A stretch of 63,752 bases of DNA, filler included, from Octopus bimaculoides (lineage: Eukaryota), in assembly GCF_001194135.2 (NCBI RefSeq). It is 9 parts of 9 records of this genome, joined end to end, with 100 filler letters (N's around TTAATTAATTAA, not from the genome) between each part and the next. Parts side by side here need not be neighbours in the genome. Positions count along the whole stretch, not along the records: positions 47,683 to 53,211 come from NC_068992.1; 8 more parts are not named here. One strand, written 5' to 3'. Shown piece after piece: positions 1-63,752 of the stretch. The stretch's first letter is position 1, and the number at the start of each line of letters is the position of its first letter. Both the position numbers and the translations under genes were made by a program. A model generated the notes under the pieces. The model did no database searches. It was not told the DNA's origin and saw nothing but the letters and a program-made list of their open reading frames with translations.

Positions 1-1864
1 TATATATATACATACATACATATACAAACATAGATAAATACATATTGAAAGTAATAGAAATGAAACTAATATGTATGGATATATAATGAAAGTAGCTGAA
101 ATTTAAACCATATAATAGTAAAAGTATTACTAGAGATGTTATTGTTTTACTTTTGACACGTAATACGGAAACAGTGCAAGAGATAAGAGTTTGCTCCGGG
201 ATGGCATTAGGCAAGAAGTTGAAGATTTTGGGGGCTTATAACATTTCATTGGCCCTAAGCAAGGCCGGTGTAAAATTTGAATAAAATCCGTTGGCTAGTT
301 CTCGAGTTTTAGTGACGTACACATACACACATACAGACAGACAAACATTCTCAGTCGTATATATATATATATAGATAGATAGATAGGCTTCCACAGTTTC
401 TGCCGACACCAAATCCACTCACAATGCATTTGTCTGACCAGGATTATGGTAGAAGACAAATGTGCGTGACTGAGCACGAAACTGCATGGTGCGATTTGGA
501 GAAAAGTTGGCTGCTATTTTAACATATCGACCGATCTTCTTGCGTCTTGCCCATTGATTGTTATTCTCTCTGATTGACCAGAAACCCGTTTGTTTAGAAT
601 GACGTGAGAAGAAATATGTCACGTGTTACATTGGCCTCTTAGACTGAGAGAACTCAGAAATAGCAGTCTTTAAGCAATATTGATTAAAATCAAGAAAATA
701 AATTCACTTCCTCCGGTTGTCACCAGTGAGAAGGAACTGGAAGATTAGTGTGAGTTAATTTGTCAAACGAATATGTTTACTATTGAAATGAAATCAAGAC
801 TCGATTATTAAGTTGAACAGCTTCCAAAAAATAATGGAAAACAGGCAGTAAAAAGAAATAACTCTTTTGTATATTTGTCAAGTGAATTTGTAACGTTCTT
901 AGATCTTAGATGGAGTATATTGGAGGTCTACCAGCTACTTCTTCTCTACTATAGCCTCTATTACAACCATCACAGCAGCCGCTGCTGATGTTACTATTAC
1001 TGTGCTTCCTTATATTGGCGCATGGCCACGTATTTATATTGGAAACAGTATTAGTATATACAATAATTATTATTTCGTGTGTAAAGGCACGTGGCCTAGT
1101 GGTAAGGTTGTTGGATTCACCATCGGGTCATGGGTTCAGTTACTGAATTGGGTGGCATGTTATGCCCTCGACTGCTGCTCTTCATTTAACTTTGATTCTG
1201 CCAACTCAGCTACGGTGAGTTCTTGCCTAACGCTAATATAGTCCACCCTCCCTCCGCCTGTTACATTCACGATATTCTGCTCGATTAAGTGTAGTAGGAT
1301 AGAGCGGGTATCTGAGTCTACTTATGATTACATAGGCAACTAAAGCAATAAACGGAAGATTATAGATTTGTTCAATCGTTGACTAGCTGAGGTTAAACAA
1401 TACTTGAATGCACTTAGGTATAAATATAAAGACCATCGGGTGGTGTGATTAACTCGAATGTTGCGGATTCGACGGGTTTTCCGTCAGTTTGCAGTGCCGA
1501 ATTCAATGATTTTTTTTTCTCATCTGTGAGAACTGGGACTTGCAATAACCGAGCATTATGTCCAGGGTTGCTTTATCTCATCTACTTAACACTACCAGCA
1601 GTAGAAAATATTGAAGATTTGGTCATGTTATCAACAATTTGCTTCACAACTACTGATTCAGAGAGACTTGGTTGTTACTTCTCGCCTGTTGAATACATAC
1701 TGTTTCTCATTCACATACAGTATATTTTTAATCGCGTCTCTTTAATTTCTGATCACGCTTACTAAGTAGGGTAAACACTGCTTTCCTATACCTCATACTT
1801 GTTAAATGGTATTAATAATGTTATTGGGAACGATTACACTGGCGTTAACCTTTCACTATAAATT

Positions 1865-2250
1865 TGCGTCTTTTACAAACGTCGCGCAAAAGGTTTAGCG
1901 GCATTTCATCTGTTTTTATGTTCTGAAGATAAATTCTGTCAAGGTCAACTTTACATTTCATTCTTTCGGGTTCGACAAAATAAGCACGGGTTGAGCATTG
2001 AGGTCGATATAAACGACTTACCCCTTTTTAGAAATTACTGGACTTTTGTCAAAATTTGTAACCAGTATTACAGTTTTAAAATGCCAGGGAAAATGCTTAG
2101 CGGCATTTCATCTGTCTCCACGTTCTAAGTTCAAATTCCACCGACGTCAACTTTGCTTTTCATCCTTTTGAGGAAATAAGTACCAGTCGAACACTGGAGT
2201 TGATGCAATCAGCTAGCTTTCGCCGCAAAATTTTCAGGCTTTGTGCCTGA
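1865..2250 (+). mobile_element. Two decayed SINE family A copies
   Basis: TTAGCGGCATTTCATCTG...GTCAACTTT.C.TTTCAT.CTTT motifs at about 1865-2030 and 2085-2250. Confidence 0.7.
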
Positions 2251-2703
2251 AAGATTACATTTTACAAAGTTTGCTCGCTACTAAAATTGCTGAAGTGGTG
2301 GACCAAATGATAAATCGTTAATAGAATTCGTAGAGCAGGCTGCATAATGCTTGTGGTATTTAGTTACGTTGCTCCGGATTCGAAACCTACTGAAAGTGAT
2401 TGTCTTTCATCCTTTAAGAATCAATTCAGTAAATACTAATCAGTTAAGTATAAGCATTAATTCAAACGATCAAGGTGAAATAATTTAATCCACTGTTGAA
2501 GAGAAAACAATTTTCCATACATGTTGGTAATTGTATCACAGTCATAGATGCAGGACTTGCTGCGAGGTGAAGGGTTTCACTTCGTAATCACACTTTTCTA
2601 GGTTTCATTCAACTGCAAAGCAAATGTTTTCTCTTAACCTCGGGTTAAGCATTAACTCATGATTGAAATTCAGTAGATGATTTGTGCACTGAAGTCTGAG
2701 TTG

Positions 2704-2747
<44 letters not shown>

Positions 2748-2930
2748 TAAAAGTATGGTGTAAAGAGATGTTGCTCAAGCATTCAATAACTGCAGACCTC
2801 TAAACCAAATATCAGGCTGAAATAAGTACTGGGATCGATATACTAAGCCCTCTGATGCAATGCTCCAGTATGGACATAAGCCACTAATTGGAATTAGTAA
2901 TAGAATATGTCATACAATTTCATGTCCACC

Positions 2931-3312
2931 GTTGGCACTCCGTCGCTTACGACGTTGAGGGTTCCCGTTGATCCGATCAACGGAACAGCCTGCACGTGAA
3001 ATTAACGTGCAAGTGGCTGAGCTCTCCACAGACACGTGTACCCTTAATGTAGTTCTCGGGGATATTCAGCGTGACACAGTGTGACAAGGCTGGCCCTTTG
3101 AATTACAGGTAGAACAGAAACAGGAAGTAAGAGTGAGAGAAACTTGTGGTGAAAGAGTACAGCAGGGTTCGCTACCATCCCCTGCCGGAGCCTCGTGGAG
3201 CTTTTAAGTGTTTTCTCTCAATAAACACTGACAACGCCCGGTCTGGGAATCGAAACCGCGATCCTATGATCACGAGTTCTCTTCCCTATCCACTGGGCCA
3301 TTGCGCTTCCAC
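2931..3312 (-). mobile_element. Full-length tRNA-derived SINE (family D) with 11-bp target-site duplication
   Basis: Minus-strand head has A box TGGCCCAGTGG and B box GGTTTCGATTCCC. TSD TCATGTCCACC at 2920-2930 and 3313-3323. Second copy at 26279-26585. Confidence 0.88.
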
Positions 3313-5574
3313 TCATGTCCACCACTACATACGTTACCGTGTCACTTTATATTTAATTTAAGCTTTAGAACAAACTATACGATCGATAGAATCGATTATA
3401 ATACGTTATTTTATTTTCACTAAAAGAATGGAAACAGTCTCAACGCGGGAATATATGAATAAAGGAACAAATTCAAAGCCTGCAACACATTTAATGATTC
3501 AAAATATTTCATCTTAAATATTTCGTGCTCAGGTTACATTTTGTCTTCTTCTCTATGAGACCGATAGAATAAACACTAGGCGTATATTGTGTGAAATGAA
3601 TCTATCCAAACAGTTCCTTTAGAAACTGTTACTGTGTGTCATTGTAAGACGGCAGTGTTAAATACTTCCAATTTGACATGTCCGGAAACTCACAATTATA
3701 TAAACTAACTCTAACTTTATACAACAACAATGAATGGGAAACCTCTAGTGTATATATGAAGAAATTAGATACAATATATATTTAACTTGCTATCTAATTA
3801 GTAAAACGTAAGTTTAGGTAATATCTTGGAAAGAATCAACAAACATTTGCTGCTGATATAGAGTTGCTGCTTCTGCTGCTGCTGTTGTTGTTGTTGTTGT
3901 TGTTTCTGCTGCTGCTATCGTTAATCAAGCATATAATTCAAGACATTCTTGCCGAAACCATCTCATCTTTTCATATGTAAACACAATATATGAAGGCAAC
4001 ATCTAAAGCATGGTTCTTTTTTACATTACAGTAGGTTGTCATTTGAAGGAGATTTTACTGCTATTTTTAGCAGTTCTAGTGACTGAATAGGCTATCTTTT
4101 TTGGCTTGCTGATGGTTATTTTTTATCTAAACAAAACGAAGTTAAAATAACCACTTTCTTTTCACCTTGTATCACCTGATACTTTATAACTAACAGATGG
4201 TCTGATGCAAGCAAACAGTTTGTAAATTGAGCAAATAGTTTGAAGCTAAACAGACTAAATAAATAGATAGTTTGATACGAAACAAATACTTTGTGGCTAA
4301 ACACAGTTTGGCAGCAAAACTGATAGTTTATAGCAAAACATAAACAGTTTCAAAATAGAATCTTATCACTGAATGTCTATTATGACACTTTATAAGTACA
4401 TTGATCATTGTCCGAATTGTTATTCAAATTATCCAGTTCATTTTCCAGAAACATAGCCTATGCCAGAAGGAAGACTTAATCTGCACACTAACAACTAAAC
4501 TACCTTAGACAACGTCGAAAAATGTTTATTAATCAGCTAACTAATCAAAGATGTAAAACCTTTTACTTTTGCGATGAATCGATGTTTCTATTTATCATTA
4601 TAAAATGTTTTTCCATTTTATTAAAACGTTTTCAATTTTATTAAAACGTTTCTATAAAAATTGTTTTTTATTAAAACGTTTTAATTTTCATCGAAAATCC
4701 TTTTACTTCCTAAGTGACAATTTTATTGATTCTGGTGAAGAGCATAATTGCAGTTCCATAATCTATAATTCTTTAAACTACAACTTTCTTCATTAATGGA
4801 TGTCGACCCAAAGTATGACTACTTATATGAAATTAGCTTACAACACATTAGAAAACAAATATCAAAATAGACACTGATTTATTCCGTGTTTCCAAGGACA
4901 AAAAGTTGTTTTATTGTCAAAACAAAGCAAATAAAACAGCGTAAGGATTTTCCATTAGAAATTAATTTTTATTATTCTCCTTCAATTGGAGGATCATAGA
5001 CTAAGGCCATGAGCTCGTCATCTTTAGACAACTGAATTGTGTGCGTTATTTGTACTTACATTTTATCAAATTGAGTTGAAGCTAATGTTACTTAGTGTCT
5101 ACATAAAATATTTACTTTATTTCTCGAATTAGCAAAATAAAAAAGGGTTTGGGAATCTGGGATTATTTGTGAAAGCAGAAATATTTTTTTACTGACTGAG
5201 AATAGTATCCAAAGAATTCTCAGAAAATATTTGACAAGAGCTGCACAAAAAACATTTGAGTTGTGATTCCCAGCGGATGTTAATTCAAAACAAGAGGACG
5301 TAAACTAGCTGAATACAGAAAGCATTGAATTATTTCATCGTGATGTCTGGAAAATAGAAACTGAGAAGAAAAATAACAAAATTAGTTTCTACAAAGCAAA
5401 CCAGCGAGTCACTACGAGGTCATTCGATCTGCAATTATAAACATAGATATTTCCTTCCAAATATAATCTACCCTCTGATGAAAAAGCAAGAATACACTAG
5501 ACAACGTACACACACACACACATACACAACCCCCCCCCACACACACACACACATACACACAGATATGTAATATA

Positions 5575-6290
5575 TGGCTCAACAGTCATCAAAGACAAGA
5601 AGGAATCAGAGCAAGATGGGAGGAGCACTTCAACCAACTCCTAAACCGGCAATCCACTGTCGACCAGGAAGCATAGCAGCAAATACCTCAGAAGCCTCTA
5701 CTCAAAGACCTTGACCTGCCGCCTAGTGTAGAAGAGGTCAAGACTGCCATAAAAGAAATGAACTGTAGCAAAACTACGGGAGCAGATGGAATTTCTGCAG
5801 AACTGTACAAGGCACTTAGTACCACGGCATTCCTATGACATTTTTGTATCAATTTGGGAATAAAGTATGCCTGCAGATTACCGAAACGCCACCATAATTA
5901 CACACTACAAGAACAAAGAAACCAAATCAGACTGTGGAAATTGCAGAGACATTTCCCTGCTTTCCATAGCTGGAAAAACCCTGGCCCGCATCCTTTAACA
6001 GGCTCATCACCAGCATCTCTCAGAACAACTTGCTTGAAGCTCAATGTGGCTTCCGCAGTCGACAGAGACGCTTTGTGGACCATCTTAACTAAGCTGGGCT
6101 GTCCATACAAATTCACCACGTTGATAAGACTCCTTCATGACAATGTGACCGGTCAAGTTCTTTGTAACGGTGATTATGCCAACTCTTTTAACATTTTGAA
6201 TGTCGTGAAATAGGACTGTGAAGACGCCTCTATCTTGTTCAAAATGTTCTTCCTACAAGTCTTACTTCAGCCAGTTATAGACCTAGGCCT
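5575..6290 (+). mobile_element. RTE-clade LINE reverse transcriptase fragment (decayed)
   Basis: Across frameshifts: RWEEHFNQLLNRQSTVDQEA..IPQKPLLKDLDLPPSVEEVKTAIKEM...TGADGISAELYK, NLLEAQCGFR and LWTILTKLGCPYKFTTLIRLLHDNVTGQV, all typical RTE RT motifs. Confidence 0.85.
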
Positions 6291-6647
6291 GGACATATAC
6301 ACGAATCAACCACTAATTCCTATAGTATTTTCTATAAACTGACAAGGCAAGTTAGCTTAACTCTAGGCAGCAGAGATGAGGATTCATTAATTCTATCTGA
6401 AATCACCGGTGATTTGACGCTCTACTTGTTATAAGGGAGGTTGTCTTCCTTATCAGTAAATAGAAAAGTATTGAGCAATTCTTTAGTTTAATGCAGAATC
6501 GTTAGCTTGCAGGTAAAGCCCTTTCGGAAGTGTCTTCAGCTCTGGTGTTGAGTGCATGTCTTCTTTCTTCTGTTCCCTGGCCTCTTCGATGCAGTGTCAA
6601 CGAGTGTCAGCGGCCGACTGACCGTCTTGTCAAATTTCCCTTTAAAT

Positions 6648-6806
6648 ACCTGTTGCTAGGCTCCAGCAGGCAGCCCCAGCAAGTTGTCACGTGACACTGT
6701 CTAGACTTTAACTGACCAATGGAGGGCGTGTAGTCTTACCTGCTGCTAGGCTCCAGCAGACAGCCCCAGCAAGTTGTCACGTGACACTGTCTAAACTTTA
6801 ACTGAC
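6648..6806. repeat. Tandem duplication, 69-bp unit at 90-bp period
   Basis: 6648-6716 versus 6738-6806 with 3 mismatches; each copy contains the palindrome TGTCACGTGACA. Confidence 0.9.
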
Positions 6807-7438
6807 GGGTATCTAAGATATACCCACCATGCTATAGATAGCAGTCAAAACATGACTCTAGAACCACTTCAGGTGAAAAGACAAATAAACTAACAAAACG
6901 TTATTGGATAATCCCAGATCCAGATTTTTGGCTCTGTATAAAAATATATTCTGCTACATCAGTGGAATATACACAGATAGTACATAATTACAAATATATA
7001 TATATACAACATTCGAATACTAACATATACGCACGTATACATACATATATATACATGTATGTACACAACCGGTTTAATTGTCCGTCTAAACACCACGTGT
7101 TATATGATCAAAATACCCCAGCAGTGAATATAATAACGAAGTATATGAATTTTATATAAATAAGGATGAGATCGTTATTTAAAATGCCGATCATATCCAG
7201 GAGTCAGAATGGGAATAAAAACCATATAGCTACTAATTATTAGTAAAATTATGATTAAGGGTATCTAAGATACACACAATGCTAGAGATAGCAGTTAAAA
7301 CTTAAGCTGGCCACTTGATATGGTCGATATTTTAGATAACGATCTTATCGTAATTTATTTAAAATTTTATATGTGTATATACATTTACATATATACATAA
7401 GTAAATTGTATAAATGTATACTTATAGACCTACATCAT

Positions 7439-7507
<69 letters not shown>

Positions 7508-10503
7508 AAAAAACACACACACACANNNNNNNNNNNNNNNNNNNNNNNNNNNNNNNNNNNNNNNNNNNNNNNNNNNNNNNNNNNNNNNNNNNNNNNNNNN
7601 NNNNNTATATATATATATATATATATATATGCATGTACGTACGTATGCATATATATGTACTACGTATATATGTATATAGTCATTAAAAACAATAATATAC
7701 AGATAACAAATATGAAAATCTACTTAAAATGCTTTCTGAAGAAGACTAATCAATTTATCAAATGACTTAGATGGCAGGCCTATTTCTATGATAAACAATT
7801 CAAAACAAATAACAAATCTAAATTTGGATTTAAAGCCAGCAAGTTTGTATTACCCATCCCATTACTCTTTGTGTGTGTATGTGTGCGTATGTGTGCGTGC
7901 GCACACCTGTGTATGTGCGTGTGTGGGTGCCTACGTGTTTGTGCATATACATCAGTACATGTTAATATACATTTATATATGTATGTATATATAGATATGT
8001 ACACATATACACACACATATATATATACATATATATATGTTTATGCTCGTATGTGTATATGTGTGTGTGTTGTATTATATTATATTTCAATGTAGAAGGT
8101 GATTGAGTGCGTAAGTCATATTACATATTTCCATTTAATTTCTAGGAATGTTACCTATGCTTCCTGCCGAAGTGTAGCTAACCTTATTTTACGTTTCTCA
8201 AAAGTTACAAATATTGGAATTCATCACAAAACGGACCAGAATTTAGTGACTGGATGTTATTTTTGTTTATTATCATATTTTAATGTATGATGAGCTAAAA
8301 CCAACACATGTAACTTACATTTATATTAAGGTTCTAAAGTGATGATATTGAAACAGTCACAGAGGCTTTGTACTTTGTACTACCAATGATACTTTGAAGC
8401 ATAATATTAAGTTACTCTGTCTTTGTTATTTAAGTTGTGGAATTTTACCCAAGTCTTAGTCATAGTTAAGTGCAAAGCTTACTTGTGTTTGCGTTGAAAT
8501 TTACAATCTTACTAAGGCAGTTGCTTCTGTTCAGTATCGTCCACACCAATCTTGACACAAATTGCTAGACTAAATCGTCTTGCAATCGCCGTGGTTGCCT
8601 ACCAGGTGACCTTTACCGACCTCTTGGATACCATTCGGCAACTGCACAGGTCCACTGTTGTCTGTGATCATTGCGACATGTATGGTTCAGAGGGCATATA
8701 CTGCTGACGCCAATAAACACTTGAAAGAATGTGGAATAATTCTTTTGGTGAATTGGTTGTCGAAGTACATATAAAGCTATAAATTAAAACTGATAAATTT
8801 TGGGTTGAAATCCTTTTGAATAGAATATATTCATATAGTCGAAGTTCGTTTGGCAACTGCATAGCTGAGGGCTCTGTTCCGTGTGAGGCACCCTGGGAAA
8901 ATATTTTTCATTCAAGCTTTGAACCGACTGATGCATTGTGAGTAAATTTAGCAGATGGAGACTGCGCATGCATGTGTGTGTGTGTGTGTGTGTGTGTATT
9001 CCTTGGTTTATTCATTGCAATGTGACCATGAATGGTTTTATTCGAACGAATCGATTCCAGTACTTACCTTTTAAAACCTAGTGCTTGTTCTATCAGCCCC
9101 TTTTGCCGAACTGTGAAGTTACGGAGGCGTAGATAAATCACCACCGGTTGTTAAGCGATGGCGGTGGACAAACAAAATGTCACAGACGCATAAATATGTA
9201 CATGTCTATGTGTGTGTGTTTCTGTATATATCTATGTATGTATGTATTTATCATTGTATCTATTTATATATGGACAGAGTGATTGGAATGATATCAATGA
9301 TGAATACTCCCATTATTTATGATCAGCAGAGAGAAGTTTACGTTTTAGCCTAGCTGATGACTTTCAGCTTTTGCAAGAACTTTTATATCATCGATTCTTC
9401 TTAGTTAAATGCACTCCAAAATATAAATATAAAAACACTGCTAATATAAAAACAGCATGTATTGCATAATTGACAGATATATTTTCTTTCAGCAAGCAAA
9501 GATTTCCTGTTAGCTTGCTTTGATTCATGTAAACTTCAGTGCCTAAGAAGACAAGTTCTTAGACGAGTTTGGTCGTAAGTTGAGCATTCGAAGGGATTAT
9601 CAACAGTCTTTTCCCTGAACCTAATCCTCCATTGATTAGAGACTTTAGAAATATTCATCTAGGTGGTGTCACAGCTCGGCCACAGCCCCTATGATTGATG
9701 CAAGGAAGATAAATATATAGATACATACATACATACATACATACATACATACAAACATACATACAAACATACATACATACACACACACACATACATACAT
9801 ACATACATACATACATACATACATACATACATACATACATGCATACATACATACATACATACGTACATACATACATACATACGTACATACATACATATAT
9901 AGCTGTGGTAAGTGGTTTGCTTTCCAACCACATGGTCCCGGGTTCAGTCCAGCTGCGTGGTACCTTGGGTCTTCTGCTATGGCCTCGGTCTGATCGAAAC
10001 CTTGTTGATAATTATGGGTCTCTTTTCTTTGTATCTCCTTTCAAATTTGCATGTTATTCTCTTCAAAATGCATGGACGATGAGAGTTTATTTTCTCTGTA
10101 TTACCTCATCAGTTATAGTAAATTCCGAACATTCTAAATGAATATCATATTTTTCATATCAAATTTAAAGCAACCTTTGCATCATAACTTCGATTTGTAT
10201 GAGGAGGTTTTTTCCCATGACATAACTCTCCATTGATTAGATGTTTTTGAAATTTTCGTCTTCCCTACAAACTACAAAACGGGTGCTTTATCCGCCACAT
10301 CACAGAAGAACGTCTATACATTTGTTAAATCCAAGACTTCAACATCACACACATTGTCTCTCCATCATATATAATTGTGTATATGTGTGTATGTAACTCT
10401 GAATGCATATATATACAGACACATACCTGTGTATGCGAGTATATGTATACATGTGTATATACGCATTTATATACATATATGTGAGGTGGTCATGTGTTTG
10501 TAA

Positions 10504-10544
<41 letters not shown>

Positions 10545-10648
10545 AGAAATGAGGGCAGGGAATCGTCAATTAATAATAGAATTAACAATTAACAATTTTG
10601 CCAAGTAGTTCAGTATGAAATAAACCTTTGTCGGTAAGACCATTTATC

Positions 10649-10712
10649 ATCATAAATATAAGGGATTAGCAATTGAGTTGCTTCTCCATTGCTAATCCCT
10701 TATATTTATGAT
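10649..10712. repeat. Perfect 25-bp inverted repeat with 14-nt loop inside a dispersed repeat (~10550-10715)
   Basis: ATCATAAATATAAGGGATTAGCAAT / ATTGCTAATCCCTTATATTTATGAT; related element at about 47395-47570. Confidence 0.85.
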
Positions 10713-11783
10713 ATATATATATATATATATATATATTTGTATACATATACACTTACTTGTGTATATAATATACATACATACATACATACACACATGTATG
10801 TTTGGATCAATGTTTGTGTTTATTCGGGAATTTGTTTGTGTATGTATAAATACACCGTTTACTAAAACAGGAATTACAGAAATGTAAGCTCATCTGAAGA
10901 AAACTAAAATTCATTTTTGCTTTATACTTACTTAAGAAAAAAAAAGAAGAAAATATCTAGGCAAGTAAATCTCTTGAGGCTGAAAATATAATAAACTAAT
11001 TTAAACAGAGTATATTGAGCTATCTAGCAAAGAAAACATAATACAGAGCCTGGAAACGACTTACTTTTCTTGTAACACAATCCATAGAATTAGTCATGTT
11101 TACTATAGTGAATGGCTTCAGGTAGTTTTGTACAAGAAATGAGAAAAAAAGATCAATAATGACCATAGTAACAGAGACTTCAGTTCAAAACAAACGGTAA
11201 TTGAAAGACTGGAAAGTAGCAATAGTAGGAGCAGCAAGAATAATAACAGGCATGGTTATGTTCTCTAGAAGATCGCTTCAGAGCTAAATGGTTCCAGGTT
11301 CAATACCACTCAGCGGCACCAACAATTGTCTTTTACGATGGCCTGGAGTCGACCAATGTCGAAATTTTGTGGACAGCAATGTATTATGTCTTCGGGACGA
11401 TATTTAGTTGTACCTGGTTAAATACTACGACTAAAAGCTTGAATGATCACTGAAATACCATACTTAGTCCGTCGTCTGGTTTAACATCATAGTCTGGTTT
11501 TAACACCGTAATCTGGACGTTATAAACCTTTCACGCAGCACATTTAAGTGTCATACTTCTTTCGTAGTCTGGTTTAACACCACAACTTGGCGTTGTGTTC
11601 ATTTCAAAGACATCACTTTGCTGCAGATATTCAGACCAGGTCTCCAGACTGAGGATGGCTTCCTTTCTTCTTCCCACCGAAGTAACAGATAAAAGCAATC
11701 GCGTGTGATACATTTCCTCCTCTAACTAAGCAACTATTACTACTGCTGCTGCTATAGCTAATAATAATAGCAATAATAATAAA

Positions 11784-11997
11784 GGTTTCAAATTTTGCCA
11801 CAAGGGCAGCAATTTGAGGGAAAGGGATGAGTCGATGTAATCGACCCCTGTGTTCAAATGGTTTTTACTTTATCGACCCCGGAAGGATGAAAGGCAAATT
11901 CGACCTCGGCGGAATTTGAACTTAGAAGGTGGCGACGGATGAAATAGCGCTAAGCATTTCGCCCGGCGTTCTAACGATTTTGCCAGCTTGCCGCCTT
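11784..11997 (-). mobile_element. tRNA-derived SINE family A copy
   Basis: Reverse complement of the family consensus AAGGCGGCGAGCTGGCAGAATCGTTAGC...GAGTTCAAATTCCGCCGAGGTCGACTTTGCCTTTCATCCTTTCGGGGTCGATAAA...; (ATT)n tail. Confidence 0.85.
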
Positions 11998-12101
11998 CAA
12001 TNNNNNNNNNNNNNNNNNNNNNNNNNNNNNNNNNNNNNNNNNNNNTTAATTAATTAANNNNNNNNNNNNNNNNNNNNNNNNNNNNNNNNNNNNNNNNNNN
12101 N

Positions 12102-12178
<77 letters not shown>

Positions 12179-12504
12179 AATATATACTTACACACTATAC
12201 TTACAAGTTATATTTCCTCCAATGATGAATGTGTATACTTCTCTCTCTTCACTTTCCTTTCCTCCTTATATATATATACGCACACACGCGCGCGCACATA
12301 TCTATGGCCGTCACTTACAAACGAGGGCAACTTTGTAATATATGTAACATGCTTTCGCTAAGTTTTGTACATGTAATCGCGAGCAGACATATATACAATA
12401 TACAGTTACATAATGGCCAACGTAAAAATAAATTTTATCTAATTTGTGTGAGCAATTCAGTTTATCAGACTTGTATCAAAAGGTGAAGCCTTACATCAAA
12501 CCAA

Positions 12505-12678
12505 CATTACCTGTACAGGTGCAACTGGGTGCCACATGTCAGATGTCGAAATGGTCGCAGAGCAACGGGAAATGAAGTGCTTTGCTCAAGAACACAACGC
12601 AACGCTCGGTTTGGGAATCGAACCCACGATCTCTCAATCGTTAGTGCAACACCCTAACCACTAAGCTACCTTCCTTCA
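12505..12678 (-). mobile_element. tRNA-derived SINE family E
   Basis: Plus strand GGGAATCGAACCCACGATC...CTAACCACTAAGC is the reverse complement of B and A boxes; related copies at about 28690-28852 and 46760-46928. Confidence 0.7.
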
Positions 12679-13860
12679 TACATACATACATAATACAGAC
12701 AGACAGACAGAGATTTACATATATTACTTAACGTGAATATACGGTAAGAAAGCCACAATACCATCTTAGGAAGGCATCTCCTATAGAACAACACTGCTAA
12801 AATGAAAAGCGACGCTTATTTTCCTTCTGCTTTGAGGTCTATGGTATACAGATCGTTTTTCTGAACAAATACTGCTTCCGTCTCAAACAACGAATAAAGC
12901 AAATCGACCTTGAGCCGTAAATCTGAACTATTTAACTGATGGAAGGCATTCTTCGAAGTTTCCGATTTCGAGACGTTTGCAAACCGAACGATTAAAATAT
13001 TAATATACTTCCACGTTTCACTATCGCATAAGCTTTACTGTTCTTTTATTTTTTTTATATAAGTATACATAATACAGAAGCAGACACACACACACATACA
13101 CATTCGTGTTCTCTTTTATGTATAAAAGATTAAGAACATAGATACACTGTTATCCTTTGTCGATGTAATTTTATTTATTTATATCACTAATTCCAGATTG
13201 AAAACAGATCGTGTTTCTCGTGTTAATTATTTTCCGTAAAGAGAAAGCCATATAAAATGGAACTTCAACACCTTGTTTTTTTCTTTATGAAATCAGATCG
13301 CTATCACACCAAAATCTCATATATATATATATANNNNNNNNNNNNNNNNNNNNNNNNNNNNNNNNNNNNNNNNNNNNNNNNNNNNNNNNNNNNNNNNNNN
13401 NNNNNNNNNNNNNNNNNNNNNNNNNNNNNNNNNNNNNNNNNNNNNNNNNNNNNNNNNNNNNNNNNNNNNNNNNNNNNNNNNNNNNNNNNNNNNNNNNNNN
13501 NNNNNNNNNNNNNNNNNNNNNNNNNNNNNNNNNNNNNNNNNNNNNNNNNNNNNNNNNNNNNNNNNNNNNNNNNNNNNNNNNNNNNNNNNNNNNNNNNNNN
13601 NNNNNNNNNNNNNNNNNNNNNNNNNNNNNNNNNNNNNNNNNNNNNNNNNNNNNNNNNNNNNNNNNNNNNNNNNNNNNNNNNNNNNNNNNNNNNNNNNNNN
13701 NNNNNNNNNNNNNNNNNNNNNNNNNNNNTCTGTCTGTCTGTCTGTCTGTCTGTCTGTTTACTTCTAAAACTTTTTTCAAAAATTTCATCAAGTGGCCAGC
13801 ATATCAAAATATTAAAAGCACTTGGGTGCTTGAAAGTATTTCATTTATTTCTTATCGTAT

Positions 13861-13920
13861 TCTCTACTGAAGAGGGGAAAAATCCGTTGGATTAATCCCG
13901 AAATCGATTCAATACAGAGA
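13861..13920 (+). ncRNA. Hammerhead-like motif
   Basis: tctcta-CTGAAGA-GGGG(aaaAATCCgttGGATTaa)TCCC-GAAA-TCGAT-TC...agaga; intact core, good stem II, palindromic ATCGAT stem III, imperfect stem I. Confidence 0.5.
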
Positions 13921-15007
13921 TAAGAAAAAAATATACAAGATACCCACGGATGGCACGGATAACGGGTGGCCAAAGATGTTGTTGAAAAGACGATGAATAC
14001 GTATGGGGGCTTGTACCAAGTCAGCTGCGAGACATCGGGGTTGTGGTGTGTCAATTGCTCGGAGAAGAAAGACGTCGCTCAAAATTTGGTAAATAAATTA
14101 TCTAGACAGATGTTTTGACAAGAGGCAGGGGTCCGATTCTCCCGAAGTGCGCTCGTTCATCAATCTCTATGTGCTCTGTGCACTGTTGTTGCTTCATAAT
14201 TACTGGCCCTTTACTAAGTTCACTCAGCCTTTTCGACGGATCTTCATCTCTTTTTTTTTTTTAGTTTTTGAGGGTTTTTTTTTGTTGATGTTGTTTTTCT
14301 GTCCTGTTGAGTTTCTAAGTAACCCTTCTTACCAGGGTAACGTGATGGGTGTGTCGTTTTACTTGCCGAGGACCTGACCACGAAACAGGTTGCACTGAAT
14401 TATACTAGCAGACACACAAACACACATAACACACATACACAGACGCACACCACAATCACATACACGTATACATGTTCATATACATACACACACAAACATA
14501 ACACTTATATATACATACGTACGTGCATAAATGCACACACTCACACACACCTGTTGGAATATTATTGTAAAGCCATCGTCGCCACCACCACAACCACCAC
14601 CAGTGCTGCTACAACAACCACCCCTACTCACCGTCACCACTCCACCATCGTCACCACTCCACCATCGTCACTACAGCCACCACCACCACCATCACCACCA
14701 CCAATTAACAACCACCATCACCATCACTACCACCACTACCACCACCACCCCGATCACTGTCATCATCACCGCCGCCACAACCAACACCACCACCACCGCC
14801 ACCACTACATGTTGATGTTGTGTTCATTTAGCCTAAGTCCACCTAGTTCAAGTAGATTTATGACCAAGCACTTTCCATCCAATGACCATCGAGTGTCCTG
14901 AACGACATCAGATAATATAATCCTTCTTCCGTGATTTTGACTGCTATTTCTAACTGCATACGTGTTGATACAACTAGTAGTAGTAGTAGTAGTAGTAGTA
15001 GTAATAA

Positions 15008-15038
<31 letters not shown>

Positions 15039-15229
15039 GGTGGTGGTGGTGGTGGTGGCGGTGGTGGTGATAGTGGTGGTGGTGGTGGTGGTGGTGGTAG
15101 CCAAGTGTTTATATAAAATAAATGAAATTAATAACNNNNNNNNNNNNNNNNNNNNNNNNNNNNNNNNNNNNCTAACTGCATACGTGTTGATACAACTAGT
15201 AGTAGTAGTAGTAGTAGTAGTAGTAATAA

Positions 15230-15260
<31 letters not shown>

Positions 15261-15813
15261 GGTGGTGGTGGTGGTGGTGGCGGTGGTGGTGATAGTGGTG
15301 GTGGTGGTGGTGGTGGTGGTAGCCAAGTGTTTATATAAAATAAATGAAATTAATAACGAAAAATTATATACACTTGTGAAATTACACAACATACACACAC
15401 AGACAGACGCGCACACATACACATGCACACACATACACACACACACATATACACATATATGTATATGTATATATATATTCACACACATACATATATGAAT
15501 GTAAATATAAATATATACAAATATGTATATACAGATGTACATATAAATAAACATACAAACACATGCACAAACAAACGTCTCTCTCGCTCTCTCTCTCTCT
15601 CCCTCAATATGTCTACGTGTGTATCACACACGTATACACACACACACACACGCGCGCACACACATCAATACACAGACGCATGCGCAAAGTTACATAGCCT
15701 CCACCTCCATATACATACACAAATATGTCTGTATATGTGTATGTGTATAGGTATGTGTGTACATATGTATGTATATATGTATGTGTGTGTATGTATGTGT
15801 GTGTATGTACGTA

Positions 15814-15880
<67 letters not shown>

Positions 15881-15980
15881 NNNNNNNNNNNNNNNNNNNN
15901 NNNNNNNNNNNNNNNNNNNNNNNNTTAATTAATTAANNNNNNNNNNNNNNNNNNNNNNNNNNNNNNNNNNNNNNNNNNNN

Positions 15981-16021
<41 letters not shown>

Positions 16022-16054
16022 GTTCAACTTATCCATCTATCTATCTGTCCATCC

Positions 16055-16121
<67 letters not shown>

Positions 16122-16122
16122 C

Positions 16123-16160
<38 letters not shown>

Positions 16161-16391
16161 GTATCTATCGATATGTATGTATGCATGTATGTGTGAATTT
16201 CTCTCTCTCACTCTCTCTCTCTCACCAAGATATGTGACAGATTACTGTACTTGAGAAGATCCAGGCACCACAAGAGGATTGAAATCCTAAAATCAAGGTG
16301 CCATCTAAAAAGTACCCAGTATATTCTGTAAAGTAGTTTGGTCTAAAAAGGGTATCCAGCCACAGAAATCGAGCCAAAACAGATCATGGAA

Positions 16392-16469
16392 CCTGGCGTT
16401 GCCCCTGGCGTTGCCCCTGGCGTTGCCCCTGGCGTTGCCCCTGGCGTTGCCCCTGGCGTTGCCCCTGGC
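16392..16469. repeat. 12-bp tandem repeat CCTGGCGTTGCC x6.5
   Basis: Direct reading; explains the LALP/ARGN pseudo-ORFs. Confidence 0.95.
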
Positions 16470-17625
16470 CTTGTTAGTTCCTTTCAAGCCATCCAGCCCA
16501 TACCAACATGGAAAACGAATGTTAAATGTTGCTGATGATGAGGATGAGGGTGTACATATAAAGGGAAAGAATGAGAGAGATAGAGAGAGCGAGAGAGAAA
16601 GAGGGAGGATCGAGAGAGAAATTCTCGTAAAACTTAAGGAATCTCAATCTCTGACTTGCAGAGAAATCCTCACCATGAGTGGGAACACACAAACAGAAAT
16701 ATTCCATTCCTAGTCACCCATAATCCTAAAAACCCCAACATTTTATTTTTGGTGAAACAATAAATTCTGCTCTTAATATCAAATTTAAAATATTTGAAGA
16801 GTCAGATGTTAATAACAGCTGTAGGGCAACCACCAAATGTTAAAAGATTTTTCAAAGGATGAAATTTACATAAGAGATGAATTAATGTAGGTAACAAACC
16901 ATAAAGTCCCTCACTGTCAGATGTTTCAATTAAATGGACATAGTAAAACAAAATCGAAAAATGGGAAAGAAATTGAAGGTGAATGCAGGTATAATCTGCC
17001 AAATGAAAATTATTATTTACTGCTTCATACATTCACATTGCAATGAAAATTAGATAAGAAACACAGGTTAGAAATTAATAGACTGGGTCAGGATTCATAA
17101 GCAAGACATCAATGATCCTAACTACGTATCTGTTTGAAATATTTCCCAAAGTGAACATCATAATATTTTTGCACATAAAAAATTCAAAATCATCCCTTTT
17201 CTCAAAAGAATAGCAAAAGAAAAAAAAATCATTTATAGAAGAATAAAGAAGAATGCATAATAATAATAAAAAATCCCAAACCAAATCTGAAATCACGAAG
17301 AACTCTTCTAAAAACTACTTGCAAATAAATTACCTTACATGTGTGTTTGAGGAACTGAAAACAGACAAAAGTGCTTACATAAAAGCTTTCTTCCATAAGG
17401 TCTGTAATTAGTTTTTATTTTCCCCAGATTATTAAACAACATAATAAAAATTTATTTTTTTAAATATGACTATATCAAGAAAATTTTATAAAAGATTTTA
17501 TTAAAATTTTATTAAAATTTTCTGAAATATATATATATATGTGTGTGTGTGTCTTTCCATATATGTATATATATATATGCACACACACACACACACACAT
17601 ATATAAATATTTATGCACATATATA

Positions 17626-17685
<60 letters not shown>

Positions 17686-17875
17686 ATCACCAAACCTGGA
17701 CCATAACTATGGTCTATCCATACCACTTACTCAGCATTACCTGACACCTTTGGGTTTTCTTGACACCATTACCTCTCATAACCTCCATAGCCTTGGTTTA
17801 TTTTATTATGAAAAAATTTTTTTTATATATACATTGATATATGTGTACATACACACGTACATAATACATACTTGC

Positions 17876-17953
<78 letters not shown>

Positions 17954-18451
17954 ATGTATGTATGTATGTATGAATAAAGGTCCTGTCATATATGAGGGAG
18001 GGAAAAAAAGTGTAAATTATCGTCAGCCAAGAAACTATCAAACACAGTGAACTGGTTCAGTGTTTATATACAACTTTCTCCCACTTATTAGTCGATGTTT
18101 TTTCATATTTTCCTTAGTCTTTGGCTTGTTATTGTGCTCTTTTATTTTAGCTTTGGTTTCGCGATTCTTTTGGCTTCTTATTCTGATTCTTTTGCTTGGA
18201 ATATGACAATTTAGTCATTGTTAAAATTTATAAATTTAGAAATTGTTCAACATTGTCATGTTTTTATATTAAAACAATTATTGTTTGCATCTCTCACATT
18301 CTTTCAAACCCACAAACACATAAACAAACCTTCTCTCTATTTCTTTGTGTTTGTCTTTTCCGTCCATCTTTCTCTTTACCTCCATCTCTCATTCTTTGAG
18401 TTTCATGTAACCTTGTAACTAATACAAGTGCACACACCCACACATACACAC

Positions 18452-18484
<33 letters not shown>

Positions 18485-18809
18485 GAGCATACAATCAGAA
18501 ATTCCCAGACTTACACATACACATATTCACACAAATATACACCCTAACACTTGGCAAATTCATGTTTACACATAGAAAACGCACATTTTGCTCTCAAACA
18601 ATAAGTGAGAAAAATAAATTTCAAATTAAATAGAAAATAAAGAAAAAATGTTTGTCTCACTTACACAAAACATAAAATTCAAAAACAAAAAAAATGCAGT
18701 AAACAACAACATCAACAAAAATAACAATAAAAATAATGTTTAAAAATGTTAATATTAATAATAAAAAATAGCAGAAATAAAAAAAAAATCAACAACAACA
18801 CTAATAGTG

Positions 18810-18893
<84 letters not shown>

Positions 18894-19219
18894 GCAGCAA
18901 CAATTATAATAACAAGAAAAAGAATTGAAGGAAATAAAAAACAAAAAAGATGTTGGGAAATATTGATTTTGATTTCTGTCTGCAAAATAAAGAAATAAAA
19001 AGTGAAAGATAAAAAGAATTCACTAAATTAACACACACATACACACGCAAACAAAGAAACAAACACACATACATACGCACACATGCATGCACACACTCAT
19101 ACACAAACAAGTGTTCATATACACATACATACACAATGATACGTAAATACAACTATCATAAAAAAATCACTTGAAAATCAAATGAGTTCACATACAAATA
19201 TATATACATATACATATAC

Positions 19220-19337
<118 letters not shown>

Positions 19338-20135
19338 AAGTGTATGTGTGTGTGTGTGTGTGTGTGTGATATGGTATGTTCTTTGTCTCGATATAACTTT
19401 TTACCTGTTAATCAGGCGTACATTGAAGTGTAAGTCCATGTGGTACCTTCATCAGCGGAAGTGCAAAGAGCATTATAAATGTGCTTGCACAGAAGCCTAA
19501 GATGTACGGAAATGACTGAAATACCACAAACAAATAATTTCTATTTTTTATGAAGCTTAACACAATTAGAATTCTATTTGGAATTTTCTGGATGAAAGTA
19601 TCACAAACTGTGGATTTTAAATTCCCTATATTATAAATATATATTGATTACCATTAATATATACAGTTTGTAGGGACAGAATATTATCTATCCCTCCCAT
19701 CATCCATCTGGCCATCCATATGTGTGTGTGTGCATATGTGTGTATGTGCATGTGTGTATGTGCATGTGTGTGGGTATGTGTATATGTGCAGGCATGGCAC
19801 CTTTTTCTAGTGATTTGTACTGTAGTCTCAGGAGAACCAAAGCCTTGAGAGCGAATTTGGTTGACGAACACTAAAACCTCATTTTATAAAGCTTTTACTT
19901 GTTCCATTCAACAGACTGTGGCCATGTCTTGAAGTATTTCAGATCAATGAAGAGCTGCCAGTACATTTTAAAAGATTTCTTTAAACCTGGCACTTATTTT
20001 ATCGCTCGTTTTTGCTCAGCCACTAAGTTATGTTGATGTGAGCACATCAACAGTAGCTGTTGAGCAGCTACAGGGGACAAATACAGACACAAAGGCACAC
20101 TCACACGAACACACACGACCCCCCACACACACACA

Positions 20136-20173
<38 letters not shown>

Positions 20174-20259
20174 TACATATATATACGTACATACACACAC
20201 ATATATGTACATACATACACACACATATACGTACATACATACACACACATATATATACG

Positions 20260-20313
<54 letters not shown>

Positions 20314-20495
20314 NNNNNNNNNNNNNNNNNNNNNNNNNNNNNNNNNNNNNNNNNNNNNNNNNNNNNNNNNNNNNNNNNNNNNNNNNNNNNNNNNNNNNNN
20401 NNNNNNNNNNNNNNNNNNNNNNNNNNNNNNNNNNNNNNNNNNNNNNNNNNNNNNNNNNNNNNNNNNNNNNNNNNNNNNNNNNNNNNNNNNNNNNN

Positions 20496-20537
<42 letters not shown>

Positions 20538-22717
20538 TACATACATATAAAATCCAGGGATCTAGGTGTAGGAAAAAAGTTAACTAAAATTCGATGCAAT
20601 CATCATTAGGCAACTCCATCTGTTTTTTTATATATGACCCTGATTGTATATTATACACATTGTGTATAATATATATCATTCATAGTAGTGTTAGAGAAAA
20701 CTGAAGTTGAATGTATTGTGACGATCCGTGTAATGAAGGCTTGATATGTTATTTACATTTTTATAATTCTCTTCTGAGGTGCCTCAATTCCTCTGATATT
20801 TTGTTTGGTATTTTAATGAATAGAAGGAGGATAATACTTAGATCTTTGAGCCAGTAAGTCCTAAGATTCAATGAACTTGTGCCATGAGCCATAGTAACTT
20901 CATTGTTGATGTATTGGAGCAGAGATTTTCGTGAACAATTGCTCTAACATTTCCATTATTGTTAGACTCTGTGAGCGGTTTTTTTCCTATTTAATCCTTA
21001 TTTTCAAAGCTGATGAGGTCAAAGTCTTTCTTGTTTAGCAGTAAATTGTTGTCGTGCTTCACCAATTGACTGGCAGCATCTCTGTTAAATCGACATTTTA
21101 TCTACTCATTTGATCCTTCAATGATCTTTATGAAACTGAAGTCATTTTGTGAAATTTTCATGACATTCCTTCAGGGCTTAAGAATGGCCGTTGGGCATGT
21201 TTCTGAATAGGGTCTGTTGATTTCATTCCTTTCTCCTATCACATGTGATGCACGAAACTTTATTTCAAGGATGACAAATTAGGGATACCTTTACTGATAC
21301 CATTAAAGTCATCTTTAGTTAGGATCGCTAAATAATAATTAACTTAGCCTGTGCTTGTTAATTAACATGTCTTGGTAGCTTGTTCCATAATTTTACTAAT
21401 TGTTTCATGTAGCTGTATGTAGATGTAGGTACCCACTCAACCCTCTCATCTTTGTCTTACCTGCACACCAGAGACGTGATACCTGGGGATGAGATGGAGG
21501 GGGGGAGAAGGCTGTACCAGTACCCAGTTGTTGTTCATTTTCAACTGAGTATCCTGGAGCAGCATGTACGGATGTATCTTGTGCAAAACACATTTTGTTT
21601 GTGCAATGGTGAGTCAACTGTATTTTGCAGCATGGATAGGGAACTATTTTCAGCAAAAAATTATTTTGAAAATTACCCCATGTCTTTCATGCATGCTGTG
21701 AAATTTTTTAGGGTCAACTGAAATCATGAAGTCCTCCACTTACAAAGACAATTTATTACACTGCATTTGCAATTGCAAACAGCTGTCCTTGCAGTCAAGT
21801 GGTGCTTATCAATGTGTTGCGAATCATTGATGGCAGTTGCAGCCAGATATCAGTAGCAGCTGGATGGTCAGCAGTGATGTGTCTAATACAGTCTCCATGG
21901 TGTATGGCATGGATAATTTCAGAAGGGTTAAAGTGAAAAGCATAGTTTTGTGTACGACAGTAATACCTGGTAGTAAGCCACAAGAGAGGAAACCATTGTC
22001 TGGGGATTTCACTTCATGAGGTGTATCAGTGCTTGCCAATTTTTTCCAGTAGTAGAACTGCCAGATACTGCCGAGTCACGTGGGCAGACCAATGGTAAAA
22101 CAGAAAATTTTTTTTATTAGAATAATATTTCCAAAATCAGCTTGTGTCTCTTGAGATGCAATGTCTACCTTATGTCAAAAAATACTGTAACCATTTCTTT
22201 TCAACTATTGTATTGGGGTGTGATTCCATAATATATTGGTAACTATGTCTGCAAAGCAACTATGAATTTAATTCCCAGAGTTTGTGTAAAAGACCAGACC
22301 ATAAATCATAGCTCATGCATCTATTTCTCAATCTGTTTGCTTTGAGCAAATCCATATTGTCAAATAGATGCAGTGGAATAAGTGTGTCCGGTTTAACTTT
22401 AGGATGCTGGATTTTAAGTTTACTACATGCTATGTGTAGTGGTCTGAGTTAAGAGTTTCTTCAAATAAGATATTGTGGAAGGTAAGAGAGGGGTTGCTGA
22501 ACACAAGGTGGACTAGAATCAAGTGCAGATTGTGACAGGTAATATATAAAAAATAATATACATACATACATGCATAAATATCAGCTAACTCACATATATG
22601 TAAATGGCATAAATTTTCTGTAAAGAAATCATTTCTGATCAATCTCTGAAAGGAGATGAAAATCCTACATAATTATCCAAAATTCTAACTACCTATATTT
22701 TCTTAATATATATATAT

Positions 22718-22878
22718 ATGTGCGGGCGACACATGACATGTGCGGGCGACACATGACATGTGCGGGCGACACATGACATGTGCGGGCGACACATGACATG
22801 TGCGGGCGACACATGAAATCTTTCGAGCGGGATCGTTGCCAGTGCCCCTGGACTGGTTCATGTGCGGGCGACACATGA
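22718..22878. repeat. 20-bp tandem repeat ATGTGCGGGCGACACATGAC (5 units plus 1 dispersed)
   Basis: Units at 22718, 22738, 22758, 22778 and 22798 (last ends GAA), plus one at 22860; abuts an 851-N gap. Confidence 0.92.
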
Positions 22879-23741
22879 TATCTTTCGTGCNNNNNNNNNN
22901 NNNNNNNNNNNNNNNNNNNNNNNNNNNNNNNNNNNNNNNNNNNNNNNNNNNNNNNNNNNNNNNNNNNNNNNNNNNNNNNNNNNNNNNNNNNNNNNNNNNN
23001 NNNNNNNNNNNNNNNNNNNNNNNNNNNNNNNNNNNNNNNNNNNNNNNNNNNNNNNNNNNNNNNNNNNNNNNNNNNNNNNNNNNNNNNNNNNNNNNNNNNN
23101 NNNNNNNNNNNNNNNNNNNNNNNNNNNNNNNNNNNNNNNNNNNNNNNNNNNNNNNNNNNNNNNNNNNNNNNNNNNNNNNNNNNNNNNNNNNNNNNNNNNN
23201 NNNNNNNNNNNNNNNNNNNNNNNNNNNNNNNNNNNNNNNNNNNNNNNNNNNNNNNNNNNNNNNNNNNNNNNNNNNNNNNNNNNNNNNNNNNNNNNNNNNN
23301 NNNNNNNNNNNNNNNNNNNNNNNNNNNNNNNNNNNNNNNNNNNNNNNNNNNNNNNNNNNNNNNNNNNNNNNNNNNNNNNNNNNNNNNNNNNNNNNNNNNN
23401 NNNNNNNNNNNNNNNNNNNNNNNNNNNNNNNNNNNNNNNNNNNNNNNNNNNNNNNNNNNNNNNNNNNNNNNNNNNNNNNNNNNNNNNNNNNNNNNNNNNN
23501 NNNNNNNNNNNNNNNNNNNNNNNNNNNNNNNNNNNNNNNNNNNNNNNNNNNNNNNNNNNNNNNNNNNNNNNNNNNNNNNNNNNNNNNNNNNNNNNNNNNN
23601 NNNNNNNNNNNNNNNNNNNNNNNNNNNNNNNNNNNNNNNNNNNNNNNNNNNNNNNNNNNNNNNNNNNNNNNNNNNNNNNNNNNNNNNNNNNNNNNNNNNN
23701 NNNNNNNNNNNNNNNNNNNNNNNNNNNNNNNNNNNNNNNNN

Positions 23742-23782
<41 letters not shown>

Positions 23783-23978
23783 TGATCGAAACACCTGTAA
23801 GCAGTTGATTTAGCAAGTGGGTCCTCATCTCAGTGAGTAGGGCTGTTGTGTAATACTGCCATCATGAGGAAGGCCTCAAAATGATATCCTTTCTCTCCTG
23901 ATAACCATATAAACTTGTTAGCATCCAGTATGCAGAGGTTTCAACTCGTAACACTTGCATCTGAAAATTCTTTGCAAG

Positions 23979-24021
<43 letters not shown>

Positions 24022-24309
24022 CAAAAAAGGTTAGAGGATAAGAAAGATTAACTTTCTCACCAAGTTTCAACATGCTTATGCCAGGCAGCAAATATATACA
24101 TATATATATATTAATANNNNNNNNNNNNNNNNNNNNNNNNNNNNNNNNNNNNNNNNNNNNTTAATTAATTAANNNNNNNNNNNNNNNNNNNNNNNNNNNN
24201 NNNNNNNNNNNNNNNNCTTTGTTACCTAAATGTAAAATAAAACCAAGCTATTGATAGATTTTGAAGTGCTTGGCATCTTATAGGATGGTGATGGTGGTTG
24301 TGATAGAGG

Positions 24310-24342
<33 letters not shown>

Positions 24343-25527
24343 CGACGACGACGACGACGACGACGACGATGATGATGATGATGATGATGAAGGAGATATG
24401 AGGATGTATAGGTCATATTGTGAGGTGTTGTGGGGTTTAGAGTAGTAAAAAGTCTCATTGATCCATAATTTGGGGGTTCTGCAATGTTAAAAAGATTAAA
24501 AACCTTCCGTTCTAGATCATTATATTTTGATAATTTTTCAACCTTTTACCAAATTATATTCTTGTTACTCGATGAAGAAAAATTCATATAACCACCTTTG
24601 ATAAATAATTCTGCTTTAGTTTGTTTTCTACTTTCCTATCAGTCTGCATATGTAAACCATTATACGTAAGTGACACTTTTAGTTAAGTCTTAATATCAGC
24701 TGTTTGTCTGTCAACTCAGTCATGTTTTACATGTATCACAACCGAATGGACTATCGGATACTGTTATACACAGCAAGTCACAGTCCGCTTCCTCGTATTG
24801 TTGTAGTTTGGATTGATGCCACCCTGCTGGCAAAAGAGGTAGGCCAGCATTTCTCCCATAAACGCAGCGCCGGATCGTTACAGAGTTACTCATTTATAAG
24901 CTGGATGACTTGCAGGAAGGTGATCTGACGTGTTTTGCTCACGGTCACGTGAGTGCAACATCTTAACCACGAGGTCATGTGCCTTCACATGTTCAATATA
25001 ATTTGGTAAAAACTTGACAATGTTGGGCAATGTGATATAGAATTTTCTAATACGCACTGCATGTTGGGTCTTTTTTGTGCTTCTTTTTAGTTAAGTTCTT
25101 ATATGTGAATTCTAATATTCGTCTATAAAGCTGCCTAATTTTTAAACCGGCACTGTTAAGCTATTTTTGGCTTCTTACTACATTTATCTTAGTACTATAC
25201 AGATGAAGGACTAGTTTGCCATTTCTACTTAGCAACTACCATGTCCGTTTGTTTAACACAGTCATTTTCAATGGTTTTTATTTTATTTTATTTTATTTTC
25301 AGTTGGTATGCCGTTTTTTTTGTACTAATTACTTCCTTATCTATAGAAAAAAACCCAGTTTTGTTCTTATCGTCCTTTCTAATTAATTAGCAGAAATATT
25401 TCTCTATTTTTTATGAAGTATTTATAAGTCTTTTTCCAATGCATAAGGAAGTATGTTCTGCTTAATTTGTATTTAGAGTTGTGTTAATTTATAAGTGATA
25501 TCATTGTTATTATTATTTTACACGTCA

Positions 25528-25650
25528 TTACGTTCTGAGTTCATATTCCGCCGAGGTTGACTTTGCCTTTCATCCTTTCGGGATCGATAAATTAATTACC
25601 AGTTGCGTACTGGGGTCGATCTAATCGACTGGTCCCCTCCCCCGAAACGT
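25528..25650 (+). mobile_element. Partial SINE family A
   Basis: TTACGTTCTGAGTTCATATTCCGCCGAGGTTGACTTTGCCTTTCATCCTTTCGGGATCGATAAA. Confidence 0.8.
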
Positions 25651-26278
25651 TGTGTTAACAAGATGAGGACAAATATCCGTCAAATTTAAATAATGTAAAT
25701 AATGGCGTTTCCATGTTGGCTCCAATTAGCATCAAATATAAATCAGCGTGGCTTGTATACGAGTAAACGCGGTATTTCGCTGTCTTCATTCCTTTGTGAG
25801 CAAAATTGTCAAAAAAAGAAAATATTTGAATAATGAAAAACAATTTCCAGAAACATGCAGACATGGCTTCNNNNNNNNNNNNNNNNNNNNNNNNNNNNNN
25901 NNNNNNNNNNNNNNNNNNNNNNNNNNNNNNNNNNNNNNNNNNNNNNNNNNNNNNNNNNNNNNNNNNNNNNNNNNNNNNNNNNNNNNNNNNNNNNNNNNNN
26001 NNNNNNNNNNNNNNNNNNNNNNNNNNNNNNNNNNNNNNNNNNNNNNNNNNNNNNNNNNNNNNNNNNNNNNNNNNNNNNNNNNNNNNNNNNNNNNNNNNNN
26101 NNNNNNNNNNNNNNNNNNNNNNNNNNNNNNNNNNNNNNNNNNNNNNNNNNNNNNNNNNNNNNNNNNNNNNNNNNNNNNNNNNNNNNNNNNNNNNNNNNNN
26201 NNNNNNNNNNNNNNNNNNNNNNNNNNNNNNNNNNNNNNNNNNNNNNNNNNNNNNNNNNNNNNNNNNNNNNNNNNNNNN

Positions 26279-26585
26279 TGAGTGTTTATTGAGCGAAAAC
26301 ACCTAAAGCTCCACGAGGCTCCGGCAGGGGATGGTGGCGAACCCTGCTGTACTCTTCCACCACAACTTTCTCTCACTCTTTCTTCCTGTTTCTGTTGTAC
26401 CTGTATTTCAAAGGGCCAGCCTTGTCACACTGTGTCACGCTGAATATCCCCGAGAACTACGTTAAGGGTACACGTGTCTGTGGAGTGCTCAGCGACTTGC
26501 ACGTTAATTTCACGAGCAGGCTGTTCCGTTGATCGGATCAACTGGAACCCTCGACGTCGTAAGCGACGGAGTGCCAACAACAACA
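26279..26585 (+). mobile_element. SINE family D copy (5' end lost in N gap), CAA tail
   Basis: High similarity to the reverse complement of 2931-3235. Confidence 0.85.
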
Positions 26586-27253
26586 AAACAGCGCGGAACT
26601 TCTGACCTCGCAATTAGTAAAACTTAAGTAGTTCTTATTTTTAAAAACCTTTTTCCTTAATGGACATGCTTTAAATACTAGAAATGTAGTTACAGCACGA
26701 AATAGGTATTGAAAGAACTATAAAACGGACAGGAATGTCACAAACAGAGACATCATTAAATACTGTTACAGCCAGAACAAATGATTACATTTTATTTTGA
26801 CAGAATTAACCAACAGTGATAACAGACTGTAAGCAACTAATGACAGAGATTAGTCAATTCTATATAAGAAGTAGATAAGTTATGTAACAAAAACCTATTC
26901 ACTAAAGCTATACAAGGTCAGAAAGATCGTAATATCCACTTTTGTAAGAGTATTTAATTTCCCCCAACATTCTCGTTTTTAATAGGTGTTAAGCATTTTA
27001 ATTGTATTGATTTGAGAAATATTTTCACAACACAAAACTAGACTAAACGTGCTCATTTGTAATGTCTTTAAGAAAGAAAAACGTTACGCGCTTGCACACA
27101 CACACACACACACACACACGCAACAAATATGCATAAGACTTACCTACAACTAAACTAATCCTTGAAGGGAATATAAAAAAAATTGTTAATGATAGGAATG
27201 CTGTAGAAAAGAATCCACAGACAGACACATTGTCCCGTGACGAAGCCATGCAT

Positions 27254-27290
<37 letters not shown>

Positions 27291-27357
27291 CACTACTACT
27301 CCCACTACTACTCCTTCTACTACTACTACTACTACTAATACTAATTATAATAATTAT

Positions 27358-27805
27358 GGTTTCAAATTTTGCGACAAGGGCAGCAATTTTGGAGGAGTGG
27401 ATAAGTCGATTTGATCGATCCTAGTGTTCAACTGGCACTTATTTTATCGACCCCGAAAGGATGAAAAGCAATGTCGACCTCGGCGTAATTTGAACTCAGG
27501 ACGTAAAGCCGGACGAAATGCCGCAAAGCATTTTGCCCGGCATGCTAACGATTCGGCCAGTTCTCCGCCTTTAATAATAATAATGATGATAATCCTTTCT
27601 ATTGGCGGCACAAGGCCTCAAATTTGGGGCGCGGGGACTAGTCGATTACATCGAACCCTGTATTTCACTAGTACTTAATTTATCGACTCCGAAAGGACGA
27701 AAGACAGAGTCGACATTGGCGGAATTTAAACTCAGAACGTAGCGGCAGACGAAATACCGCTAAACATTTCGCCCGGTGTGTTGACGATTCTGCCAGCTCA
27801 CCGCC

Positions 27806-27864
<59 letters not shown>

Positions 27865-28084
27865 TATTATTATTATTTCAAATTTTTGCCACAAGGACAG
27901 CTTGGGGGAGGTGGGGATGAGTCGATTACATCGACCCCAGTGTTCAACTGGTACTTATTTTATCGACCCTGATAAGATGAAATGTAAAGTCGACATCGCC
28001 GAAATTTGAACTCAGAACGTATAGGCAAACGAAATACCACTAAGTTTTCGCCCGGCGTGCTAACGATTCTGCCAGCTCGTCGCC

Positions 28085-28086
<2 letters not shown>
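27358..28086 (-). mobile_element. Three head-to-tail SINE family A copies joined by TAA microsatellites
   Basis: Copies at about 27358-27571, 27594-27807 and 27876-28086, each with the TTATCGAC..C.GA.AGGA.GAAA core. Confidence 0.88.
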
Positions 28087-28155
<69 letters not shown>

Positions 28156-28867
28156 CTTTTATCTTTTACTTTTTTCAATCATTACACCGCGGCCATGCTG
28201 GGGCATCGCCTTGAAGAATTTTTAACTGAATGAATCGACCCCAGTACATGTTCTTTTAGTCTGGTTTTTATTCTATCGATTTCTTTTGCCGAACCACTAA
28301 TGTTACGAGAGCGTAAACACCAACACCGGATCAAGCGGTGGTGGGAACACAAAGACACATACGCATATATACATGCACACACACACATACATGCACGACA
28401 GGCTTCTTTCAGTTTCCATTGAGGATGTAATCTAGGAATAAACCTAACACAATAAAGTACCATGTATTGTACAAATATTACATAGAAAGCTTTCAACTAA
28501 ATATTGCACAGAGCTGCACTTGGTAATGCAATAGATACATGCAATACAGAAAAATATTTATATTAATCACTTTATCGACCAGACTATCGGATGTTTTTTA
28601 TATACCGCTGTTCACAGTGTGCTTCCTCACATTGTTGCAGCTTCCAAATGATGCTAACCTGCTGGTGGACAGGCCAACATTACCCCTAAACGAAACTCCA
28701 GTCCATCGCAGGGTTATCCATTTACAGCTGAGTGGACTGGAGCAACATGAAATGAAGCGTCTTGCTCAAGAGTAAACACACCGCATCTCTGGGAATGGAA
28801 ACCACAATCTTACAATCATGAGTGCAACATCCCCAACCACTAGGCTATGCGCAATCAATTAATATTG

Positions 28868-29297
28868 ATTTCAAATTTTGGCACAAAGCCAGAAATTTCA
28901 GGGGAGAGGGTAAGCCGATTAGATTGACTTCAGTGCTCAACTGGTACTTATTTTATTGAGTCCGAAAGGATGAAAAGTAAAGTCGACATCGGCAGAATTT
29001 GAACTCAGAACGTAAATGCCTCTAAGCATTGTGCCCGGTATGTTAACGCTTCTTTTCTACTCTAGGCATAAGGCCCGAAATTTTGGGGGAGGGGGCCAGT
29101 CGATTAGATCGACGCCAGTACGCAATTGGTACTCAGTTTATCGACCCCAGTACGCAATTGGTACTTAATTTATCGACCCCGAAAAGATGATAGGCAAAGT
29201 CGACCTCGGCGGATTTTGAACTCAGAACGTAAAGACAGACAAAATACCGCTAAGCATTTCGCCCGGCGTGCTAACGATGCTGCCATCTCGCAGCCTT
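28868..29297 (-). mobile_element. Two tandem SINE family A copies
   Basis: Copies at about 28868-29050 (5'-truncated) and 29051-29297; the second has an internal ~33-bp duplication. Confidence 0.85.
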
Positions 29298-29940
29298 GCG
29301 CCTTCAATTAATACTAACGAGAACCAATATACTAGTGACGTCTTTAGTTTCGTTGCACCGAGAGCCTTTCTTTGTCAAAACTTTATAATAGCTTTTCTCA
29401 ATTCCTTTCCTTCCTTATTCAAAGGATGTGTTTCAATTAAATTTGTAAATTCATTAATGGTTGTAAATCAGCCCTGCTTTTACTTGCATTCAAATCAATG
29501 GATTAATTTAACTCTCTTGAGAATAAATAACTTATACACGCAATTCACATGAAAAACAATATTTAAGTTAGTGTTAACATATTTAATGCTTTAAGTATTA
29601 AAAGGCTAACTAGAATAATTAAGCCGTAACAAAAAAAAAATATTAGTCACTAACTAATATTATTTCAATTATATCGACAAATATAACACGAGAGGCAACA
29701 CCTGATATATTACGTTGTTATGAGTTAATCAGCATTGTATAATATTTCTAGTTAACTTTTTCCTAATGCTAACTATTTTAAATTTGTTAACACTAACTAA
29801 ACTAATGTTTTTCATGTGGATGGTGTCTCTGAGTTATTTATTCTGTAAACAATTATATTGTTTTACACCAAGCCATTGTATAATCGTAGATTTACTCTGT
29901 GATTCATGTATCACTGTTGCAGCAAGAAGAGTGACGTCTG

Positions 29941-29997
29941 TGCTTCACTGACGAGGCAATAATAATAGTCTGTATTTGCTGAAATAATATGCAAGCA
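29941..29997 (+). ncRNA. Hammerhead-like motif
   Basis: TGCTTCA-CTGACGA-GGCAATA...TATTTGCT-GAAA-taa-TA-TGCAAGCA; stem I TGCTTCA/TG(C)AAGCA, stem II with a bulge, stem III only 1 bp. Confidence 0.4.
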
Positions 29998-31094
29998 TGT
30001 ATGTATGTATGTATGTATGTATGTTTAGAGGTAGGTATGGATGCATGTAAGGATACATGTATGTATGTTTGTATGTAAAGTGTGTCTCGGCATGTATGTA
30101 TACGTGTGTGTATTTATATGTTCTCTTCTACTTTTAGTTATTTGAAATCTTCCTGTAAGGAAGAAACCGGTTTCTAACAAAGATACAGAGCTCCAATGCT
30201 GGGATGTAGATAATGAAAATAAATTTACATGTTGAACTTGAGAAAAATCTCGAGTATTTTCATTGTTCCGTTTACAGATGGTATTTGTAAGGTACGTGTT
30301 CTGCGGTTGATTTTTTTTTTCTGAAGATCCTAACTTTTCCAGATTGAAATTTGAACATTTACCAACATAATAAATTTATCTCTTATTGGTATAAATGTGA
30401 ATAATAATCTGAATTCAGTTATCCTCTTTCTCTTTGATCTTCGGAGAGACATTCATATCAGCAGGGCAGCTTACCTCTACGACAGTACATACTTTTTCCA
30501 GTCTGTCCCAAACAAGTATATCCGGTTTGTTTTGTTTTCACTGAGTAGAAATTTTGATGGAAATATTCCTCTAATATTCCTTGTTTCGATGTTTATTGAT
30601 ATATTCAATAACAGAGGAATCCTCTACATTTTCCTAGGACTGTCTTATATGTATATGTATAACCGTACGTACGTATGTCCTCTTCTGTTTTAATTATTTA
30701 AATTCTTCTTCTGAGGAAGGAGCTGGTTTCTAACAAAGATACAAATCTCCATCATTGGAATGTAGATAGCAAAAGCAATGTCGCATTTTAAACTTAAGGC
30801 CTAGCTTATCCTGGTTGTCATTTGGGCATTTACTCGCAAAAACGTGTACATCAATTTTCATAGGTATAAATGTGAATTTATAAACTGGATACGGAATATC
30901 TCTTCGAAAATCAAAGAGAAAGATCATAATTAGGGACAACTGCTTCGAAATCTCTGTTATTGAGGATTCCCAGTTGATGTCAATATCTTGCGTGTTTTAA
31001 TGTCTATGGAGTGGATTTCTTTTGCACAGTCATAGAGGCAAGCAATTCGCGAGAAAAAATATAATTCTCGAAAATTAATTTGCTAAGATATTAT

Positions 31095-31420
31095 TAGTCG
31101 AGCAAATCGACCCCAGGAGTTATTCTTTGTAAGTCTAGTACTTATTCTATCGGTCTCTTTTGCCGAACCGCTACGTTATGGGGATGTAGACAACGAGTCA
31201 AGAGAAATAACTGGAAGTGGCCAGTTTGTCAAGCGATAGGGGGGGGGGACAAACACAGACACACATACATATATATATTTCCGCCCACCAAATCCACTCA
31301 CACGGTTTTGGTCAGTCCGAGGCTATAATAGAAGGCACTTGCCCAAGGTGCTATGCAGTGGGACTGAACCCGGAACCATGTGGTTTGTAAGCAAGCTACT
31401 TACCACACAGCTCTTACACC
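31095..31420 (-). mobile_element. CORE-like tRNA-derived SINE (family B)
   Basis: Reverse complement reads GTGTGGTAAGTAGCTTGCTTACAAACCACATGGTTCCGGGTTCAGTCCCACTGCATAGCACCTTGGGCAAGTGCC... plus the CGGTTCGGCAAAAGAGACCGATAGAATAAGTAC tail. CORE assignment is from similarity to CCTTGGGCAAGT and is unverified. Confidence 0.75.
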
Positions 31421-31671
31421 TATATATATATATATATANNNNNNNNNNNNNNNNNNNNNNNNNNNNNNNNNNNNNNNNNNNNNNNNNNNNNNNNNNNNNN
31501 NNNNNNNNNNNNNNNTATATATACATATATATATACACACATACATGCATGCATGCATACATACATACATACATACATGCATACATACATACATACATAC
31601 ATAAATACGCGCGCGCACACACATACACACATATGCACATGTTTATGTGTATGCGTATGATAATTTGAGGT

Positions 31672-31895
31672 TAAAGTAATCCCTCGACTATCACGGGTGT
31701 TACGTTCCAAAATCCCCGCGATAGGTGAAAATCTGCGAAGTAGAAACAGTACTGTACTGTATATTTTTTCATTATTTTTATAATTTGTATATATTTATTT
31801 TATTATAAAGGCAAAACAACACCACCGAGAAATCGAGGTGATTTTAAATAATAAACCGCGACAGGTGAACCACGATATGGCGAGAGATTACTGTA
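31672..31895. mobile_element. Tc1/mariner-superfamily (pogo/Tigger-like) MITE
   Basis: Termini TAAAGTAATCCCTCG ... CGAGAGATTACTGTA; second copy in opposite orientation at 40622-40837. Confidence 0.75.
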
Positions 31896-32489
31896 TTTTC
31901 TTTTTATATCGTACATGTATAAGTCAGTTGCTACTCCCGATTGAATCACTTTTCATTTACGATGTCAATGCCCTTCGCAAAGTTACAAAAACTCGATTTC
32001 CCCTCCCCCATCGCCGCTCTTTTGTAAATCTAATTTTCTACATTTGTAAAATAAATCATAAGTTCATATGATATGGGCATCTTATTACTGTGCTATGCAC
32101 TCAACAAAGAACCTTCATGATTCGATTCCAATTCCCTAATGTTATCAATTTACTTACACTATACTAGGAGATATAGAAACAATGAAATTCCCAACAAGGA
32201 AATTTGAGTCAGCATAGAAGTACTTAAACGGCATCAAAACTTGCGAGTACTTGTAAAATCTCACTAAAATCACCCTCTACTGTCTTAACCCTTTGATAGC
32301 GGAAAGTGTAAACAGCTGCTCAGTATTTTAACACCGTAAACTGCGGAAAGCGGTTCTACCCAATGGATTTGAAGAAAAACCTCTTCTTATGCTTCAAGAA
32401 GCGGATGCACTACCAGTGATAATTTTACAAAAGACATTTTTTGCGGATTTTCTAAAAATTTTTTTAACAGGTGAGGCTTGCTTTGTTTA

Positions 32490-32615
32490 TCAGCTACATG
32501 ATTCTGGAGTTCAGTGCCATTGCGTGGAACCTTCGGCAAGTGTCTTCTACTATAGCCTCGGGCCGACCAAAGCCTTGTGAGTGGATTTGGTAGACGGAAA
32601 CTGAAAGAAGCCCGA
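32490..32615 (+). mobile_element. SINE family B head/core
   Basis: GGCAAGTGTCTTCTACTATAGCCTCGGGCCGACCAAAGCCTTGTGAGTGGATTTGGTAGACGGAAACTGAAAGAAGCCCG. Confidence 0.8.
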
Positions 32616-32926
32616 TTTAATTTTGTTGTTGTTATTAGCGGTGTTGATGATGATGGTAATGATGATGACGACGATGACGACAGCGCTAATGATGATGATG
32701 ATGATGATGATGATGATGTTGATGATGATAATGATGTCGATGACGATGACGATGATGACGATGATGATGACGGTTTCTAATGAATATGATGGGGAAAAAA
32801 GGGGCTTTTAAGAGAAAGAGAGCGAGAGAGAGAGAGAGAGAGATTTATATAACCACTGAGGAAAATTGAATTATATAAATTTTCTCAATGTTACATAAGC
32901 TGCTGCTGCTGCTGCTGCTGCTGCTG

Positions 32927-32989
<63 letters not shown>

Positions 32990-33422
32990 TTATTATTTTA
33001 CAGTGAATCGAATGTTACAAAACAAAAACAAAGAAACATTGTGAATAGAAAAAAAGGTTAGCAGAGTGCAATTTTAGGAAATCTACACCCATTCTTAGAA
33101 ATTCGTTATTCTTATCATCTCATAGCTTCAGTGGCGAGTGAAATGAGTTATGTGTGCATGGCTGGGCAGCCCATCCCTGAAGAGGGAACAGTAAGCTGGC
33201 AAGGCGTCTCTCAATCGGCTTAATTAAGTAACTCTAACACCCATTGTTTCTTAATTTCGTCGAGAAAAATAAATAAATGAATAAACGTGTGTACCCCTCA
33301 CCCTATCACACGCACACACACACACAGCTCTTACGAGTGTACGTATGTATGTATGCGTGTTTGTTGTGAGTGTATGTATATTTTGTGCTTGCTGTATTTT
33401 GTGACTGCATATGCATATTATG

Positions 33423-33523
<101 letters not shown>

Positions 33524-33620
33524 GTCTATGTATATACTTATATATAGGCAAACCAAAAATTAAAAATACCGAAATAACAACATAACAAAACAACAAAAGT
33601 CAAAAGGACATACACATGGA

Positions 33621-33865
33621 ATGTATTAGGTTGACGCTCAGCATAAGATGGAAAAAAAGAGTGTGCGTATAACGTTTCGAGCATGGCTCTTCGTCAGGAG
33701 GAGGAGAAAAGGAAATCCCGGAGAGAAGGAAAAAAATAGTACAAGAAAAGCACGTGTGTGGTTATGGAAATGTTATACATTCTCTCCTCTAACTGATGAA
33801 GAGCGATGCTTGAAACGTTATTTACCCACTCTTTTCATTTGATACTGAGTGTCAACGTAATACAT
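33621..33865. mobile_element. Fold-back element with ~75-bp inverted arms, each ending in a hammerhead core
   Basis: 33621-33697 is the diverged reverse complement of 33793-33865. Inner ends read CTGACGAAGAGCCATGCTCGAAACGTTA (minus strand) and CTGATGAAGAGCGATGCTTGAAACGTTA (plus strand). Confidence 0.7.
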
Positions 33866-34309
33866 TTTGACTTTTATTGCTTTGTTATTTATTATTATTA
33901 ATTTTCAAATTGCCTATTATCACATGCTCACAAGGATCTTCTACGTCCTTCCGATTTGGAGTACCTATTCTTGGATTTCCCTACACCGGATTACTCTAAC
34001 CTTGGTTTACGCTACCCTTTGATTTCCATCGGGGTACGTCATTTTTGTACCTTTGATTATATATATATATATAAAAACATCCGAGTCGATAACACCGTTT
34101 ACAAACTCTATACTTGGAATGACCAATTTTAAATACTATTGGAACTTAATCACAAGGTACGGGAATCTTATATATATACCATTCTGCCTAAATAATAGAA
34201 CTGAAGATACAATATCCCTGCATGTCTCACGTCAATTTTCATTCCTCCACTTCACTCTCTATTTCATATCTTATCTAGAATAACTATTGCTTAACCATTT
34301 TCTCACACC

Positions 34310-34357
34310 GTCTCTGAGGAAGGGATATATAAAATATCCCGGAAACAGCTGTAAGAC
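34310..34357 (+). ncRNA. Minimal type I hammerhead ribozyme motif (Penelope-type)
   Basis: GTCT-CTGAGGA-A-GGGATAT(ataaa)ATATCCC-G-GAAA-CAGCTG-TA-AGAC: stem I GTCT/AGAC, core CUGANGA, 7-bp stem II, GAAA, palindromic stem III ACAGCTGT, GUA cleavage triplet. Confidence 0.75.
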
Positions 34358-34597
34358 CTTCTATTTATAAATGTTCTGAAATCTTTCACAGCCTTGGATT
34401 TTTATCTCATTCTGTTAATTATTTTATATATACACATGCTGATATATGACCTACGTTGGACTCCTCATTCGCATAATCACCGAACCTGGAGCTTAATCAT
34501 GATATGTCCATAGCACTTGCTTTGCATTACCTGACACCTTTGGGTCTTCTTGACACCATTACCTCTCATAACCTCAATAAATGTGTATGTGTGTGTG

Positions 34598-34639
<42 letters not shown>

Positions 34640-35525
34640 GAAAGAGAGAGAGAGAGATACATAGATAGANNNNNNNNNNNNNNNNNNNNNNNNNNNNNNN
34701 NNNNNNNNNNNNNNNNNNNNNNNNNNNNNNNNNNNNNNNNNNNNNNNNNNNNNNNNNNNNNNNNNNNNNNNNNNNNNNNNNNNNNNNNNNNNNNNNNNNN
34801 NNNNNNNNNNNNNNNNNNNNNNNNNNNNNNNNNNNNNNNNNNNNNNNNNNNNNNNNNNNNNNNNNNNNNNNNNNNNNNNNNNNNNNNNNNNNNNNNNNNN
34901 NNNNNNNNNNNNNNNNNNNNNNNNNNNNNNNNNNNNNNNNNNNNNNNNNNNNNNNNNNNNNNNNNNNNNNNNNNNNNNNNNNNNNNNGTGTGTGTGTGTG
35001 TGTCTGTGTCTGTGTGTGTGTGTGTGTGTGTATACGTACTTATATATGTATTATCTTCTCAGACTTCTCTGGGTCCCCAGCACTCCTCACTATTACAATC
35101 GTCACCTTCTTCGATCTGATGCAATGTTCTCCACTATTGTAGTCATTAACCCTGCGTCATCACGAATGTGAGAGCTCTGGCGTTCGGGAATTCTTGCGGG
35201 AACGTCATTGCCACGTGATTATTAGCTGGCTGTTCCTTTTTATTACACTAGTAATAGTGTACATTATACGAAAAGCTTTTCATATGTAACTATTTCTATA
35301 AGATTGAACCTTTTATTTGTTTCAGTCATGCTGGGGGTACCACCTTGGAAGATTTAGTCGAACAAGTCATCCAAGTACATTTTTTTTTTAAAGTATGGTA
35401 CTTATTTATCCTCTCTTTTGCAGAACAGCTAAGTTGCAGGAACATAAAGCGACTATCATTGGTCGTCAAGCGGTGTTGGGAACGAAGAAACATACAAAGA
35501 TAAACAAACAAGCGCACACATACGT

Positions 35526-35581
<56 letters not shown>

Positions 35582-35714
35582 ATACATACATACATACATA
35601 CATACATACATACANNNNNNNNNNNNNNNNNNNNNNNNNNNNNNNNNNNNNNNNNNNNTTAATTAATTAANNNNNNNNNNNNNNNNNNNNNNNNNNNNNN
35701 NNNNNNNNNNNNNN

Positions 35715-35748
<34 letters not shown>

Positions 35749-36165
35749 TACATACATATATATATATATGTTCCAATACGTGTAGTTGTATGATTAAAAT
35801 TTGAATGTCAAAGGCAGTGTAAGTATACTATACAGGATTCCAGGCTTGTTGTGGTTGTGGGGCTGGTGTATGGCGGTCGGTGTTGGCGATCGTAAAAGAA
35901 GTTTAGTGAGAGCTGAACAACTATCAGATATAAATTTTTTTATATGATTTCTGTGGTTAACCTTAAAGTTTTTGAATGGGAAGTAGGTGCAATGTGTAAG
36001 AGGCTAAAGTGAACGATAGACATACGCACGCAGGTGTACACATAGACAGACCTATATACAGGCGGACGCATGTATATAATAATAATACACATGCATATAC
36101 AGACATGTGTGTGTATATCTATGTGTGTGTTAATATATATACATTTTATACGTGTGTGTGCGTGT

Positions 36166-36223
<58 letters not shown>

Positions 36224-36228
36224 GTCTG

Positions 36229-36286
<58 letters not shown>

Positions 36287-37961
36287 GCCATAGCCACAAG
36301 TACGATGAAAATAGCTCNNNNNNNNNNNNNNNNNNNNNNNNNNNNNNNNNNNNNNNNNNNNNNNNNNNNNNNNNNNNNNNNNNNNNNNNNNNNNNNNNNN
36401 NNNNNNNNNNNNNNNNNNNNNNNNNNNNNNNNNNNNNNNNNNNNNNNNNNNNNNNNNNNNNNNNNNNNNNNNNNNNNNNNNNNNNNNNNNNNNNNNNNNN
36501 NNNNNNNNNNNNNNNNNNNNNNNNNNNNNNNNNNNNNNNNNNNNNNNNNNNNNNNNNNNNNNNNNNNNNNNNNNNNNNNNNNNNNNNNNNNNNNNNNNNN
36601 NNNNNNNNNNNNNNNNNNNNNNNNNNNNNNNNNNNNNNNNNNNNNNNNNNNNNNNNNNNNNNNNNNNNNNNNNNNNNNNNNNNNNNNNNNNNNNNNNNNN
36701 NNNNNNNNNNNNNNNNNNNNNNNNNNNNNNNNNNNNNNNNNNNNNNNNNNNNNNNNNNNNNNNNNNNNNNNNNNNNNNNNNNNNNNNNNNNNNNNNNNNN
36801 NNNNNNNNNNNNNNNNNNNNNNNNNNNNNNNNNNNNNNNNNNNNNNNNNNNNNNNNNNNNNNNNNNNNNNNNNNNNNNNNNNNNNNNNNNNNNNNNNNNN
36901 NNNNNNNNNNNNNNNNNNNNNNNNNNNNNNNNNNNNNNNNNNNNNNNNNNNNNNNCCTTCCTTCCCCCTCCCAAAAAGAAAAGCTCTACATTGTATTTGT
37001 CCCATCTTCGTTGAGCCCTGTGTGGCTAATAAAAGAAATGTATCTATCTATCTGTATATATACACACACACATATATATATATATACATATATATATATA
37101 TGTATATATATATACATATATACATACATATATTACATATACACACACATATATGTTTACATACACACATATATATGGGTATATACATACACAGATACAT
37201 ACATACATATATTACACGCACACACGCGCGCGCGAGCACACACACATATTCATAATATGTGCGAGAGGTATTTGAGGACATACTTGATAATCTAATAAAA
37301 TAACTCTAATCAAGTAAAAACCAAATGTATTTTAATTTTTAAAAATGTATATTTTTTGTTCTCTTTGTACAATAACTGCTTCAGTACGGGACCCGAATCG
37401 TTGGTATAAGTAGTTTCTATCCACCCAGGAATCACCTGGACAATAATAGCCATCAGTGGTACTATGGCATTGTGAGGATATCGATTCGATTAGTCTCATT
37501 TTTATGAACGCCCCGAAACGGGCTAGTTTCGAGGCCAAAATACGGGGGTTACATGATCGTAAAGTTTATCTGATAATCATTCTTCGGTTACATGGGCTTT
37601 TTGAGAGTCTTCCTGAGTCTTATTGAAACTTGTATTTCAGCTTCCCTGCGTACTTCAGCCATCTTCATTGCGTACTTCATCCATCTTCATTGCGTACTTC
37701 ATCCATCGAGGTCTTAATTGTCTGCACTGCAGCACCTCAACGTCCCCAGCTGCCTTAATTGTAAGACCCTGTGCAAAGATGTAGGGTGACATGACATATC
37801 TTCGTTACTCACCACACCTAATACCATCACAGTTACTGGAAACTAGTAGCAGTGGTGGTGGTAGCGGTGCTAGTGTGGATAATTCTGATGTCGAGGTGGT
37901 GCTTCGCTGTTGTTATCTGTGGGTGTCATAACCTTGTCGTAGTTCTGGCCACAGTACTGTG

Positions 37962-38043
<82 letters not shown>

Positions 38044-38339
38044 ACTCTGGGGACACCGGAAGGATCTGAACATAACTGCCAGTCATTTCTACTGTTAGAC
38101 TTCTGTTCTTAGTCGAAGATTTTTTTCTCATCAGAGTAGAACTAAATCATGCCACCATGTTCGTGAGAGTTCTTAATCTTGTTAAATAACCGTTTGGCAC
38201 CGATCAACGGTTTTCTTGTGTCTTTGCAGACGTGGAATGGCCTCTCCTTAGTACATACGACTTTTATCGAATATCCTTGTGCACCACAGTTCTAACACTC
38301 CACTCCAACTCTTGAGGTTATTATTTGGTGATGGCCATC

Positions 38340-39160
38340 ACAGATTTTCCCTAACCATTGTCGATTTTAATTAATTAATGTAATAGATTCTTTATTGTCC
38401 TTGTTATTTTCCCATCTAGTCTTGCTGGTTAAGGTGAGACTATTTAAGCATAACTTATTAACGGAACAGCTAAATTTGTAATGTAGCCATTTCATTCTTG
38501 TATTTAGATTTGTTTTAGATATTAATTCGATGTATCTACAATATTCTATGCTAACCCTTTTAACATTTTGTGTGTTCCTCATTACCTACTTCATCAGTTC
38601 TTGAGAATCTGCTAGGCTGTGCTTGATTTAATCCTGCAATCACTCTGATTCTTCATCAAGCATGATAATAGTATTCTCAATCAATTTCCTCTTCTACATA
38701 GTTTTGTTTGAGCGTTTTTCTCACATCAGTCTATTTGGTAAACCATTTATAATCTACCGTTGTGCTTCTAGTCTACATTATCTGCAGTGTATAATTTGAG
38801 GTCGTCCATATACAAAAGATAGTTAATTACCTTGCAATAGCATTTTTATCCGAGTTCAGTCCTATTTAACAGATCGGTTAAAAGTGAGTGTAAGCACTTG
38901 ACAGGAAAAAAAAATGAAGGGAAGGAGCGCCTATCTAATAAAGGAATTAATCTTCTAATGGAAATAAGATTGGATATAATTCTTTGTTTATCATTTGCTC
39001 ATGACATATATAATGCATGTTCATATTACTGGAGTTACCTTAATCGTGGACAGTATTTCGAATATCCACGTCTAGCTAACACAATCAATAACATCTTAGG
39101 AGTCAATTCATTCAATGCTCATATCTTCATTGTCTTTCTGCAGTCTTCGATCATAACTTA
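38340..39160 (-). mobile_element. R4/Dong-clade non-LTR retrotransposon RT fragment
   Basis: Minus strand: LLTDLLNRTELG, VINYLLYMDDLKLY (YMDD catalytic motif) and a downstream R..LISKTNLN..K...LAVP..SY motif; many stops. Confidence 0.75.
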
Positions 39161-39179
39161 CTAATCAATAATTAATATG

Positions 39180-39317
39180 TGTTCAGCCGAGGTCGACTTT
39201 GCCTTTCATCCTTTCGGAGTCGATAAATTAAGTACCAGTTGCGTACTGAGGTCGATCAAATCGACTGACCTCCCACGCCAAAAAAAAATTTCGGGCCTTG
39301 TGCCTAGAATAGAAAAG
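39180..39317 (+). mobile_element. 5'-truncated SINE family A with 13-bp TSD
   Basis: AATAATTAATATG at 39167-39179 and 39318-39330 flanks CCGAGGTCGACTTTGCCTTTCATCC...GTGCCTAGAATAGAAAAG. Confidence 0.85.
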
Positions 39318-39519
39318 AATAATTAATATGAGTCTTTAAATTATCCCCTTTTATCTTTTGGAAACAAATTGTTTTTTTCTTTTGTATCCTGATGTTCATT
39401 TATGCAATATTATGGCATCAACGCTTTGTCGGTTGTGAAAAAGCAGTTTGCGCTGCGGTTTTTAGGATTCGCTGTTTCTATAGATTTGGGTATTTATATG
39501 ATTTTACGTAACCGGCACA

Positions 39520-40150
39520 AAACAGGCAATTTTGACAAGAAGGGTTAGACGATACCATCGACCCTAATACTTAGACTGGTAATTGACTTTTTTCGAGCTC
39601 GAAAATATGAATGACTAGGTTGATGTTGGCGTGATTTGAACTCAGAACGTAAAGAGCCAAAACAAAATCTGCTAGACTTATTTTCTGACGCTCGAACGAT
39701 TTAACCATCTCGCCGTCTTTACGTAATAGTAAAAAGCCTTTCTTAGTTTAGCACAAAACTAGCAATTTTGAAGGGAGAAACAGTTGATTACATCGTCCCT
39801 AATGCTAAACCGGTACTTATTTTATCGATCGCAGAAGGATAAAAAGGCAAAGTCGACCTCAGTAGTATTTGAACTCGGTACGTAAAGAACCGAAAGAAAC
39901 GCCGCAAAGCATTTTGTCCAGTATGTCACGGATTCTAAAAGCTCGCCTACATAATTGTAAAACCATACTTGTTTTATAGAGTAGGACGTCGCGCTGGCAG
40001 AATCGTTAGCACGCCAAACAAAATGCTTTGCGTCCGTCTGTACGTTCTGAGTTCAAATTCCGCCGTAGTCGACTTTACCTTTCATCCTTTTAGGATCGAT
40101 AGAATAAGTACCAGTGGACACTGGTACTTGCTGGCCTTGTGTCAACATTT
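39520..40150. mobile_element. Cluster of SINE family A copies (two minus, one plus)
   Basis: About 39520-39720 (-), 39740-39950 (-) and 39985-40150 (+). Confidence 0.75.
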
Positions 40151-40621
40151 GAAACCGAAACTTGTTTCACAGTTTCAATTTAACTAAACGACACAGCAGT
40201 GTCATCTTTATTGTTGATTACAAGTCACTTTAGAACCATGTTTTCCAAAATGGGTTCCGTATATATATATATAAAATCCGATTGTTCCATGGCGTAAGGT
40301 ATCTTTTAATATAACTTAATAAAATTGATTTTAAAAATGATAATATCTGTTTTCAAAATAATTTATAAATATTTTTTATATGAATACTTTCTCTAAAATA
40401 ATTTTCGTATTATAAACTGTCGTCTTATGAAAACTAGAGAGGGTAGTCCATAGACTATAGGTATGGGTCCTGTTATTTGTGGAAAATCGTACAAGAGTTT
40501 CGTAACAAAATGATTCTGGGAATATCTGCCCTAGAAAATTTATGTATAATGGCAGTTAATTTTCTAAGATAGTCTATTTCCATAGTTCAAATAGCATCCA
40601 GCTATTTCTCTCAAAGTTCAA

Positions 40622-40837
40622 TACAGTAATCCCTCGCCATATCGTGGTTTACCTATCGCGGTTTATTATTTAAGCTTACGTCGATTCCTTCGTGGTGTTC
40701 GTTTGCATTTATATTAAAATAAGTATATACAAATTATATATATATATAAATATACAGTACAGTACTGTTTCTACTTCGCGGATTTTCACCTATCGTGTAG
40801 GGTTTTGGAACGTAACTCCCGCGATAGTCTGTACTGT
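40622..40837. mobile_element. Second copy of the pogo/Tigger-like MITE
   Basis: Begins TACAGTAATCCCTCGCCATATCG; homologous throughout to the reverse complement of 31672-31895; other end degraded. Confidence 0.7.
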
Positions 40838-41412
40838 GGTCTTCTTCCCCTAAAACCTGTTGAGCTATTCTAAATCAGACAGAATCAAAACCTTACGACA
40901 GAAACGTCCTGAATGATACTGAGTAATAGTTAAACATTGCTAGAGCGGAGACTATGGTTTCCTTTCCTGGCCGAGAAGGCTCTCCATTTCATTTCGTTTA
41001 TCACCAAAAATCACATTTACGCGTCAGTAAAAATATACTGATATTTTCTTCAACAAGCTAAAGTAGCGAGTTCTAAAATCTCTAAAAGACGTACAGGTAG
41101 TAACGATACTAAACAGTAATGTGTGTTGCCGCTATAGTGTGGCTGTTCCATACAGAATTATGTTACTATATTTTTAACACCAGGAAAACATCTTTTCCAG
41201 TTGGTTAACGACACGCACAACCTGCGTCTGATATATTGCGAGTAAGGGAGCGAACCATTCTCCAGCGTGGCAAGACCAGTAGACTAGAATGGTTTCTGGG
41301 TCCTGACACGTCTTCAGTATTTTCTTCATCTTTAATATGTTGATCATTTTTGTTTAGTTAAAAGAAAAGCAACACTTTTCAAAGAATCTGAATATTTTAT
41401 AAAATAAACCAA

Positions 41413-41565
41413 TGGTTTCAAATTTCGGTACAAGGCCGAAAATTTTAAGGTCGAGAATAAGTCGATTATATCGATCCCAGTGTTCAACTGATACTTATTT
41501 TATCGACCCTGAAAGGATGAAAAGTAAAGTAGGCCTAGGCGGATATTTGAATCCAGAACGTAAAG
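41413..41565 (-). mobile_element. Partial SINE family A
   Basis: GGTTTCAAATTTCGGTACAAGGCC...TTATCGACCCTGAAAGGATGAAA. Confidence 0.75.
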
Positions 41566-42703
41566 AATTTAAATAGAAATAAATAAAACTGAAAATTAAC
41601 TGAGATTACTATATATTTTAAAATCAAGTGCATTGTTGCGCTTAATATTAACCTTGTAAAATTCGAGTTGAAATCCTATTAAAATCAGCTTGGTTTTTCA
41701 TTATTTCAGGGACCCATAAAAATAATACCAGTAATTTATTCTGTTTATGAATACTTTATATTTAACTTTTAAGTTTGCACCTAAATCGAAATAAATAAAT
41801 AAATAAATAAATATTATCATTGCAAGTGCAGTTTGAAGAAAAACACATTTAGCAGACTATGCCTTTATGAATTTATTTCAGTCTTAACAAAATTAAAATT
41901 TTATTTTATATACAAAATGCCTAGTCAAAAGAAATTTCAAACGAAAAAATATGAATCTAAGGGCATTTTATTGAGATGTAATTGAAATAGGTAACACTCA
42001 ATCACTTTGAAAATCAAACAGATGTACCTAAACTTGCGCTCCCTCGTGTATTAAAAAAGTTAAAAATCTGCAAAATTTTCGACTATGAAAAATTAAATGA
42101 AAACTAATGAAAAAATTCGAAACAAACATAGATTCATATTTATCTAAGAAAATCATATTTTCGCATTAAAAACTATATTAAAGAAAATTAAATAGAGGGA
42201 AAAGAAAAATATATAGTAATTAGTATATGCAATAATAATAAAAAATATTAAAAATAGGAGAAAATAAACTGAAATAATTATATCAAAACATGTTCAACAA
42301 TGCTGCGGGACGTTTCTTTAAGGGCTGTGAGCAGGAAATGGTGAGAATTCTGCCATTAAATTTCAAGTGATACTCGGTTGTATTTTGAATTTTTAATGAA
42401 GAAAATTTCAATATTTCTGGAGTTTTCGAAAATCATTCCCACACTTTTGTATTTTCAAAATTACGAAAAAAGAGAAAAAAAGAAGTTTTTACAGAAATAA
42501 TTACAGTTTTGATGATTTAACGTATTTGGAATTTTAAAATTATCTTACACACCCATAAACGCCTATTTCTCCAGCACCTTGGCAATAGCCACAGCAAAGC
42601 TATGACACCCACAGTTAACAACAGCGAAGCACCACCTCTACATCAACATTGCCCACACTAGCACCGCCACCACCATTACCGGCACCAGCACCACCACCAG
42701 CAC

Positions 42704-42735
<32 letters not shown>

Positions 42736-42749
42736 CCACCACCACCACC

Positions 42750-42823
<74 letters not shown>

Positions 42824-43329
42824 AGAAATAATATAACATAACCGAAAACCCATAAAGTCCAAAATCGAAGTGTTAATATTGAGTATTATCATGCATTTTA
42901 GTTTTCACGAAATAAACTCTTTAGATTATGGCGAGAGTTTGGTATTTAGATATGTTTTGTTCAGATACCTAGCGACCCCGAATTTGTGTATTTTAGAAAG
43001 CTCTGAGGTTAATTACTCGTATATTAAACACACCGTAATTTATTCATTCATTAATTCAAGCAACCTATCGATAGCGTGTGGAATATTTCAGTATATATTA
43101 GCTCGTGAGTAAGTTCCGTAGACAGGAAATCAAAGTAGATTTAACTATTATTAATATCAGGACATGTTTGCCATCACAGATTGTATATGTTACTTGCAGG
43201 ATATTTCTGTAAAGGAAGTGAGATGCACCGAAGCTTGCTCCATTTTTATTTCACGAAGTTAAAATGTCAAGACACATTTGCAGTAATATTTTATCGAATG
43301 TTATACTTCACAATGAACTTAAAGTTAGC

Positions 43330-43559
43330 ATTGGGTTCTCCGGAAAGTTCGTGCCGATTTATAGTAGCTTACCTTTCGGCTTTTTTCCCATGAAACCACC
43401 TCAGTTCTGGGAAGAGGGTACTTTCAAGTTAAAGGAAAGATGTAGACGCATTGTGCAACAAAATGGTTCATATTTCGTTGATTAAAAAGTGTAATAGCAA
43501 GTATTTATTGACGTATTCTTTCCTTTAAAAATCGGCACGAACTTTCCGGACAACCCAAT
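43330..43559 (+). mobile_element. Internally deleted mariner (MITE) with 31-bp TIRs
   Basis: ATTGGGTTCTCCGGAAAGTTCGTGCCGATTT ... AAATCGGCACGAACTTTCCGGACAACCCAAT (1 mismatch). The interior keeps the mariner C-terminus FWEEGTFKLKERCRRIVQQNGSYFVD*. Confidence 0.88.
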
Positions 43560-43869
43560 ACAATAGAGTGACAAAGAAGTGCAAGTTGTACTGAACTAAA
43601 CCAGACATCTTTCAAAGATTAGGCTTCCACTCAGATGTTATGAAGCTTTTTCTCGGCTCTTGTTCGGCCTTCTACGAAATACAAGTGCATTCCATTAATA
43701 GGTTTATTTTCTCAAATCCGGAATGATGAAACTGCCGCACACTTAACAAAATTCATTATATACCCTTAACAAAAGGACAATCCTACTTAGGGTTAAGCAA
43801 TCACTCATGAATGTGCGCGACTATTAAATCACTGCCGTGTTGTATCTTCAATCTCTATCTTCTGCCGCG

Positions 43870-44106
43870 AAGGCGCGTGGCTTAGTGGTTAGGGCATTCG
43901 GCTCGCGATTGTAAGGTCGTGAGTTCGATTCCCGGTGACGCGTTGTGTCCTTGAGCAAGACATTTTATTTCACGTTGCTCCAGTCCATTCAACTGGCAAA
44001 AATGAGTTGTATCTCCCTGAGAACTACGTGTCTGTGGATTGCTCAGTCACTTGCACGTTAATTTTATGAGCAAGCTGATCCTTGTCGTCGTAACCGACGG
44101 AGTGCT
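43870..44106 (+). mobile_element. tRNA-derived SINE (family C) sharing its 3' tail with family D
   Basis: A box TGGCTTAGTGG, B box GAGTTCGATTCCC, core GTCCTTGAGCAAGAC. Tail ...GAGAACTACG..GCACGTTAATT..CGACGGAGTGC matches family D. Imperfect TSD TCTATCTTCT(G/A)CC at 43854 and 44111. Confidence 0.8.
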
Positions 44107-44639
44107 CCTTTCTATCTTCTACCATTTTCTAAAGATCTGTATTTCTCTATATTAATAAAATGCCTCCAATTTATATGGTTTCGAGGCGCACGGGGTATAC
44201 NNNNNNNNNNNNNNNNNNNNNNNNNNNNNNNNNNNNNNNNNNNNNNNNNNNNNNNNNNNNNNNNNNNNNNNNNNNNNNNNNNNNNNNNNNNNNNNNNNNN
44301 NNNNNNNNNNNNNNNNNNNNNNNNNNNNNNNNNNNNNNNNNNNNNNNNNNNNNNNNNNAATTGTGTTGATATGACATGGTATGTCATAAGTATCTGTATA
44401 TTGTGTTTTTTGTTAATTTAGTTATAAAATAAACAGATTAATCAACGGAATACAGTGTCTGCAAGTCGATGGGTACCGCATATTCTCCTTCATTTTCTTA
44501 TTGCTATATATATATATATATATATATATATGTTTGTGTGTCTGTGTTTGTCCCCTACCATCGCTTGACAACCGTCCCCGTAACTTAGCGGTTCGGCAAA
44601 AGTAAAAGTGTAATATATTCATTAAGAACAATAACATTG

Positions 44640-45628
44640 ATAGTGACGTCATCATCATTGAGATACTGGTTTCCAGCCAAGTGCTTTTTCATATTGGGGA
44701 ACAGACGATTGTCAGACGGGGCGAAACCAAGAAATTGTGTACTGAAGCATTGTCCTGACGAAACAAGACCCTTTTGTCAGTATTCCTGGGTATTCGGTCT
44801 TGATGGCCTTTCATAACTGCCTCAGCAAGTTGGCGTAGTACCCGCCATTGATAGTGTGGACCTTTTGAAGATAGCCAATAGCACAATGCTTTTTGTATCC
44901 CTCAAAACTGATGCAATCACTTTCCCTGCAGGTGAATCGATCTTCACTTTGTTCGGACCAGTTGAGGATAGGTGTTTCCCCTGCATGGATTGTCTCTTTG
45001 TCTCTGGCTTGAACCAGAGACAAAGAGACAACGCTCAAAAGAACCCAACATTTATCGTGGCTTAGGAAACTTCAAGGAAACCAGCTGAATCTGCCTGAAA
45101 CAATGTTAGATTTTCTTGTGATGTGATGAGCCTGGTGCCCTTTTGATCAGGTGTCAGAAGTGGCACCCACCGAGCAGAAACCTCCATCATGGGATGTTCA
45201 TTGTACAGAATTTTCTCAATTCTGTCACGGGATATGCTAATAACGTTGAGTATTTGATTTATAGTCGATCGCCTTCTATCTATCAGCACGTGGTGAACAC
45301 GATCTAGGTTTAGCTTGGTGGTGGCAACTGCGGAACCTTGGATCAACACTTGTACTGTTGATAAAACCGGAGGATCATCTCCTAATATAGTAACTATGTG
45401 AACATGAATGTCATTGAGAGCTAAAGCCGTTTTCTATAAGTACCCGATATTTTATTCATTTTCAACAGAAATCGCTACCTGTTACATTTGAAGTCTTTTT
45501 TGAACAGTCAGATCTGAGTTTACCTGGAAAGAAACAATACAGTTATTAATAAGAAGCGTTGAAATTAATGCATGCAAGATTTCACTGCTCTAGCATCAAT
45601 CCTATGAACTTTACAACCCACCCTCGTA
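44640..45628 (-). mobile_element. Mariner DNA transposon relic with 5' TIR and internal deletion
   Basis: Minus strand starts TACGAGGGTGGGTTGTAAAGTTCATAGG (mariner-type terminus). ORF pieces: IDRRRSTINQI..VSARWVPLLT, WFKPETKRQSMQ, GYLQKVHTINGGYYANLLRQL, LFRQDNASVH and PSDNRLFPNMKKHLAGNQY. Confidence 0.85.
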
Positions 45629-46156
45629 TTCACAGTTGTGACGTGTCACCAGGCGAAGCCCGTGTAGACTATTCTATGTTGCTATTGATGCATATAGGAA
45701 TGGTATACTTACATACCCCCACTGGAATTCGAATTATAGAATGGGTGAAAAGGCCACTCAAAACTTAAAACTCTTAAAACAGAAGAGTACATCACAAATC
45801 TGCAAATCACAGATCAAAACACTCGCGAGGCTAGTAATATATACGTGGGCCGATTTCTGTGATGAGATGCTACAATGTATCACTCTCTCGCCGCTCTGTA
45901 AAAAGGTATATATCAATGTATATTTATATATTGGAATCTGTATGAACGTTTGATAATTTCCAATTTCTCCTAAAAAAATTGTCGAAACCGGTTTGGTATT
46001 TGAGTCTGTTACAAAATTTAAAAACTACGTTTTAAAAATTGGGTGTACTTTCAACCCCCAAACCAACTCACCCCCTCTCTCTCTACATGATAGATCGCTG
46101 ACCACTACACACATTTTTTTCTCTCCTTGTTTCTCTCCTTGTTTCTTTCGGTGTTC

Positions 46157-46192
46157 CTTTCTGATGAAGAAGGTAGGCTCGAAGCGTTAAAG
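46157..46192 (+). ncRNA. Degenerate hammerhead motif
   Basis: CTTT-CTGATGA-AGAAGGTAGGCTC-GAAG-CGTT-AAAG; stem I CTTT/AAAG intact, GAAA mutated to GAAG, stem II damaged. Confidence 0.35.
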
Positions 46193-46517
46193 ACTTTCTC
46201 TATTCCCGAGTGTTATACTAATACATCCATTTGTTGTCTACACCACCTGTCTTGGTCTGCTGTTTTTTCGTGAATTCTCCCTANNNNNNNNNNNNNNNNN
46301 NNNNNNNNNNNNNNNNNNNNNNNNNNNNNNNNNNNNNNNNNNNNNNNNNNNNNNNNNNNNNNNNNNNNNNNNNNNNNNNNNNNNNNNNNNNNNNNNNNNN
46401 NNNNNNNNNNNNNNNNNNNNNNNNNNNNNNNNNNNNNNNNNNNNNNNNNNNNNNNNNNNNNNNNNNNNNNNNNNNNNNNNNNNNNNNNNNNNNNNNNNNN
46501 NNNNNNNNNNNNNNNNN

Positions 46518-46615
<98 letters not shown>

Positions 46616-46955
46616 TATATGCATACATATGTTGGACTACCAGGTCGTAAATGACAGATAGCGGTTCCGCAACGTTTTGTTGAACATCCTGTGCAAACGA
46701 TTTGTCTTATAGTGATCCAAATCTTTTTCATGTACCTCAATCACTCTCTCCATCAAATTGGCATTACCTGTACAGGTGAGCGGTGTTTCACACGTCAGGT
46801 GACGATGTGGTCGCGCAGAGCAGCGCGTATTGAAGTGTGTTGCTGAAGGACATGAGGCAGCGCCCGGACCTGAAATCGAAACCACGATATTACGATCGTG
46901 TGTGCAACACCTTAACCACAAGGCCACCCGACTCTACACACACACGGTCACATAC

Positions 46956-47011
<56 letters not shown>

Positions 47012-47148
47012 CATACATATATATCTATATATACACATATATATACATACATTTATATATATATATGATTATATATATATATGTATGTGTATATATATAT
47101 AAATGCTCATACACACACACACATACACACACACACACNNNNNNNNNN

Positions 47149-47217
<69 letters not shown>

Positions 47218-47321
47218 TTAGTCATACACATCACACATGTATAAGTTCGTGTGTAAGCGTATGCAGATGTCACTGCATACACACACACACAAACATGAAT
47301 GGATGTATGCATGTATGCATG

Positions 47322-47357
<36 letters not shown>

Positions 47358-49166
47358 TATATATAGATATATAGATATATATATATATAGATATGCAGGG
47401 CAGGGAATCGTCAATTAGTAATAAAATTAATAATTAACAATTTTGCCGGGTAGCTCAGTATGAAAAAAAGCTCAGTATGAAATCAGTAGTTCTTTGACTG
47501 CTATTTCTGAATTCTCAGTATGTTGGAGAAGCAGGTTACTGTCAATCCCTATATATTTATGATTATATATATATATATATATNNNNNNNNNNNNNNNNNN
47601 NNNNNNNNNNNNNNNNNNNNNNNNNNTTAATTAATTAANNNNNNNNNNNNNNNNNNNNNNNNNNNNNNNNNNNNNNNNNNNNCATGCATATATATATACA
47701 TACACACACATATATATAATATATACATACAAAACAGGCAGACAGACAGACGGATGAACTGACGATTGATGGATGGATAGATAGCTAGATGCATAGATAT
47801 ACATACATACATACATACATAATACATACATACATACATACATACATGCGTAAGTTAATAATCACAATGATTAGGTTGATAATGAGAATGATTGCAAAGT
47901 AATAGTAAATTAATATGACAACAACCACAGCAACAACATCAAAATCAATACACAACAACAACAACAACAATAGTTGCTGTAAAGAACTACAATAACATGG
48001 AGGAGAAAGAAAAAGAACTTTGCTGTTATAAATAACAATGATGATGAGGATGGTAGTGGTGGTGGTGGGGGATTATGTTGATGATGATGACGATGATGGT
48101 GATGATGAGGACAACGGCCACCACCACCACCACCACTACTACAATGATGATGATGATGGTGATGATGATGGTGATGATGATGTTGATGATGATGGTGATG
48201 ATGATGGTGATGATGATGATGATGATGATGACGATGATGATGATGATTATGGTCGTGGTGATGATGATGATGGTGGTGGTGGTGGTGATGATGATGATGG
48301 TGGTGGTGGTGGTGATGATTGTGGTGGTGGTGATAATAAAGTGTATGATGTGTGGATGAAGAGGAGAAGAATGATGAAAATGAAGANNNNNNNNNNNNNN
48401 NNNNNNNNNNNNNNNNNNNNNNNNNNNNNNNNNNNNNNNNNNNNNNNNNNNNNNNNNNNNNNNNNNNNNNNNNNNNNNNNNNNNNNNNNNNNNNNNNNNN
48501 NNNNNNNNNNNNNNNNNNNNNNNNNNNNNNNNNNNNNNNNNNNNNNNNNNNNNNNNNNNNNNNNNNNNNNNNNNNNNNNNNNNNNNNNNNNNNNNNNNNN
48601 NNNNNNNNNNNNNNNNNNNNNNNNNNNNNNNNNNNNNNNNNNNNNNNNNNNNNNNNNNNNNNNNNNNNNNNNNNNNNNNNNNNNNNNNNNNNNNNNNNNN
48701 NNNNNNNNNNNNNNNNNNNNNNNNNNNNNNNNNNNNNNNNNNNNNNNNNNNNNNNNNNNNNNNNNNNNNNNNNNNNNNNNNNNNNNNNNNNNNNNNNNNN
48801 NNNNNNNNNNNNNNNNNNNNNNNNNNNNNNNNNNNNNNNNNNNNNNNNNNNNNNNNNNNNNNNNNNNNNNNNNNNNNNNNNNNNNNNNNNNNNNNNNNNN
48901 NNNNNNNNNNNNNNNNNNNNNNNNNNNNNNNNNNNNNNNNNNNNNNNNNNNNNNNNNNNNNNNNNNNNNNNNNNNNNNNNNNNNNNNNNNNNNNNNNNNN
49001 NNNNNNNNNNNNNNNNNNNNNNNNNNNNNNNNNNNNNNNNNNNNNNNNNNNNNNNNNNNNNNNNNNNNNNNNNNNNNNNNNNNNNNNNNNNNNNNNNNNN
49101 NNNNNNNNNNNNNNNNNNNNNNNNNNNNNNNNNNNNNNNNNNAACAACAATAACAACAACATCAGC

Positions 49167-49210
<44 letters not shown>

Positions 49211-49215
<5 letters not shown>

Positions 49216-49370
49216 TCAAAATAACTTCTTTTTTTATTTATTTTTGAAGAAATTGTATGTTACGGGTTACGATATTTGTAATTTATTAGCAATATTATTA
49301 TTATTATTATTATTATGTTGTTGTTGATTTGAAGAAAGAAGAAGAAAAAAAACAACATAATAATAATAAT

Positions 49371-49404
<34 letters not shown>

Positions 49405-49488
49405 TTGCTAATAAATTACAAATATCGTAACCCGTAACATACAATTTCTTCAAAACTAAATAAAAAAAAAGAAGTTATTTTGATATTA
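49211..49488. repeat. Near-perfect long inverted repeat (hairpin)
   Basis: 49211-~49322 is the reverse complement of ~49353-49488; arms differ by one substitution and T-run/TAA-run lengths; spacer about 30 nt. Confidence 0.9.
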
Positions 49489-49859
49489 AATTCTTACATC
49501 CATACATATACAACATACATACATGCGTACATACATACATCCATGCATACATATATGTATATATTTTAGAGAGTTCGTCTGCAGGAACAGGTTTGTAAGA
49601 TATGAAGTTAAGTACTCAATACTTCCGGGAGTAGATTTATAAACACCCGCATATATATAGATACATATATACATATGAACATACATACACATATACATAC
49701 ACACTTATAAACACACATAAACACATACATATACACACCCATATATACATACACGCATACACACTTATACATACTTATACACACTTATACATACGTACGT
49801 ACATACAAACATATACACATTTATACGTACATACATACATACATACATGTGCATTTATG

Positions 49860-50019
49860 AAAAAAATAAAATAAACGGTGAAAGAAATAACATCGAAAAC
49901 AAAACCAGCAAAAACAAGCGCAAAAAATTCAGAAGCGAAAGAGAGAAAGAAAGAAAGAGAGAAAGAAAGAAGAAAGAAGATATTTTAACGGACGAAGGAG
50001 ACGACAGAGGCATGAGAAG
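49860..50019 (+). promoter_or_regulatory. Probable purine-rich 5' UTR/leader of the nAChR-like gene
   Basis: Non-SINE A/G-rich stretch directly upstream of ATG 50020; contains an upstream ATG at 50012. Transcription start not identifiable. Confidence 0.3.
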
Positions 50020-50232
50020 ATGAGGTACGTTTGGCTGGTGTTAAACTTTCTTCTGTGTACTTGTACCCTATTAAGTTGGGCCCCGGGATTAATAAGGGCC
50101 AGCGAGGGGTCGAAAGGAGCATATCACCATATTATGTGTGATAAAAACTACAACAAACTGATCAGACCAGCCGGACTTAACAACCGCCTCGTTGTACGAC
50201 TCGGGATCAGGATTTCACAAATTCTCAAAGTA
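50020..50232 (+). CDS. First coding exon of a nicotinic acetylcholine receptor-like (Cys-loop pentameric ligand-gated ion channel) subunit; partial gene
   Basis: Translates to MRYVWLVLNFLLCTCTLLSWAPGLIRA|SEGSKGAYHHIMCDKNYNKLIRPAGLNNRLVVRLGIRISQILKV: hydrophobic signal peptide, then YNKLIRP and V.LGI..SQIL.V, matching the nAChR N-terminus pattern (YNRLIRPV.N.SD.LTVK.GLRLSQLIDV). Followed by GTAAGT at 50233-50238, phase 0, at the conserved nAChR intron position just before the DEKNQ exon. Confidence 0.88.
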
Positions 50233-50411
50233 GTAAGTTGCATACGTTGATGTATTTCTTTCTTTTTTTTTTTTTATTTACTACCACCACCACCGCCGCC
50301 GCCACCACCACCACCACTACTACTACTACTACTACTGTTAGTGTTGTTGTTCTTCTTTTTGTTGTTATTTCCCTTGTTGTGGGTATTTTTTTTTTCATTG
50401 TTATTACTTAT

Positions 50412-50628
50412 AAGACGTCGAACTGGCAGAGGCGTTAACACGTCGGACAAACTGCTTAGCAGCATTTCGTCCGTTTTCACGCTCTGAGTTCAAATCCCGC
50501 TGTGGCCGACTTTGCCTTTCATCCTCTCAGGGTCGATGTAATAGCCACTAGTTGAGGAAAAGGGGCCCATGTAATCAACTAGCCCATCTTGTGCCCCAAA
50601 ATTTCAGGCCCAGTACTTATAGTAAAAA

Positions 50629-50693
<65 letters not shown>

Positions 50694-50916
50694 CAAAGTG
50701 GTAAGTGATCGCAATCGTTAGCACGCCGGTCAAAATGTTCAGCGACATTTTGTCCGAGTTTACAATCTGAGTTCAAACTCCGCCCAGGTGAACTTTCTTT
50801 TTCATTCTTTCGGGGTCGATAAAATAATTATCAGTCAATTACTGCGGGTCGATGTAATCGACTTACCCCTTCCCTCCAACCCCCGAAATTTCTGGCCTTG
50901 TGCCAAAATTTGAAAC
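50412..50916 (+). mobile_element. Two SINE family A copies separated by (ATT)n in nAChR intron 1
   Basis: About 50412-50625 and 50695-50916. Confidence 0.8.
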
Positions 50917-51239
50917 AATCATTACTTTCCCATGCTCTGGGAATGGCAGAGTAATCTGGGATTTTTGTGTGGGGGGGGGGGGTTACCCCCGGATTACTCT
51001 ACGCGGACTGCCCCGCTATTGGGGATTCTATTTATTTATTATTTCTTTCTCTACTTCCCATTATATAGCCTCTGTTATATCCTTTCATGTGGTAATATCT
51101 CCCCTTGATTGATGTTAACCCCACATGTGTTTGTTAGTGCTTCTTTTTTTTTTGTTGCAGTTGTTTTTGTGTGTGTGCTATAACTGGTCCTTCGATATTG
51201 TCCTCCATGTTTTAAGCCCTTCTGGCCAATAATAGAAAT

Positions 51240-51278
51240 TATCATCATTATTATCATTATTATTATTATTATTATTAT

Positions 51279-51331
<53 letters not shown>

Positions 51332-51341
51332 ATTTTATTAC

Positions 51342-51377
<36 letters not shown>

Positions 51378-51482
51378 AATTATTATTATTATTACTACTA
51401 CTACCACTATTTTTATTACTATTATTATTATTATTAATATAATTATTATAATTATCATTATTATTATTATTATTATTATTAT

Positions 51483-51544
<62 letters not shown>

Positions 51545-51553
51545 TTTTAATAC

Positions 51554-51604
<51 letters not shown>

Positions 51605-51950
51605 CATCATTATCATTATTATTATTATTCATATATCTGTTTTTCCATCAACATGTTTTGTATCAATTTATTTATTTATTTCCTAACTTCTGTTTTCATA
51701 TTCTTTTCATTTACCCTTATTGTTGTAACGTCCCCTTTCCATCACTTGCAAACAACACCCTCCCACCACCACCACCACCACCACCACCCACCCACCCCAT
51801 TGTGTATGCGTTCGTGTTTGATCCTTTGACAATATTCTTCATGTCTTGCACCCTTGTGGCCAATAAAAGAAATCATTAGAGTCGTTGCTGTCACTATGTC
51901 ATCTTTCTCCTTCTTTCCTCTTCCTTCTCTTCTTTTTTTTCTTCTTATTG

Positions 51951-51998
<48 letters not shown>

Positions 51999-52166
51999 GT
52001 CATCATCATCATCGTCATCATCATTATCATCATCATTGTCATCATCATTGTCATCATATTGTTCTCATCTACGCTTCTCTTCCCGTCTTCTTAACTTTTT
52101 CTTTTGGTCGTTACTTAGTACTATTATTATTATTATTATTATTATTATTGAGTGAGAGAGCAGTGC

Positions 52167-52205
<39 letters not shown>

Positions 52206-52234
52206 CATTATTATCATCATCATCATCATCATCA

Positions 52235-52307
<73 letters not shown>

Positions 52308-52308
52308 C

Positions 52309-52358
<50 letters not shown>

Positions 52359-52480
52359 CAGTACAAGCTGTTGCTTTCTCTTTTAACTTATTTCTATAGC
52401 TGCTGCTGCCGCTGCCGCTGCTGCTACTCCAGCTGCTGTTGCTACTTCCTCTGTCTTTCTCATAATTATTGTTGCTCTTC
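51240..52480. repeat. Compound trinucleotide microsatellite field (ATT/ACT/CAT/AGT)
   Basis: Direct reading. Similar fields at 14560-15330, 18820-18900, 32640-33000, 42650-42830 and 48040-48390; dinucleotide and tetranucleotide (TA, CA, TACA, TCTA) tracts occur throughout. Confidence 0.95.
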
Positions 52481-52814
52481 TTGTTGTTGTTTAACCCTAA
52501 GACAACACCCAGAACGAGCACACATGGCGCAGATCTGATCGAAGTCGTGCCAACCGTGGATTATTTTAAGTGTATCTAGGAATAAACTAAACAATTGTGC
52601 TCTTATAATTTATTTTAGGCAGTGAGAAGTAAAATTAAATGAGATTTGGCTGCTATTTCAAGCATGTCAAGCGACCATACAGAGACTTCATAACTGTCCC
52701 GTTATAATTGTTTCTGGTGTTCTTTAATTGTCGGTGGAGGTCACGGTGAGAGAGGATCATAAGTTTGAATTTTGCGTGTTTGAATGTTTTCGTTATGGCT
52801 GACATTGTTTACAG

Positions 52815-52869
<55 letters not shown>

Positions 52870-53311
52870 CTTCTCTAAAGTCGGCCCCAAACCCACCAGA
52901 GCTATGCTCAAAGGGGCTCCGGCCATAGCCACCCCGTCAAGTATTTTCTTAGGGTACACTGAAAGTCAGACGAATATTATACAAATTCTAACATGTGGAA
53001 TGACCACGTGCAGGGTCATATACACACGTACATACATACATACATACATACATACACACATACATACATACATACATGCATGCATGCATGCATACATACA
53101 TAATGCATACATACATACATACATACATACATACATACATACATACAGGCATTGACAGGAAGATACACATGTACAAATATATGCATATATATACATATAT
53201 ATTTATGTATANNNNNNNNNNNNNNNNNNNNNNNNNNNNNNNNNNNNNNNNNNNNTTAATTAATTAANNNNNNNNNNNNNNNNNNNNNNNNNNNNNNNNN
53301 NNNNNNNNNNN

Positions 53312-53351
<40 letters not shown>

Positions 53352-53354
<3 letters not shown>

Positions 53355-53514
53355 GAAAAAATTGCACTACTGGGCACTACACACATCCTACGAAAAACAC
53401 TTTCAATACAGTAACCATAAGAGCATCACAGCAAACCACAGCACATACCCAAGACACACAGAGCTGCGCTCGGTAGTGAAGTGAAAGCACGTTATAAAAA
53501 TAAAATTACTGAAC

Positions 53515-53515
<1 letters not shown>
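53352..53515 (+). mobile_element. R4/Dong-clade LINE 3' terminus flanked by (TAA)n
   Basis: Encodes EKIALLGTTHILRKTLSIQ*, the typical C-terminus of RLE-type ORFs; short 3' UTR, then an (AAT)n run. Confidence 0.75.
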
Positions 53516-53573
<58 letters not shown>

Positions 53574-53624
53574 ATATTTTTATTATAATAATAATAAAAA
53601 TAATAATAATAATAACAACAACAA

Positions 53625-54100
53625 TATGCACCTGAAAAGGTAATGAACAACAATAGGAAGTCAAAGATCCTCTGGTCCTTTGAGTTTCACACAGACAACT
53701 TGTTACAGCATCGAAGGCCGGATATAATATTCTTTAGGAGCGACAAACAAAAGGGACAAACAAACGACATGGCAGTGACAGAGGATCAACGTATCACCAT
53801 GAAAGAAACAGAAAAGAATTGATAAATATGGAGATCTGAGAATATGTGACAGATACAAGATTCAAACATAAAGTTTGTCCCTGTTGTCATCGGAGCATTG
53901 GGTTCAATACCACCTCACCTGAAAAAAACATCTGAAATCTCTAGAAATGCCCAACAACCAACGCGTATTGCAAAATCCAGCGTTCCTTGGAATTGCATGC
54001 ATATTGCGTAACGTACTATGTCTGAGGTTTTTGTTGTGACTGGACAGAGAGCACAAACCCCCGGTACACACAACTTCTTCAATCAACATCATCACATCAC
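53625..54100 (+). mobile_element. R4/Dong-clade LINE restriction-like endonuclease domain and 3' end
   Basis: KILWSFEFHTDNLLQHRRPDIIF...DMAVTED...KE.EK...FVPVVIGALGSIPPHL...LQNPAFLGIACILRNVL (PD-(D/E)xK RLE signature); frameshifted. Confidence 0.8.
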
Positions 54101-54172
54101 AGTGTTGGATGCTCTGCGTCGACTTAAATAACAATAATCACAGCAGCTGCAGCAGCAGCGACCGTAGTAGTG

Positions 54173-54237
<65 letters not shown>

Positions 54238-54238
<1 letters not shown>

Positions 54239-54830
54239 AAGGGCAAGATTTACAGCCAGAAGTAGAGAAAGAATTTGCAGGAAGAAGGCGAGAGGGACGC
54301 ATGATCTATTTATACATAGACAAAGCAGTTCTGAATGAAGTAAAAGCTAGAAAGAAAAACCTAACAATAACATGGATAGATTATAGGAAAACCTATGATA
54401 TGATCCCACACACATGGATAAGTGAATGTTTGAGTATATTCCGTGTAACAGAGAACGTATGGGAATAAATTAGATTTAGCATGAAGAATTGGAAAGTAGA
54501 TCTCTACTTTCCTGCACTCTTAGGAAAAGTTAATATCAAAAGACGAATTTTCTAGGTGGACTCATTGTCCCCTATAATATTTGTCTTCTGCTTTATACCC
54601 CTCAGTTTAACATTAAGGAAGGCAAAGTGAGGGTGTCAGTTCAGTAGTAGTAAAGGAAAATTATCAAATTGATGTATATGGAAGATCTGAAGCTTTTTAG
54701 TAAAAATAGGAAAGAGATAGGTTTTTTAATCGAGATTGTAAGAATCTTCAGCAACTACAGAGGCATGGAATTTGGCATGGATAAATATGCAATATTAGTC
54801 ATGAGAAGTGGGCAAGTAGTCCACAGTAGA
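54238..54830 (+). mobile_element. R4/Dong-clade LINE RT fragment
   Basis: YIDKAVLNEVKARKKNLTITWIDYRKTYDMIPHTWI...IF*VDSLSPIIFV...LMYMEDLKLFSKN...GMEFGMDKYA (RT motifs with decayed YMDD). Confidence 0.85.
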
Positions 54831-55744
54831 ATCCTTAATGTTTGTTATTATCTTTAACAATTATGTATGTATGTATGAATGAATGTATGTACGTATGTGT
54901 CTATATATATATATATACATGTATATATATATATATATATNNNNNNNNNNNNNNNNNNNNNNNNNNNNNNNNNNNNNNNNNNNNNNNNNNNNNNNNNNNN
55001 NNNNNNNNNNNNNNNNNNNNNNNNNNNNNNNNNNNNNNNNNNNNNNNNNNNNNNNNNNNNNNNNNNNNNNNNNNNNNNNNNNNNNNNNNNNNNNNNNNNN
55101 NNNNNNNNNNNNNNNNNNNNNNNNNNNNNNNNNNNNNNNNNNNNNNNNNNNNNNNNNNNNNNNNNNNNNNNNNNNNNNNNNNNNNNNNNNNNNNNNNNNN
55201 NNNNNNNNNNNNNNNNNNNNNNNNNNNNNNNNNNNNNNNNNNNNNNNNNNNNNNNNNNNNNNNNNNNNNNNNNNNNNNNNNNNNNNNNNNNNNNNNNNNN
55301 NNNNNNNNNNNNNNNNNNNNNNNNNNNNNNNNNNNNNNNNNNNNNNNNNNNNNNNNNNNNNNNNNNNNNNNNNNNNNNNNNNNNNNNNNNNNNNNNNNNN
55401 NNNNNNNNNNNNNNNNNNNNNNNNNNNNNNNNNNNNNNNNNNNNNNNNNNNNNNNNNNNNNNNNNNNNNNNNNNNNNNNNNNNNNNNNNNNNNNNNNNNN
55501 NNNNNNNNNNNNNNNNNNNNNNNNNNNNNNNNNNNNNNNNNNNNNNNNNNNNNNNNNNNNNNNNNNNNNNNNNNNNNNNNNNNNNNNNNNNNNNNNNNNN
55601 NNNNNNNNNNNNNNNNNNNNNNNNNNNNNNNNNNNNNNNNNNNNNNNNNNNNNNNNNNNNNNNNNNNNNNNNNNNNNNNNNNNNNNNNNNNNNNNNNNNN
55701 NNNNNNNNNNNNNNNNNNNNNNNNNNNNNNNNNNNNNNNNNATT

Positions 55745-56050
55745 AGTTGACAAGTTTTCATGGATACACCACTCATATCAACAAGTTCGTCACTTATTCA
55801 TTGATTGTCCACCAAGAGCAGTTCATGAATTATCACGATGTTTTCATTCTTTCGGAAGGTCTACGGATGTCCTGAACGAGGTTGACTATCGGGCGACATG
55901 TCACCATTGCTATAGCATGAGAACCACTGCTGAACTTTTGTTTTAATTATAGCAGTGTCCTTGTATGCTGTCAGAAGTATTAACAACTCTTTCTGCTGCC
56001 GTTTTCGTCAGCGAAAAACAGAATTTCACGGAAGCATACTGTTCCTTCTT
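55745..56050 (-). mobile_element. Mariner transposase N-terminal HTH fragment
   Basis: EQYASVKFCFSLTKTAAE / AYKDTAIIKTKVQQWF..DSQPRSGHP..NENIVIIHELLLVD, matching the mariner pattern EQR..IKFCF.LGK...W..RF....D.PRSGRP. Confidence 0.7.
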
Positions 56051-57059
56051 TTCAGAAAACGCGAAAATCTACGAAAAAGGGAGAAGCACAGTAGGGCAAA
56101 CACGCACCACATGGCGGTAGGGCAGGGCTCGGAGACGCCAGTCGGCATACTGAATTCAGACGGTCGTGTCATGGAGCTTCTGGGGGCGGAAGCCTGAACT
56201 ACGACGGGCTTGTCCTACAGACAACTGAATACTACATCTGGTTTGTCCCACAGACATCGTCTCCAAACTTTCATATAACATACCATTATTGTTGCTTATT
56301 AATACAAAATCATGCCACTAAGGGACTATATAATCCGCAATAATGCATTATAACTTTAAACACGGCTAACAGCGTGACAATCGGGTGAAACGAAGAAGAT
56401 GTGATAATTTTCCTTCGTTTTAAAATCTCTCGATATTTTCTAGTTGCAAATACAAATGTAGTTTTCCGACTGGTAAACTACATTTTTATTTTTATTGTTG
56501 CCGTCAGTACTTCTGTTTTCTTTTTCTCATTCTTGTTTTTCGGATACTTACCATTTCCAAATCTCCTTCGGACTTAAGCATTGAGCTGAATACCTGAAGA
56601 ATGTCCAAACTCCAATGTTACTCAAAGAGAATCATCACGTAATATCGCTCCTCAGAGTTTTCCTGTCATACAACATAAGAGATTGCGACGAACTTCTAGA
56701 TTTCTTATTTGATTGTGTCCGAGTATTGAGAAGGATAATGAAATATAATCAAGATGTTATCAATACGGAAACCATGACGAAAATAGCAAGTCTAGATCAC
56801 AAACACGCGCACAGATACATACCTTCCGGTAATATAAGAATTTTAGTAAGGGAGATCTCTCTTGTTAGATCCCTTTATCTTTAATTTTCTTTCCATTCCA
56901 TTCTGGGACGATAAACAACGACGGATTCCCATTGAAATGAAGGCCAGAAGTTGAGTTAAAGAACCAGGAATTTCTTTTCCAATTCACCCTCGACTCTTAG
57001 TGAATGTCATAGCAAAGGAAAGAATCACTGAGTCAGAAAAACTATATTTTTAATTCATT

Positions 57060-57655
57060 CAATCAATGGACTGGGGCCATACTGGGGCACCGTCGTCAAC
57101 AATTTTAGTTGAATGAATCGACACCGGCATCTATTTTCTAAAACCTGGTAATTATTATATCGGTTGCTTTGCCGAACCGCGAAGTTACGGGAACGTAACT
57201 ATAAACAAACCTATTGTGAAGCGATGTTAAAGTCGGAAATAGACATACATACATACATACATACATACATACAAACATACATACGTACGTACGTATGCAT
57301 GTATGTATGTATGTATGTATGTATGCATGCATGTATGTATGTATGTATGTATGTATGTATGTATGTATGTATGTATGTATTCTTTTATACCTTTATTCGT
57401 TCTAGTCGTTTCCCTGCAACCAAACTGAAGTACGGTCTTGAAGGGCTTAAGTCGAATAAACCGACCCTGGGACTTATTTCTTAAACCTAGTATTTCTTCT
57501 ATCGGTGTCTTTTGTCGAACCGCTAAGTTACGGAGTGGTAAATAAACCAACACCGGTTGTCACACATGATGGCGAACAAACACAGGCACAAAACAACACA
57601 CACATACACGCACTAGCACACACACACGGAAACATATAGACACACGCGCACAGTA

Positions 57656-57689
<34 letters not shown>

Positions 57690-57840
57690 CTGGCTTCTTC
57701 CAGTGTTTGTTTACGAAATTCATTCATAAGGCTTTGGTCGGCCTGAGGTTATAGTAGAAGACACTTGAGCTAAGGTGCCGCGCCGTGGGACTGAACATGG
57801 AACCATGTAGTTTGGAAGCAATCTTCTTACCACCCTCGCA
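57060..57840 (-). mobile_element. SINE family B copies and fragments
   Basis: Tails at about 57060-57240 and 57412-57600, head at about 57688-57835. Further decayed family B pieces at about 370-540, 2540-2900, 8860-9200, 9900-10010, 28190-28400, 35330-35500, 44520-44610, 60850-61020 and 61620-62010. Confidence 0.7.
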
Positions 57841-58394
57841 TTCCTAATGGAAGCAACATTTGTGAACTTTCTCAGACATAAGTGTTTACGTACAAAAAAT
57901 GGAAAGAATGTAGAGATCGCTCCACAGGATGTTTGCATTCATAAAAAAACTCACGCATAATCTTTCGATAATCTTTCGCTTTAAGAATCCATAAAGTGGA
58001 GAAAACTAATTCAGTCTAATTGAAATTCTGCAATAATATTGAACGGATATTTTTTGCTCGTCCTCAAGTATATCTGGAAATATTTGGGGTCCTTGAAACC
58101 TTCGGACGGTAAACGCCTGGGAAAATCGTAAACGACATAAGAAACACTGATGATCTCATAAAAAGAAAGGATTTCTTTCGACATATTTTACAATGGTTAA
58201 GACATTTTGGGGGTTTTGANNNNNNNNNNNNNNNNNNNNNNNNNNNNNNNNNNNNNNNNNNNNTTAATTAATTAANNNNNNNNNNNNNNNNNNNNNNNNN
58301 NNNNNNNNNNNNNNNNNNNTATATATATATATATGCATATATATACATACATACACATTCATACATACATACACATATATATATATATATATAT

Positions 58395-59318
58395 ACACCG
58401 TCGAGTCAGATCCATCTCAAAGTGCCCATGATGAAAGTAATTGAAACTGAAACCATATAATAGTGAAAGTATTAATAGAGATGTTATTGTTTCACTTTTG
58501 ACATCTAATACGGAAACAATATTAGCAAGCAAACAATATTGACTCACCTAGTTCAAATTGATAAAGTGAAAAAGTGGGTTCCACATGAACTCGATGTAAT
58601 TCAAAAACAGCAACGTTTGGAAGCCAGCATTATGCTACTTTCTCGTCACAAAAATGAATAATTTTTTAATCGACTTGTAACATGTGATGCGAAATGGGTC
58701 CAATACAACAACCGTAAATGTTCAGCACAATGGTTGGACAAAGATGAGCCACCAAAATACAGTCCCAAAAGAAAAATTCATTAAAAGTAGCTGATGGTGT
58801 GTATTTAGTAGTCTGGCACATTATGATTTCATTAAACCTAGCTCATCGATCACGGTCGAAGTATACTGCAGCCAACTGGACCAAATGATGCAGAAACTTA
58901 CAAAAAAACAGCCTAGATTAGTCAAGAGATCCACTCCTATTTTATTGCAAGATAACACCAGACCACACATCGCAAAAATGACATTGGCGAAACTACAGGA
59001 GTTGTAGTTGGAAGTTCTCCATCATCCTCCATACTCACCTGATCTTGCTCCCATTGACTATCACTTCTTCCAGAATTTGGATACTTTTTCATACGAAAAA
59101 ATTTAATTCCGATGATGTTGTAAAACAGGCCTTCCAAGATTTTATTGACTCTAGATTGCCAGACTTTTAGTTCCAGGCTGGACAAGCTACCATTGAAATG
59201 GCAAAAGTGTATTGACAATATGGGTGCATACTTTGATAAATAAAACTATTCCTTGTATTTATAAGACATTAGCAAACTTTTTTTCTTTTCTACAAATTTC
59301 ATACTTGACGATCTAACA
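58395..59318 (+). mobile_element. Mariner (Mos1/Hsmar1-like) transposase pseudogene
   Basis: WVPHEL, RLVTCDAKWVQYNNRK..QWLDKDEPPK, LLQDNTRPH and HPPYSPDLAPIDYHFFQNLD motifs with stops and frameshifts. Confidence 0.92.
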
Positions 59319-59344
59319 TATATGTATTTATATATATGCAACCA

Positions 59345-59500
59345 GTATTAACAGGCATCAGAGAGCAAGGTAAAGGAGAAAAGTGGCTGCAACTGTACCA
59401 TCTGCATTGACCTGTAATCCTCATACTTGCAGCATGTGTGGGTTTCACTGCCAATCATTGGTGGGACTTAAACATCGCATTCACTATAAACATTGAGTGA
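59345..59500 (+). mobile_element. Possible RTE LINE 3' end (C2H2-like motif)
   Basis: Translates to HTCSMCGFHCQSLVGLKHRIHYKH, resembling the C..CG..C.S..GL..H C-terminus of RTE ORFs. Confidence 0.4.
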
Positions 59501-62500
59501 CAGAGAAAGTGTAGGTTGTCAGATCCCCATATGTTGAAACCAACGGGAGAGTCCATTATCATTATATATATACATGCATACATATATATATATAATGAAG
59601 AAATAAATAGGATAATTATCCCCTTATACAGCACAACTAATTAGTGCTCTAATAGAACCTCCAGAATATAAAACCAAGAAAGAGAGAACAAATTTCAAAG
59701 GTCAGTGTTCATATTCACTCAACATATTTCAAAGCATAGGTGCATTCATATACTCAAGATATAATGTAAAAATATATAAATATATATAAATACATAGATA
59801 TACTTGTGAGGTTGTATGTCCGTATTAAAATAAATGAGGATATTAAAATATGCTTTCAGTTTAGCATTCTGCCTCACTATTATTATTATTTTTTATTTTC
59901 CTATTACATCTCNNNNNNNNNNNNNNNNNNNNNNNNNNNNNNNNNNNNNNNNNNNNNNNNNNNNNNNNNNNNNNNNNNNNNNNNNNNNNNNNNNNNNNNN
60001 NNNNNNNNNNNNNNNNNNNNNNNNNNNNNNNNNNNNNNNNNNNNNNNNNNNNNNNNNNNNNNNNNNNNNNNNNNNNNNNNNNNNNNNNNNNNNNNNNNNN
60101 NNNNNNNNNNNNNNNNNNNNNNNNNNNNNNNNNNNNNNNNNNNNNNNNNNNNNNNNNNNNNNNNNNNNNNNNNNNNNNNNNNNNNNNNNNNNNNNNNNNN
60201 NNNNNNNNNNNNNNNNNNNNNNNNNNNNNNNNNNNNNNNNNNNNNNNNNNNNNNNNNNNNNNNNNNNNNNNNNNNNNNNNNNNNNNNNNNNNNNNNNNNN
60301 NNNNNNNNNNNNNNNNNNNNNNNNNNNNNNNNNNNNNNNNNNNNNNNNNNTTTTGACACCACACTTCCTGTTTAACACATAAGCCCTCAGCCTTTTTTAA
60401 ACACAGCACCATTCTTAATTCCATGCATCCTAATCTATCTAACAATTATCTACATGGATTACCATTGAACTTTAAAAACTCAAAGACAATATAATGTATT
60501 GGCATATTTATTTTTTTATATATTTTTAATATTTTTGTAAAAAAACATTATTTTCATTTTCCCTCTTCATGAAAATTTGCCATGCAATGAAAGCCAGTTA
60601 GAAATCCTTTTTAATCCTCCTTATTCACATCTATATTAAAATATGCTTTCAGTTTAGCATTCTGCCTCACTATTATTATTATTTTTTATTTTCCTATTAC
60701 ATCTCCACGTGCAGTTAACACAACCCCACCATTTACTGACTTATATATATTTCATATATAAAGTTTTATAGGAAAAGTATTGATTGACTTTAAAGTATCA
60801 GCTTGCTTACCTTCATCAGTCTGTCTGAAGCTGAAGTTTTTGAATCACTGTGTATGTAGATGCAGGTACAAGTTTGGCGGTATGATTAAAGAGTGTGTCT
60901 CCCAAGCACATGCTTTTGGATTTAGTCGTACTGGTGGCATTTTAAGCAAATGTTGTCTACTATTGTCCCAGACCAGCTAATGCCTTGTGAATGAATTTGG
61001 TTGAAGCAAAATGAAGGTAAGACCAAAAATGTGAAAATGTAGTTTCCTTTTGTTCTGATAAAAGTGTACAGGGTAGAATCAGAACTTTCATGGCCCTATA
61101 TATAAAATATAATCATTGTTGATCTCACAAAGGCTAGTATGTGTCTTGGTACTTGTGTCTTTGTTTCCATTTATGGTCTGTTGAAGTTATGAGTGTAAGT
61201 AATGTTGTTATTGTCACTTCTTTCAACAAATCATCCGCTCATTTTGTAACCTCAAAGGCATGTGAAATATGAGATTGTTTACTTGACAAGTAAATAAGGA
61301 TGAATGATAGGAAAGGCATCTCGCTGTAATATCATTGCCACAATAATACATTCATCTAACCCATGTTAGCATGGAAAACAGATAGAAAACAAATGATGGA
61401 ATGTATATTCATATGGGGGCAGTAGGGGGTAGAGTTGATTGAGCATTAGACAAAAAGTTTTGTAATATTTCATTATCATTTTCAATGTTCTGAATTCAAA
61501 TTCTGCTCAGGTCCACTTTTGTCTTTCATTCTTTAGGAGTCAATGAAATAAATACAGAGAATGAAGTTAATTTAATTGACTCCGACTTTATTAAAAATTT
61601 CCATTATCTTCTATTTATCATTTTTTATTTGTTTCACAAATTGGACTGTGGCCATCCTGGAGCACCACCTTGACGTGTTTACTCAAATAAATTCACCCCA
61701 GTACTTCTTTTTTTAATTTTGGTACTTATTCTGTCGGCTTCTTTTGCTGCACTACTAAGACATGGAGACATGCACAAGCCAATACTGGTTGTCAAGCAGC
61801 AGTAGGAGACACACACAACACAGACACAGTATACACACACGTGTATGTGTGTGATGAGTTTTCTTTCAATTTCTGCCTACCACATCCATTTACAACACTT
61901 TGTTCAGCCCAGAGCTAAAGCAGAAAACTTGCCAGAGGTGCAGTGCAATGGAAGTGAACCAAAGACCATGCAGGTAAGAGGCAAGGTTTTTCACCCACTT
62001 AGCCACACCTGCACCTATTGTTCAAGAATAGAAGCAAGAATTACTTTGGTTTCTTTTAATAATATATATAAAACAATGAATAATCTATTGTTCTAAAATA
62101 TTTGATTTTTTTTTTAAAGAGATTTTGTGTTTAAATTTAGACTAGAATGAGAAGAAACAAGAAAGTATAAAATGATACAAAAAAAGGGTAAAAAAAAATA
62201 AATAAAATCAATTTTTGTACAGTTTCTTGGAAGATCAATGTTACTTTTTAAGATTTTGCTGGGGGTTTTTTTTATGTGTATATGTGTTTATTTGCTGAGG
62301 ATATTTTTCTTCCCTTATCTTGCCCTGTGGTCAAACAAAAAAAGAAAAAACGAACAAAATGTATGCAACAATATCTTAAGCAGGGCCCTGTAGATCTCAG
62401 GGACAGCTTGCAGGTTGATAGGAGTATGCAAGATTCTATTAATAGTGGATATAACAGTCACAAATNNNNNNNNNNNNNNNNNNNNNNNNNNNNNNNNNNN

Positions 62501-62565
62501 NNNNNNNNNTTAATTAATTAANNNNNNNNNNNNNNNNNNNNNNNNNNNNNNNNNNNNNNNNNNNN

Positions 62566-62596
<31 letters not shown>

Positions 62597-62672
62597 TTAA
62601 TAAATTAAAAACATGCATAAGAAAGAAGCACACTCTAAAAAATAGAGCAGGAATTATTGCAACCAAATTTTA

Positions 62673-62738
62673 TATAGAGTTACCAAAGGTTTCACACACA
62701 CAAAGCCAAAACGTTGTAGACAGCTCGTCAGACTATAT
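62673..62738 (-). ncRNA. Type I hammerhead motif downstream of the Penelope GIY-YIG relic
   Basis: Minus strand: tatagt-CTGACGA-(31 nt, irregular stem II)-GAAA-CCTTTGG-TA-actctata; stem III ACC/GGT, GUA triplet, stem I AGT/ACT extendable with a bulge. Confidence 0.6.
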
Positions 62739-62949
62739 GAATACAAAAATTAAAAACATCTACGTGGCAAACGTGAGGAAATGCTTCCTCAGAACTCGAA
62801 GAATATGAGAAAATGTTAATGAGGACGTGTTATTTCCCCTTAATCAGAGAGAAAGAAACATCTCTATAGCTTCGGAGAGCTCTACTGAGTAAACGGGGGT
62901 GATCTAGTTTTCTAGTTAGTAGCGCTTGAAGTGGATACGTTTAGAAAAC

Positions 62950-63530
62950 ACTTCCTTACGGCTGTTTAATGCGCCAGGCTCCGCGATATAGACCTTGCAA
63001 CAGCCATTTACATTAATATACGGGTCCGGTTAATCAATTTATTTCCTCTTGATAGCACATGAGGTGCCTTGATATTTAAGGTGCCACATGGGGCACCAGG
63101 GACGTAACAAACCGTCTTTCTGAGACTCTGAAATCTGACTGGTGGTTCAGAAAACGTTTCTTGAACGAAGTACCCGCTGAACCAATATATTTATAAACAT
63201 GGGTTGTGGCCCTATTCGAACTCCTGGTAACATATGGCACGGGGCTGATCATCCCATTGGTAACACTCTGTGATGCTGATCCCGGCTCGGTTATTATCTC
63301 TGGGCGAGACAACTGTATAGAGACCTGGTTATTCTGCTAATAATATTGCTGATCGATGTTACATTACTGTTATTACGGATATTAGGTCTAGGTATCACCA
63401 CAACCTCATACATGTGCCCTTCAGCCTCGCATTAGCCACCTACTGGACAGTTGTTATATACCCTGCAAGAGTAATCTGCCTCCTCCTTTGTATTATTCTT
63501 TTTCCCTCTCATTTAGGGGCGATAACCCGT
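62950..63530 (-). mobile_element. Penelope-like retroelement relic, Zn-knuckle plus GIY-YIG endonuclease region
   Basis: Minus-strand translation gives YSCRVYNNCPVGG*CEAEGHMYEVVV and YKYIGSAGTSFKKRFLNHQSDFR, matching the PLE pattern C.C....CPL.G.C....VY...YIG..T.FK.R..NH; in-frame stops present. Confidence 0.7.
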
Positions 63531-63613
63531 CCTCACTAACGTGTTTCGTTATTAATCGATTTCTGAGCGTTTCCTCAAATCTGCGATGTAGATATTTTAA
63601 AATGTTGTTTTCA

Positions 63614-63682
63614 TATAGAGTCTGACGAGCTGTTCAAGAGGATTTAGCTTTGTGGGTGCAAAACCTTGGCTAACTCTCTATA
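63614..63682 (+). ncRNA. Degenerate inverted copy of the same hammerhead (inverted pseudo-LTR)
   Basis: tatagagt-CTGACGA-GC(27 nt)GC-AAAA-CCTTGGC-TA-actctcta; homologous to the reverse complement of about 62670-62790; GAAA mutated to AAAA. Confidence 0.5.
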
Positions 63683-63752
63683 AAATTTTGGTGTAATACA
63701 CATACACAGACACATACTCTCATACACACATAGATATATAATGTGTAATATA

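What the first reader, a model, noticed from the sequence alone, without database searches (positions are those of the whole stretch)
50020..50238. Lone first exon of a divergent nicotinic acetylcholine receptor-like subunit
Seen: a signal peptide, YNKLIRP and LGIRISQILKV ending at a phase-0 GTAAGT donor. Established: this is the N-terminus of Cys-loop channels, and octopuses carry an expanded, partly atypical nAChR-like family that includes sucker chemotactile receptors. Atypical features here: the first helix reads SKGAYHHIMCDKNY instead of the usual A/EKRL..DL....Y; it has an extra Cys in the mature ectodomain; and the loop after RP (AGLNNR) is one residue shorter than the insect alpha pattern (VGNNSDR) and has lost the N-x-S/T sequon. 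Signal peptide and first helix share one exon. Inference: a lineage-specific, possibly non-cholinergic or anion-type subunit. The retained SQIL.V strand suggests it is closer to canonical nAChRs than the most diverged chemotactile receptors.
Basis: partly seen in the sequence, partly recalled or inferred. Interest (0 to 1): 0.7.

Follow-up and report, generated by a model that had tools for sequence, protein, structure and literature searches.

The report
First exon of nicotinic-receptor-like gene
This is a real but ordinary gene fragment: the first coding exon (signal peptide, first helix, first strand) of a somewhat divergent member of the large nicotinic acetylcholine receptor family, and the rest of the gene lies beyond the edge of the piece.

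Summary
ATG 50020 opens a 71-codon reading frame that ends at 50232 and is followed by GTAAGT (50233-50238). The peptide is truly homologous to the N-terminus of nAChR-type Cys-loop subunits. It scores 66 bits against an exon-1 profile built without it, while 2000 shuffles score at most 8. Its best E-value is 3e-6 in an exhaustive search of 1.84 billion proteins. The donor lies at an intron position shared by at least 121 of 126 invertebrate homologues, so the exon belongs to the intron-containing class of the family. Published accounts describe chemotactile receptors as intronless. Identity is 46% where that group shares 77.5% among its members, the N-x-S/T sequon is missing, there is an extra Cys, and the loop is one residue shorter. 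A signal peptide and helix on one exon is normal for invertebrates. The exon is 'lone' only because the piece ends about 3 kb into the intron. Nothing in this exon shows ligand or ion selectivity, so the non-cholinergic or anion-type idea is untested. Species, orthology and expression could not be established. The finding is a plausible new member of a well-known, heavily expanded family and is of low interest.

The parts
50020..50232 (+). Coding part of exon 1 of an nAChR-family subunit gene (71 codons, ATG to the last codon before the donor)
   Evidence: Sequence and ORF. 66.1 bits against an independent exon-1 profile, versus at most 8.1 for 2000 shuffles. phmmer best E=3.1e-6 over 1.84e9 proteins. 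PF02931 residues 42-71 align to profile positions 10-40.
50020..50100 (+). Predicted signal peptide (residues 1-27: n-region MR, hydrophobic core YVWLVLNFLLCTCTLLSW, c-region APGLIRA). The cleavage site is inferred near G23/L24 or A27/S28.
   Evidence: Read from the sequence. It aligns with the signal peptides of the homologues. The YNK motif starts at residue 44; in homologues the median is about 41. AF2 predicts a helix at residues 2-24 with pLDDT above 90. No dedicated signal-peptide predictor was available.
50104..50151 (+). N-terminal alpha1 helix region (EGSKGAYHHIMCDKNY), divergent from the consensus DAKRLYDDLLxxxxY. It contains the extra Cys40 (50137-50139).
   Evidence: Alignments A1 and A2 and the column-by-column comparison. 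The hydrophobic positions are kept as A34, Y35, I38, M39 and Y44. AF2 predicts a helix at 29-41.
50149..50169 (+). YNKLIRP motif (helix end and start of the alpha1-beta1 loop). It is fully retained and conserved in 95-100% of the homologues, residue by residue.
50170..50187 (+). alpha1-beta1 loop AGLNNR: one residue shorter than in the homologues and without the N-x-S/T glycosylation sequon
   Evidence: The sequon is present in 122 of 126 homologues. The gap column appears in the alignment.
50188..50232 (+). beta1 strand region LVVRLGIRISQILKV (consensus LxVxLGLRLSQLIDV)
   Evidence: V59, G62, R64 and Q67 are invariant and retained. The D-to-K change is at residue 70.
50233..50238 (+). Splice donor GTAAGT, phase 0, at the conserved intron position between beta1 (…Q-x-I-x-V) and the DExNQ micro-exon
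   Evidence: 121 of 126 homologous ORFs matched the motif and read through as V[SRC] at exactly this codon; three more show the same on inspection. The DNA shows GTAAGT in L001 and GTGAGT in L002 at the same codon. The spliced Mya arenaria protein continues IIDV|DELNQ.
50239..53211 (+). Start of intron 1 (incomplete, cut by the edge of the piece). It consists of microsatellites and two SINE-like copies (50433-50543, 50716-50826). It holds no exon 2.
   Evidence: Six-frame inspection. tblastn and regex scans. A splice-aware scan for the 15-codon exon gave a best score of 8/15, no better than the shuffles (maxima 8-11), while the L002 control scored 15/15. Pfam found no families in the other ORFs. 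Repeats.
49891..50019 (+). Probable 5' UTR or promoter-proximal region. It is an AG-rich low-complexity stretch, open in frame but without an upstream in-frame start. An out-of-frame uATG at 50012 ends at TGA 50021-50023.
   Evidence: The transcription start was not determined, so this assignment is an inference.

Best explanation
The feature is the first coding exon of a nicotinic acetylcholine receptor-family (Cys-loop, pentameric ligand-gated channel) subunit gene. The gene is of the ancestral, intron-containing type.

The exon supplies four parts:
- the start codon and a cleavable signal peptide, which sends the nascent chain into the ER;
- the N-terminal alpha1 helix, which caps the extracellular domain;
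- the alpha1-beta1 loop;
- the beta1 strand.

Transcripts would be spliced from the GTAAGT donor at 50233 to a downstream exon starting with a 'DExNQ..TTNxW'-like sequence. In a homologous contig (L002) that exon is a 45-nt micro-exon. Here it lies beyond the end of the piece.

Shown: homology, the exon boundary at a conserved phase-0 intron, retention of all 11 positions that are invariant in alignment A2, and divergence from the nearest (alpha-like 1) group.

Inferred: that the gene is intact and expressed, and that the product assembles into a pentameric channel.

Not inferable from this exon: alpha versus non-alpha status, acetylcholine binding, and cation versus anion selectivity.
For: - Sequence and ORF.
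- The window peptide scores 66.1 bits against a profile of homologous exon-1 peptides built without it; the best of 2000 shuffles scores 8.1.
- The exhaustive search gave 11 nAChR-type N-termini at E from 3e-6 to 6e-4, including Mya arenaria ACH1-like WAQ98332.1.
- PDB hits are exclusively nAChR subunits. For the peptide alone these are beta2 chains at E about 0.6; for the profile, beta2 at 1.4e-8 plus beta4, delta, alpha2, alpha4 and alpha7.
- PF02931 is the only Pfam family hit by the 71-aa peptide, at the expected N-terminal profile positions 10-40.
- All 11 invariant columns of A2 (Y35, Y44, N45, K46, L47, R49, P50, V59, G62, R64, Q67) are retained, as are 14 of 25 columns that are at least 90% conserved. 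About half of the 11 differences are conservative: I/L, M/L, L/I, A/V, S/A.
- The donor sits at the same codon as in at least 121 of 126 homologues and in loci L001 and L002.
- The position of the start Met relative to the YNK motif matches the homologues: residue 44 here, median about 41 there.
- Intron-rich molluscan nAChR genes keep conserved intron positions (PMC6896357).
Against: - No transcript, orthologue or full-length protein carrying this exon was recovered, so expression and intactness of the gene are unproven.
- The exon is markedly more divergent than members of the nearest group: median 46% identity here against 77.5% among them. Non-conservative changes occur at five strongly conserved positions (R33G, L34A, D37H, N53L, D70K). 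That could reflect relaxed constraint.
- The exonic side of the donor (GTA|GTAAGT) does not match the MAG consensus.
- An out-of-frame uATG lies 8 nt upstream of the start codon.
- No exon 2 lies in the 2,973 bases downstream.
Confidence: 0.72

Rival explanations
1. The exon is an orphan or pseudo-exon. It would be a relic first exon left by a partial duplication or by decay of an nAChR gene. It is still open by chance or youth, but no longer part of an expressed, functional gene.
For: - Divergence is unusually high relative to the nearest group, with non-conservative changes at five positions that are at least 90% conserved. The otherwise near-universal glycosylation sequon is lost.
- No orthologue or transcript was found.
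- The surroundings are dense with microsatellites and SINE-like repeats, and there is an assembly gap.
- No exon 2 was found within about 3 kb.
- Many expanded molluscan nAChR copies show no or low expression (PMC6896357).
Against: - The frame is intact over 71 codons with a proper start and a well-formed signal peptide.
- All 11 A2-invariant positions are retained, and the hydrophobic pattern of the helix is kept.
- The GTAAGT donor is perfect at the conserved position.
- The negative database results are weak. The word-indexed searches returned only short proteins, and the exhaustive search sees only one representative per 50% cluster (note).
- An intron longer than 3 kb is unremarkable.
Confidence: 0.2
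2. The exon is the 5' end of a cephalopod chemotactile receptor (CR or CR-like), the sucker 'taste by touch' branch of the nAChR family.
For: The peptide is divergent in the helix and the loop.
Against: - CRs are described as intronless retrogenes (PMC11526382; PMC13174522). This exon ends at the ancestral phase-0 intron.
- PDB searches with the peptide or the exon-1 profile return only canonical nAChR chains. No chain named as a chemotactile receptor appears at E<=10.
Confidence: 0.04
3. The exon is an alternative first exon of an nAChR gene that also has another, more canonical first exon. That would give two N-terminal isoforms.
For: This is only circumstantial. The exon is self-contained (start, signal peptide, conserved donor) and divergent. 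No canonical partner was seen or excluded, because the piece is short.
Against: No second homologous exon lies in the 5.5-kb piece. No evidence for alternative first exons appeared among the homologues examined.
Confidence: 0.05
4. The feature is a chance open reading frame with a fortuitous YNKLIRP-like motif.
For: Pfam and PDB single-sequence E-values are not significant on their own: 0.077 and about 0.6.
Against: - 66.1 bits against the independent profile, versus at most 8.1 for 2000 shuffles.
- E=3e-6 against 1.84e9 proteins.
- The boundary coincides with a conserved donor.
Confidence: 0.005

Closest known systems
Protostome 'acetylcholine receptor subunit alpha-like (1)' / nAChR-alpha1-type subunits. 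Examples: Mya arenaria ACH1-like WAQ98332.1, and Plakobranchus ocellatus, Thrips palmi, Amphibalanus amphitrite and Araneus ventricosus alpha-like (1).
   Same: - Same exon architecture: Met, signal peptide, alpha1 helix, YNKLIRP and beta1 in one exon.
- Same phase-0 GT donor after the …Q-x-I-x-V codon.
- All 11 A2-invariant residues shared.
- These are the best-scoring relatives in every search.
   Different: - Only 37-56% identical (median 46%) over the 41-residue mature part, where group members share a median 77.5% across phyla.
- The helix reads SKGAYHHIM instead of AKRLYDDLL.
- There is an extra Cys40.
- The loop is one residue shorter and lacks N-x-S/T.
- IDV is replaced by LKV.
- It is therefore not a one-to-one orthologue of this group, as far as one exon can tell.
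Vertebrate neuronal nAChR beta-2 subunit (PDB 5kxi_B, 6ur8_B)
   Same: It is the only solved structure family hit by the peptide alone. YNKLIRPA is identical, and the alignment runs over the helix end, the loop and beta1.
   Different: The match is weak (E about 0.6, 13.9 bits) and one residue shorter in the loop. From my own knowledge, vertebrate genes put the signal peptide on a separate exon.
Cephalopod chemotactile receptors (CRs; octopus CRT1 type)
   Same: They belong to the same superfamily, having diverged from nAChRs. They form an expanded, atypical family in cephalopods (PMC11526382).
   Different: CRs are reported to be intronless, whereas this exon keeps the ancestral intron. No CR chain appears among the PDB hits.
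Expanded molluscan nAChR repertoire: 78 genes reported in Octopus bimaculoides, 99-217 in bivalves, and 15 clades including anion-type and Cys-less clades
   Same: A divergent family member in a mollusc-like genome is exactly what these surveys describe (PMC6896357, PMC13174522).
   Different: The clade cannot be assigned from 71 residues. Most of the expansion is intronless or intron-poor, while this copy retains at least the first ancestral intron.

Membership tests
Cys-loop pentameric ligand-gated channels, nAChR branch (Pfam PF02931 + PF02932) | N-terminal signal peptide followed by the alpha1 helix, the Y-N-K/P-x-x-R-P motif and the beta1 strand, homologous to known subunits | tested here: met
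   66.1 bits against an independent exon-1 profile; shuffles reach at most 8.1. phmmer best E=3.1e-6 over 1.84e9 proteins. Alignments. AF2 predicts helices at 2-24 and 29-41.
Cys-loop pentameric ligand-gated channels, nAChR branch (Pfam PF02931 + PF02932) | Score above the Pfam gathering threshold for Neur_chan_LBD (26 bits) | tested here: inconclusive
   The peptide scores 12.8 bits, E=0.077. Canonical exon-1 peptides covering the same 40 of 216 profile positions also stay below the threshold at 21.3-25.8 bits. The fragment is too short for this test.
Cys-loop pentameric ligand-gated channels, nAChR branch (Pfam PF02931 + PF02932) | Ancestral phase-0 intron between beta1 (…QLIxV) and DExNQ | tested here: met
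   GTAAGT at 50233. The same codon boundary occurs in at least 121 of 126 homologues and in loci L001 and L002. The spliced Mya protein continues with DELNQ.
Cys-loop pentameric ligand-gated channels, nAChR branch (Pfam PF02931 + PF02932) | The eponymous Cys-loop (C-x13-C) in the extracellular domain | not testable with these tools
   It is encoded by downstream exons, which are not in the piece 47683-53211.
Cys-loop pentameric ligand-gated channels, nAChR branch (Pfam PF02931 + PF02932) | Four transmembrane helices M1-M4, and the M2 selectivity filter (cation versus anion) | not testable with these tools
These lie in downstream exons outside the piece.
Cys-loop pentameric ligand-gated channels, nAChR branch (Pfam PF02931 + PF02932) | Acetylcholine-binding aromatic box (loops A-F) and vicinal cysteines in loop C (alpha subunits) | not testable with these tools
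   These lie in downstream exons outside the piece.
Protostome alpha-like 1 (nAChR-alpha1-type) orthologue group | High conservation of the mature exon-1 peptide (median 77.5% pairwise, 5th percentile 64%) | tested here: not met
   The window against the homologues gives a median of 46.3% and a maximum of 56.1%.
Protostome alpha-like 1 (nAChR-alpha1-type) orthologue group | N-x-S/T sequon in the loop after RP | tested here: not met
   It is present in 122 of 126 homologues and absent here, where the loop reads AGLNNR.
Cephalopod chemotactile receptors (CRs) | Intronless (retrogene) coding sequence | tested here: not met
   The coding sequence is interrupted after codon 71 by an intron at the ancestral position. 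The CR gene structure is taken from PMC11526382 and PMC13174522.
Cephalopod chemotactile receptors (CRs) | Altered, hydrophobic ligand pocket and expression in sucker sensory epithelium | not testable with these tools
   The pocket residues lie in missing exons, and no expression data were available.

The most novel reading that the evidence does not exclude
The exon is the 5' end of an expressed, lineage-specific, intron-containing nAChR-like subunit. It would be distinct from both the conserved alpha-like subunits and the intronless chemotactile receptors. Its missing downstream exons would carry a non-cholinergic pocket or an anion-selective pore, which would make it a second, independent route from neurotransmitter receptor to a new function in this lineage.
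Probability: 0.1. Interest if true: 0.5.

Novelty: new member of a known kind. Interest (0 to 1): 0.15.

Why it matters
It matters little as it stands. Molluscs, and octopuses in particular, are already known to carry dozens to hundreds of diverse nAChR-family genes, so one more divergent 5' exon is expected.

The modest value is practical. The exon gives a precise anchor (ATG 50020, donor 50233) for recovering and annotating a full gene whose N-terminus is unusually diverged for a copy that still keeps the ancestral intron. Placement of that full gene would show whether such intron-containing copies contribute to the functional diversification so far attributed mainly to intronless retrogenes.

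Tried and rejected
- Word-indexed protein search with the peptide found no candidate. I later judged this weak negative evidence. The same tool listed only short proteins and omitted the longer members of its own query alignment (note).
- Exact look-up of the 76-aa read-through ORF in public assemblies found nothing on record.
- The metagenome contig scan for relatives gave 522 pattern matches, none confirmed by tblastn.
- A search for exon 2 inside the piece found nothing. I used six-frame inspection, tblastn with two exon-2/3 peptides, motif regexes and a splice-aware 15-codon scan. The positive control on L002 scored 15/15.
- A Pfam scan of nine other non-repetitive ORFs in the piece found no families. 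The 119-aa stop-to-stop frame containing the exon added only three non-significant hits besides PF02931.
- Rfam gave only sub-threshold miRNA-family hits on (ACAT)n microsatellite. ARAGORN found no tRNA, so the SINE-like repeats were not confirmed as tRNA-derived.
- Searches for the peptide in the supplements of two nAChR survey papers and in the full-text library found nothing. The van Giesen 2020 paper is not held.
- I tried to identify the organism of the closest relative through its run accession SRR5023901. It is not in the literature library.
- P0004 is a 698-aa bacterial repeat protein that hits only YHHIMCDKNY-like repeats. I rejected it as a chance match.
- AF2 on the isolated 71 residues supports only the two helices. 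The strand region has low confidence, as expected for a fragment, so I did not run a fold search.

Full report
**Observation**

The piece (47683-53211) contains one convincing coding feature. An ATG at 50020 opens a frame that reads MRYVWLVLNFLLCTCTLLSWAPGLIRASEGSKGAYHHIMCDKNYNKLIRPAGLNNRLVVRLGIRISQILKV. Its last codon is at 50230-50232 and is followed directly by GTAAGT at 50233-50238. Read through, the frame stops five codons later.

Everything else in the piece is non-coding. It comprises tri- and tetranucleotide microsatellites, a 756-N assembly gap (48387-49142), two copies of a SINE-like repeat (50433-50543 and 50716-50826), and an 88-nt inverted repeat next to the gap. Nine other non-repetitive ORFs have no Pfam match. 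Rfam gives only sub-threshold miRNA-family hits on (ACAT)n, and ARAGORN finds no tRNA.

**Is it more than chance?**

Single-sequence tests are weak.
- PF02931 (Neur_chan_LBD) is the only Pfam family hit by the 71-aa peptide, at E=0.077 and 12.8 bits. It aligns to the expected N-terminal profile positions 10-40.
- The only PDB hits are nAChR beta-2 chains at E about 0.6, with YNKLIRPA identical.

This weakness comes mostly from fragment length. Canonical exon-1 peptides from homologues reach only 21-26 bits with the same model, also under the 26-bit cut-off.

The stronger tests are decisive.
- An exhaustive phmmer search of 1.84 billion representative proteins returned 12 hits at E<=1e-3, the best at 3.1e-6. 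Eleven are N-termini of nAChR-type subunits and one is a spurious bacterial repeat protein.
- An HMM built from those homologous exon peptides without the window sequence scores the window peptide at 66.1 bits. 2000 shuffles of the peptide give a maximum of 8.1.

Homology to the nAChR N-terminus is therefore established.

**Anatomy**

By alignment the exon encodes the following.
- A signal peptide, about residues 1-27. AF2 predicts a helix at 2-24 with pLDDT above 90.
- The alpha1 helix, about residues 29-44. AF2 predicts a helix at 29-41.
- The YNKLIRP motif, residues 44-50.
- The alpha1-beta1 loop, AGLNNR.
- The beta1 strand, LVVRLGIRISQILKV.

All 11 columns that are invariant in alignment A2 are retained: Y35, Y44, N45, K46, L47, R49, P50, V59, G62, R64 and Q67.

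**The exon boundary**

Of the 126 homologues fetched, 121 matched a motif for the end of beta1 and then read on as V-S, V-R or V-C. That is the translation of GTnAGn or GTnTGn, meaning gene callers read through a GT donor at exactly this codon. Three more that missed the motif pattern show the same on inspection.

DNA of two homologous loci confirms this. L001 has …GATGTG|GTAAGT and L002 has …GACGTT|GTGAGT, against …AAAGTA|GTAAGT in the window. The one spliced homologue, Mya arenaria ACH1-like WAQ98332.1, continues IIDV|DELNQVMTTNVW. In L002 the next exon is a 45-nt micro-exon, DEKNQIMTTNVWLEQ. It has AG and GT flanks and lies 1.47 kb downstream.

The window's donor therefore sits at a widely conserved phase-0 intron of the family. 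A signal peptide and helix sharing one exon is the normal invertebrate arrangement, not an oddity.

**Why the exon is 'lone'**

The piece ends 2,979 bases after the exon end. A splice-aware scan for the 15-codon exon over the 2,973 bases after the donor hexamer found nothing better than 8/15, no better than the shuffles (maxima 8-11). The L002 control scored 15/15. tblastn and motif scans were also negative. The simplest reading is that intron 1 is longer than 3 kb.

**How divergent is it?**

The nearest relatives are the protostome 'acetylcholine receptor subunit alpha-like (1)' / nAChR-alpha1-type subunits. Named examples come from a sea slug, a clam, insects, a barnacle and spiders.

- Over the 41-residue mature part, those homologues are a median 77.5% identical to each other (5th percentile 64%).
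- The window peptide is a median 46% identical to them, with a maximum of 56%.
- It differs at 11 of 25 columns that are at least 90% conserved.
  - Six of these changes are conservative: S/A, I/L, M/L, A/V, I/L and L/I.
  - Five are not: R33G, L34A, D37H, N53L and D70K.
- It lacks the N-x-S/T sequon found in 122 of 126 homologues.
- It has a Cys in the helix, seen in 1 of 126.
- Its loop is one residue shorter.

Two cautions apply. First, the comparison set is the best-scoring slice of 2778 profile hits, so it is biased toward canonical sequences. Second, from general knowledge of vertebrate subunits, the helix and the D position of 'IDV' vary widely across the family as a whole.

**What it is not**

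Chemotactile receptors are described as intronless retrogenes (PMC11526382; PMC13174522). The bulk of molluscan nAChR expansion is likewise intronless or intron-poor, whereas intron-rich genes keep conserved intron positions (PMC6896357). This exon keeps the ancestral intron. In the PDB, only canonical nAChR subunits match the peptide or the exon-1 profile. That argues against a CR and for the intron-containing branch.

**What cannot be said**

Every determinant of ligand recognition and ion selectivity lies in exons outside the piece. This covers loops A-F, the Cys-loop, the loop-C cysteines and M2. The proposal of a non-cholinergic or anion-type subunit is therefore untested.

I could not confirm the source species. 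I also could not find an orthologue, an annotated protein or a transcript. These negatives are weak for two reasons. The word-indexed search listed only short proteins and omitted longer members of its own query (note). The exhaustive search sees only one representative per 50% cluster.

**Verdict**

I am about 97% confident that this is a genuine nAChR-family first coding exon at a conserved intron. It most likely belongs to an intact, divergent, intron-containing family member whose remaining exons lie downstream of the piece (about 0.7). The main rival is an orphan or decaying exon (about 0.2).

O. bimaculoides alone is reported to have 78 nAChR genes, and the molluscan family has been surveyed at the scale of 3,586 sequences in 15 clades (PMC6896357, PMC13174522). 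On that background this is an ordinary find: at most a new member of a known kind, and of low interest.

Noticed in passing
window 50433-50543 and 50716-50826 (+): Two same-orientation copies of a SINE-like repeat lie in the intron, 73% identical over 111 nt. Each has a tRNA B-box-like GAGTTCAAA(T/C)CCCGC and shared downstream motifs (GGGTCGAT…, CCC(C)AAAATTTC(A/T)GGCC). Neither ARAGORN nor Rfam recognises a tRNA.
   Followed up: partly
window 49229-49316 and 49381-49468: An 88-nt inverted repeat, 99% complementary with a 64-nt spacer, lies just after the assembly gap. It could be a MITE-like element, a palindromic microsatellite structure or an assembly artefact.
   Followed up: no
window 48387-49142: A run of 756 N (an assembly gap) sits inside the piece, flanked by long (ATT/ATC/GAT)n-type microsatellites. 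Part of the upstream region of the gene is therefore unsequenced.
   Followed up: no
window 50012-50023 (+): An out-of-frame upstream ATG lies 8 nt before the start codon (ATGAGAAGATGA). Its stop codon TGA overlaps the main ATG. It could be a minimal uORF if the 5' UTR extends that far.
   Followed up: no
window 49491-49854 and 53020-53211 (-): Rfam 'mir-297 / mir-466 / mir-3149 / mir-1277' matches (up to 56 bits, gathering 75-100) all fall on (ACAT)n-type microsatellite. They are low-complexity artefacts.
   Followed up: yes
L002 9787-10056 and 11523-11567: An unnamed ENA contig carries a canonical alpha-like exon 1 (donor GTGAGT) followed 1.47 kb later by the 45-nt micro-exon DEKNQIMTTNVWLEQ. 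This makes a useful template for what the missing exon 2 should look like.
   Followed up: partly
tool behaviour: The word-indexed homologue search listed only proteins of at most 126 aa. It omitted longer members of its own query alignment (P0001, P0002, P0012). Negative results for full-length proteins from that tool should not be trusted.
   Followed up: partly
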